From Zootoca vivipara (taxonomy: Eukaryota): DNA of 64,000 bases. The stretch covers positions 40,300,001-40,364,000 of the forward strand of contig NC_083284.1 of the NCBI RefSeq assembly GCF_963506605.1, read 5' to 3'. Under the pieces are notes generated by a model. The model saw only the letters and a program-made list of their open reading frames with translations. It did not search any database and was not told the origin of the DNA. The translations under genes were made by a program, and so were the position numbers. Below are positions 1 to 64,000 of this stretch, one piece after another. Position 1 is the stretch's first letter, and every line of letters begins with the position of its first letter.

Positions 1-448
1 TAGGTTTGACCTTCTTGCAGTCCATGGGACTCTCAAGAGTCTCCTCCAGCACCATAATTCAAAAGCATCAATTCTTCGGCGATCAGCCTTCTTTATGGTC
101 CAGCTCTCACTTCCATACATCACTACTGGGAAAACCATAGCTTTAACTATACGGACCTTTGTTGACAAGGTGATGTCTCTGCTTTTTAAGATGCTGTCTG
201 GGTTTGACATTGCTTTTCTCCCAAGAAGCAGGTGTCTTTTAATTTCGTGACTGCTGTCACCACCTGCAGTGATCATGGGACCCAAGAAAGTAAAATCTCT
301 CACTGCCTCCATTTCTTCCCCTTCTATTTGCCAGGAGGTGATGGGACCAGTGGCCATGATCTTGGTTTTTTTGATGTTGAGCTTCAGACCATATTTTCCA
401 CTCTCCTCTCTCACCCTCATTAAAAGGTTCTTTAATTCCTCCTCACTT
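1..448 (-). mobile_element. BovB (RTE-clade) LINE fragment, RT C-terminal region; runs off the window start
   Basis: Minus-strand frame is open: SEEELKNLLMRVREESGKYGLKLNIKKTKIMATGPITSWQIEGEEMEAVRDFTFLG...TKVRIVKAMVFPVVMYGSESWTIKKADRRRIDAFELWCWRRLLRVPWTARRSNL, the characteristic BovB/RTE sequence. Confidence 0.92.
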
Positions 449-636
449 CAGATCACTTCAAATCAGATATAATGCTCAATAAATGGCTGGTGTCACCTAG
501 ACTCCGTCAAACTGTGTGCAAACAAAGCAGGATGAATGATCAATACATGTATTGTCTGGAAAGGACTGACTTTGGCTCTCCTAGGTTTCAGACAGTCGTT
601 TTCCCTAGCCCTAGCTGGAGGTCCTAAGGAATGAGC

Positions 637-862
637 CAGGGTCGGCCCTATGATGAGGCAGAGTGAGGCAGCTGTCTCAGGCAGCAATTGCAGAGGTAGT
701 GGGAGTGGCCTAAGCTGTGAGTGCCATGTGGTCTGCCCTTTACCTGCTCGCCTGCTGCTCTCAAGATTCAGCTACCAATCCAATTGGCTTCTGTATGTGC
801 CTTGGGGAAGGACCTCATCTTGTCCTTTGCCTCAGGCAGAAAAATGTCTTGAACCGGCCTTG
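637..862. mobile_element. Non-autonomous hAT-type MITE (CAGGGCCGGCCC-type ends)
   Basis: Ends CAGGGTCGGCCC...GAACCGGCCTTG; flanks GAATGAGC / (G)AAATGAGC resemble an 8-bp TSD. Confidence 0.55.
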
Positions 863-1964
863 GAAATGAGCAAAGCATGTGCTGTACTGCTCAGCTACAG
901 CTCTTTTTTCCCATGGTTGGCACCATATGCTCTGGTTACCTGCTTGGCAATTTTTGGACCTGATTCACATCACCTGCTCATAAAGGACTCATTCATGGCG
1001 TGTTGTTGCTCGACTGGGAGCATTACTGTTGATCGTTATGGCCAGCAAAATGAGCTATTTCTTAGCTGTCACTGGTACAAATTGAGAAATAAGGTAGCAT
1101 AATGAAATAGTATGCTGTGGCTGTACTTTGTGGAGTTATTTTTATAGTGTGCTCAAGAATTATGCAGTCTAAAAATTGCTTTGGCAGGTCTCTGGGCAAC
1201 ATTAAGAACTCATTTAACTTGCTTCCCGATATCCAGACTTGATTTAGGTCACGTGATTTTTTAATTAGTATAGTTATCGTATCGGATGTGAGTGAAAATT
1301 AGGATAATGCAGCAAAATAGTAGGATAGAATACAAAATGAGATAATTTACTATGTGTATGTCTCCAGCTTTTATTATGCTAGTCAATTTCTTAATAATGC
1401 AGCATTAACCTGGGAAAGTATGTCTCAAACCCATGGAATTAAGGCATACTTTGAGGGGTGGGAATTCTTATAACAATAAAAAAGGCATAGCTTTATGGCT
1501 ATGTAACAAATTGGCCACATCACCTGCTCATAAATTTGGCTAAAATAACCAAACTAATTAGATAATAAGGCATAATTTATGAGACAAAATTAAAAGGCCT
1601 AGGTGAGGTGAAGAAATGCTGCGTATTAAATCTAAAATATATGTAGTTCAAATAACACCAAGACACTGACTCACTCTCATGAGAGAATGGAAACTGAGAA
1701 TTAATGTTAAATTGCATACTTATCCCAACAATGTGCCTTGGACGCCAGGCTGAATATATAGGCATGAATGATACCATTTTACAGTGTGATCCTATGTATG
1801 TGTCCCAGGTAGACTGTATGTATTTGTGCTACAAGGTACAAAGGCAGTCACTTAACAGGATGGTACACTAATTCCACAAAATTGCACATTACACTGTTGC
1901 TGCAATTCTAGTAAGAGTAACTTTGTAATTATCAGTTTAAATGTATTTATTTCAGCCTTAATCC

Positions 1965-2272
1965 ATTATCTGAAGGCAGCCCTGTATAGGTAAGTTTTTA
2001 ATGTTTGACATAGGAGCCTAAACTATTTGAGGGGCCCGGTGCCCCCCAAAGGTGATGGGCATTGCCATTCAAATGGTGTGCGTGCACTGTGCCATGTGAT
2101 CGATTCAGCGGGGCAGGGCTTACTTGCCCCGCCCTATTTTATCCAAGTTGGCAATCCTGATGTTTGATGTTTTACTGTTTTTGGTGTTTTAATTTGTTGG
2201 AAGCCGCCCAGAGTGCCTGGGGCAACCCATTCAGATGGGTGGCATATAAATAATGAATTATTTTGATTATTA
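1965..2272 (+). mobile_element. 3' end of an L2-type LINE with (TTA)n-like tail, interrupted by a MITE
   Basis: CTGAAGGCAGCCCTGTATAGG...GGAAGCCGCCCAGAGTG...CAGATGGGTGGCATATAAAT; same tail recurs at 4671-4815, 18551-18712 and 57208-57460. Confidence 0.7.
2009..2159 (+). mobile_element. hAT MITE inserted in the L2 tail
   Basis: Perfect 8-bp TSD ATGTTTGA (2001-2008 / 2160-2167); a second copy lies in opposite orientation at 47776-47957. Confidence 0.75.
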
Positions 2273-2309
2273 TCATCAAAAATTAAGGGAACAGATAAGC
2301 AGCTGGTAT

Positions 2310-2599
2310 TCATGCACAGTGTCCAAATTTTTCACATTGCACATCTTCTGGGATGCATTCCCCGGCGAGTCATGTGGCCCATACCATGTTGTTGTCCTGA
2401 AAAACACTTTTTCAGGGTACACTCATGTGCCGCAACCAAAAACACATGTTTTCGGGTGCCACATGAGATCACAGCCCCACCCCCCAGTGCTTTTTGGAGG
2501 GTGAGGGTGTGGCGTGAGAGCACGACACCCAAATTGGCCAACGCGACCCTGTTCAAAAAATATGGGATGCCTCTTTTTCTGGGATACTTGGCAGGTATG
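2310..2599. mobile_element. Decayed hAT-type element (right end GGGATACTTGGCAGGTATG)
   Basis: Right end matches the terminus type of the element at 39124-39532; left end unclear. Confidence 0.4.
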
Positions 2600-4204
2600 T
2601 TCATGTTACCTAGAAACATAGAGGCCTGGGCCCTCCATTAAAGTATTTCCATCCTTCCGGTCCACTGCTATGAACAGTGCTGGATGGCTGAGTATATCCA
2701 CCACTTAGAAATCCCACAGTGCTCTAGAGCAATGCTACACTCAGTGGCATTGTGGGAAATTTAAATGGCACCTGGACCTAGACACATTGTACGGCTTGGT
2801 GTACCCCTCAGAGCATTGCTTTTTTATTGTTATTACGATTCCATCATATTCATACAGCACCTGCTTGTGAAACAAACAAACAAAAGACCTCAAAGTGGTT
2901 TACAATAAAATTATAGGTAAAAACAACTATTTAAAACATTCAAAAGGTTATAATCCATGATAAATTTAAGTGCCCATATGGGTAGGCTTTTCTGTTGTCA
3001 CTGCTGCCATCACCAAGGCCACAGATGGAAAGGAGGGCCCACCAAACTTGGGGCCAACCTTGTGTAAGTGTAAAGCACCCTTTGGTGTGCAGAACGCATT
3101 ACATGGTTCTTTGGATCCCAACCGATCCCAACATACAACTTCATATAATAATGAAATGTTAGGCAAGTCTGTGTTCCTAAGTTGGATCTGGCTTTCAAAA
3201 TGACCCCTGGGAACTCAGAGCTCCCCAATCTGTTAGGATATTCGTAACTGGGATTCTGGGTGAAACTGAGTCAAGACATGTATGCCTAAAGTTTCCTACT
3301 GGGGAAAAAACATCTTTTTCATATTTATAGTGTAACTTCAGGCCCCTATGTAGAAGCTTGTAAGGAAGTTCAAATTAGCAGAACTGTTTTATTTGGATCT
3401 TTTCCACTAGGGTCAGAAAGCTCTGAATGTGGAAGACTTCAGATTTTGGCACGGCTGCTCAGATCCAATCTCTGTTTAGGACTGCAGATCAAATATCACC
3501 TAGGGACAAACGTAAAAATTTGTGGATGTGTTAACTATCTCTCCGCCGTGGATTAGGACCAATGTGTATTTTGTGTTAACCTTGCAGTGATTGATTTAGC
3601 CATGCCATTAGCTGCCTGAGTGAAGCTTGACATGGTGTATCTGTGCTTCCCCAATGCTCTCTCTAACAATGTGGTTTTCACATTTTAAAGGGAGTCTCCC
3701 TTTAAGCAAGCACAGGCCGTTGTGGCTGGTGGGGCGGAAGGCAAGGAGGCCACCAGCAGATGGCACCAGAGCCAATGACAAGCAGAGACAACAATTTCTA
3801 GTTTTGTCCCTATACCCAAGAGACAAAGGACACAGACAGTGCCACTCACTGGCCTGGATATAAGAAAACAGGGGGTAGATGTTAGTTAAGGTCATCCTGA
3901 GGACAGCAGGGTATTTACCTAGCCTAATAAAGTAGCCTTCACAGGCAGTTGTGAGGGAAATGGCAATCGGACAGTGGTGATTTCAAGGTAGCTAACTTAT
4001 TTGGCTCCTTTTTCACAGCCTTCCATTCCCTTGAAATGCAGTGTTGGAATCTGCCTTAGAGCTAAGCACCACACCAAGCTGCCCACTGCCTTGCCCCTCT
4101 ACCCTTCAGGAAGTAGCAGCAACACACAGCATTGGGAAGCCGGGTCAACCTGTGCTCCCTACTGGACACTACTAAGTCCTAACCTGGAGGAGTGGAGGAC
4201 TGAT

Positions 4205-4671
4205 TTGGTATGGTCCACCCCCAGAGACTAATGGAGTCTGGTAGAGTCCTGTATCTCGGGGGTATTTTTAGGTGATTAGCGCCATTGATCCTGTCAAGCT
4301 TGGTGTGTTGCTGTGAGATGGCGAGATGGGAGGAGCTATTGACACAATCACTCCCGGTGGTCCTCTCTTGTGTTGCAGGCCTGCACTGCTCCTTAGGAAG
4401 CTGGGAGATGACTGGTGGAAAACTCGCTCTGAAGCTAAATGATTGTTGTTAGGCTGCAGAATTCTGCCTACCAAGCAATAGTGAAGGAGATGGAAACTAC
4501 TTTGCTGTCCCCATTGCATCCTCCAAGAGCAGTTCAGCTGAGATTTCTGGGTGGTCCAGAGGCTGGTCATACCAGAAGTGGTGGATGGACCTCTGGAGCA
4601 CTCACTGTGGTTTTGCACACCACTCTGTAAATACAGAAAATGCCTTGGATGCGGCAATTGCTGCAACCCCC

Positions 4672-4708
<37 letters not shown>

Positions 4709-5320
4709 TATTTGTACCCCACCCATCTGGCTGGGTTTCCTCAGCCACTCTGGGTGGCTTCCAACAAAGAATAAAATACATAAAAATGGATTAAAATGCA
4801 TTAAAATGTATTTTATCAATTCTGGAGCAAATTGCCACCAGTATGCTGATGACACACAGCTCTAGTTCTCTGGAACATCTGAGTCAGGAAAGGTATGGAC
4901 TGTTGTCTGGGAACAACAGTGGACTGGATGAGTGCCAACCAACTGAGTCTGAACCCTGGAAAGATGAAGGCACTGTGGGTGGGTGGCTCCTGTGTCCTTG
5001 AGTCTGGCCACTTGCCTGTTCTGGACAGGATTGCATTCCTTCTGAAAGATTAGGTTTCTAGTTCATGGGTGCTCCTGGATCCATCTTTGTCACTCAAGGC
5101 TCCAGCAGCCTCAGTGTCTAGAAGTCCCTTTGACCAGCTATGGGTGGTATGTGAACTATGGCTCTTCTTGGAGGGCGATAGCTTGGCCATGGTGATTCAT
5201 GTACTGGTAGCCTCAAGACTCAATCATTGCATTACATTCTGTGTGAGTCTACCGTAACTTTGGGCCTGGTCTGGAAGCTCCAACTGGTCCCAAACGCCGT
5301 GGCTGAACTAACGGCTGGGA
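4205..5320 (+). mobile_element. Decayed L2 LINE ORF2 relic (linker and RT), internally deleted
   Basis: Peptide remnants MVHPQRLMES, NYFAVPIASSKSSSAEI, GANCHQYADDTQL (RT YADD motif), DWMSANQLSLNPGKM, VLLDPSLSL, VIHVLVASRLNHC, KLQLVPNAVA; multiple stops and frameshifts. Confidence 0.85.
4671..4815 (-). mobile_element. Younger L2-type 3' tail in antisense orientation with (CAA)n microsatellite
   Basis: (CAA)n at 4671-4708 followed by CCCATCTGGCTGGGTTTCCTCAGCCACTCTGGGTGGCTTCCAAC, the reverse of the tail at about 2200-2240. Confidence 0.7.
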
Positions 5321-5364
5321 CATATTTCAAATCAGATACAGACTAGGATAAAACTACTACAGCT

Positions 5365-5500
5365 TCTTGTAGGTGTGCTGAAAAAGGAAGGTCTTTGATA
5401 GGTGTCAAAAGGACAATAGAGACGGTGTTTGTCTGATATGTAACGGAAGGGAGTTGCCTAGGTACTGCCACACATTGTGCAGAACAGGCCTTCTCATGAG
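5365..5500 (-). mobile_element. L2-like ORF2 C-terminal fragment, inverted
   Basis: Reverse strand has a degenerate NSLP..IRQ..SLLSF..KTFLF pattern typical of the L2 ORF2 end. Confidence 0.45.
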
Positions 5501-6134
5501 ATGCTACCGGTATCTGCAGGAGGCCCTCTTCCGCATTCAGCAATTGGTTGGGGCACCAATCATTTTGTTATCCTGCTTTCAAGCTGTATTGAGCTCTGTA
5601 CAAGCCTCTGTAAATAAACCAAGCAAGCAAACCTCTGTAAAGTCAGAGAATAAGGCACCCTGTGCTTTAAAAAGAGCTCCACTGGAAAGAACGAGCCAGG
5701 ATGAAATATGTGCAGCAAATGTAGGGTGGGGAGAAATCCTTAAATGTTACCAGAAACTACTTGATTATTGGCAGCAGAGGGATATCAGCCAAGATGTAAC
5801 GGATTGTCAAATGAAATCCTTGTTTCTATAACCTCCCAAGTCTCCATAAGGTCTGAAGTCAGCATTTTGCTATCTGGAATGGAGGTATAAAATAAAAGTT
5901 TTTTTTTAAAGTGTAAAAAACAACAACCCAGTTTTATTTATGTTTGGGTCATAAATGAAGAGGTGCTGGAAAGAAAAACATGCCCCTTTCTGGTATGTTT
6001 TTAAAGTTATTTGGGAAGCAAGGGGGCTCTTCTGTGACCTGCTCAACCCAGGGAAGCTGTGCAATCCTGGGAAGCTCTGCAAAATTCTAAGGGATTGAGG
6101 GACCAACCGAATGGTAGAAGCAGCTGCAAGTAAC

Positions 6135-6289
6135 CAGTGCTCCCCCCCTCCCTTAAAAACATGTTTTGGGGCACCCTCATTTTCCTACTCATATTGAAAT
6201 ACTGCCCCTCAATCAATGAGGCAAAACTGAGATTCACAAAATGTTTAGGGGTATGTGTACCCCTGTGTCCCCCCAGGAAAAAAAGCACT
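6135..6289. mobile_element. hAT MITE (CAGTGCT...AAAAAAAGCACT) abutting an assembly gap
   Basis: Terminal inverted repeats of the CAGTGCTTTTT family also seen at 38084-38692. Confidence 0.55.
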
Positions 6290-6429
6290 NNNNNNNNNNN
6301 NNNNNNNNNNNNNNNNNNNNNNNNNNNNNNNNNNNNNNNNNNNNNNNNNNNNNNNNNNNNNNNNNNNNNNNNNNNNNNNNNNNNNNNNNNNNNNNNNNNN
6401 NNNNNNNNNNNNNNNNNNNNNNNNNNNNN
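6290..6429. other. Assembly gap (N run)
   Basis: 140 N. Confidence 1.
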
Positions 6430-6774
6430 GGGGGACATTTAGAAGTTCTACTTGGTTTTTTATGATTGCAATGATTTTAACTGTTTTTACAACTGCATAC
6501 TGGTATTGCTGCAACTTGCTCTGGGACCTCATGGTGGAGTCAGGAGTTTCCTGCTGCTCTTCTGTTATTGTTTAAGTAAGAGACACAATAAAGTTCTTCT
6601 CTAGCCTTCTGATGGGTGTTCTCTGAATCTGCCATTATGGTTCCTGCAGTTCTGTGATCATTTCTTCTATCTACTGTACTTCGAAAATGCGGAATATTTC
6701 TAGAAGAGTAGACTCTTAGGATTCTTCCTGTTCAATTCCTTGCTATGTAGTTCTGGTTCAGGATCAGCAGATAG

Positions 6775-7451
6775 TAAGGATGGGCAGATACATCCATTGT
6801 GCTTCTCTTGGTTTCTCATTTTTCCAAGCTCAAGTTCAGTTCTTCAAATTTCTACACCAGTTTGCTTTTAAAAACAAAGTTCACCAGCTTTTTTGGGGTG
6901 TGAATTTCTAACATACACATTTATCTATGAAATGTTGCCTAATATACACATCTTTGTCAAGCAATTTCCCATAAAATACAGCATTTTGTACATTCTTTTC
7001 ACTAATTACAGTGGTACCTCTACTTACAAATAACTCTACTTACGAATTTTTCTACTTACAAATGGAGCTCCGTCCGCCATCTTGGATGGGGTTTAGATAG
7101 GATTTTTTCTACTTACGAATTTTTAGATAGGGTTGCTTCGACTTACGATTTTTTTCTCCCAATGCATTCCTATGGGATTCAACTTACAAATTTTTTCGAC
7201 TTACAAATGTGTGTTCAGAACGCATTAAATTCGTAAGTAGAGGTACTACTGTATGCATTTTTATGCACATTTTACCACTGTACATGTATTTTTGTACATC
7301 TTAGGTGGCTGAAGAATTGTACCGCAAAATTTGGATAAGTGAGGATTTCGAAGGAGAGCTGCATTTCTCTTCACATATTGTTTCAGAATATGCGAATTCT
7401 GGTAAGTTCACTTTTAAATGTGAACTGAATCAAATTTCTGCCCCATCCCCA
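6775..7451 (+). mobile_element. AT-rich hAT-like element (TAGGGATGGG...CCCATCCCTA family), copy 1, with nested Tc1/mariner MITE
   Basis: Shares internal motifs (CCTAATATACACATTTT, AAATGTGAACTGAATC) and termini with 13684-14072, 22657-23452 and 58147-58854. Confidence 0.7.
7009..7251 (+). mobile_element. Tc1/mariner (Tigger/pogo-like) MITE
   Basis: TA|CAGTGGTACCTCTACTTAC...GTAAGTAGAGGTACTACTG|TA; internal CTACTTACGAA repeats; related copy reversed at 36410-36661. Confidence 0.85.
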
Positions 7452-10400
7452 GCTGCCAGGAATTCTGAGTTACTGCGATAGTCCATTTGTATATCAAGAA
7501 AGTGTTTTGTCTAACCTAAGTTTGGATGAAGAGTATACTGCTATGCTTTTTGTGATTAGACATTGGGGTTTTTCCTGCATACCAGAGATTTTAATGCGCC
7601 ACAAAATAAAACTAAATTGAGCAAAGTTAAGGAAGGGAATCATAGACATGTTTGAAATTAGATGCTCTCCTGTATTTTAACTATGTGCACACCAGGCTGT
7701 GGTTTCGTTCCAGGTCTTTTTCCTTTACATATTGATCTGAAAAAAATGCCTGAGTCATGAGAAGGTTACAGAAGGAAATGATTCCCATGACATGCATATA
7801 TTTCACAGATGGAATTTGCAAATCATTTCCACTTAGGGCGAACATTCTTTTATTCTCTTTCATTGTCTGCCTGGGAAGGATTTCAAAGCAAGCATTTCTC
7901 TCCCCCACGCATTCGCTCCTGTTCCTCTAGACACCTTTCCCTTTCACAGTGTCATAGGCTAAGTCAGAAAATGAAGCCTTCTGACACATCCAGGCTCTGT
8001 GATCTTCATTACAGTTTACAGTTGGCATCAACCCAGTCACTTCTTGTCTAGGGAGTAGTGCCCAGTATATGTTCTTTGGAAGAATGCATACAATTCCTCT
8101 CTCACCTGACAAGCAAGATGTGAATGTTAAACTAAATCCAAGCAAATAATCTGATGGGGGTGGGGAGGTGGTGGTGGGGAAGAGAGAAAAATCAGATAAG
8201 GACAGAATGATTTAAGAAGCAGAAAATAAGTGGATCCCACTAGGTTCTCTTACTCTCAAAGTAATGTACTCCAACTGTAGAATCTTCATGAAAATGAAAT
8301 CTCTGCAAATATAACTAGACAAAGCATATTAAACTGTAAACATAACTCTTCCTGGCAACCTTTGGTTAATTGTCCAAAATCCAAATGCCTGATGGGCTCG
8401 ATGGTATAATATTACTACTTACAGCTTGCAAAATAGGCCAGGATTCTGATGAAATTGTACCCTGTGTTGGTTGCATGTGTTTAGCCAAGAAACAACTGTA
8501 ATGCACACACACACACAAATATGTGTTTAAAGGATTTTGGTTTGGTCTTCACTCTTATTTTCTTTGCAAGAGATGCGGGGTACCCCAGCCCATTATTTGT
8601 AGAAATGTTCTCTGGTTTAAGGTATGCACCAAATGACAAGCCCTCCTAAGCTGAGCAGAAAGATGCTGACTTGAATGGAACACAGTTCTTGTGGAATTTT
8701 GCATTCCATAGCCTATACAATGGAAACAATGCCCAAAGAGTTCATATAGCCAAGAGACACTGTAGGTTGCAATGCTGTTTCCAGGGAACAAACCGTATGG
8801 ACCTCATCGAGATTTACTTATGAGCAGCCATGTGTAGAATTAGTTAGTCACATTATGTAGCGGGGATGGGGAACCTTTGGCTTTTCATATGTTGAACTAC
8901 CATTGGCCATGCTGCCTGGAAGCTGGAATCCGACAGCATCTGCAAGGCCACATCTTCCTCACAGATGGTATAAATGATGTGTGAAGAAGTCTAGAGCTTC
9001 TGTCCTAGTATTGCGTGAAAGTCACTGGAGACTTGATTCTTAACTTCCCAGCAAGAGAAGTTGCATTGTACTCCGCACACTGCTGTTCATCTCTCCCCCC
9101 CCCACCGCACATTCCTCTCAGAGAAATGATAAAAGCCCACTGTGGTGTTTGTCTGTTGTTAGATTTTGGAAGGAAGGGATCCTTGCCCCACTCGGAGGCC
9201 ATGTTTGTTTGCCTTTCTGTTCATACTGATCCTGTGTGCATCCAGAAAGAGGACGTTACCCTGCTGGGCCAATTTATTAAATTAAATGTTTGCTACAGTA
9301 TTTCCCAAAACTACATTTTGAAGCGTAATTTCAGGCTAAATTAAACTCAAGTCAGCTGCTTCTGGACAATAAAGCGGCATTGCTTCATTTCTCAAATTAA
9401 CGTAGTCCTTTCCTCCCCCTCCTTGCTTTGTGGATTAAATTAAATGCATATGTTTTCCATATCTAACAGTTAGAATAATTTTCTATGTATTTGATCGTCA
9501 TGAATATCCCCCATATCTTCTCTTTTAAAAATAATTTGCAATTAAGTTAAGAGACTTAGCACCAGGTAAACCTGTGCCTTGGGTCACTTCCAGATGACCT
9601 GTTTATCTAGCATTCATACTGATTTCATCTGCACACAATCTGAATGGAGGTTATGCGATGTCAGCTGCTCATTGAGTTTCCATCCTGATCTGTGGTGAGG
9701 TTATGGGATGTCACGTCAAGCAATTGTTATCCCACACTTTCCAGGGTGCATTTTCCTCACCACAAAAGTCTGGGGTTTTGTGTGTTTTTTTTTAAGAATT
9801 GGGATTGTTGCACAAGGGTGCCAAATCTCCTTTAATTTTGAAACCTGAATTTGCCAGCATATAATTAAATCCCACCCATAAAATAGCAACATTCTGGAAG
9901 CACTCATAGCTGTCTGTTCTGTATGGCCAAAAGCTGCTTCTCCTTGATTGCATCGCTACCTCCTTCATTCCTTGCTGGGTCATTTATTTCTAGTGTGGGA
10001 GAAAGGAAGAAAAAGACCACTGGCCTGCTTAAGGCCAAACAATCAAGAGCTGCTGCAAATGCCACAGCAATTAGTTCTTAAGCTGAAGTCTGAGCAACTT
10101 CATTAAACAACATTTGCGTGCACAGGTATATTTGACTTTGCTCCACAAACGTTTTGGAGGCCAAATCTCTATCTGATCTGTTCCAAAATCAGTGAGCTTC
10201 TGGGACTTTGGGATAGAATGCTACTTAATCCGCAGTACAGTACATTGATTTAAAACAATAGCAATAGTTAAATGGGCCAATTTCTTGTCAGACTGATGGC
10301 TGCTTTGGGGCTTATGAGGAACGCATTTGGTGGTTTGGCACAGCAGTCATAGCTATTATCTGTGCCAAACACTCCCCACCACATACACTGAACACTCTTC

Positions 10401-12439
10401 CTTTGATTTCTTATTTCTATTTCTTTCCCCCCTAATTTAATTTGGAGTATAGCAGGTCACCAGAATTATTTCTCCCCAAATGTGGACATTGTTTTCAGTG
10501 TCAAAGACACCTCCCCCAATTTGTTGGGGTACAACATTTTCTCCACTGGCATGCTTCATGTAGCTGTTCACCTCACACATAGTTTCACACAATATTTACT
10601 TACTACATCAAGGCCTTTTTGTATCATGCCTCAGTCCCCTCGACACATGAGTGCCCAGGCTCAGAAGGTAACAGCATCCTTGGTCCCCATAACAATCATT
10701 GTTTTTATAGACCAGAGGCTGCCAGTTTGATGCTCTCCAGATCTTTTTCCGACTACAATGCCCATCAGTGTTGGGAATGAAAGTGTTGTGGTGTCAGTGG
10801 TGTGGGAGAAGCTGTGGTGGGGCTGGCAGCAAGGCAATGGGGTTGGCATCAGAGCAACTGAGAGGTCACAGGTTGGATCTGTCACCTGAGGCAAATTGAT
10901 TCACCTTGCCTCAGTGAAGCATTGGGCTTGATGAGGACAAACATGGAGATAGGAACAGCAACCTAGGGCAGAGGGAAGAAGAGAAAAAAAGGAGCAGAGC
11001 AACTGAAAAGTCTATAAAATGGAAACCCTTTGTCCAATCTGTTTTGGCAGGTCTGGTGGCTGGATAAGGGATAGGAAAAGTTCAGTGCCCTTTGGATGGT
11101 AAAACTGAAAGAAGAGGGTTCTCCCACTGAAAACAATGGGAAAGTAATAGGATGTGTTCTGCAACAAATAGTGGGGCATGTCCAGAAAGAAAGCACATAT
11201 TCCCAAATTTAAACTGCTGCTTCTCAGTTGGTTTTCATCCAGTTTTTCTGAAAAGCCAATAACTTGTATCACTCACCGAAGAGATGGTCTACACCAGATT
11301 TCATTCTGATAAGATAATTCATAGGGAATATAATGATAATGCTTCTCCTACAGCTCTATAATACACAGATAGATTTAGAAATCCTAAAGTGAAAGCCCAA
11401 CAAGGTTCTTCCAATGCAACTTCTTGCACATGAGTGTCTGTGATATTACTTACACAGGATTGCACCGATCATAGAATTATATGGAGCTCCCATAGTGAAT
11501 TCAAATAATCAGCAGATTTGGTTAATCAAGGTTCAAATAACAGGCCATATCTGATCTGTTTTTTATTGGATTCCCATCAGTTGTGGTTTGGCAAGGACTG
11601 CAACTGAGTACAAACTGAATAAAGATTTGTCCCAGGGCCTCCAACCTTTTTCACAGTTTCCAGAACTCTTTTTTTCTCTCCCCCCACTTAGCCAGTCTTA
11701 CCTCTCACACAAAGCAATTAATCATCCACTGAATGAAAGGGGAGGGCAGTTAGTTTCATATTTTCTGAGTTCCCTAACATATTCCATTTCAAAGTTATTG
11801 TTTCTGAAAGGTTATGCTGAAATGGAGAATGAATGAGGTTTCAACATTTTTCTCTTTTCCTGAAAGACTAGTGCCAGAAAAACAAAATGATATTGTGCCA
11901 GAATTTTCTGGATCCCTTTCAACCTTTGTCATAATATGGATGACAGTGAAGAGAAGTAGCTCTGAATGCACATTTTTTGACATGATCTAGTGCATTTCAC
12001 ACAGCAGTTTATTGTGGAATCAGTGCTGCTCACACATGAAGTTTTTTGCAGCATCTACATGACATCGCCTTCATCAAAACGTTGTTCCATATTATTTTTC
12101 CGTTTCATCAAGATTTATTGTTCCCATAGAACACACAATAAATGAAACAACAATGACATGGAAATGGTAAATCTGTATTAAACAGTGGCGGTGAAAATAT
12201 GGAGCAAGATGTTGATTAGGACAATGTCTCATGGATGCTGCAAGAAGATGTAGCTACTCATGAGCAGAACCAAATCCATAACAAAGTGTATGGAAGTGCC
12301 TCTACTTTCAGGTGGGCTATAACAACAATATCAGGCCATAGAATATAATTCATATTATGGCAGCTCATGTAGCAATCTTGAAACCTGTGTTGCATTCTTG
12401 CATGACCCAGGTGCATAAGGTGCACTGCGTGCTGATGGG

Positions 12440-12905
12440 GAATGGCATTGGAAAATAAGACATGGATTGGCATTGGATTGGCATTGGAAAATAAGACATG
12501 GGAGACCATAGAGTGGGTTAGGTTAGGCCACAACTTTATTGATTACAGCTGTAAGCCAGTTTCGCAAAAGTCATTGAGTAAGCGCCCACTCTCAACCAGC
12601 TCGCCTGCTGGATGAACTTGGGATGGGTCAGTACTGGCATGAAGGCTGCCCCTTGACATGGGTCAAGTGTGATGTTCCTGCCAGTGCTGCCTCTCGGAAG
12701 GGCCCTTCGGCCCCCATGTGAGCTTCCAGACAGCTCTAGCCCTTCCAGGACCCTTTAAAAAGGGTAGACAGATGTTAAAAGGATACAACAGCAAAGCTGT
12801 GATGTTTGCTATGAGGCAGGTGAAAACCTGCAGGTGGGCCGATTTGCCTGCAGGAAAAATTCCTCCCTGGCCCCGAAGATGGCGACAGAGTCATCCACAG
12901 CAATG
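12440..12905 (-). mobile_element. Interspersed repeat, possibly a DIRS/Ngaro-like retroelement terminal region
   Basis: Reverse strand AATAAAGTTGTGGCC is shared with 51561-51575; local duplication GGCATTGGAAAATAAGACATGG x2; class assignment tentative. Confidence 0.3.
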
Positions 12906-13683
12906 CTTTGGGCTGAAGCAAATCTACACAGATAAATGTTCAGGAAGGTGGTTGATCCAGCAACAATAGACTCCATGCAGAGCAAGAGGCCGGGCACTAG
13001 GTGCCACTCCCCTTTAATGGAGAGAAGTGGTTCTGGTTCCTGATTGGCAGCCGGTTTTGCAGCAGGAACCACGTGGCCAGAAGGGAAGCCTGTGCGCCCA
13101 CCTCTGGCTGTGCACAGGGACCCCCATTTTTGGCCTGATGAACACCATGCTGGGCAGCAAATGGCAGTCACCCCCTAAATTGGTGCTAAGTTTAATGCTA
13201 GAGTGCACAGGTGATAAAGGGCTGCTATTCCAATGCAAAGAGCTGTATTTCTGTCTCTGGGTTTGTGTGTATGTCGGTGGTGGTACAAATCAAAAAGAGG
13301 CCTCCTTCAAACAGAGGACTGTCCTCTGTTTGGACACATGGCCACCCTAAGCTTTGACCTCATGGCATTACAATTGCTCCGTCAGTTGTCTGGGATGGAT
13401 CACAGAGTGACATGCAGCAGGCAGCCTGTGAGTCTCTTAGGTTTTCACGATGGTTTTTAAATGGTGGGATGGAACCACAGCATCACCCTTCTGACGCAGG
13501 TATTGCTGCCGCTTATCTAGATGGGGGCAGGATAGTGGTGAGATTGGAACCAATCTGACACTCACACCTATGTGCTTCTTCAGCTTCACCTCACTACTGC
13601 CCTGACCCAGCACTGCTGAGGTGAGTTGTGGAGACACAGGCTTGAGGAGGGCGGCTCCATGACTCCAGCCCAGTACAAGGGCT

Positions 13684-14072
13684 TAGAGATGGGTGAATCT
13701 GTCCATTTTAGTTTGTCTCCATTTCTGATCTCTCAAGCCTTAAGTTCATTTCTTCACATTTCCACATCAGCTTGCATTTTTCTTTTTTATGAAAATTCAT
13801 CAACATTTCAGTGTGAATTTCTCCTAATATACACATTTTTGACAAACAATTTGCCGTAATGTAATCCATTTGTGTATGTAATTTTCACAAATATATACAT
13901 TTTAATGCCCTGGTATATACCTTTTTGTATGCATCACTTGGTGGGAGAATTGCATTGCAAAATTCAAAGAAGTGTGAATTTTGAAGGTGGGTTCTCATAT
14001 TGTTTCAGAAAGTGGAAATGAGGTAGGTTCACCTTTAAATGTGAACTGAATCTAATTTCTCTCCCATCCCTA
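13684..14072 (+). mobile_element. AT-rich hAT-like element, copy 2 (uninterrupted)
   Basis: TAGAGATGGG...CCCATCCCTA termini; homologous interior to copies 1, 3 and 4. Confidence 0.7.
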
Positions 14073-15429
14073 GTTCCTAATCAATTTTATTTTATTACAA
14101 AACTGGCAAAGTTCATGTTTTTACAGCAAAGCAATATCTTCCCACAGCCCCCATCACGTGACCAAAGATTTGCACAGGATGATCTGGGCAACCAAAGCTA
14201 GCAAAAAGGATTCTAAACGGAATACATTTGAACATAGCTTACCCATGCAGTAAATGAAGAATAAAAGGCATTCAATAATCAGGCCGCCGTGATTACAGTG
14301 GGTACAGTGAGAAGGGTTCTGCCTACCCGAGTCTGTACAGCCATTTACAGAGTCTGTAAAAAGATTTGGTCTTAGTTTGGGTTTTGGGTTTTTTTTGTTT
14401 TGCTGCTGCTGCTTTTTGCAGAGAGTTCTTGAAAACCCCATTTCAAGGCAGCTTGGATTCTGTGCTGTTTTGTCTGAAATGAGAGAGAGAGAGCGTGCAA
14501 TGAAGAAGCAACAACTCACAAGCCACAGCAATTTAAGGGTTATTTGTTAAAACATTGTAATGAGAACGAAACCATATCTGCTTCCTTCAGTCTTCTGCTT
14601 GCAAGATTGTGGTACACATGGCATACAGTACTTTGCACTTTATGGCTACTTTGCTTTATTATGGAAGAGAAATGTCAAACATCTTTATCTAATTGATTAT
14701 GTTGTACATTCTCCAGGTTTTACTGATGACTGCCCCTTTATCATGTTATTTAGCCAAAGAAAAGGAAAGGTGGGGGGGGGGGAGATACTGTCTGTACCTC
14801 TAGTCTTCTTATTAGTTTCGTAATGTCATGTTACTTGTTAGTAGAATTACCATAGGCTGTATCCAGATGTTTTTGTAACCAAAGCATTGAGAAGGTAATG
14901 ATCCCACTCTGCAGCCTTCATGTTCCTCCTAATTAATTTGAATCATTTCCCATGGTAAACATCAGCTTTTATTTTACTGGCAGGCTGGGTTTAGAGTAAC
15001 TTAATACCATGGGCATGTGCCCAGTTTTCTATTCCGTTTGGCCATATGGCCAAATTCTGCACTTGATTGCACTGCCATTATTATCAAGAAAAAAAATCTT
15101 AATTATGGGAAAAAAAGATAGAGCACTGCAGCAGACTTTATGGTAGCTTAAGTATTTAGAAAATGGGCACAGCTACAACAGATCGAATTAATTTAAATGG
15201 AAGCTTAGCTTTGTTTAAACTAAATGCTGGACCCTAGGCCAAAAACTCAGAGCCTATGCTGTTTTGCCTTTTCCCTGAAATGATAGTACGGCAGCATGGG
15301 ATAAAATCCAGTTACAAAATGCCCTAATTAGGGAAGAGCAGAGGCTGGGGAACACTTCAGAGGTGCTGGAAGAAGATACTTGGCTGTACTACTCATAATG
15401 TGGATGCCTGGTTGTATTTTAAATACAAC

Positions 15430-15630
15430 AGCTACTAGCCCCGATGGCTATGCTTTTCCTCCACTGTTGGAGACAGTATGCAGCTGAAAGCCATTTGCTG
15501 GAAACCACAGGAGGCGAGAATGTCCTGCTTGCAGGCTTCCCATAAGCATCTGGTTGGTCAGTGTGAGAACAGAATGTTGGACTAGAAGGATCTTTGGCGT
15601 GATCCAGTAGGGTTTTTTTATTTTCTTATG
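15430..15630 (+). mobile_element. CR1 LINE 3' UTR fragment
   Basis: GCATCTGGTTGGTCAGTGTGAGAACAGAATGTTGGACTAGAAGGATCTTTGGCGTGATCCAG, matching 63635-63850. Confidence 0.65.
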
Positions 15631-17121
15631 ATGGCTGTGAGTTCGCTGTAGCAACTTCTATTGAAAAATATATGGAACAAGTGAATTGTAAATCAGATCC
15701 TGTTGTTTTCAGTGGCACTTAACAGACTTAACATGTCTACTCAGACAGAAGTCCTACTGGGGTTTACCACCAGGTCAGTGAGATTAGGAGTGCAATTTAG
15801 TTATGATAACCTCTAGCTGGAATCGGATGTAACTCATTTATGTAGTGAGATGCTTCTTTTCTCAGTTCACAGAGGCAACATCTTCACTACATTATCAAGA
15901 GAGTTCAATAAGAAAGAGCAATGCAATGGAAAACAGGAAATGTGGGTGAAAGTTCTACCCAGGTATATACCAATACCTGCATGGCAACATTCAGTTTTTT
16001 GAGGTGCAGGTAGCCTGGGCTCAAATAATAGCAGCCATAGTTTTCCTATAAAGGGACTCACAGTCTGTCCTCATAACCTTGATTTAAAGGAATTTAGGTT
16101 GGAACCATTCTTTATTAGATTCTTGTAGGATAACAAAGAAAGGAGTTTAAGGGGGAAATACAATAAATAATATAATATCAGAACATTGATTAGCTTGATC
16201 CCAAGCTATAAGCCTTTTTGCATTCATGATGCCTACAAAATGAATATACTGAACAAGCATGCTTCTATTTCACCTTTTCTTTTATCAATTTCATGCAAGA
16301 AAGCAAGTTGAATTTCCAGCATGATCACCTAGTCTTGTTGTAAAGACAAAACCAGAAAGGAGATCTGACTCAGTCTAATAAGGCACATCCCTGCCAAATT
16401 TGGTAAAGAAATCATCCAGTTTCACACACCTAATATATTGGCTCCATGCCTGGGGGTTTGGGTGTTCAAGAGGCCACTCATTTAGCCCATGCAAAACTCA
16501 TATTTGAATTGCATAAAGGAAAATGTTCCTGTCTGTTGTTACTCCTAATTTTCAGGGGCTCCAGGTCTCCATCCCCATTGTTGATGCTCATGAAAGGGGC
16601 AGGTAGAGAACAGAAATTCTGAGAAGGAATATATAAATTTCAATATATCCAGATATTTATTACTTGATTTTTCTCAGTAACCTGAATAATCTTGAACACA
16701 CAAATATATGTAATTATGTATTAATATTGATGCATTGTGATGTCTGGAGGTTCTATGGAGAACTCGGGGTAGTTTCCTAGCTTCGGTCATGATGGGTGTT
16801 TTGCTTTTTAAAAACTTCCTTTCTAAATCCTATTTATATTTTAACTTATCATCCTGATCTCAAGTACCGTAAATTCATTTTAAAAGTGCAATTAGATTAG
16901 TTGGTTTATGTTCATGCAATTGTGGAGTTGGCTTCTTGTCCTTTATCTTAGGAAGCAAAATGCTTTGGGCTAGCCCTGCAAACCTGCTGGAAATGTTGGT
17001 CCATATTCTAGGTAATCTGAAAAATGAAGTATTTTTTAAATCTGGTAACTGCCCATTCAGTAAAAATAAAACCCAAGAAACCCAACTTTCCCTTAGTTAA
17101 GCAAAGTGCTTCTGAGTTATT

Positions 17122-17220
17122 TACAGTCAAATCCTATACATGTCTTCTAAAAAAATAAGTCACATTGAGTTCAGCGAGGTTTACTCCCAGGAAACTGGGT
17201 GGGTATAGGATTGAAACCTT
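17122..17220. mobile_element. Short (~90 bp) palindromic MITE-like repeat; decayed relatives near 1780, 15730, 19868, 28900, 36965 and 50615
   Basis: AATCCTATAC...GTATAGGATT inverted ends with GTAAGTCCCATTGA-type core. Confidence 0.5.
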
Positions 17221-17990
17221 AGAAAATTATACGTTCAACACGGGAGCCTTCAAAGGCCTCCCACCATGGAACAGATGAATAAGTAGTATAATCTTGTAAA
17301 GTGATTGGCTCTGTGACAGAAATGGAAGCAATGGTTCTGGCAAAATGCAATTCATAAAAATTAAACTCTTGAATGTCAAAGTTTGAAATTATGATGAAGT
17401 TGGACTGGGTCTTAATTTGGGGAAAATACATTGGCACAAAAAGGGGGCACATTAACAGATGGCCAAAGCCAGTAATAAAACACAGCGTGTATCAGTCCAA
17501 GAGGGAGCTAAACAATTTTACTGAAACCAGTGAAAGCCAAAAAAGAGTGCCAATGAAGGGATTTATGAAGATTAGAAGCAGATTGATTTGCGGTTTCCTT
17601 GTGTTGTAATCACAGTGTCTTCTTAAGCTATTGCTCCATTATTAAGCAGAGGATATAAACTCATGTTGGCCTCCAAGAAGGGAAAAGTTGAGCACAATTA
17701 AGCCCATTTGAAATCAGTGGGTTGGACCTTTTCAGCTTAGCCATGCTTCAAATAGACCCTCTGAAATCAACGGGACTTAAATCAATTCAAGCATATCTAA
17801 ATCTAGATTCAACCCAGTGGGTTTTCTGTTGACATCCTGTTTCTGTCTTGCGGACTTTCTGTCACCTTCTCTTTTGAATTGACAACAATTTATCACCATC
17901 CAAACTCCCACCATACTCTCTATATTTTCATACTGTGAAGAGCATCACACTTTTGTTCTCATTTTGAAGCTACTGCATTTCCCCCTACAG

Positions 17991-18126
17991 CAGGCATGGC
18001 CAAACTTGGCCCTCCAGCTGTTTTGGGACTACAACTCCCATCATCCATAGCTAACAGGACCAGTGGTCAGGGATGATGGGAATTGTAGTCCCAAAACAGA
18101 TGGAGGGCCAAGTTTGGCCATGCCTT
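17991..18126. mobile_element. Palindromic hAT MITE (GGACTACAACTCCCA family)
   Basis: Perfect 8-bp TSD CCCTACAG (17983-17990 / 18127-18134); near-perfect fold-back. Confidence 0.9.
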
Positions 18127-18550
18127 CCCTACAGCTTATTCAAAGGTTTTGAACCTTTATTATTATTTCCCTCTCAGATATTTTCATATAGTGTATCAAA
18201 AGTAGGAACTGCAAGAAAATGTAGCCTAGCTTGTTCTGGCTGGCTAGTCATTCCATTTCCCACTAGTTTTTCTTTTTCAGCTGATACTCAAAACTCTATG
18301 TCAGCTAAGAGTTCCCCATAAGGTTTTGTTTTGTGAGAGCTTTTTAAATACTTCTATAAATCTTAAAGTTCCTTTGTGCATGCTGATGCCTTCCTCTTGT
18401 TTCCCAGTGTCATTCTTTTGCCCCCATTTCTCCCACTCATCATCTGAGTTCACTATTAGTACTTTCTTCTCTGAAGACACTTCCTACAGTGCCTGTGGAT
18501 GCTGTGTGTATGCAATCCCATGAAGTCACAGCTCCTGGAAAAAAAAAAAA

Positions 18551-18581
<31 letters not shown>

Positions 18582-18712
18582 TATTATTTATACCCCGCCC
18601 ATCTGGTTGGGTTTCCCCAGCCACTCTGGGTGGCTGCCAACAGAATATTAAAATACAATAATCTATTAAACATTAAAACCTTCCCTAAACAGGGCTGCCT
18701 TCAGTTGTCTTC
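18551..18712 (-). mobile_element. L2-type 3' end with (AAT)n tail
   Basis: (AAT)n, then CCCCGCCCATCTGGTTGGGTTTCCCCAGCCACTCTGGG...CTTCCCTAAACAGGGCTGCCTTCAG. Confidence 0.75.
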
Positions 18713-18772
18713 AGAGCCAGTGTGGTGTAGTGCTTAAGAGCTGTAGACTCATAATCTGGGGAACATTGTGTC
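18713..18772 (+). mobile_element. tRNA-derived SINE head (Squam3-like), truncated
   Basis: AGAGCCAGTGTGGTGTAGTGCTTAAGAGCTGTAGACTCATAATCTGGGGAAC with Pol III A-box. Confidence 0.6.
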
Positions 18773-20036
18773 TACTGCGTCCAGTTCATGAAGCCACATA
18801 AAAGTAAAGACTTGTGTATGTTACAACACTGAGTTTCCATATAGTTGTTTCTCAGGCAGATCTGGTTATTGTAAATTGTGTGGCATATTTGGCTGTGGAT
18901 CATAATTTTATCGTGTTCGTAGTCTTGACAAAATAATAGGATAAGTTTCTTTTTGTTTTCTTCAGATTGGAAAAAAGCACTACATTTTATACTCACAATG
19001 AAACTAATTCCTTGCAGGTTCCAATTACAGTTGCTTTGATTGCAATCAATGAGATTAGTTACCATAGTTACAACAACTGGCTGTATGGCCTTGTGAGGTC
19101 AAGGCAGCAGTAGAGAAGGTTGATATGATTAGCATCTTACAAAGGTATCAGACTCATTCTCTAACAGAAAAATCTCTGAGGAAGAATTACTCTCTTTGCT
19201 TGCTTTTCTTCTTGTGGAAGCTGGATTTTAAAATTTTAAGGCTGCTCTCTCCCCAAATGAAGTATGTTTTGTTTTGTTTGTTTTGTTTACAAGGTAGAAA
19301 TTCAGGAGGAATATTAGTGTGTACTTTTTTTTCCATTTCTTTTTGGATAAAATCAGGGTTGCTTGGTTTCCATTTCCCAGGGCTGTTTTCATGGTAACTA
19401 AATAAATGTGTTGCTCTTGGATGTTGAGAATCTACGTTCTAATAATAGCTTGGCTCTGGGGATGGTTTTGACCAAAATACTGGACACACCATGTCACCTT
19501 CGCACCAGATGTAATAAGAAAATTCAGGTCAACCTTACAGGGCTGTTGTGTAGATAACAGACATATGACCAACATGGCAAGCTCAAAAGTAAGCTTTATC
19601 AAGGTCAAAGGGGCTTACCCCCAGGCAAGTCAATATAAGATTGCAGCCCAAGGCCACCTAGGCAGGAAATAAATCCCATGGAAGCCAGTGGGACTTAGTT
19701 TTGAGTAAATATATATAGATGGTTTCACAGGGACAGTTTCTACCATCAAGTATGAAGGATATATCAGGAAGAAAGAAATGTCCATGTGGCTTTTATGAGT
19801 TACATTGAACCAAAATGGCTGTCATATAACCAAAAGCAATCTCTAATAAGAGACGTTCAAGGTCTTCTACAGTGCAATGCTATGCATGTCTACTCAGAAG
19901 CTAGCCCTATTGAGTTTGAAGGGGCTGCTTACTAGATAAGGGGGAGTCTTAATGTGATCCATAGATTGCTTAGGATCCTTTGGCCATTTGGGTTCTAATG
20001 ATTACACTGGGGGGGGGTTACCTCTATTCTCTAGAT

Positions 20037-21512
20037 CACGGGTGTCAAACTCAAATTCATCGGGGGCCGCATCAGCAGTTTGGTCACCTTCAAAGGGCCG
20101 ATTGTGTCTGTAGGACTATGTGTCCACTCTTTATTATCATAAGTTATTGTCACTGCATTCAATTATTACTGTTTTTTGTAATAATGTAAGCTCATTCCCG
20201 CCCCCACGCGGATCACATTCCTGCGTCGTGGCGCATGTGTGGGAGGGGATGTAAACGAGGGAAATTTGAACAAAAGGTGGGGATTGACGGCTTCTGGGGA
20301 GGGGGGCTCAACTAAACCTTCGGCAGGAAGGAGAAAGCCACTGCTGGGATTAAAAACCTGCAGATGGAAAGAAGGCTTCCCTCTCCCGCCCTGCGCACAC
20401 CCAAACCCCGCTAGGCAGGATGCCACACGCTGCAACCCACCCCATGCTTTGGAGAGGGGCAGGAACATGCGGTGCAGCGCCAACTCCCTGCTTTGCTTTT
20501 TCATCCTCCCTCCTCAGCGCCAGAGTCCCTTCCCCTCGCGCTGAGGGAGGGCAGCAGATTTCCCAAGGAGGAAGGCGGCAGCAGCCCCAGCGGACGTGCA
20601 TCTTCGCCTCAGAGCTGCTCTTCCCCCCACCCGCGCTGTTGTCGTCTTCGCCGCCGCCTCTCCCTACCGGGACTGCAGGCAGAGGAGGCTTGAAAACCTC
20701 ACCCCCCAAAAAATATTCCCCTCCCACCTACTCAAACCGCGAGGCGACTCCATCTGGAGCCCTACATCACGAGGGGCTGAGAGGAGGCGGCGGCAGAGCG
20801 GGAAGAGCAGGAACCCATGCCATCGTCGCCGCCTCCCTCCCGGCCGCCCCCCGGGGAGCAGCTCCGCCGGAACTGAGAAGCCAAAGGGCGGCTCGGGGGT
20901 GGGGGGCAGAGCAAAAGCCAGGCACCCTCCCGAGGGTCTATGAGGAGAAAACGGGGGAAGAGGGAAGAGAAACCCGGCTCCATCAAGAGAGCGACTGTTG
21001 CGCTTCGCCTACTTCCCCCTCAGGCTCACTCCGCGTCCCTTTCGCCCGCCCGCTCGCCCACCTCCCGGATGCAGCCGAGGAGAGGAAGGGAAGCGGCGGG
21101 CGGCGGCTCCCCAGTGCCGCCTCACTCGCTCTTGGAGACAACAACAAAGCCCGCCAAAAAAAAAATCCAGCGCTGCTCCGTCCTGGCACCAACTTTGCCG
21201 GCGGCGCCTGTAGGGCTTTCCTACCTCCTCGGCGGGCTTCCTCCTCCTCCTCCTGCATCTCACTTCCCCGTCTGGCCGCTGTGCCACCGCCTCCCTCAGC
21301 CTCATTCGAAATTGAAATTCCCTGGCCAAGGCCGTCAGCACGGCTCCAGCGCCCCGGCCTCCGCCTGCAGCCCCGCCCCCGGTTTTGACCCTCGGCCAAT
21401 CGCAGGCTCCAGAACTACTGTCAGTGGTTACTGTCGGTGGCGGCTATGCGGGCCACATGACGAGGTCTGGCGGGCCGGATTAGGCCCCCGGGCCTTGTGT
21501 TTGACACCCATG
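20037..21512. mobile_element. Non-autonomous Charlie-type hAT transposon carrying a captured CpG island (Pack-hAT)
   Basis: Perfect TSD CTCTAGAT (20029-20036 / 21513-21520); TIRs CACGGGTGTCAAAC / GTTTGACACCCATG; subterminal GGGCC motifs; no transposase; interior very GC- and CpG-rich. Confidence 0.88.
20190..21420 (-). promoter_or_regulatory. Captured CpG-island promoter / 5' UTR-exon-like segment of an unidentified gene
   Basis: CCAAT 21396-21400, GC box CCCCGCCCCC 21371-21380, CHR-like TTCGAA 21305-21310, minus-strand donor candidates GAG|GTGGGC (21062) and TAG|GTGGGA (20728), acceptor TTCTTTCCATCTGCAG|G (20357). Confidence 0.55.
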
Positions 21513-22656
21513 CTCTAGATTCATGTCTATGAGTAAAATTGGGATTCTGAGTGGTTAGGGTCAATGCACATGCAATGTTCAAAACAGGGAAGCCATCAAA
21601 AGTGATTCAGGCCTGTCCTAAAATGTGGAACATTGCACACACCCCTATCCTCATGTCAGCAGGAACAGGACTCATGTGTACCAAAGGACACACAACTTGA
21701 TGATGGCAATCTGTGTAGTCAATGGCTCTAAACATTGTGGTCTGGACATAGGTCACTATCCAGAAGGAATTGGGGTCATTGGCACTCACCAGTCATTAGT
21801 GACTGTGAATGTGAAACTGGAAGATATTAGATATGTCTGATCCATTAATGTGGAACACAAGGATGTAGGTGAACCCTAAAATAAGAGTGTCTATTCTGAC
21901 GGCCTCTAGGTAGCAGTACCTCCTAGAGATGGGGGATTGATAGATGCCTTCAGCCCTCATTATCTAAAACTCTAATCACCCATAACTCGAAGCCAAATTC
22001 ACAAATGTGAATCTCATGTAGCAATACACAATGTAACCTTGAGTAAATAAAAACCTCCATTCCTGATAAACCAAATGTTTTGGTTCTCCTCCAGACCACT
22101 TGGACGGATCAAACTGGTAATATTTGTTTCTAGGAAACAAAGGCAGAGGTGGTAAATTACTTCTGACCCTCTGGGGTTTAGAGTGCTATATTGTGGAGAT
22201 CAATCTGTCTCTGGTAACAAACCTAACTTCAAATAAAAGCACACATACTTAGCTCACCATGGAATTCTATCTTGGAACCAAATGCCATGAATCTTCATGG
22301 GAAGATCATAGGACAAAAATGTGGGGAGGGGGGGGATGATCCGTAGGTTTTCATCTGAATGAATGAGGGCTGTGCAAGCTGAAAGCCTTCATAGGAAAAT
22401 GTCCTACTGGATTGTGCTTTGTACTTTCCACACAATCATTTCCAGCCCAATTGGGGGGGGGGAAATATCACCAGAATACACACACACACACACAATGAAT
22501 TGTATCCCTTTGGCCATACATGCCAGAATACAATTCTTGCTTTCCAAATGCCTCCTATTAACACTGAAGCAAAGCATGAACATATTATGGAACAACATCG
22601 GCCGAACATCACAATTCATGCATTTTCTATCCAAGACAAATCAGAAGTATCAGAAA

Positions 22657-23452
22657 TAGGGATGGGCAAATATATGATTTTGGGTTTAAGCTTTTCCCTT
22701 TTCAGTCCTTAAGTTCCGTTTTTCACATTGCACATCAGTTGGTGAGTTATTTATTTTCAAAGACCTCATGAGAATTCACCAGGATTTTGTGTGAATAAAC
22801 ACAATTTTAATTGCAGCTGTGCCTAATATACACATTTTTGCAATTTCCCCTAATATCAAACATTCTAAACGCTTCCCCCCCCCAAATACATGCATTTTCA
22901 TTCTTACTTCACCCTGATATTTGCATTATAGTACACGTTACTCTGGGACGCAGGTGGCGCTGTGGGTTAAACCACAGAGCCTAGGGCTTGCCGATCAGAA
23001 GGTCAGCGGTTCGAATCCCTGCGATGGGGTGAGCTCCCATTGCTCAGTCCCTGCTCCTGCCAACCTAGCAGTTTGAAAGCACCTCAAAGTGCAAGTAGAT
23101 AAATAGGTACCGCTCCAAGCAGGAAGGTAAACGGCGTTTCCGTGTGCTGTTCTGGTTTGCCAGAAGTGGCTTTGTCATGCTGGCCACATGACCTGAAAGC
23201 TGTACATCAGCTCTCTCGGCCAATAATGCGAGATGAGCGCCGCAACCCCAGAGTCGGTCACGACTGGACCTAATGGTCAGGGGTCCTTTTACCTTTACAC
23301 GTTACTCAATTGGAGAACTGCATTGCAAAATTTAGAAAAGTGTGAATTTTGAATGATGGCCATGTTTTTGTTTGTTTGTTGTTTTGGAAAGTGCAAATTA
23401 GGTAATTTTGGCTTCTAAAGGTGAGCGGAATCAAATTTCCGCTCCGTTCCCA
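22657..23452 (+). mobile_element. AT-rich hAT-like element, copy 3, with nested Sauria SINE
   Basis: TAGGGATGGG start; degenerate 8-bp TSD ATCAGAAA / ATCACAAG. Confidence 0.7.
22945..23295 (+). mobile_element. Full-length Sauria SINE
   Basis: GGGACGCAGGTGGCGCTGTGGGTTAAACC (A box), GGTTCGAATCCC (B box), (ACCTTT) tail; 12-bp TSD TACACGTTACTC (22932-22943 / 23296-23307). Confidence 0.95.
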
Positions 23453-26400
23453 ATCACAAGTGCATTTTTTAATGAAAAAGAAAGCAAGATGGTACTGCAC
23501 CGTCTGAGGGGAGCGCACTCTAAATTGGAAACGTATGGCAAATATGGGGGGTGGGGTGGAGAAAGGCAGAGTTCTTACAATGATAGAAAGTAAGAATATG
23601 AAAAACGTAATGCCTGAAAAAGTAAAAATATCATGCATGACAAGAAGGGAATGCCCAAATGAGTGCTTTTTCCACTTCTCCAATCTTTGTTGTTGTTGGG
23701 AGAATTCTGGACGATAAGATTATCTACATGTTGACAGACGTGTTTATTTGCTTCTGGCAAAAAAAAAAATCCCACCACATATTACTCTCAGCATTTTCTA
23801 ATTTTAAGAGATGGAAAGGCCATGCTCTCCCATTGCCAGAAGGTATTACTCTCACATCCCTTTCACTCAGACAGTATATCTTGGTTATTAACCTGAATGA
23901 TGTACTATAGTTTATAGCAGGATAACTGGACAGATAACTGGTGACTTGTTTTTCTATTCATACATCATTTGTCTGCTTGCTTCTAAGAATACAATGGTCA
24001 CAATCCTCACATGAATCAGAGCTAACAGCCCACTCTGCAACCCCTTCTCTGTAGCCCACCACTGCACATACTTTTGTCTTCTTGGAAAAGAGAGTTAATG
24101 AAAAAAACGTGTTATTGGTTTCTCTCCATCCCTTGTTTGCTGTCACTGGATTTAGAGCCAGCTAAATTTGCAGTTAGGTAGAGAAGAAGATATGGATTTG
24201 CAGAAGCTATGTGTGTCAGCCTGTGGGGCATCACTGCTACGCAAAGTGAGGCAGCTATCTCAGGAGGTGGGCAACAAGGAGAAGTGCAGTCGTGATGGAA
24301 GACAGAGTTGTGTGTGCCATTCAGCCTGCCCATCACCCACTAAGATAGCCTGCTGTCCTTAGTTACAGTGGAGGATACTGACCTGTCACCAATGTAGAAG
24401 TTAAATTCACCTGCAGTCCAGTCAGCTTCTAGAGCTATTTCACTGGAGGACAGTTTATCTGCAAGACCTTTAGATGGCAGATTTGCTAGAGTTCCTTTTA
24501 AAGATAGGTGTTTCCCTTGTCCCCATTTGGGGTTAGAAACCGTAAACTATGCATTCTTTTCCTATAGTGATTACCACCAGGGGGCTGGGGGAATGCATAA
24601 TCCAACCTCTTATGCGATTGCGTAACAGCAGGGTTGCGGAACTGGTGGTCCTTCTTGCATTTCTGGGTTTCCACTCCCATCAACTTCACTCAGCATAGCC
24701 AATAGTCAGGGGTGATATATATTTTTTAATGCAGAACAGGTGACAAATTTGTAAAATGTTATATTTCTAACATTTCAAACACATGTTTTGATTGCCAGTG
24801 CTTTGTCTGTCACCCTTTTTAATCAGTTTTATTGATAGGCTGTGTTTTGTAGATAGTGCAATAGATTGGTTGACTATTATATGCATGCTCGGTTAGCTAT
24901 TTGTAATAAAATAGACGCCTTACAAAAGGCTTGGAGATAAATCTTTACTTGTCAGGTTGGCAACAGCCAAACAAGAAGAATTATTCATATATACCGTATA
25001 TTTATGAATAAAATACATTTCTCTCCCTTGAGCTCAAGAGAGGGTTTAGTCCTTTTTGTTTTCAAAACTCCTTTACAACAGTAAAAAGGTATTAATCCAT
25101 AGCTTGCCTGTCCTCACAAACTCCTCCGCAAAGCGTCTGCTTGAAGTCACAACACTCCCACATTCTCAGTCAAGGAATCAACTAACAGAATAACCAACCA
25201 GTTGCCAACTGCCACCTTCTTCCCTCAATACTATTTATTCTTTGTGAAATACATTTACAATGCAAGTACAATATAAATACTAACAGCTCCTACTACTTCG
25301 AGCTGCAGGACGGGAGATCTGTCTCCCCCCGCCCCCACATTTCAGTGCACATACAAAATTGGCATGTTAGGCTAGGCTGGAAATCTCGTGCCTAACAAGC
25401 ATGGGTTGAACTTTAACACTGCTGACCACTCAGCTTCTCTAAGGTTGCATTCAAATAAATGGTTTGAGGACTGCAGCCACCGTAAGTTCCTGCCTTGATC
25501 CCAGCGGCTAATTACCTCTTGCATTTTGTGGGATCCAATTCAATATCTTCAATGCATCATTAGACAAGAACCCCATGATATTTAACAGGAATAACTGCTG
25601 ATGCTGCTACTATTACTTTGTTTAGGGGAAACAGTGGACTAAACAATGTTTTTTTAAGTATGTTCGTTTTCTGGAATGTCTCTTGTGTTTGTGTAAACAG
25701 ACCCCCTAGACAGGTAAAGCTCTGATTGCTCCATGTCTACCTGTAACTCAGCATTCAAACTTTTTAAAACGTGTGCTTAATTATTTGAATCACTGCAAAG
25801 TGCTTGGATTCTTCTCATAAACACACTGTTGTATTCTGCCTAATATATAAACACCACGACCCATGTCTGAGAATGTTGGGAATTTTATTAGCCCCATAAA
25901 GTTTCTGTTGAAGTCTAGTGCCGTAAGTCCAAAATAAATAATACAGAGAAACCATTAGAAACAATTATTTACCCTATTCTCCCTTCTCCTTCTTTCTCTA
26001 CATCCACCAAACCAGTAACTCTCCAAATAAACTTTGCCACTGTGGTTACTGAGGTCATTTATGTTTGCTATCTCAGTATTCTGTAAGCAAATGAGCCAGA
26101 GATTCAGAGCAAATCTGACGGAAATGAGTAAAGATGGGGGAAAGTGAGCACTTACCTTTTTGAATGCCTAAAAAATGACACTTTCATTTTCTTGAGATGC
26201 AAAAGTATTTGAATACAATTGACTGGCCCACAGCTAACAGGCAGGTGACTATGCAACAATACATTCTATATTCCAAGCTTTCCCTGATCCATAAGATTGG
26301 GCCTTGTCTTACACGACTGAATTTCTGCTTTATTCACTTTTATGCGTTTTTACATGGCTGTCTTACTGGTCTTAGGTTGTATTTTTGTTTCAGTGTTTTA

Positions 26401-26536
26401 AACATACATTACTTGCTTTTAGACCGTACGGCAACTTAAAGAGTGGGGATGATTTCATTTGGTGGCTTGCGCTGACAGAGGTATCAGAAGAGAGTGTCAC
26501 TGAATTCCTCCCACAATGTTTGAATGGGCTTGTAGT

Positions 26537-26740
26537 CAGTGACGTGGCAACGGGGGGGGCAGGGGGTGGTGTGACTCATGTGCCATGACTGGGGGGGTGT
26601 GACAAGAAGGCACCCCGTGGTGGCTCGCCTGACGCAGCGGCACAAGCAGCCATCGTGCCGCCGCAGTCGCATGTGGAGGATCCTCCGTTTGTGGCTGCAG
26701 CCACGAGCAGAGGATCCCGGCACAGTCCGTATAGCACTGG
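26537..26740. mobile_element. GC-rich hAT-like MITE with internal palindromes
   Basis: CAGTG...CACTG ends; 40-bp imperfect palindrome at 26678-26717; no clear TSD. Confidence 0.45.
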
Positions 26741-27845
26741 AGTGCCACCCAGGATTTATGTCAAGCTGGAATAGAAATAATGGCTCAGAACAGCCACAAA
26801 GAAAGCCATTTGAACTATTATCAGTTTAATAATTGCAGCCCCAGAGCCAGGAGATGTTCCAATGAATTTGCAGTTAAAGACAATAATTGAAGTATTTTTT
26901 TTCAAAGAAGGCAGTGAACAAGAGGAATAGGTACTTATTTGTGTAATGCAATCATTCCGTATTCAATGTTTTTGGAAAATAATTTCTGGAATGCAGTAAT
27001 TGGCAGTGCTACATGTTAGCAGATCCCATTCTTAATCTGCCATAAAGCTCCCAGTTCATGCTGGGTAAGTGTAATTGTGTGACTTCCTCTTATCATGAAT
27101 GAACTTCAAAAGAAGATAAAGATCTTTAAAGCATTTGGGAGACCATACTCGATAAGTCTCTCAGCCCCAATTACCTACCTTGGGAGGATTTATAAATAAT
27201 GCAAAGGGCCTTTGTTCTGGGAAGAAATAATTTGAGAAAAACTCTTTTGTGTTCCTTGTTCTCATTGGTCTTAAGATACTTTTTTATGGTGTAGCTCTAT
27301 ATTTAAACATTTAAGGCCTCCTTTTCTTTTGCCAAAATATAAATACGGCTTACTGTAAATGAGGCTCAGCTTTTCTTCTTATCCGCAGCCAGGGAGATTG
27401 CAGAGGATGCATTGGAAACATATGATGACCTTGAAGGCCATAACTAATTTGCATAGTGTGGATACACATAATTGGCATACTTGGCATATCAGTTGCTCAC
27501 ATTTTATTGGGGAGGAACCAAGACCCAAGAGGTGTGGCCCATATTCAGAGACACCTTAACTGGCCTATGTTGGGAAAGAACTTAAACCAGCCTCTCAAAA
27601 CTAATACGGACATCGAGAGATGAAAAGATGGCCATTCTCTCTAAGAGCAAACTCTGAGTGCCAACAGATTGGAAAGCAAAACAGGGCGAGTAAGAAACAA
27701 GGCGATCTCAACATGTCTGGGTGAACCTTGAGATAGACAGAAGTACAAAACAAATCCATCCTAGTGATGATTAAGCATGCTCAGTTGTTTCCAGGAGTGA
27801 CAGAATATTATGTGCCAGTTGGCAAAGTCAACTGAGTAACTAAAG

Positions 27846-28288
27846 CAGGGTTGGGGAAGCTGTGGGCGAGGTGTGCTAACTCTTAGGGGTGGAGGTGTCT
27901 TCGGCCCTCTCAAAATCTGTTGGCATGGGGCCAGGCCCCCTCAACACTGAGGGGTCAGAGGTTGATCACTGAGCTGAGAGTGGTGCAGTTCAGTGGCCGG
28001 CTCCTCCTGAGTGTGAGAAAGGAAACTGTGCCACACTGGTCTCTGTGCTTGGCCTCCTGATGATGTGACATCACACATACGCTGCATGCCGGGCATCTAA
28101 CACCACACACACACACAGTGAATGGTGGGTGGCACTCCTCAATCTTGGGTGCAAGACAGCCCCTCTGCTGGAGGCATCCAGATGTTGGTGGACTCTAGCA
28201 TAACCAATGGTCAGGGGAAGATGGGAGTAATACAAGAAGAAAGATGGGAAGATGGGAGTAATACCAGGCCCCAGATTTCCCACCCCTG
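27846..28288. mobile_element. Decayed palindromic hAT MITE split by a second hAT-like insertion (~27868-28168)
   Basis: CAGGGTTGGGGAA...TTCCCACCCCTG outer ends; degenerate TSD CTGTGGGC / CTGGAGGC around the insert. Confidence 0.4.
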
Positions 28289-29618
28289 CTGTAGAGACAC
28301 TCAACCTTTAGGGATTTAATGCGACCATTTGTTCCTCGAACTAGTGTTTTCATTCTTCATCTCAAAGTTCAGTAGACCTTTTATCTCAGCACATAAACAT
28401 TATTTTAAAACCAATATTTTACAGAGTTGGAAAACTATGACCTTCTCATCAATGATGCCCTCATGAAGGAAGCCAACAACTTTTGTAGCATTATTTCTCT
28501 CTCTCATACAATAGCTATCGTGTACTCTTAAAAAAGCCGTTAAATGGAAAATTGTATTTCTTGCATAGAAAGAGCCAGAACTCAAACTGGCTTTCATCTT
28601 AATTAATCAACAGCCTGATTCACATCCCCACTTAAAAGAAAGCACTTAAGATTTATATAATTCCATTAACTCCAGTTGACTCTTGTATTTGGCTGTAAAT
28701 CTGTACGGGGTTTTACAGTTTATTAATCAAACCCTCTCTTCTGCTGACTGAAATACTTCAACCTGGGGAGATAATAATCCTTGTACGTCCAATTGTAACA
28801 AATTTATTGTTACATAAGCTTCCCTGGACTAGTGCCCGCTTCATATAGTGGTTAACGGATACAAAGTCCTCACTGGTAATTTAAATCAAAAGGTGACATT
28901 AACAGTGCAATTGAATACTTAGATTCAATGTGGCTTACTTTCGAGGAAGTGTGCACTTAACTGCAGCCTAAGTGTCCTCTCTTGCCTCCTGACGAAGCAA
29001 TCTCTCCCCCCCTCCCGCCCTTGTGCTGGGCAGAGGTGTCTCCCAAGTAGACCTACAGGCCTCCTTCAGCCTCCCACTGGCAGACGCATCATTACTCCAC
29101 TGGTGCAGAGCCCCTGCTTCTTTCCACCAAATGGAAGATGAAGCTTTCTCGAGTGGGGTTGGCGCAAGCTGACCCAGGATCCATTGTATCCTGAGCTAGC
29201 TCTGTTGCCGCTATGTGATGGCAACAGGCTTGATCCAGGTCCAATCACAGCACCACCATTAAGCTGGCACAGCAATCTACCTCCACTTCCCACATGTTGC
29301 AGGTATAGGAATGACCCTGCTTCTCTATAATTTCCCTTTGGACTGAGAGGGAGGTAGCTAGGATTGCTCACTTAGTCTTCCTGTTCCTGCCTTTCTATAC
29401 CTTTATTGCTCTTTCCTCACCCAAAATACACACATGCATTTCCTCCACCACTACCTCATCACCAGGCTTCCTCTGCTTCACTTTTCTTAGGCTTCTGGCT
29501 CTTCTCTGTTTTCTGATATTCTCTTGCTGTTCTCCCTTTCTTAAAGCTCACATCCTCTTCATCTTCCTTGCTCTGCTACCACCCATTTGATACCAGCGGT
29601 GCTCAGGTGACCCTAGTG

Positions 29619-29754
29619 CAGGCTTCCTCAGCCTCGGCCCTCCAGATGTTTTGAGACTACAATTCCCATCATCCCTGACCACTGGTCCTGCTAGCTAGGG
29701 ATCATAGGAGTTGTAGGCCAAAAACATCTGGAGGACCAAGTTTGAGGAAGCCTG
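29619..29754. mobile_element. Palindromic hAT MITE (GACTACAATTCCCA family)
   Basis: CAGGCTTCCTCA...TGAGGAAGCCTG; homologous to 17991-18126 and 36254-36389. Confidence 0.85.
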
Positions 29755-30146
29755 CAATGGTGTCTGTGTGATGTTACTCTCATAGGCAAGCTGACCTTTC
29801 ACTTTCCCTCCAAAAACGCAATAAAATTTTGCTGAGATTCTGTGTTCCACCACAGTTAATATTTATGAGCATTTCATACCATTATAGAAGTGTCCAACCA
29901 ATTACATAGATACAAAATGGCTGGGAGAGTTCTAATTCAGGCATGCAAATGGATGTTTGTATAAGATTTTGTCTTCATAGACCTATTTTAAGTGTATCAA
30001 GGAGGCCTTGAATAAGCATAATAATACATATTTGTATGCTGGGGAGGGGAACAGATGGAAAAATCTGAAATAATCAGAAACATATGGAGTTGGATTATTT
30101 ATTTATGGTCATTTTTTAATATTGCCTTTCCTTATATCCCCGGGGC

Positions 30147-30292
30147 NNNNNNNNNNNNNNNNNNNNNNNNNNNNNNNNNNNNNNNNNNNNNNNNNNNNNN
30201 NNNNNNNNNNNNNNNNNNNNNNNNNNNNNNNNNNNNNNNNNNNNNNNNNNNNNNNNNNNNNNNNNNNNNNNNNNNNNNNNNNNNNNNNNNNN
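30147..30292. other. Assembly gap (N run)
   Basis: 146 N. Confidence 1.
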
Positions 30293-30329
30293 ATCACAGA
30301 AGTAACATAAAACAGAAAGATTAATATCG

Positions 30330-30495
30330 TATCCCAAACTTGAGAAGATAAAAGGTAGATGCCAGGTGAAACTTTCTGGGAAGAGTTTTCAATCATTAGG
30401 GCCCCACTCCTTGAAGACCCTCTCTCTAGCAAGCAGCTGCCTCAGCTTAATTGTTGGGGCACCCATAGGAGGCCCTTCCCTGTAGGGCTTAATGT
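30330..30495 (-). mobile_element. Old L2 3' fragment
   Basis: Reverse strand resembles the L2 C-terminal 'R.F...P..WN.LP..' region. Confidence 0.35.
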
Positions 30496-31154
30496 ACAAT
30501 GAGTCAGACATGGTAACCCTTGTCTGCACTAAGCACCGAAAGCAGTATTATGCCACTTTAAACAGGCCTAGCTTCCCCCAAAGGATCCTAGGCGCTGTCA
30601 TTTGTAAGGAACTGAGAGTTGTTAGGGGACCCCAAGTCCCCTCAGAGAGCTACAATTCCCAGAGCTCCCTGGGAAGATGGACTGATTGTTAAACGTCTCT
30701 GAGAACTGTAGCTCCCTGAGGTGAGCTGGAGAAAAACATAGGTCAAATATATGTTGCCTATGCTTTTCCATTCCCACACAGTGTGAACTAAACACACAAC
30801 TGTCAACAGAATAACTTTTCTTTTAAGGGAATCATAGGACACTGGTTATGGGGGGGGGGTCATTTACGATGGCCAAACCTTATTCCAAACTGTTCAGAAA
30901 GTGTATGTAATTTGAGTGTAATCTCAAATGAAAGGTCCACTTTGGGAATACTTCTTTTTATGCAAAGGTCCGAGTTATGATCCCTGCAAATGCAGCTGTC
31001 AACATTCTACAAATCTGTGGGGGGAAATAACAATTTGTGATGATGTTCTGTTCTGGGTCTTGGGAGATGTGGTTACATTTTTGTGATCCACAGACATTTC
31101 TTGTGTCTCACAGAGTTTTTACATGACCTAAGGCAAATTGTTTAGATTCTTAAA

Positions 31155-31318
31155 AAAGGTAAAGGGACCCCTGACCATTAGGTCCAGTCGTGACCGACTC
31201 TGGGGTTGCGGTGCTCATCTCACGTTATTGGCCGAGGGAGCGCCGTTTACCTTCCCGCCGGAGCGATACCTATTTATCTACTTTGACGTGCTTTCAAACT
31301 GCTAGGTTGGCAGGAGCT
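31155..31318 (-). mobile_element. Sauria SINE, 5'-truncated and internally deleted
   Basis: AAAGGTAAAGGGACCCCTGACCATTAGGTCCAGTCGTGACCGACTCTGGGGTTGCGG, reverse of the 3' end of 22945-23295. Confidence 0.9.
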
Positions 31319-33515
31319 CGTGTTCTTAGGGAGTTGCAATTAGCACGTCCCACTTTTTGAGTTATAGGCTACAGCTTTGTGACATATAAAAACATAGGAA
31401 GTTGTCTAGACACTGACTGGCAGTGGCTTTTGGAATTTTGGAGAGAAACTTAGAGAAGCTAGAGAATGAAGCTGGTACTTTCTGGAGCCAAATAATGTGT
31501 TATGTCACTGTATTCCCTCCTCGCTTGAGGTGCACTGAGCTTCTTCAAATGGCTCACCAAATCGTTGTCTCTATCCCTCCTTTGCTATCGCTCTCCTGCA
31601 TCTTTTCACTTTATTACACTGCTCCTGATGGTTACTGGAAACCTGAATGCCATGCTTCTCAAAAAAACATGCTATTCGAGGTCTAGGGTGGCATCTCAAG
31701 TGATATGTGTTGAGTCATCTGACTATTAGGTAAATAACTGACCTATAGGTTGCAACACCAGAGATACTATGTGACCGCAGGTGTAAATCTGACAGCTACA
31801 GGCAGTAATTACTCTCATTAATTCATTCACCTCAGTTTTATGGTTCCTGGATGTATAACATACCTATAAACCGAGGTGCTGGGCACCCACTTGAAACCAA
31901 GCCTTGAACCTAGTGCAGACAGCATAAGAATAAATAATACAAGTGCCCGTAACATGAAATAAATGTAGTTTAACTTTGATGAAGATTGAAAGGTTGGCTC
32001 TGTATCACAGAGTAATTTTTCGCTTCCTTCCAGTACCAGGCTGGAATGTGTATACAGAGTTTTTACTATGACGTATGAGTTGATTAGCCTTGACAGAAGA
32101 ACATGTTTAATTACTGAAGAGGCTTTTTAATTGTGGTTTGTGGGCAGCTTTTGTGTTTTGGGAGGTAAGTCGTAAGTTGTAGATGAGATGGTCCTGGACG
32201 AGAGAGGCACTAGCTCTGAATGAGAACTGGACTACATATATAAACAGGACTAGTTGCTGGCAAAAGTATTACTGGCTTTATAAAAATAGCAGATGTGGAG
32301 GGAAAGGGTGCCAAGACGACTAACACAATCTCAGCGGGAAGCCGTTGGCATGTAAATGTTAATGACCCAACAAGGCACCATGAAGGAAGACGTTTGCTAG
32401 AAATCCAAAAATGTGGATGAAGTTGCCGAGATTAACATTCCCAGGGGAAGGAAGGGGGAGGAGAATACCTAATAAATACATGTAATGTGAGCACTGCAGT
32501 GTTTAAGCCTTAAAATGTTTGGCGAAGGAAATTAGAATTTATAAGTCATTAAACTAAAGATAAATCCAGGAGTTGAATAATTCTGCCAGAGTACTGGAGT
32601 AAGTAGAAAGAGGGGGGGAACTGGGCAGCAGCACACAACAAAAGTGCTGCTGTCAGATTTGATGGCTTGGAGCTCATATTTATTTGTTTGGATTTATTGA
32701 TATTTCCATCCTACCTTGAAAGCACAGGTTAGGCTGCAACATTTAATCCTGCGTACATGACCAGATTAAATTGAAGCAATGATTTACTTCTGAAGGGCAT
32801 CATTTGATATTAGTTAGAAACAGAACCCTGTGATGGGCTCGGAGGGAAATTGGAATGGGGAATTACTGGAATCTGGTGGTGCTTCCTTTCCGTTCCAGAG
32901 AGCCCTGGTGCTGAGTCAGATCTCACAGGACATGCATAATATCACCATCCTGCAAGAGATTATGCATGTGCAAGAGAGCCTGGGTGGATTCTGGAAACCG
33001 TTCTAGAGGTTCTGTGGAACTATGGGCAAAAAAATCAAGTCCTGCCAAACCATTTCTGGAGCGGTTGATATGAATGTAGGTTGGCGGATGCTGTGGCTTT
33101 GGTCTCCTAAACGCCATTTATAACAGGGTTGGGGAAGCGGTTTCCCCCCCTTGTTGTTGCACTCCAACTCTCCTCAGCCCATCCAGCAAATCCCATGGGC
33201 AGGAATTATCAGAGTTGTAGTCCAGCAACATCTGGGGGAACACACATTCCCTGCTGATTTATAATTCCCAATGGTAATGCATTCATTTTTAAAATGCAAA
33301 AAAGATTTCATAATCCACAATACTTTTTTTTAAATGGAAAAAGTTGCACCATTAAGAATAACAAATTCTAGAAAAAGGAAACATGACTTTCTACTACCAG
33401 CATTGAAAATATGGAGCTTTTAAGATTCAAAACAAGACTCTACCAAGTAAGAAAAATAAAAATCAGGATAGGAGCACATAAGGAGGCACCGTTGTCACTT
33501 TGGGTTTCCATCTTA

Positions 33516-33793
33516 CAGTGGTACCTCTAGTTGCAGACTTAATCCATTTCGGGGTGCCGTTTGCACCCCGAAAAGTCCACAACTAGAACACCTCTTCCGC
33601 GCATGTGCGTGGCGCGATCGAGTGCTTCTGTGCATGCGCAAAGTGCGCAGATTGCTTTTGTGCATGTGCGAAGCACACAGATCGCTTCTGCGCATTCATG
33701 TGTGGTGAACCCGGAAGTAAACACTTCCGGCTTTGCCGCGTTTGTAAGCTGAAAGTCCGTAACAAGAGTGGAATGCAACTAGAGGTACCAATG
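33516..33793. mobile_element. Tc1/mariner (Tigger-like) MITE with NRF1-like and ETS motif repeats
   Basis: TA|CAGTGGTACCTCTAGTTGCA...TGCAACTAGAGGTACCAATG|TA; repeated GCTTCTG(C/T)GCATG(C/T)GC units; CCGGAAGTAAACACTTCCGG. Confidence 0.85.
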
Positions 33794-34155
33794 TACTTTG
33801 AAAGTATAGGCTAGGTCAAGGGTCACCAGCCTGACCATGGTGCCCACCAGGGTGTTCTTGGATGCCCTCACGATAAACCATTCTCCTCAGGTTTCCAGGT
33901 TTCAATAAAACCCAAAGTAAGTTTCTAGCATTTTCAGAACCTAGGAGGCAAAATGTACATACACCATGTACATTATAAATTAGCCTGCTCCACACCTTTC
34001 AGTGGTTTACTCTGTCTCTCCAGAAGCCTCCCCCACCCCACCACCCAGGAATCTTGCAAACACCCATGTGTGAGAGGGAAAATACACTTGGGAGAAAAAT
34101 GGGGAAAGAGCTATGTGTGGTCTGTGTGTGAGAGGGAGATATGCATTTGGCAGGA

Positions 34156-34287
34156 NNNNNNNNNNNNNNNNNNNNNNNNNNNNNNNNNNNNNNNNNNNNN
34201 NNNNNNNNNNNNNNNNNNNNNNNNNNNNNNNNNNNNNNNNNNNNNNNNNNNNNNNNNNNNNNNNNNNNNNNNNNNNNNNNNNNNNNN
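34156..34287. other. Assembly gap (N run)
   Basis: 132 N. Confidence 1.
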
Positions 34288-34950
34288 TATATTTTTTCAT
34301 GTTACTAGGGAATGCTCCATGTTGTTGGTGTGCGTTGTTATGTGTGCATGGAATTAATATTGTGTGATCTCCACCATCAAAGCCAGCAGGATATAGCTAG
34401 CTACCCAAGGTAAGCCTGAAGTTGCCCAGGGCACGGAGAAGAAACCATGTACTCTTTTGTATTCTACATATCCTGTCTTGCAGTCTTTGTGTACTTTGAC
34501 ATGCTGCCATGGCAGCCATTTTGTGACTGATGTCTCAAAACTTAACACGTGCCCTGGTCCAAAAAGATTACCGACCCCTGAGCGAAAGTAATGCAATGTG
34601 TCATGGAGGATATAATTGTCAATGACTATGAGCCATATTCACTCAATAGAACCTCAGAGTGCAGGCTGTTGGTGTGATCGTATGTGTGGAAGTGTCCAAA
34701 TGTAAGGGAAGGGTTGTTGCCTTCATGCATTACTTATGTGCTTCCTAAAAACATCTACATCCCAGCGCTTTGTCTAATTAAGCAACCTATGGCTTTTTAA
34801 ACTGCATATGGGAGGTATTGTTGTGCATTTTTGTGTTGTAATCTGTGTTCCTCGGATGAAGGTTGGGATGGAAATTCAATAAATAGATAAATAAATAAAA
34901 ATACTTGGACGCAGTTCGATACCAGATGCTGGATTTACTCTTGGTCCGAT

Positions 34951-35215
34951 CATAAGAACATAACACGAGTTCTGTCAGATCAGACCAAAGGTCTATCTGG
35001 CTCAGCATCTTGTCCTCACAGCAGCTAACTAGATCCATGGGAAGCCTGCAAACTGTACACTCTCCTCCCTTGCGATACCCAGTGATGGGTCTACAGAGGT
35101 GTATTGCCTCTGATAGTGGAGGTAGAACATAACCTTCATGGCTATTAAACTACCCACCTCCATTTTGTTTCATCTTCTTTTAAAGCCACCCAGGTTCGAG
35201 GCCATCACTAACATG
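34951..35215 (-). mobile_element. CR1 LINE 3' end
   Basis: CATAAGAACATAA tail, then GATCAGACCAAAGGTCTATCT...CAGCATCTTGTCCTCACAG, the antisense CR1 3' UTR. Confidence 0.65.
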
Positions 35216-35406
35216 AATGGGATTAAAAGAGGATTAGACAAATTCACAGAGTAATAAGGCTAGCAATGGGTGCTAGCCGTGGTAGCTCTGTTCTACACTG
35301 TTTGGGGTGGGGTGCACCCTACAAGGCTGTTACTTATCATTGCCAGCCACCATGAGTTCAATCCATCTTATCATTGCCAGAGTTCGTTCAATCCATCATT
35401 TGCATT

Positions 35407-35462
35407 CAGTGGCGGAGCTCGGGGCGGCTCGCCCCTACCACCCCTATCTTCCTACACCCCTG
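35407..35462. mobile_element. Minimal 56-bp hAT MITE
   Basis: Perfect TSD TTTGCATT (35399-35406 / 35463-35470); CAGTGGCGGAG...CTACACCCCTG ends. Confidence 0.7.
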
Positions 35463-36253
35463 TTTGCATTATCTATATTTGAGACAGTTAATCAGTCAAT
35501 TAAAAGTGATCTTCCAAATGTCCAGCTTTTGCAACATCAGCAGCAGAAAAGAAAAGAGGATTAAATTTTGACTCTAAAGACTTCTTTGTTTTTTAAAACT
35601 CCCAACTGCTTCTCTACTGGTTTTGCTTTACTGGCATCCTTCTGTAGTCTGCCCATGTGGTCCCCCCCCTTGCCTTTCTAGGTGTTGCAATTGCTTTGTA
35701 ATTTCCTCTTCAAGATATGGGGAGTGGTAGTGGTGCCAGAAGGAAGTTTGTGGAATCATTGAAATCCAAAAAGTCTATTAAAAACACGACTTGGCCTTTT
35801 CTAGATGTAGGAGAAATTGCCAACAGCCATTTGCAGAACTAGAAATAAATGTTGGACATTAATCTTGGAAAGATATTATTCTACATGACTAGGATATGCT
35901 GCAGGATATATAGCTGGTATTCCTTCTGCAGTGACAGCTGGCTCTTTCGTCAGTTATTCCCCTTTCATTTCGGGAACCATTGAGAACTAAATTACATTTC
36001 TGCTGAAACTGAAACTCTTTCACTGACTAACCAAATATTTCTTTTTTGACTCTCCTAATTTATCATCTGAAAACATTTTTGAAAAGAGATTCAACTGAAT
36101 TATTGATCTGACAAAGAAGTGTATGGTCACAAAGCTCAGTTTGATAGAGCCTCCAACCAGAATAGCTTTGTTTGTCTCCAGCTATTGCAAAGTTTAAAAA
36201 TTTCCAAGAATAATAATTATAAATTATCCTGTAAAGATGAATACAATCTAGGT

Positions 36254-36389
36254 CAGGCATCCCCAAACTTCGGCCCTCCAGATATTTTGGACTACAATTC
36301 CCATCTTCCCTGACCACTGGTCCTGCTAGCTAGGAATCATGGGAGTTGTAGGCCAAAACATCTGGAGGGCCGCAGTTTGGGGATGCCTG
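36254..36389. mobile_element. Palindromic hAT MITE (GACTACAATTCCCA family)
   Basis: CAGGCATCCCCAAACT...AGTTTGGGGATGCCTG; TSD ATCTAGGT / ACCTAGGT. Confidence 0.9.
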
Positions 36390-36409
36390 ACCTAGGTGAT
36401 ATTCATATA

Positions 36410-36661
36410 CAGTGGTGCCTCGACTTACGAAGGTGCCTTTGGAACGGATTAAATTCGTAAGTCGAAAACGGCATTGGAAACGCAATTTCCCATAGGAATG
36501 CATTGGAAACGAAAAAATTCGTAAGTTGAAGCAACCCTATCTAAAACCGCCACATTCCCCCCCCCCCGGATGACGAGACATTCGTAAGCGCGTGGCCATT
36601 ACCCCCATTCGTAAATCGAAAAATTCGGTTGTCAAGTCGTTCGTAAGTTGAGGTACCACTG
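36410..36661 (-). mobile_element. Tc1/mariner (Tigger-like) MITE, same family as 7009-7251
   Basis: TA|CAGTGGTGCCTCGACTTACGAA...TTCGTAAGTTGAGGTACCACTG|TA; GAAGCAACCCTATCTAAAA is the reverse of 7123-7140. Confidence 0.85.
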
Positions 36662-36725
36662 TACAGATTTACATTTTGCTTTAATTTTCCAGAGGGAGAC
36701 TTGATTTCCTGTTCTATTCTAAGTA

Positions 36726-36952
36726 CAGTGGTACCTCAGGTTACAGACACTTCAGGTTACAGGTGCTTCAGGTTACAGACTCCGCTAACCCAGAAATAGT
36801 ACCTCGGGTTAAGAACTTTGCTTCAGGATGAGAACAGAAATCGTGCGGTGGTGCGGCGGCAGCGGGAGGCCCCATTAGTTAAAGTGGTACCTCAGGTTAA
36901 GAAGAGTTTCAGGTTAACAACAGACCTCCGGAACGAATTAAGTTCTTAACTG
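36726..36952. mobile_element. Tc1/mariner (Tigger-like) MITE, right TIR partly deleted
   Basis: TA|CAGTGGTACCTCAGGTTA; internal TCAGGTTA repeats; ends TTCTTAACTG|TA. Confidence 0.75.
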
Positions 36953-38110
36953 TATAAAGCTGCCCAAAATAAGTGGACTTTACTCCCAGGGAAGTGTGCT
37001 ATAATTTGTAGGTATGAGGCAGATTACAGACCATGCCACATTTTTCAGTGTCCCTTGCTGATTTGTAATCCTCGCCTGTGTTCTAGCTAATGTTAGTCCT
37101 ATTCAAAGTAGACCTATTGAAATTAATGGACGTAACTTAGTCACGCCTCATCATTTCAGTGGGCCTACTCTGAGACTAATCTTGGATGCAACCCAGAACA
37201 TCATTTTCTGATTTTTATTATATTATTAATGCCCATGTCTTTAAAAAGAGAGAAGTACATAATTAACTCCCCCACTGTTATAGTTGGGTTGGTCCTGTTG
37301 GAATTTGAATTTTATTGCAGGCCAGAAAAACCTAATGAGTTAGAAATGGAACCAAGGCAAAAAGGTGCTTTGATATCATTCACCCAGTAAAGTGGCTGTT
37401 CTGTAGACAAAAATGTATTGCTGAACCAAATATTGTTGGCAGGTTTTCTTTCTCCCTGACCTCAGCGCTTTAATTTTCAACTCGGAATCTGCACATGTTC
37501 TTATTATGCTTTTTGCATTTACTGTTGCAACATGTACATTGTAGGACAAGGGCTTGTTAACCATAAGCATCTCTCCGGTTGGCAGGCAGCCTGCAGCAGC
37601 ACTTCTCACAGATGTTTCTGCTTTACAGATCAATACAAGAAGAGCTCTTGCCTTGTCCAGGATGGAAACAAATGCCAGCACGGCGTTCCAGTGACAACTA
37701 CTATGACACAAGGAGGTTGATCAGAATGCCATGCTTTATTGTCACCTCCACCAATGAAAAATAAAGTGATATTAAAAGAGACATGTTTTAATTATCCATC
37801 TAGAGTTGATGAGACTTGGCAAGACTCCTGTCTTTTTGAAACAGAGGGGGACTACCTTTTTTTGTGGGCCACATACCAGTGATGGGTGAAGCCAAAAGCA
37901 AAAACGGGCAAGATGCAATTCTTACCTTTGTGCAGCAAGCTACATTCAGTGGATGCTGGTGCCCATTCAACCTGGCAGAAGGGCAGGACGCCAACAGTAG
38001 CAGGGGCAGAGCAAATGCCTGGGAGAATAGAACCAATATTAGCAAGAGCAGAGCTATTTTTCTAGAAAAAGAGGTGCCGGAACCAGTGCTTTTTGGGGTG
38101 GGGTGGGGAG

Positions 38111-38616
38111 AAGGACAGATGCTAGGGTTTTTTGCACCCTAGGCGAGATAACCTTCTGCCCCCCCCTGGGCCTGGCCCAGCCTTCACCCCCTTCCCTTCC
38201 CAGTGCCCCTCCGGCTTACCTGGGACGTCAACGGCTCGGTTGCTCTGGCCGCCCTCAGGCTCAGCCACGGACCCCCGGGCGCAACAGCAGCTGCTCCTGC
38301 CTGCCCGAGAAGTAGAGCATGGTGACCGCGCCCGGAGCCGAAGGCCCGGCTCTGGCGCGCGCACCACGGGAAGGGGCTGCTCTCGCCCTACGTGTCCTCC
38401 ACACGCTGCTGCCCTCGGCGCTCCAGGCATGCCTGGGCTGCACCAGCGCCGCTGCTGCCGCCTGCCCTGGATGCGGGTAGGTGGCGTCGGGATGCAGCGG
38501 CCGCACGGCAGAGCGAGTCCTGTGAAGCCAGCAGCGCTCCCCATCATGCCAGCGCCCCCTCCATTTTGGCAGCCTAGGCAACTGCCTAGTTTGTCTTAAT
38601 GGACACGCCAGCCCTG
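38111..38616. mobile_element. hAT-like element (CAGGGCCGG-type), innermost layer, carrying a captured pappalysin exon fragment
   Basis: Right end CCTAGGCAACTGCCTAG...ACGCCAGCCCTG; degenerate left end AAGGACAGATGCTAGGGTTTTTTGCACCCTAGGCG; TSD not recognisable. Confidence 0.6.
38220..38545 (-). pseudogene. PAPPA2: Transposon-captured, frameshifted fragment of a pappalysin (PAPPA2-like) first coding exon
   Basis: Minus strand reads WRTRR-ARAAPSRGARARAGPSAPGAVTM-LYFSGRQEQLLLRPGV, then after a deletion/frameshift PEGGQSNRAVDVP-G|GTAAGC. Human PAPPA2 as recalled: ILYFSGRRERLLLRPEV...WVKPEGGQNNPAIIAG; PAPPA: ALYFSGRGEQLRLR...WLRAEGGQRSPAVITG. Upper boundary is approximate. Confidence 0.8.
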
Positions 38617-39123
38617 GTACCGACACCTCTTTTTGTTGTTGTTAAAAAGTGTGGTGAGTACTGGCACCTATTTTATTAGAAAAAAGGCACTGGCCAAAAC
38701 TCTCCATGACTGCCTCTCTTGTTCTCTTATAATGCTAATGGCGCCCACCCGAGAGGTGCCAGAACTGAGTTCTGACCAGTTCCTGCTGAAAAAAGCACTG
38801 AGCAAGAGCCAACTAATTTTGGTTTTGCTCTCATCCTCCTTCCTGTTGAATTCTACAAAGGCAACACTAAGACTAAGGAGGAGGAAGCTGACAGCCAGAT
38901 GCTACCCCCCCCCCTGGGTTGGATATAAGGAAGGAGGTATCTTAGTTGCACTAGCCTCTGCTGGATACATAGCTGCCATGCAAAAGCCAGAGGTTTCTAG
39001 ACACCCATCTTTCATCCAGACAAGCAAGAGGCATCAGCGTATTTGAAGGACACATTTCAACATGGGAGTAGGGAATTAGGACATGACAAGCAGCCTTTCC
39101 CCTAGTCTTGTACAAAGATACTG

Positions 39124-39532
39124 CATACCTGCCAAGTCTCCTACTGAAAAATGCAGGATCAGCAGCGACGCAGCACCGGAAGTTGCGTAGAAGCAGCTTC
39201 CGGGGCCGCTCTACCCATGTGTGGGCACCAGAAATAGGGCAGAGCGGCACCGGAAGTCACTTCTATGCCATCTTGGTGACGGCCACATGGCGGCGGCCAT
39301 CTTGGTGATGGCTGCTGCCATATGGCCGCCGGGCATGCGTAGAAGTGACTTCCGGTGCCGCTCTGATCTATTTCCGGTGCCCACACATGGGCAGAGGAGC
39401 ACCCAAAATGAAGGCTCCCTGGCAGGTAGGAAATCCGGGGGATTTCTGGGATTTTTCTCCATTCGGGAGAACAGCGGGAAACTGATTAAAATCCGGGGTT
39501 TCCCATGAAAAACGGGATACTTGGCAGCTAAG
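39124..39532. mobile_element. hAT MITE with a 52-bp internal inverted repeat rich in ETS/YY1 motifs
   Basis: CATACCTGCCAAGT...ACTTGGCAGCTAAG ends; degenerate TSD AGATACTG / GATTACTG; arms at 39214-39265 and 39340-39391. Confidence 0.8.
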
Positions 39533-40099
39533 GATTACTGTCATCTGTGGCAATGGAGCCCTCGTGTGTACAGCTGCACACCTAAAGGCTTCCACATGAC
39601 TTGAAACCCGGCACTATAATAGGGTTGCCATATTTTAAGCATATTTTAAACATTAATGCCTGAAGAACAATTAGAGATTTTAAGCTCCTAGAAATACTGA
39701 AGAATGGGCCAAACTATATGTGGCATTAATCAAGCATCTCTCAAGTACAAAAGCTGGGTGTTTGGTTTTTTTGACAAATAGCCAGTGTGGATCTTCATGG
39801 GTACCCTAATGTAATGTCTTCTGCTTCAGAGTCCCCATGTTGATAATATAAAATCTAGCACTTGTTTTGATCAGCCAGTCACATACACTAATTAGCGAAC
39901 CTTTTCAAATGAAAGGTGTTGGCAGAAAAGGGCAGAACATTAATTATTTTTTTCATTTCTACCTACTGAGGAAAGACCTCACCAGACAAAATCAATCCAC
40001 TTACCATAACCACCAAAGGACAAAGAAGTTTCAAACAGCAAACATCACACCTTTGCTGAGCACCTATGTGCTGAGGCACGGCCACAGCAAGTGATGGCG

Positions 40100-40695
40100 C
40101 ATCTGATTAGAAAAAGAGGAACCAGGTTCAATCCTTGGCATTTCCATATAGGGCTGAAAAAGGCTTCTGTCTTGGACTGCAGACATCCACTACTTGTCAG
40201 CACAGGGAGTAGTGAGCTAGATGGACCAATGTGTTAGAGATTCATTCCCTGTGTTTGCATTCATGGGATTGTTGTCTATCACATGATGGTATATGTTTTC
40301 ATTCCACAGAGTCGGACTTGACGGAAACAGGATGTTTGTTACTGTGTTTCCTGTAGTGGGACTATTGTCATTTGTTCTTTCTCTTTGCTGTCTGATGCTA
40401 GAGAGAGGGGGAGCCATGTTGCAGTAGTCTCCTATGTGTTTATATGTAAATAAACGTAGATTAGCCAAATGCTGAGCTACTGAGTTCTGTTACACAATTG
40501 CGCAAAGTCTGCAGATCCGTAAGTGTGCTGATGTCAGTTGGCATCAGTCGCTGTGATGTTCGGGTTGGAGAAAGCTTTCGAAGCTCCTGAACAATTGACC
40601 AGGAGGGAGGGAACATGCCAGTTGGGCATGTCTCTTTGCCAGGGTCCTACTTGCGAGTAAGAGATCCTAACACAATGATCCAACTTGGCAGCCAA
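40100..40695 (+). mobile_element. Decayed tRNA-derived squamate SINE split by a solo LTR
   Basis: B-box-like CCAGGTTCAATCCTTGGCAT and GAGCTAGATGGACCAATG tail that continues after the LTR. Confidence 0.5.
40232..40672 (+). mobile_element. Solo LTR (5-bp TSD; Copia/BEL/ERV-type)
   Basis: TGTTAG...CTAACA inverted termini; perfect TSD CAATG (40227-40231 / 40673-40677); internal AATAAA near 40449. Confidence 0.85.
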
Positions 40696-41414
40696 TGTGA
40701 TTAAAATTCCTCTGACCCCTGTTTTAAATCCATTGGTTTTTCTTCTTCTGTATCAGTGTTTAGTATCAGCTTTCTAGGTTGCATGCAGCCACCTAAAAAT
40801 GAAAGGCAAAAGAATGACTGACATTGGTGACATGACTGGCAGAAGAAGAAAACAGATTGTGCATTTTCACAGCTTCTAAAAATGTTCAGAGAGAGAATCC
40901 AAGGAATTCTGGGTAAATATCTACCTTCCAATCTTCAGCAGGAAGAATGCTTAGCCCAACTGTGCAGAAGTGGTACTCCAGATGGCTGTAACCTCAGAAA
41001 TTAGTCACACTATTAAATGCTTTCAGTCTCTCTATGCTCCAAACTGGTGAATACCCATCCCTTTCCCTGAGATTCACAGTGATCTCAACAAATACACAGA
41101 CACAGGCCATTCAATCTATACACCCCCTATGCCACAATCTCCTAGGTGGGTGTGGCAAGGGTGCCTCTCTTTCACCAGGTCCTTTCCTGAACTGGTTCTA
41201 CTATATTGTTCCCCAGAAGAGACACAGGAAGCTGCTGTCTAGACAGGGGATAAGGGGCATAGTTTGGTTGACCTGGCTCAGCTTGGGTTGAGGAGCCATT
41301 GCTCAATAATGTTCCAATGGAGACTTTGCTTGCATAAGGTCCCAAGAAGAGTGTGTCACTATCTCCTGCTAAAGGTGCCAGGGTGGAGATGCCACAGATT
41401 CTTGAATAAAGAGA

Positions 41415-41545
41415 GACAAGTGGTTATATGCGAATGCTAGAAGCCTCCAAGCCAAGACAGGCGAATTGGAGTACTGGGTTTTAGAAGATGGCATTGATAT
41501 AGTGGGCATAACAGAAACCCGGCATAATGGAAAGAGCCAGTGGTT
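41415..41545 (+). mobile_element. CR1 ORF2 endonuclease N-terminal fragment
   Basis: KWLYANARSLQAKTGELEYWVLEDGIDIVGITETRHNGKSQW, the APE-endonuclease motif (Y.NARS...DI.GITETW). Confidence 0.8.
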
Positions 41546-44500
41546 ATCTCTGCATATAAATTGTAGTACCCGTACACCATTCATATCTCCCCCAAATAGA
41601 ACAGCTGGCATGTTGCTTGATAGCACCCTCACACTAGGCATTTCAAGACTGTCACTATTTGGGGGGAAGATTCAGTTGCATACCAGCAAACTCACAACCA
41701 TAGTTGATGGAGAGGTCTTGCACAACAAGCTTGCACTAGGCTAAAATACCAGACTGTTCGTGATAAGGAAAACAAAGGAGACGTGCACTGGAAAGAAACA
41801 CCACTTAAACTCCCCGCAAACAGATCAGAAAGGATGCTCAGCAAACAGGACACGAGGAAGCACCCACTGAGTCGGCACCGCAGTGTAGTCAATAGTGCTT
41901 CAGACTTCCACCTGGAGCACAGGGGGAGAGATTCCTACCTCACTCTTCACTCTTTTATTGATACTGCAGCACCTTAGCTTTCTATTAAGGAGCTTTCAAA
42001 AGAACGTAAGAGTTTTGGCCTTCATCTCCAGTTCTGGTGTTAATGGGGATAATTTAAAGTTCACACCCATTTCCCAAAAGGGTTCTCCTTTCTTTCTTTT
42101 TTACCTTTAAAGTGTAATACGAAGTTTAAAATTATTTATTTTGATTGGAAGTATTTGGAAACTTTCCTCTCCGTTGCTTTTTAAAAGGTGTCATTGTTTT
42201 ATTAATGTTGATTAATAAAATTCCAAAAGCATTAGCAAAATTGAGTAAACTCCAACCTTTTTATGAGTGTGTGTCTCTGTGCGTGTGTGTGTGAAAATGA
42301 ATGTAATAAAAAAAATCCCAGCAGCTCTGTTAAACTGTATGCTTAGCAGTCTCCTTTGTGATGGTTCTACCAGATGTTTTATAATGCTAGACACAAGACC
42401 ATTTGCCTTTTTCCTCTCTCTCTCTCTCTCTCAGGAGGGAATAAAGAAGCCTTGGCTCTGACTCAGAAGCCTACAGATTGAGACCCTATAGCTCAGAAAC
42501 ACCGTAGCCTGCCCTTCAGTTGCAGAGAAATCTGGATTATTCACAGACAATCACTTCCCTGTTTTCTCTGTTGAAAAAAAAATTAATACTTTTTTTTTTA
42601 CTGATCATCTGCATGCTTATTGTTGGAAGCAAGCCTCACGTTGTTTGCTGTAACCTACTTCCAACTAATTGTGCATTGTACGGCAGCTTGAGAGAGCTAT
42701 TAAGGAGCCTACAGAATACATTTATCTTCCCAAAAATGTTGGTCCAAGCACTGTTCAAATGGGATAGTTGTCCCAAATACCTCTTCTGAAGTTTTCTGTC
42801 ATCTTAATACTCCAGTCATAGCATGAACTTCACCCTTCTCAGACAGACCAAACTACACAAAAGCAAGTCTTGTGATAAAACTATTTGTGGACTGTGCCAT
42901 TTAAGACTAGGGCATCTTGACCAGTTCTAGTCTTGGGATGCAAGCTGAAAAACATGAACAGGATAAAAAGGAGGATGTAGATTTTGGGGAAGAGGAACAA
43001 ACTGAACAGGCCTGAGCTGGTTCACTCTCTGCACTCAAAGCTGGTTAAAGCTTGCAATGAAAGAGGAGAAAAAGGACCATTCCGAAGAGTGATCAGAATA
43101 TTTTTTCACCCACCCTTGGGCCTTAATGCAAATCAGAATTGCATGGAATTTAAATATGGGAAGGTAATCTACGGAGCTGAAACGCACCTGTTCAAGAAGT
43201 TAACATTTTGTTTTTAAATCATTGTCAGCTGGGAAGAAGGTTCCAGTTAATTTAGGAAGACTTACTTTCACTATTCTTTCCAGGAACTGAAAACAAGCAA
43301 ACTTTTAATAAACCTATCTAAATGTTTAAGTGTGTGGAGAGAGACTGCTGTTTTACTGTTTTAGAAATATTTTATAGTTCCATGAAATTCTGGAAAGACT
43401 TATAAACCTAGCAGTGTTTGGGATGCAGACTGTTCAGAATAAACAAATACCCTCTTAGATGCCACTGGAGATTCATTATAAACTGGCCTAACCTATATTT
43501 TTATATAACACAAAAGCCAAGATGATACCACATGTCTACAGCCATCCCTTACTGTGAAGAGCTGGTTATAGAGTCACCTTGATTTAGAACAAGAGGGTGA
43601 TACATTTAAACACTGGGGAAGAACAACAAAAGGTGATAAAGTTCGATATGCATGCTGTCTCTGTTATCAGGTTTGCACTTATTAAAGCCCTTTCTTGTCC
43701 AACAAGCCTTTTAAGAGGAGTTTTTTTTTTTAAAAAAAAAAATCCCAATCTGTATTGGACTTGAAAATATATTTATAGGTGTTGTTACTGTTGATGTTTT
43801 CATTGTTAATTGCTTTGGGGTGTTTAATGGGAAACAATCCACAAAGGCAATAAATAGACTGGCATCAAAATAATTGACAAATAATATGGTTAGTAGTACA
43901 TCAAGAGATTTGGAGCCCATGTTTAAGACTCTCTGGGTAGAAATCTGGCTTTTAAAGAACCTGCACAGCTTTGAAACTTTTATACCAATGTAAAATTGTT
44001 TAAGATGTTCATTCAGTGAGCTAAGATCAGCAGGGGAAGTAGGTTTGTTTCAACCTTTCTGGAAAATGAGGGCAGAGTAATTTAGAAAAACAGCACCATT
44101 TTTTATGATTGCAATTTTTTCTCTCTGGATTGTGTAGCCCACAGCACAGCTGGCTCAATACAGATGGCCATTCCTCCGTGGTTCACATGGCATAGATCCA
44201 TTGAAATCAATGGTCTTGATTTTAATAGAACTGCATCACCAATTTGCATCAGCAGACAGCCATGCCAGTTTTATGTATTGCCAAGTCCTGGGGAGACATT
44301 CCAGGAATAGCCCCACACTGTTTATGTTCTGGAAAAGCCTAGCAGCATAAATGAAGAATTCAAATTCTTTCTTTGTTAGATTGTATTCATACAACCAAGC
44401 AGAACTCAGACACCTATTAGCAGGGTGCATGATGTATAAGCAGAAGAATGTAGCCAAACAAGTTGCACACAGCGGAAGAGTTCGAAATAAACCAAGTGGG

Positions 44501-45591
44501 GGGAAAGTAGTGGCCATTAGAAGTAATCATGAGAAAAATTTGAAATGAGATTATGCTCTCAGTAAAAGTAGAGATCTGGAAAGCTGGGTATCTGTAGGAG
44601 AGGGAGATAGCTGAATATGCTGTTTTATTGCTCGTGTGAATGTGACCATGTGAATAACATACATTTAAAATATATGCAGATTCATGATTGCTCACAAGCT
44701 ATCTATGAATGGAAGAACCCTCCCTAAAAGGTAAACAATTTTGGCTGCCTTTGTCATGGGAACTACTTTCCCATATGCAGTATGATTCAATCGAGTGATG
44801 AAATGAATGGGACCATCTTGCAAATTGCTCCTGTTCCCGCTAAACTGGCTCTTAAGGAAAAACTAATTAAATTCCTGAATATTTCTGAAAGAGAAAGGCA
44901 GACATGTTGGTGGTCTTCTTTTCATACACAACATTTTAAACCTCTATGACCCATCCCAGGTATTTGTGACCTGTGGGGGGGGGTGCATTATCCTACTTCT
45001 GTCCAAATAACTGCAAATGAGAGAGAGATTAAAATGAGCACTGGATACATCAGTTGCAGACCTGTAGATTATGTACTGCCGTGAGCTCTTGTCCAGGTAC
45101 CACTTGAAATGCTGCAGAGAAATTGACAAAGGCCATTTGCCTGCAGATGGCCATGGTTTGGGAAAGAAGGAGCATGCATGCCTCTGAAAAGCAGTTTTAG
45201 TGCATTCATTCTTAACCTTGCTTACTTGGAAACTCATGTCATAGCTTTTGATGGGGTCCAGTTCCAATTAAATGTGTGTGGTGTTGTAGCCTGAGTGCCT
45301 AATGCAGCCAAAATTAAAAAAATGATACTTATTTCACCGAGAAATCAGTGGGGCTTAGAAATATTTGTGTGCCCTACATTACTGCCGCTCACCCTTCAGA
45401 AGGAAACTGTCCCCATAGAGCTGGAGGGCAAAACTTTGGGGCCCCAACAACAATGTTTGAGGGCCACAGAGTACCCACTACAGCTGTAGATGCTTCCTGG
45501 AACTTCCTACTTTCCAGGTAAAGGAGAGTATGAATCAATATCAACGCCATATGTAATGCTTTAATGATGGCCAGCAAGCCAAATATTATGA

Positions 45592-45648
<57 letters not shown>
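45592..45648. repeat. Compound (TC)n(TG)n microsatellite
   Basis: Directly visible. Confidence 0.95.
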
Positions 45649-45650
<2 letters not shown>

Positions 45651-47227
45651 CCTCCTGTCTTATGATCTGAAAAAGACTTCATATACTGTACTGAAAATGC
45701 ATAGTTACAAATCATTTAAAAGTATATAAAGTCTTTGAACAGCATTTACGAAAAAGTGAGATACACACACATGCTTTCTGAAGCTTGTAACGTTTGTATT
45801 TTGGCCATCAGCACACACAGAAATTGTACTAGGCACTGACGCTGGATGCATAATGCATGCCAATATCTTTCAGCGCTCTCAGGGAGGTAGGCAAGCAAGC
45901 AAGAACCGTGTGCTTTCAGCTGTGCTTCCATTCAATGTTGTAAATCACGATATGGGTGAGACTGAGAACAAGAGTGTTATTATGGTTCTGAAATCACTGA
46001 AGCTTGCTGGACCCTGAGCTTCGGTTTGGAGCCGAGCTGCTTGGATTCTCCTCAGCAGGCTGATTTACAACTTGTTGCTTTGGAGTTCTTCAGGCAAGAG
46101 TGTGAAGGTGCTCAGCAACCACACTTTGAATCCTCAGCAAACTCCTAGCTGTGCACTATTTCAAGCCTCCGGGACAGTCAGGAAGGTAGCATTTAAAGTT
46201 TTAATAGGCTTAGAGTTAACTCCGGAGTGGACAGACATCTGCTTGCATCCTTTATTTATGACTGCCTCTTTTTCAGTTGGTTTAGCAAATTATCCTTCAG
46301 AGAATTCTCTGGGATTTTGGCAGCCCAGAAACGCTTTCACAAATGATCTGAGCTTTTGCCAGCTCCATAGGTCACCTCTCCCCACCCCTACTCCCCACCC
46401 AATCTGCCATGGCACCTTGGGGAGCCCTTGTCAAATACTTAATTTGGAGCTTTTTCTTTGGAATGCACTTTATCACACACCTTTTCTGTGCCAATACCTT
46501 TTACAGACTCTAGCAGAAATAACTTGCCATATGCTAACATGCTCGCTTGTTAAATTGCTTTTAAAAGTCAGCGCATATTCCAAATGGCACAGTGTGGGAT
46601 ACGACTGACTAAATAATCCCACAACACCTTTAAGAAAACACCACAAAAGATGCATTTGCTCTGATGCACCCAAAGAAAACCACCTTACTTATTGTTTCCT
46701 TTGCCTTTTATTTCCTTTCTCATTGGTTCACTTGGTAAATAACTTGGGAATCTGGGTACCACTGAATAATCAGACCGGTTACAGCAGTGGTGGGAGCCTG
46801 TGGTCCTCAAGATAGGATTGGACTCCCAACTCCCACTGGCCAACACTGATGGGCGATGGAAATTGTGACAACTGCAGTGACATCTGCAGAACCACAGGTT
46901 CTGCATTCCAGTGCAGGGGGAAACATGTTTGCATCAAATTTAAGAAAACCTAGAAGCGCCACTTCTATTGATGACTCAGTAAAGATCCCCCTGCTCCTTA
47001 GGAACACTGAGCTTTGCTATATTGCCTTTCACTATTTCTCTCTCTCTCCCCCCCCTCCCCCCCTGGGCAGACATTAAATCTGCTCACATCATTTGATTCG
47101 CCTACGTCAATAATCAATTTTCATGCAGTGAAGGGTCACACCACCCAAGGTTGTCATCAGCATTCTTAAATACTAATAGCCCCTTCAGATGGGTGGGTGT
47201 GTCTAACACAACAGGTATATTCTACAA

Positions 47228-47617
47228 CAGGCACGTCCAATAGGTAGATCGTGATCTACCAGTAGATCACTGGATGTCTGTGGTAGATCACTGGTAGATC
47301 ACTGGCTCCCCCCAAAGAAGCTCAACAACTTTGGCTCCCCTAAAAAATGCTCAACATTTTAGCCCTTCACCTCCCAAAAACAGGGCTTTCCTGCCTCAGA
47401 AAAGCTCAACAACTCTGACCTGAACCCCTAAAAATGGGGCTTCCTCCTTCCTAAAAAAATCTCAACAACTTTGACCTATAACCCTAAAAAATGGGGCTTT
47501 CCTCCTCCCTAAAAAAAGCTTAACAACTTTGACCTGAACACCCCAAAAGGGGGTAGATCGCTGCCAATTTTTAACTCTGTGAGTAGATCGCAGTCTCTTC
47601 GCAGTTGGCCACCCCTG
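47228..47617. mobile_element. Charlie-type hAT MITE with internal ~57-bp minisatellite
   Basis: Perfect TSD TTCTACAA (47220-47227 / 47618-47625); CAGGCACGTCCAA / TTGGCCACCCCTG ends; GTAGATC subterminal repeats; about 4 units AAAGCTCAACAACTTTGACC... Confidence 0.88.
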
Positions 47618-47775
47618 TTCTACAACATGTCATTGATTTAATATTAATGCATGAGTGATGGATTTACACTGAGCCATCCGGACACCAGTCCACTTTATTA
47701 TGTGCTCTTCAATACTTTCCCAAGGTCACTGCATTATTACCATCTGAAGGGGCAGCACAGGGGAACACATGCACA

Positions 47776-47957
47776 CAGGTGCCAACTGGAATAAAATATG
47801 GTGAGGCAGGTAAACCCTGCCCCTCATAATCAATCACATTACGTGGCACATGCACACCATTTGAATAGCAATGCCAATCAACTTGGGGGGGGCACGACCC
47901 ACTCAAATATTTTAGGGGGGCTGAAGGGACCTTGGCCCCTCATATCTGACTCCTATG
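47776..47957 (-). mobile_element. hAT MITE, same family as 2009-2159
   Basis: Reverse complement CATAGGAG...GGCATTGCTATTCAAATGGTGTG...GTTGGCACCTG aligns with 2009-2159. Confidence 0.7.
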
Positions 47958-47976
47958 AGTGTAATGTGTTTGTGTG

Positions 47977-48032
<56 letters not shown>

Positions 48033-49256
48033 AAGAGAGGGGGGGATTTCAGCATAAATCTATAGGACAGGCACTGATTGGAAAGGAAGCAGTATGTCCA
48101 TCCCAAAACCTTTTAAAGTGAAAATAATATTGGAAGCAGGGTTGCATTTAACCACCTTGATAGTATGATGAGCACAAATCATCGCAAATACACGATAAAA
48201 AAGGACATCTGCAGGGGTCCTGAGTGGCTAAGAGAATTAGAATTATTTGGCTGACTGGAGATATATTGTGTAAGTAAGGAAGTGCTAGGAGACAGATTCC
48301 ATTCCCTCTGCCTGTTGCTTCGGAGAATTCATTTCCTTTTGATTATCTTTACGAAATTTTGCTGACTCTCAAAATGGTGGAGTCTATTCCATTAGTCTCT
48401 CCCTAAGAAAATAAGACGAAGCCTCATTTCTGCCAAGTCATAGGTTTCATGGATTCCATAAAATGCTGCTGTTGAAATTCGCTATGATCTTTCCACCTGT
48501 GTTTGCTCAAAGATTGCACGTCTTTTCTGAGAAGTCTTGTAGGCGTTCCTCATTCTGTCCTAAGTATTCTTTAATGCTGAAAAGGGTGATGGAATCTCCA
48601 CTCCTGCCAGGACTCAGGGCATGGCCCCATTTGGGGGCCAGTTTCATAAAGTGCCGGATTCTTTCATTAGTGCACCCCCAACTCGTATCTCTTTTGTTAA
48701 TGAGAGGCATTTGGAGGGCAACACCTGGGGCATGTCTGAAAAGGCCGTAACTGAAGTGTTAAAAATCATATTGCATATTAATAACCAGATGTTGATTTTA
48801 ATAATATTTTATTAAAGGTCTAAAGCTTAACTGTATAGAAAGTGAAATGTATCGGGCTGTGATTAAAGTACAAATAATAAATTATTATTATAATTATAAA
48901 GTGTATAATTTTTTTCTGGGGAAATTAAGCTGATGGCCAAGCAACTCCATCTTATGTCACTTTACTGGCTAATAAGGGCTCTTTGGGGAATGCACTTACC
49001 ATATCAGAAGCTGCGCGTTCAGCATGCGCCACACCAGAGAGATGACTCTCAGTGGCGTGCTGAGTCTTAGCTTGTAACTAGAATCTCTTGCAAATATGTA
49101 CTTCGAGCCCCCTTCTGCCTGGAAGACAGCTGCCAAAGGGTTTGCAACCCTTTGGAGGGATCCTTTGGCAACGGTAGACCAAGTATCAGAAATTATATTC
49201 ATCTGGAGATCAGCAAGATAAGCAGCAGCTGGAACATATTATAGCTGTTCCTGATT

Positions 49257-49420
49257 GGTTAGTGCAGAGGCCAAAGGACTAAGCTATGAATCAGAAAGTC
49301 CCCAGCTCCATTCTCACCTCTACCATGAACTCACTAGGTGGTCTTAGGCAAGCCACACACTCTCAGGCTCCATTGCCCCCATCAGTAATATGCTAGGCAT
49401 GGATAAGATACTGACTTACC
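49257..49420 (+). mobile_element. Ancient CORE/MIR-like SINE
   Basis: GGTGGTCTTAGGCAAGCCAC...CTCTCAGGCTCCATTGCCCCCATCAGTAATATG, CORE-like. Confidence 0.45.
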
Positions 49421-49540
49421 CAATCCACCACCACCTAGCCCAGCATAAAGGGGGTTTGGAGTGCTCTGCAAAATACCCCAAAATATTGTGGCTTCTTGCA
49501 TGGCTAAGTGCAGGTCTGAAGCAATTAGTAGAGTTGTAAC

Positions 49541-49747
49541 TAGGGCTGGGTGATATCTGGTTTTCAACATCAAGATATATCAACAGTGAAACATCACACT
49601 ATACCAATATATCACAATGCCTGAAACAAGGACGAAGCTATGTAGCGGCATTGGCTGGTTTCATAGTTATGATTTTTTCATAGCCGATATCACAACATGG
49701 ACTTCAAACTGGTTTGGGACAATATATCAGTATATTGCCCAACCCTC
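49541..49747. mobile_element. hAT MITE (TAGGGCTGGGCGATAT type)
   Basis: TAGGGCTGGGTGATAT...ATATTGCCCAACCCTC; TSD GTTGTAAC / TTTGTAAC. Confidence 0.8.
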
Positions 49748-50449
49748 TTTGTAACCACCATCTCAGAGATTTTCATTTTCAAATGGTGCTGTTAGGCACT
49801 CTATTTTATTGATGCATCAGTGTCACCAAAAAAGTCAAGGCTACTGAAAGAAGAAAACTGGTTTTGTAGAATACTAACCTGTTTTATGATTACAACATAG
49901 TCTACCAACAGTGAAACTGAACACTCTAGAAGCCCGGAAGGGAACAATTTAGAAATACTGAATGAGATGTTCAACCTATAAACCCATAAAGAATGAGGGA
50001 GCTATAAAACATTAGTCAACAACTGTGGCTTGATGTATCCTGCCTCAGATTTTCTTTGATTTCCCCAAAAGCAGCTGGCAAAGAGAACAGAACGGCAAAC
50101 AGTGTAGCCATCAAATGTTCTGGTGCCAAAACTTAAATGGAGAAGATATAGTCCAAAGGAACATGTATCGAATTATCTGCAAAGATACCAGAAAGATTGA
50201 CCTTCATTATCAATTTTCTAAAAGGTTGGATTATCTTAGATTCTAATGGAATACAGATCTGCCCAGTTCATGCAAAACAAATACACACATCTTTATTAAA
50301 GGAGTTGATTCTGTTTAGAATAAACCCAAACAAATCTTTGCTTCTTTTTGTAATACATGTGGGAGTTGGATGGTGGTTGTTTCATCAAGAGCCTAGTAAA
50401 CAAACATCTTATTTCTATTCTCTAATCTTTCCTGCCTGGTTTGAAACAG

Positions 50450-50473
50450 CTAGCATCTGCTTTGGTATATGAG
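50450..50473 (+). CDS. Candidate 24-nt microexon (LASALVYE), host gene unknown
   Basis: CTCTAAT branch-like site, pyrimidine tract with TGC, ACAG|CTAGCATCTGCTTTGGTATATGAG|GTAAGG; only phase 0 is stop-free. Confidence 0.3.
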
Positions 50474-51404
50474 GTAAGGAGCAAGGTCCATTTGGGGGAG
50501 AAAGCGCACCATGTAAACATAAATGGACAAACTGGTTTAAATAGCCAGCTGTGGGAAGGCTGTGAATCCGTATCACAGCTTCTTTGCACGTGTCCTTGTA
50601 CCTTCCTACATTAAGAGTGCAGTCCTACTAGTATACTTGGAAGGAAGTCCCAATGAATTCAGTGGAACTTACTTCCAGGTTAAGTGAGCACTGCAGCTGT
50701 GCAGATCTACCCAAACTATAGGAAGCCAGCATGATTTATTATGCCTGGGGAAATTGTGCCAGTATAACTTACCCCTACTTGAAACTGAGCGTGGCAGAAG
50801 GGAAACAAGCCTTTAAAACAAGTTTGACTTATATCACCCTTTTTACCAGTTTAACATCTGCTGGATTGCTAGATCATATGACTAAAAGGAGTCTGGAATA
50901 GGGGGTAATTCTCCTCCTGCCCCATCCCACTCTCACCACCTCCCCAAAATGCCCCCTTTCCAGGACTTAATCCAGTCTTGGATGAGTCCCAGCTGAGCAG
51001 AGATGCTGGATTTGTACTAGTGTATCCAGATAAGCTGGAATGACAGACTTCAGCCAGCATAGCCCCAGCTGAGCCAGGGCAAGCTCAGCCAGAGACCCAC
51101 CTATTCCAACCCCCCCTTAGCCTGCTAGATTTTGGGCTTGGATTATTCCAGAACACCAGAATTGCAATCATTCTACATAGGCTCAAGACATACAGGGGCA
51201 TTTGAAAGATTTTATTAGCAACCCCTTCCTCACAGTTTTGTACCATTCCAAAGGATAGATTTGTTTGTTTCCAATTATAATTCCAGTTTCCTCCTTATAT
51301 TCCCATTATTGCAAACTGCTACAGATAATGAGAAATCTTACTGAACTGCTGTCATGACATGAATCATACGCCTTCTTTAGCTGTTCAGATTCTGTGTTAA
51401 GTAA

Positions 51405-51650
51405 ATACTGGGGGTGAGCATGCCAGCTCTGCTCGCCACACCAATTATTGTCCTGGTTGCCCTTCATGAGTTGGAGGGTGACTATCTGAATCCCCGGCTG
51501 GGGACTGGGAGGGATAAATGCCCAAGGCCTAAGCCAAGGTCTCCCTACATCTGACTCTTAAATAAAGTTGTGGCCAATTTTAATCCCATAACACAGTGTC
51601 GTGTATTCCACGCGGGAGCTGACCTGGGGTTGGGGGTATCTCTGCCTGTC
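51405..51650 (+). mobile_element. Interspersed repeat related to 12440-12905 (possible DIRS/Ngaro-like terminal region)
   Basis: AATAAAGTTGTGGCC at 51561-51575; boundaries approximate. Confidence 0.3.
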
Positions 51651-52544
51651 CACGCAAACAAATCCACATTTTTTTTAAAAAAATGTGCAGATACAGGATA
51701 AATCTTAGGTCTGGTGCTCATCACTAGTAAATGTATCCCTTCAAGAGCAAAAATAAAGGAGACATTCTCTGAAAAGTGTCATCAAGCCCGATGGGTCAGT
51801 TCTGAATACACTAGCATTATCTTTGTAGTTGGCGCAAGAGTTTAAGGTATCATATTCCAGCTCTCTAGTCCAAATACTTTCATTTGAATAGCTTTAGTTG
51901 CAGGGGTACCTTTGCTGGTTTTAATTATATACACACACAATTTAAGACCAGATACCACTACTATTTACTATCAAGGAAGATGGCCTGAGGCATTTCTCGG
52001 TCCTCTAGTATCTCCCTAGTGTATTTCCGCCTCTCCTTTCTGGTTGAGAAAACAATACGTAGCATCCAGAAAAAATATGCATGAAAAACCTGTGCCTAGA
52101 AACTGTCATAGTTACACTGCTGCAAATTGTACTGATAAAAACAAACAATCTTGATTTGATTATGTGTGTGTTCTTTGGTATGCGCAGGACTAGAGCTGTA
52201 TATGAATTCAAGATTAAGCCTGAACCAAAATCTTCAGCTAGGATTTTGAGGGAGGGGAGTGTCAAAAATTAGAAAGCCCTCAAAGATGGAGTAGGTAAAT
52301 TTTCAGTGTCCATGTTTGATCTACTTTACTTAAAGAAGATAACCCTGCTTATTAATTTTGAAAGATCAAACCTCATGGAGTCACCTGGAGCTTGGGAGAT
52401 CCTCAAAGGTCATATAGTCCAACCCCCACCACCACCACTGATACAAGAAAGGAAGCAAGCAGGTGCAAAGTGCACCAGAACCTACCAACCCTCCTGCATT
52501 TTCTGCTGGAGATGGGCCATAATATATTTCGATACACCTTGTAA

Positions 52545-52912
52545 AAGAAAGGTGAAAGACCCCTGGACTGTTACGGTAAGTCCAGTCAAAGGCGACTACG
52601 GGGTTGCAGTGCTCATCTCACTTTCAGGCCAAGGGAGCTGGCGTTTGTCCACAGACAGCTTCCTGGATCATGTGGCCAGCATGACTAAACCGTTTCTGGA
52701 GCAACGGAACACCGTGACGGAAACTAGAACGCACGGAAATGCCGTTTACCTTCCTGCCGCAGCGATACCTATTTATCTGCTTGCACTGGCTAGGTTGGCA
52801 GGAGCTGGGACAGAGCAACGGGAGCGCACTCTGTTGTGGGGATTCGAACCGACGACCTTCCGATCAGCAAGCCCAAGAGGCTCAGTGGTTTAGACCACAG
52901 CGCTACCTGCAC
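52545..52912 (-). mobile_element. Sauria SINE, near full length
   Basis: AAGTCCAGTCAAAGGCGACTACGGGGTTGC...GGGATTCGAACCGACGACCTTCCGATCAGCAAGCCC...TTTAGACCACAGCGCTACC. Confidence 0.92.
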
Positions 52913-53903
52913 ACCTAATAGTAACCCTTCCAGGTGGCCATATGAAGCTTCCCCCTCCCACCCCTCAAAGTTTTTTAAAAATAGGATTAAGTAAGGAAAT
53001 CCAAACCTCCTCACCAAAAGGAAAAACCTCCACAAACACAGGGCATCCCTGCATTACACAGTTGCCCTCCACAAGTTGAGGAAGATGGATATGACAAAAG
53101 AGGGAGCAGAAATAGCATACTCATTTCCACTCCTTCTCACCTATGTTTTTTTGACGCTTCATGGTTGTGCCTGCTTGGGACTTCTGTTTTCACCCATTCT
53201 GTGTTTGAACATCACTGCTGAATGTGCCTGCCACTGGGGAGTCTGTTGAAAATGATACCTGCATGGTGAGTTCTCTGTCCCAGTTCAATGACAGGTAAAA
53301 GGCAAGTACAGTTTAACAGGGGGGGGGAAGCTTTCTGCTGTCCTTGATAGCATTATAAAGACACCAGCAATGTGTTCATTTCCACTGGCAATGTCTTTGA
53401 GAAATTTACCAGCTTTCTAGAGGCTCAAGGAATGGTTTTGAATGTGTTCTTTGTTTAAATATGGCACAGCCTATTCTCTGTTTGCATCATGCTTTGTATA
53501 TAGAACTGTCAAATGACAGTGTGCACCAGCTCTGCAGAAAACACATCTTGCAGTGGACGGTGATGTAAAATGTCTGAGTGGAATCCATGCCATTAGCTTG
53601 CAACGTCAAGCATTAATTGGAAACACACTGGCAAGGCTTCCAGCCTGCAGATGTTTTGCAAGAAAAAATAAATTAAACTATTAAAATATGAAATCCATGG
53701 ATTTTCCTGTGTGGTGTTCTGATTTTGTTGCTCAATGAGATCTTTTTAACACGCACACACACACACACAAAATGAAGTTTAAATGAAAAAATGGTTCTAT
53801 TTGTATTAGATTTGTTCCCCGGCTTCTTTTCAGAGTGCTGAAGCTTATGCTATTACCTCCAACCTCTTTTTTCACTGGTTTTCTGCTGGTGAGTGGGGGC
53901 CCA

Positions 53904-54281
53904 ACCCCTAGACAGTTAAGTCCAGTCAAAGGCGACTATGGGGTTGTGGCTCTCATCTCGCTTTCAGGCAGAGGGAGCCGGCGTTTGTCCACAGACAGCT
54001 TTCCGGGTCATGTGGCCAGCATGACTAAACCGCTTCTGGGACAATGGAACACCGTGACGTAAGCCAGAGTGCATGGAAACACCGTTTACCTTCCTGCCAC
54101 CACAGTACCTATTTACATATCTACTTGCACTTTTTGGCATGCTTTCAAACTGCTAGGTAGGCAGGAGCTGGGACAGAGCAACGGGAGCTCACCCCTTCCC
54201 ACATGGGGATTTGAACCGCCAACCTTCTGATCGGCAAGTCCAAGAGGCTCAATAGTTTGGACCACAGCGCCACCCACATCT
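53904..54281 (-). mobile_element. Sauria SINE, near full length
   Basis: Same subfamily as 52545-52912 (AAGTCCAGTCAAAGGCGACT...GACCACAGCGCCACC). Confidence 0.92.
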
Positions 54282-57207
54282 CATTAAAGTGGGTAAACTA
54301 CAGCAGCACTACCATGGTACAAATATGTGGTAAAGCATTTAAGAAATGGATCTTCAAAGGCATGTTTGAGTTCCAGGTGGCGTAGCAGAGACGCCCCTGT
54401 GTCAATGCTCCTTTTCACCAATGCACAATGCATCCATCAACAATGGGAGCAGGACGGGATTCAGATTGTACATTTTGTGACTTAAGTCCTGCAGAGATTT
54501 TACAAAAAAAAATTTTTTTTAAAAAAGCTCTCCACCCCCTGATTCACAGCTGACAGCTGAGGCACTTTCCCTTATTGAACGCTCTTACTGTATTATTAGT
54601 TATTGATTTACTTGTAAGAAACCACAAAGAACAAGAAAAAGACACTGTCTAAGGCCACATAGTGAGCTTTGACAGATGAAACAGTCTAGGCTCATGATTT
54701 CATGACCCCATGGATATGATTCACAACTACACAACTTTTGCTTTCATGCATGTGGAACAGGTGTCAAATTCTCATTCTGTACAGCATATTGGCTATTTAT
54801 ATCCTCCCTTTTGCAGGCTTCTCATCTCCCCTAGTTAGGAATCTGCAATTTTATATTCATTTAATCAGTTAATTCCACAGATATCATATAACCTTGGCTG
54901 TTCTCCAAAAAACGAAGAAGGAAGATCATATAGCTGATGCAATACCATGTAGAGTTAGTGAAAGGACCACATTTCTGGCAGGAATAAGCACTGATTGAAT
55001 GATCCGGTATGAATCTGTCAATCCTTTGCAATGAGTAGAGGCAAACAGTAGGAAACCGCAATACAGAAGAGCAGAGCATTCTGATTTCATTGTCAAATAT
55101 CTGGGCCAGAAGAGGCGTGAGATGGGCCATGCAATGATAAGAGTGGCCCTGGTTCTCCTGAGCCTACCCAGAAAGAAAAGTTTTTCAAGCTTTGCCTTGC
55201 TTTAAGGAAGGCAGGATACCTCAAATGGTATGTGAGGAATTATTTGTCAGGCTGAGGGTGAACACAAGGGATCCCATATATCCAGGCTTAGCCGGTTTAA
55301 GCCCTGAACTACTGATAATCAGCTGATAAAAAAAGGTCAGAAGAAAACAGCATTATTTCTTCTTGAAATACTGGGTCTACTTCACTCATCTATGGTCAAC
55401 TGACATCCAAAGCAAGTGTTAGGAAACTGAACTGCCCCAGGACTTAATGAGGATAATGTTAGCCAAGAAGTCACACACACATATCACAAGCACACACAGT
55501 AGGTTGAAAATTATGCTTACATTCTAAGGTGGTGCCAACAATGGTATACAGAAAATAAAGCTATCAGTGGTGCAATCTATCAAGTCTCGATAGCAAGTAT
55601 TCTTTGGGAGATATGATTGTGTATATCTACAGTTTTATATGCCTCAACAACGGTATGGCCGCCCCGCACTCTCACAAGCATACTCTTGTACACATACAGG
55701 CACTCTCTCCTCAGATACTCCATCCCTACCCCAGCACTGTGTCCGATATTTATTTTTTGCTACTGCCACCAAATTCGCATGCTATGAAAAATCCTAAGTG
55801 CAAGACTAACTATATACACACAGAGACAATACACAGGATGGGGCATGAGATCACTTTTGCAAGCCATGTTGATATTGCTTAGAGTGGGAACCAATTGCCT
55901 GTTCAAACAACATATGACCTTGTTTCAAACTTTTGACAAATGATTGCTGAAGGACCACGGCTCTATACAATTCAATTATTATGATTATATATAACTTTTC
56001 TTACAAATGCAGAAGAGAAGGAGAAGAAGGAGAAGGAGAAGCACATCCTTCCTTTAAGGACAGCTAAGATGGGCCATTATATGCCATTAAAACCACAATA
56101 CAAAATGTCATATGCAATACAATATAACAATCAGCTTGAATTAAACATATAAGGCCAATCCTGTTATGCTCCAATGCTGGAAAAGTTTGAGGATAGTCCT
56201 GAATCCTTTTTTTTTTTTAATCCTGATATGCCAAACACGACAAGTGTCAGGGTAAATGCAGAAAACACAAATCAGGACAAATTTAGGCAGATTGCTGGGT
56301 CTTTTTAGAACTGCCTAGAAGTTTAGACTGGGGATTTGCTGAAAGTTAACCTGAAAATAAATTTATTTTCAGCCACTAAATCAGTATCTGGCAGAGGGAA
56401 TGCACCTTTGCATGTTTTCCTTGGGTGTATCTCAGTGCATTTGTGCTTCAGGTTTGTGCCACGACAAGTATATTGCACAATTGCAGGAGAGTCTGGAAAT
56501 CCCTTGAAGAGCTGCCTTTCAAATTTAAAGCATCAATCTCCCTTATGCCACAAGGTTTGCTTAAGCCATTTGCTCTGTTTTACATCCCACTAATACCTAG
56601 AGTCAAGATACCTGAATGGTGATTTGGGAGCAACTTCTGCAGTTGCCGCCCTTGCGCAACACTATAGCGTGTTTTGCAAACGGAACATGTCTTGCATGCT
56701 GCTACCAATGCCAAACGTGATGCAGAATTGCTATTACTCTGCCAAGTGGACACATGTTATATTTTTATGGGAATGCATTCTAATTTGCTCAGTAAAATCC
56801 CTTGCATAAGGAACCAAATACAGCACCAGTAGACTTCACAATAACATGAATTGCTTTGTGTTGGTTTTGGTCATCTGTTTCAGAGAATGAAAGATGTGGA
56901 GTTGGCAAAGCAGCTTTTCTGAAAGTAGTGGAGGCTCAAGCTGGGGCAGATGCAGCCATGTAGACAGCACCCTTCACTCCCCTCTGTAACCTCTCTTAAC
57001 CTTGTCATGACATCATGGCATCTCATTTCCCTGCTTCATATCATTGGCTGCTGCTGTCACAGCATGGATAAGTAACACTGGAACTTGCAGAGGCAAGAAT
57101 ATACATATGGCTTCCATTTTCAGCAACATTTGGATGATTCAGGGCCTAACTCAGTCCTGAACACACTTTATGAGCTTCTCCATTAGTGTGTCCATCTTAA
57201 ATTATTG

Positions 57208-57460
57208 TTATTGAGGTTACAGGGAACCAGACAGAGGGCCTTCTCGGTAGTGGCACCCGCCCTGTGGAAAGCCCTTTCAACAGATGTCAAGGAAATAAGC
57301 AGCTATCCTATTTTTAAACGACATTTGTAGGCAGCCCTGTTTAGGGAAGTTTTTAATATTTAATGCTGTATTGTTTTAATATTCGATTGGGAGCCGCTCA
57401 GAGTGGCTGGGGAGACTCAGCCAGATGGGTGGAGTACAAATAATAAATTATTATTATTAT
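57208..57460 (+). mobile_element. L2-type LINE 3' end
   Basis: LRLQGTRQRAFSVVAPALWKALSTDVKEI..IFKRHL*AALFREVFN followed by the 3' UTR and (TTA)n tail. Confidence 0.85.
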
Positions 57461-58290
57461 CTTCCCACCCACCTACCCACCCACCTGCCAACAAATACCA
57501 GCTCCCCCTTCTTCCCCTTCCTCTTCCGAGATTGAACACCGCAAAAATAACCCAAGGCACAGCATGCACCACAAATTCGTCCAGCTGCTTTGCTCTCTTT
57601 ACAAATTACAACCCCTCTATCCCACTTCTGGCTACTGTTTTGTAAGGCCTTAAGGGCACATGATTTGATGCTTCCTCCACGGTCTCCCTGTCAGAGGTCA
57701 CATGTATTTAAAGCACTCTCGTGCCACTTTAGCATCATAGCTTCTCCCAAAGAATCCTGGGAACTGTAGTTTGTTAAGGGTGTTGGGAATTTTATCTCTG
57801 TAAGGGGTTGCAGTTGGTAATCCTGAGCTGCTTTTAGAAGAAAACTACCCCCAGAAGTTCTAAGCACAGACCTCCTACATATGGCTTGGCCCTTCCAAAA
57901 CGTAGAGCATTAGCATGACAAATGGTTCTGACACATAAAGGTGGGCCCACCAGAGTACTGGGTTTGGCCAGACTCTCCACCATATGTCTATGTGGTTGAA
58001 AATGATGGCTGCTTCTTCATATTAAGCAGATCAGTCCTGTACCAGTGCCAACCCAGGCTGCTGAGCCGATGTGGTGTGGTAGGTACCAGCATGGTGTAAC
58101 AGGTCATCTTTTGGGCTGCTACACTTGTCAGACCCTGTCCCACCTAAAGATGGGAGCAGGAGAGAGAAATTTAGATTGTAACCTGCACAATACACAGATG
58201 GAAATACAGCTATCCTTTGAAATTTGTACTTCTCTGAATTTTGCAGTGGAGTTTTCCAACCCCAAACATGTGTATAACAACATCTTAGGG

Positions 58291-58431
58291 TAGGGCTGCC
58301 ATTCATCTGGGATTTGAAAGGCAGAATTAACATCTGGGGGGGGGATTTCCCAAAGGTGGCGCTTTGTCCTGGGTCTCAGACAAGTCAATCGGGGTGTCCT
58401 GATTTTTACTGTTTTAAATATGGCAACTCTA
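58291..58431. mobile_element. hAT MITE (TAGGGTTGCCA type)
   Basis: TAGGGCTGCCAT...ATGGCAACTCTA; degenerate TSD TCTTAGGG / GCTTTGGG. Confidence 0.7.
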
Positions 58432-58548
58432 GCTTTGGGCAATGTGTGCATAGAAATGCATATACTATAGAAAAAGAAATATTTTGCTGGCAAAAATGTG
58501 TGCAATAGACAAATCTCATTAGGTGAAATGTGAACTGAAATGGTTTTA

Positions 58549-58736
58549 CAGTGGTACCTCGGTTTAAGTACACAATTGGTTCCGGAAGGCTGTACTTAAC
58601 CTGAAGCGTACTTAACCTGAAGCAAACTTTCCCATTGAAAGTCATGGAAAGTGGATTAATCCGTTCCAGACGGGTCCGCAGAGTACTTAAACTGAAAGTA
58701 CTCAAACTGAAGCGTACTTAAACCGAGGTATGACTG
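58549..58736. mobile_element. Tc1/mariner (Tigger-like) MITE
   Basis: TA|CAGTGGTACCTCGGTTTAAGTAC...GTACTTAAACCGAGGTATGACTG; internal GTACTTAA repeats. Confidence 0.85.
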
Positions 58737-59212
58737 CATTTGGTTTTTGTGTGAGGCCTTAAAAAAAAAGCAAGCTGATTAAGGAATGTGGAGAACTGAC
58801 TGGAAAAAAAATCTGAAACAGATAGAAACCAAAATGGAAAGTCACCCATCCCTTGTCGCACATGGTTATTTGCAGACCCAGCAAGCTTTTGGGTACTGTA
58901 CATTGATTACTCCCCCCCCCCCTTTACCAGCTAGAAGACTCTTGCCTTTGTTTACTTTCAGCCCCATATGTCCTAGCAAGGAAATGAAGAAGTCAAGATC
59001 ATAGGAGCTTTTAAAAAATCACCTACACCTACCTGATTAAAAAGGTATGGCAGCTTTCTTTGCAGTGGTCTGTGTCTATGTAAGGGCTTAGCTGGTCATT
59101 ATTTACATCGTCCTAAGCTATGTGGTGAGGATCATCATTCACTGATTGGGTGGTGAAGATGCCTTTGAAAAAGAACTAGTATGCTGTCTGGACCACAAAT
59201 TATGTACCGCTA

Positions 59213-59214
<2 letters not shown>

Positions 59215-59287
<73 letters not shown>
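59215..59287. repeat. Compound (CT)n(CA)n microsatellite
   Basis: Directly visible. Confidence 0.95.
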
Positions 59288-61254
59288 GATTCCTAATGTC
59301 AGGCAAGAAGAACTTGGATCATAAATCCTCTGTCCTTAACCGTTATTCTCCTCAGATGGTTTAGATTAGAATAGCTGTTGCATGAAAATTAGCCGCAGCT
59401 TGTTGGTATGTGGAGGAAGGTTTGTGTGGGTGATGGCTCCCCAAGGTGACGGCTCATTTCAAAATTTACTAATGTGGTCAGGTGGCCTGGTTCATGCCAT
59501 TCTGCAGAGCAATTTAACTCACAGATGCTACTTGCAAACAGCTCAGAAACAGAACTTTAAAAAAGCATGTTTTATGTGGTCAAGGGATACAGGGCCCTGC
59601 TTAGAAGATCATTGTTCAATGTTCCATGCTTTTTTAGCTTAACACATTTATCAGTTTTGGCTCCCTGCTTTGTTGAGTGAGTGACAAAATACCTTTTGAT
59701 AAGCATGTCCCATTATGTGGGATGCAGAACAAATAACATAACATACCAAACTAGGGCAATGTATTTCAATTCTTTCAGAACCATTTGCTTCAAGTTACGT
59801 GGGACTTGTCATTTTATTTGCACACAGATGGGCACATTAGGGTCATTTTTGTAAGAGGCACAGAAAGCAGTAGGTATTAGTTCTCCCATATGCCAATAAC
59901 AAAGACAGGAACAGACAGTCAGACAGAGAGTAGATAGACAGATATTCCTATCTGCACACCACCCCAATCTCCAAACGGTGCAAAATTCCAGGGGTTCCAG
60001 GCGCTTACGTAGCATCCGTGTTTCCTTTTGGAAATGAGGCACAGTGGAGACTGTGGTGTCTTTATGATATATGGTTTCTTTACACATGTGCACAGCCTGA
60101 GCCTATGATGGAGGGATTCACATCATTAACACTCCAAGAGGGTGTTGCTTCCTCCATAGGCACAACTTAAGAGTCCAACATCATACTCTATCTGCTTCTG
60201 TGTGTCTCAGTCACATAAGGGATGGGGCACATGTGGCTTCCAGAGGTTATTGGACTCCAGCTCCACAGCCTGAATGGTCGATGGCTAGAGATTATAGTCC
60301 CAACATCTGTAGTGGAACAACATCTGAATGGCCACACACACCCTGTCCCCCATGTAGACAGGAATGATGGCACACAAGGAAGATGCTGCTGGCAGTGTAT
60401 AACAACAACCTTTATTTCCACACCCCTAAATATCAGAATCCTAAGGCACAAAGCAGTGTTTCTATTCATAACCTGAACTATTGCATGTTGTCATAACCAT
60501 AAAGTGATGGAACTATCAGTTTATTTTACATGCAGTAGTTAATAATGCTTATCTATCTAATTTATCTATCTATCATCTATCAAATAAATTACTTAGAATA
60601 CTCTTGTACTTCCTTCTTATCACTCAACACTATGCTGTATTAGTTAAATGTATGGCACATAACTTCAGAAATTTATTCCCTGACATTTGCAGGAACACAT
60701 TTGCAGTAGTCTGATTATGCAAAAAAAGGGGAGGGAGAAACCGAAGAGAGTATACTTTGCCAAAATTTTCTTTGGTCACTGCTACTGATTTCTCATTTCT
60801 TATGCCAGTGTGACTGAACAATAAGATAATTTCATTCCCTGGAAATATTGCCTCAAGACTTCCAGGTTATGGCAATAACAATCTAATATCTACTTGAGTA
60901 ACAATGTTAGGGGAAGCAATAAAGCCAAAAATTACCCACACAATTATTAACATGCATTATATATAAATTGGGGGTGACATGATTCAACTCCAAATTCAAC
61001 AAAATTCATGAGCCATAAAAACACATCTCAGGAAAAGCACTTGCAAGCTCCATTAAAATATAGCGTGACTACAAATATTTATCAATTACTTTGCACTAAA
61101 GTTTGGCAAAGATGCTGAGAAAATGATCTAGCAGAAGTTTATGTATCTCCATGCTGGAATATGGAATGGAAAAATCTGCAATATGGTTTAATGCCTTCAT
61201 TCTTTACAATGAAACCTTCAGTTCACACTTATATTTCAGGGTTTTTTGTATCAA

Positions 61255-61606
61255 TAAAGGTAAAGGTAAAGGAACCCTGACTGTCAAGTCCAGTTGCAAA
61301 CAACTCTGGGGTGGCGGCACTCATCTCACTTTACTGGCCAAGGGAGCCAACATTTGTCCGCAGACAGTTTTTCTGGGTCATGTGTCCAGCATGACTAAGC
61401 CGCTTCTGGTGCAACGGAACACCGAAATCAGAGCAGCGCACAGAAACGCCGTTTACCTTCCCGCCGGAGTGATACCTATTTATCTACTTGCACTTTGACA
61501 TGCTTTTGAACTGCTAGGTGGGCAGGAGCTGGGACCGAGCAACGGGAGCTCACCCCATCGCAGGGATTCGAACCGCTGACCTTCCAATCGGCAAGCCCTA
61601 GGCTCA
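61255..61606 (-). mobile_element. Sauria SINE, slightly 5'-truncated
   Basis: (TAAAGG)n tail, CAGGGATTCGAACCGCTGACCTTCC B-box region; possible TSD TCAATA. Confidence 0.92.
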
Positions 61607-61612
61607 ATAATA

Positions 61613-62880
61613 CTACACTTATGCAGGAATAGCCAGCTGCACAAATATAAGATGGGGGACACCTGGATCACCAGAAGAAAAGGTGAAAAGGATCTGGGGG
61701 TCTTAGTAGACCATAAGCTTAACAGGAGTCAAGCATGTGATGCAGCAGCAAGAAGAGCTAATGCTATTCTACACTGCATCAATGTAAGTATTGTTACATG
61801 CACCCCACCTCCAAGATTCCAGGGGTCCCAGGCACTCACCCATGGTCATGTTTCTCTTATGAATTCCAAGCATGGCAGAGGCTGTAGAGTTTTAAGATAT
61901 ATTTTACATTTACATACTTCTAGAACTACATTGATAGGAAGAGAGTTTACAACATTACATCTCCTTGTTTCTCTCCTTCTTTCAGCCCTCTTGCGCCCAG
62001 AACAGCTAGCCTTGCTCCCCAGTCTCTGAGCTGCAGGCTTTCCAGTTAGCAGCCAAGATAGTTCTGGCCCCCTAACCTGTGCCTGGAGTTTTGGCCTGGA
62101 CTGCCTGTCTTCTTCCCAGCACACCATTCAAAACGCAGCCTCCCCGCTTTGCCCCAGCTACTGCAAGTGTGGTCCAAAAAGCCCTAAATCTTCCTGTGAC
62201 ATCATGCGCAGTTACCCAGGCAACCTTCCAAATCTTCTCTCTGTGTCCACTCCTCAGAGCAAGGGGAAAGGACAGCTCTTTTGCATTGCCAATGGCCCTT
62301 AATGGCTAGCCCAGCCAGGCTGTTTTGCATGGGCTAACCCAGAAATTCCTCTGCAGCTTGTATTCCCCCCTCATATTCCAAATATTATCTAAATACTACT
62401 GTTTATTAATTTCTGCTATTCACTAATAGACTCTGGAACCCTAAATCTGTATCAGTGCCATGTGGTGATCAAGGGGAGACTCTATTCTGCCTTGGTCAGA
62501 CCACCTACCTGGAGTACTGTGTCCAGTTCTGGGAACCATAATTCTAGAAGGATATTGAGAAGCTGGAATATGTGTGCAGAAGGGGACCAAGAGGATAAAT
62601 GATCTGGAAACTAAGCCTTATGAAGAACAGGGGAGTTGGGTATGTTTAGCCTGGAAAAGAGGCAAATGAGAGGCGATGTAATAGCCATCTTCAAATATCT
62701 GAAGGGCTGTCACATGGAATATGGAGCAAGCCTGTTTTCTCCTGCTCCAGAGGGTAGGAAGGATCCTTGGAGGTTTTTAAGCAGAGGGTGGATGGCCATT
62801 TGTCATGTTTGATCTAGTTGAGATTCCTGCATTGCAGGGGGTTGGACTAGATTACTTCCTAACTCTATGATTCCATGATT
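61613..62880 (+). mobile_element. CR1 LINE 3' fragment split by a solo LTR
   Basis: YKMGDTW...EKDLGVLVDHKLNRSQACDAAARRANAILHCI, resuming LYSALVRP..LEYCVQFW; ends in CTATGATTCCATGATTC CR1 tail. Confidence 0.9.
61792..62454 (-). mobile_element. Probable solo LTR (Gypsy-like) inserted in CR1
   Basis: TGTTACA...TGTATCA termini interrupt the CR1 frame; motif ATTCCAGGGGT(C/T)CCAGGC(A/G)CT shared with a related fragment near 59985-60008; orientation inferred. Confidence 0.6.
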
Positions 62881-63171
62881 CACTGACTGCTTAAAAAAAA
62901 AATCATTAATGGGCCAACAGCCATTACAGTTATTCACTATATTTTGACATATTGCTAACTCATGTTTTAGAATTCTTAGTGGGGTAGCTCCTACGCCACT
63001 GAAAATAATGCCAATATATTTCACATCTGGCAACCAATACACCCCTTTGGTTTCAGATGATACATGGGTGAACGAGTCTACAAAGCCCGGGACACAAATT
63101 TTCACAGCCCTCTAGCAAAAGTAATGTATTTAGTGTATACTCAATCCTGACCAAACGAAGCCTCCTAGGAG

Positions 63172-63325
63172 CAGGGCTTTTAAAGGGGAACTTGCAGGAA
63201 CTCAGTTCCGGCATCTCCCAGATGGGTTCTGGCACCCACCTGGTGGGTGCCATTGCCACTCTAAGAGAATGAGGGAGGTGTTCATGGTGAGTTCTGGCAC
63301 CTCTTTTTCTAGAAAAATAGCACTG
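63172..63325 (+). mobile_element. Intact hAT MITE (family of the outer element at 38049-38800)
   Basis: Perfect TSD CCTAGGAG (63164-63171 / 63326-63333); CAGGGCTTTT...AAAATAGCACTG. Confidence 0.88.
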
Positions 63326-63634
63326 CCTAGGAGGCTTTTACTCTCAGAAGCTCAGCATCAGGCTAAGGGCCAGGAATTCACCCTGGGTCATGAACTGGCA
63401 ACACTATGCCCCAGACTTTCAATCTTGGTTACTGTTGGATTCAGACTCATGGCTGAAATGCTGACAATCACAGGGAGGTTTCCAGGTATGCTCAAGCAAT
63501 AAGGTGTTAAAAGAGAGGTTGGGTAGCCATCTATCAGTGATTCTTTAACTCCACCTCTACAGTCCTAGGATTCGGTGATCATGCTTTCAAACCCTCTTCA
63601 CACCATGGTAGACATGCAAAGGTCCAAAAAGGAG

Positions 63635-63850
63635 GCTGGCCACGATTGCTCTGTTCAACCTACACTGTTAGATACAGTATGCCTCTGAATACCTGTTCCT
63701 GGCAATCACAGGTGGGCAGAGGGCTGTTGCCCTCATGTCTGGCTTGCGGGTTTCCTATAGGCATCTGGTTGGCCACGGTGAGAGCAGGATGTTGGACTAG
63801 GTGGTCCATTGGCCTGATCCAGCAGGCTGTTCTTAAGTTTGCATGTTCTG
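63635..63850 (+). mobile_element. CR1 LINE 3' UTR fragment
   Basis: GGCATCTGGTTGGCCACGGTGAGAGCAGGATGTTGGACTAGGTGGTCCATTGGCCTGATCCAGCAGG. Confidence 0.75.
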
Positions 63851-64000
63851 GGGGACACTGTGGTGGGGCTTGCATGCTAGCCTTGACCCCATCCATGCTC
63901 ATAGGCCCTTGCATGTTCAGGCAATCACCTGAATAGGGTTATTTCTGCATCTAAACTAGTTCTGCAACTGCAGCTTGATGCAAATCAGCCATGAGGGCAT

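Follow-up and report, generated by a model that had tools for sequence, protein, structure and literature searches.

A 64,000-nucleotide stretch of Zootoca vivipara DNA (the window) holds two GC-rich hAT-type elements whose interiors resemble CpG islands, and it raises the question of whether these are local curiosities or members of a genome-wide system that picks up gene starts and disperses them, as the original prediction proposed. We are largely confident that each belongs to a non-autonomous hAT family with an interior copied from a single island lying at a gene start or close to one, likely through template switching followed by transposition, and that at least six further cases exist. 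The observations underneath this reading are terminal repeats, 8-bp duplications specific to each copy, ends that are kept while interiors vary, and one donor each without transposon ends.

Element 1 proved to be as originally described (Table 1). Its terminal inverted repeats are 14 bp long with one mismatch, and its interior has a GC content of 0.64 and a CpG observed/expected ratio of 0.70, compared with 0.43 and 0.28 for the window. The genome contains at least 290 copies, which differ by just 0.9%, and 25 of 30 family copies are bordered by an exact 8-bp duplication whose sequence changes from copy to copy. The ends reach far beyond this family: the first 24 bases have 1,632 exact matches, the first 154 bp are common to most of 30 sampled elements, and the terminal 65-75 bp on the right recur in sister elements, next to a linker that differs among copies.

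Table 1. Coordinates of the elements, their cargo segments and additional donor islands.
Feature	Position	Strand	Description
Element 1	20037-21512		Non-autonomous hAT; both ends and exact 8-bp target duplication
Element 1 target-site duplications	left 20029-20036, right 21513-21520	.	Identical 8 bp
Element 1 left end (terminal repeat and subterminal DNA)	20037-20190	+	Common to sister elements with other interiors
Cargo block 1	20192-20221	-	30/30 bases identical to L123 1509-1538 (C3 island)
GC-rich cargo segment, 610 bp	20222-20831	.	No source located in assembly
Cargo block 2	20832-20920	-	85% identity to L123 1538-1630 (C3 island)
124-bp cargo segment	20921-21044	.	Absent from C3 donor island
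Cargo block 3	21045-21424	-	86% identity to L123 1631-1993 (C3 island)
Element 1 right end, preceded by a short linker that varies among copies	21425-21512	+	End shared with sister elements
Truncated left part of older hAT-type MITE	26537-26749	+	No capture shown
Decayed hAT-like ends around CpG-poor interior (27868-28168)	27846-28288	.	Ends read from sequence
Host hAT-type MITE enclosing element 2	38049-38800	.	752 bp; exact 8-bp duplication 38041-38048 / 38801-38808
Element 2	38112-38616	+	Member of a 532-bp hAT family; window copy has a damaged left terminal repeat
PAPPA2 cargo	38170-38549	-	First coding exon (3' part) with its splice donor (GT 38219-38218), followed by about 50 bp of intron
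Unnamed donor island	C2:50310614		About six copies
Unnamed donor island	C6:71791846
Donor island	C12:31472789		Copied by Tc1/mariner-type element; cargo is intron only

The cargo of element 1 matches one CpG island (G000:C3:56662639, a single match) in three blocks. The island emerged from a query across the left junction; the corresponding right-junction query returned element copies in 45 of 45 cases and no donor. A protein-4.1-family gene follows 27 kb downstream of it; the two are linked by position, and another island (L127) lies nearer. The gene is presumably EPB41L2, and its N-terminal exon has no PDB match. Block 3 likely corresponds to a non-coding first exon preceded by GC-box-like DNA, and it has a splice-donor-like GT at 21224-21223 on the minus strand. 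Where the donor has GTAAG, 28 of 30 copies have GTAGG, and RNA reads showed no splice joint bearing on the exon status of the block. The fit of element 1 to our preferred reading is poor. Its cargo is 2.5 times as long as the donor span and falls outside the Pack-TIR identity and length filter for young cases; 734 bp are missing from the donor, including the 610-bp segment, for which exclusion searches gave element copies alone (7/7 and 23/23). Over the remainder, 30 of 445 bases differ, mostly in ways other than CpG decay, a divergence exceeding the age of the family.

Element 2 required more revision, since position 38800, originally taken as its boundary, is the end of another MITE, to which related ends are present in other loci. 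Its right terminal repeat lies at 38616, the matching left repeat is absent from the plus strand, and the window copy begins damaged near 38112; the intact left end is visible in other copies. The window copy has no target duplication; among elements with such ends the 8-bp duplication is exact in 18 of 30 and has at most one mismatch in 20 of 30. The terminal inverted repeats of both families begin with YARNG, a motif as in PMC3014272. The family numbers at least 63, the count of exact genome-wide matches to the junction of a 37-bp deletion (38269/38270) that shifts the frame of the cargo. The donor is a single locus (G000:C7:4507694), identified as PAPPA2 by its best PDB match, pappalysin-2 (E 6e-17), and by an M43 peptidase exon downstream. 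The family majority differs from this parent at 9 of 385 bases and spans about 92% of its length, within the Pack-TIR filter (at least 90% identity, 80-120% of parent length). PAPPA2 and the C3 island are unambiguous parental copies, one match each and free of flanking transposon ends. Each cargo is a genuine copy of a CpG island present at one locus; the captures are not local one-offs, each element being a member of a dispersed family.

Two other GC-rich stretches had been put forward as older, unrecognisable captures, a suggestion that found no support. The one at 26537-26740 belongs to a hAT MITE family with 533 candidates, 40 of which were scored (75-84% identity); other copies have both ends, and no donor appeared among those 40. 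The interior at 27868-28168 has a CpG observed/expected ratio of 0.17, unlike an island, and matched none of the limited set of loci compared.

Sampling by element ends yielded six further donors: AP2A2, SOS1, MALT1, two unnamed islands and the source of one Tc1/mariner-type cargo, so that capture is not confined to hAT elements as first supposed. A short exon at the Tc1/mariner donor, presumably of paraoxonase, has no PDB match; at the C2 island, none of 62 open frames had a Pfam match above the cut-off. Donors were found for 8 of the 12 interior types searched, and every one of the eight is a CpG island situated at a gene start or close to one, with captured spans of GC 0.57-0.79 and CpG observed/expected 0.82-1.09, against an island-like share of 2.2% in 750 kb of arbitrary DNA. 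The expectation that cargo-bearing hATs are common was supported, independent captures being many and the donors found being islands, for a set in which all 12 types were GC-rich and an AT-rich donor had little chance of showing; the apparent island bias is that of a selected set. On C1, a run of 30 consecutive element-2 left ends, chosen by left end alone, comprised 7 interior types that were searched; the donors found for 5 of them account for at least 9 of the 30 elements, and at least 6 of 30 elements with element-1 ends likewise carry mapped host islands. The internal sequences lie between the two ends of a single element and fall within the 100-5,000 bp used to define Pack-TIRs. No donor was seen for four types (the 771-bp family of a random sample, L286, L274 and the 26537 family); for three of these, scoring covered 40 of 133-533 candidates and inspection 5-11 loci, whereas the fourth, in an exclusion search, returned only further element copies. 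Outside the searched set is the commonest interior of each end family (14 of 30 with element-2 ends, most of the 30 with element-1 ends); such interiors contain A-rich or purine repeats together with internal palindromes, and they are possibly not host islands. Several elements have tandem or palindromic interiors (for example L085), and some pieces are common to families with different ends.

These interiors bear on one alternative, which is that most GC-rich hAT interiors are made by the transposons themselves, from subterminal repeat expansions, palindromes and pieces of other mobile elements, and that gene captures form a modest minority. The tandem and palindromic examples, the pieces shared across ends and the failure of the 771-bp family to yield a non-hAT source all favour it; we regard it as possible but on balance somewhat doubtful, and the shares of mapped islands given above mean that it limits the scale of capture and leaves the system standing. 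Alternatively, capture may be unbiased, with islands dominating only through the better amplification or easier recognition of GC-rich cargo, and AT-rich captures rare or unseen. In keeping with this, every type searched was GC-rich, the cargos of AP2A2 and MALT1 take in AT-richer DNA adjoining the island, anole hobo elements are described as taking up ordinary genomic DNA that is rich in fragments of old transposons (PMC3014272), and 5' cargo is reported to attain higher copy numbers in bat Helitrons (PMC4224331). However, the element-2 sample was drawn without regard to interior, and the low-copy captures (MALT1 with one copy, SOS1 with about five, the C2 island with about six) are islands too, which makes this view unlikely, if still worth weighing. 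On our preferred reading, the island bias likely combines easier capture of open GC-rich DNA with better amplification, two contributions that are inseparable here.

Donor anatomy speaks to the remaining routes. Two elements flanking a promoter might have moved jointly, or transposition might have bypassed an end, akin to the flanking insertions that the original prediction had offered; rice MULEs do land in open chromatin close to the 5' ends of genes (PMC5861414). Yet 7 of 7 displayed donor boundaries lack adjoining transposon ends, each parent end keeps only 55-155 bp, and island-like flanks are not favoured by the copies (6/29 and 5/29, compared with 37/285 random stretches, hence no clear preference), so that we consider this route improbable. 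An RNA origin, in which host exons were spliced into an element transcript, is already contradicted for the mapped cases and very improbable: the PAPPA2, AP2A2 and C2 cargos extend beyond the splice donor to include intron sequence and were therefore copied from DNA, the C12 cargo is intron only, and SOS1 is reversed in its element, with the splice donor missing from most copies.

Capture by template switching during gap repair, as originally envisaged, fits an anatomy in which a new interior stands between two retained ends. A break would arise inside the element or at its excision site, and the repair polymerase would switch to an open, unmethylated island via 2-4 bases of microhomology. Polymerase slippage could then produce deletions and short duplications before a return to the element, and transposase supplied in trans would spread the product by cut-and-paste. 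By eye, the junctions seem to carry short shared or duplicated bases. For animal Pack-TIRs, breakpoint microhomology is reported, as are transcription or chimeric RNA (PMC8277862).

Several known systems offer comparisons. Like animal Pack-TIRs, they hold host DNA between hAT or Tc1/mariner ends, with distinct target duplications and an element-free parent. A multicopy precedent is Pack-hAT-N8_XT of Xenopus tropicalis, which carries the CAPSL 5' UTR in three copies (Tan et al. 2021, PMC8277862). In the same survey, 4 of 281 animal Pack-TIRs are multicopy, most lie near the parent, and the exonic excess is 13.4%, or 3.2-fold (PMC8277862). By contrast, copy numbers of the lizard families rise to about 90 and about 350, spread across many chromosomes, and all eight donors found are islands. 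The lizard row of that survey shows 0 Pack-TIRs and 0 hAT annotations; its pipeline demanded a unique best hit (PMC8277862) and would probably miss such families for that reason. With bat Helitrons, exemplified by HelibatN3 bearing the promoter and first exon of NUBPL (Thomas et al. 2014, PMC4224331), the lizard elements share the status of vertebrate DNA transposons, and Helitron promoter/first-exon cargo with a 5' gene bias was amplified to thousands (PMC4224331). Helitrons move by rolling circle and lack both terminal repeats and 8-bp duplications; the lizard elements are cut-and-paste hAT and Tc1/mariner types, and the presence of both features in the hAT families rules out a gene-capturing Helitron. 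Rice Pack-MULEs are likewise non-autonomous terminal-repeat elements that preferentially copy GC-rich parts of genes and at times combine more than one locus (PMC5861414), but they are Mutator elements that insert near gene 5' ends, a preference not clear in the lizard copies. Repeats of about 10-14 bp with 8-bp duplications, as opposed to the long repeats and 9-11-bp duplication of MULEs (PMC8277862, PMC5861414), exclude a Pack-MULE. Similar in construction are Anolis hobo_AC and the orphan hAT-N families, lizard hATs that have common ends, unrelated interiors, uptake of genomic DNA and recombination (Novick et al. 2010, PMC3014272). The target pattern of element 1 is like the Charlie-type 8-bp pattern and the ends of element 2 resemble Anolis hAT-N6 to N8; the Anolis cargo is transposon-containing genomic DNA, with no gene or CpG-island capture named in the available text (PMC3014272).

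Pack-TIRs are known in animals, where they have been described as rare and mostly single-copy; new here are the copy numbers and the gene-start bias, on a scale beyond these prior reports, with many amplified island-derived families in one vertebrate genome. A literature search, conducted outside most subscription papers, Repbase and Dfam, found no report of island-biased gene capture by lizard hATs. De novo repeat libraries would probably take up such cargo and mask real first exons of PAPPA2, AP2A2, SOS1 and MALT1; in maps of CpG islands or methylation it would cause inflation or mis-mapping.

More speculatively, island cargo might benefit the elements, a promoter keeping the founder open and mobile, such that thousands of GC-rich MITEs would be stolen gene starts, and element 1 might carry the island of another lizard lineage, received by horizontal transfer or introgression. 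The latter is proposed because its cargo-island divergence exceeds the family age and is not CpG decay; we think this combined extension rather unlikely.

Parents, copies and ages are all readable, which brings three questions within reach of a test: does the 5' GC bias seen in plant Pack-MULEs and bat Helitrons stem from capture or from amplification, does a CpG island remain unmethylated once it has moved, and do silenced copies, present in the hundreds, act in trans on the parent gene? On the second, CpG decay suggests mostly not. Divergence from the family majority is 5.6% at CpG sites and 0.9% elsewhere in element 1, and 20% and 3.7% in element 2, a loss about six times faster than at other bases. 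Because of this decay, the majority of copies are likely methylated and silenced, hence mostly inert with occasional transcription; in one of two raw RNA runs, 16 reads from 8 starts contain element-1 sequence, with no splice joints. A query of indexed runs listed no RNA carrier, which counts neither for nor against transcription. An autonomous partner with matching ends did not appear among 30 transposase loci, examined over 1.5 kb on each side. Matches to the hAT dimerisation domain number 74, some of them within frames of 600-770 amino acids.

Sequence comparison shows that cut-and-paste elements in the Zootoca vivipara genome have indeed captured gene-start CpG islands, and have done so repeatedly. 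Donors, that is, the element-free host loci from which the cargo between element ends was copied, were obtained for 8 of the 12 interior types searched, in line with the original prediction that hATs carrying captured islands recur genome-wide. The captured spans have a GC content of 0.57-0.79 and a CpG o/e of 0.82-1.09, and island-like DNA makes up 2.2% of the random sample (15 arbitrary blocks, 750 kb). Gene capture of this type is already known, and the apparent island bias described here is drawn from GC-rich interior types.

Cargo-bearing elements and donors of captured DNA
Feature	Position	Copies	Details
Element 1	20037-21512		TIRs 14 bp, one mismatch; 8-bp duplication exact
Element 2	~38112-38616		right end intact, left end damaged
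PAPPA2		4 of first 30 element 2-end elements on C1	
AP-2 alpha-2 promoter, exon 1 and splice donor		2 elements, ~17 copies genome-wide	20/20 residues match
SOS1 5' region			donor for one interior type with element 2 ends
MALT1 promoter and exon 1		one copy	element 2 ends
First-exon island without gene name	C6:71791846		element 2 ends
L091, element 1 ends	donor island without gene name, C2:50310614		601-bp deletion
Tc1/mariner-type element, random sample		16 copies, 96-100% identity	carries intron-1 DNA of C12:31472789 island

The window corresponds to G000:C9:40300001-40364000. Element 1 has hAT-type TIRs and an exact 8-bp target duplication. Its interior yielded 423 first-look candidates genome-wide (94-100% identity in the best 40 scored of 423). 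Because an interior 24-mer has 290 exact genome matches and is present in 25 of 30 known copies, we estimate ~350 copies in all; exact 8-bp duplications, different at each site, flank 25 of 30. Relative to their majority (the most frequent base at each aligned position), 30 copies differ by 0.9% outside CpGs and by 5.6% at CpG positions, which gives a lower bound on the age of the family since these 30 are the copies closest to that in the window. Sixteen RNA reads from 8 starts, in one of two raw runs, bear element 1 letters but give no sign of either initiation or splicing. Between cargo and right end, the linker (21425-21447) varies unusually strongly across copies, with short repeat expansions, and at least three copies lie in tandem, ~2.25 kb apart, at L021 and L023 (G000:C11:12.89 Mb).

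Searching with the left cargo edge free of element DNA after it gave two matches, one element copy and C3:56662631, a CpG island that lacks element ends and reaches beyond both edges of the cargo. This island is collinear with element 1 positions 156-185, 796-884 and 1009-1388. It is located upstream of a gene with FERM exons, ~27 kb from the first coding exon; protein 4.1 family members are this gene's best PDB matches, and its N-terminus suggests that it may be EPB41L2. Because another island sits nearer to this gene and RNA showed no splice joint, we can only infer that the two belong together. The match is imperfect: 734 bp of the cargo are absent from the island, the source of the larger absent piece was not found in genome searches, and the alignment has 30 mismatches in 445 bases. 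Only three of these are CpG transitions in the cargo, and a long-methylated founder should show more CpG loss. The donor allele may have come from another lineage, the donor may have suffered a later deletion, or copying may have been error-prone. Opposite-strand RNA reads just outside the captured span (L136:9019-9352) suggest that the island is transcribed divergently. In an intron of the 4.1-family gene, a GC-rich hAT-type element with a third end type (L126:6900-8500, G000:C3) shares most of its interior with L077, whose left end is of element 1 type, suggesting that cargo was exchanged between families.

Element 2 is likewise a cargo-bearing hAT, but position 38800, the end coordinate in the original prediction, belongs to the end of a separate 752-bp hAT-type MITE within which it sits. 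Its family is 532 bp long and has 8-bp duplications; divergence of copies from the majority reaches 20% at CpGs, as against 3.7% elsewhere. A pattern spanning the suspected deletion has exactly one genome match, C7:4507694, a CpG island with a coding frame (best PDB match pappalysin-2, E 6e-17) and an M43 peptidase exon downstream. Captured from this locus are the 3' part of the PAPPA2 exon, its splice donor and ~50 bp of the intron; 37 bp have been lost between short direct repeats, and majority and donor are mismatched at 9 of 385 positions. Genome-wide, the junction left by this deletion is matched exactly at 63 sites, and 21 of 30 known copies have it, which together indicate ~90 copies; the splice donor is kept in 25 of 30.

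Both end types recur with other interiors. The element 1 left end has 1,632 exact genome matches; among the first 30 on C1, five carry element 1 cargo, one (L091) carries another island, and the remainder mostly share one common, different interior, while the first ~154 bp and last 65-75 bp are retained in all. The element 2 left end has 707, of which the first 30 on C1 form 11 interior clusters (14, 4, 2, 2, 2 and six singles, two of the latter without a right end). Donors were sought for 7 of these 11 types, not including the 14-member cluster or one of the pairs, and obtained for five; none of the candidates scored was a donor for the L286 and L274 interiors.

A structural scan of the random sample gave 84 hits, SINE pairs and palindromes included, against none in shuffled DNA. 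Seven of the hits are of hAT type, with exact duplications and a GC content of at least 0.63 in the interior. Scaling gives roughly 13,000 per genome, a count of GC-rich elements rather than proven captures because only one of the seven was searched for a donor, without success. The search for a donor of a 771-bp hAT family from this sample found none. A 1.5-kb Tc1/mariner-type element (L149:7098-8604, G000:C4:40027098-40028604) holds island DNA together with other GC-rich pieces that related elements share; its copies are 100% identical on several chromosomes, so it is likely still or very recently mobile. A hAT family (L192:1930-2700, variants L256-L267), with longer and shorter variants, has a GC-rich interior with a promoter-like start and two splice-donor-like sites; no source was found for this interior, a possible retroelement 5' region. 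The random blocks also contain two young retroelement copies of LTR type, ~98% identical (L210-L211, L146; G000:C11:40.036-40.040 Mb, C1:20.049 Mb).

How might the cargo have been gained? Cargo-bearing elements keep both ends while the interior is replaced; cargo takes in intron DNA and bears deletions and short duplications, and some interiors are composite. A break in or at an element, repaired with template switching, would bring in host DNA, and transposase acting in trans would then spread the product. No autonomous partner was identified among 30 transposase loci with 1.5-kb flanks. Capture through flanking insertions, one of the routes originally proposed, is disfavoured, since all seven donors displayed are free of element ends. 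Copies show no clear preference for island-like flanks (6/29 and 5/29 copies, against 37/285 random stretches), and their CpG decay points to germ-line methylation of most of them.

Tan et al. (PMC8277862) describe 370 animal Pack-TIRs, 208 of them hAT and only four multicopy, with none found in anole, whose annotation listed no hATs; the island-carrying elements exceed the copy numbers reported for such elements in the literature consulted. By the Pack-TIR criteria tested from that source, element 2 qualifies, whereas element 1 works like a Pack-TIR but fails the identity and length filter. Bat Helitrons combine 5' bias with amplification (PMC4224331), rice Pack-MULEs show GC bias (PMC5861414), and anole hobo elements incorporate genomic DNA (PMC3014272).

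Two further GC-rich stretches of the window, suggested as possible older captures, lend that idea no support. The first, 26537-26740, corresponds to the left portion of elements in an older family of hAT-type MITEs; the second, 27868-28168, is CpG-poor (o/e 0.17) and matched none of the loci with which it was compared. A palindromic GC-rich MITE at 39080-39520 (o/e 0.70) comes from another common family and, as far as seen, is not a capture. Finally, a 136-bp hAT MITE of very high abundance has copies at 17991-18126, 29620-29755 and 36254-36389, and ~25 of the random scan's 84 hits have this size.
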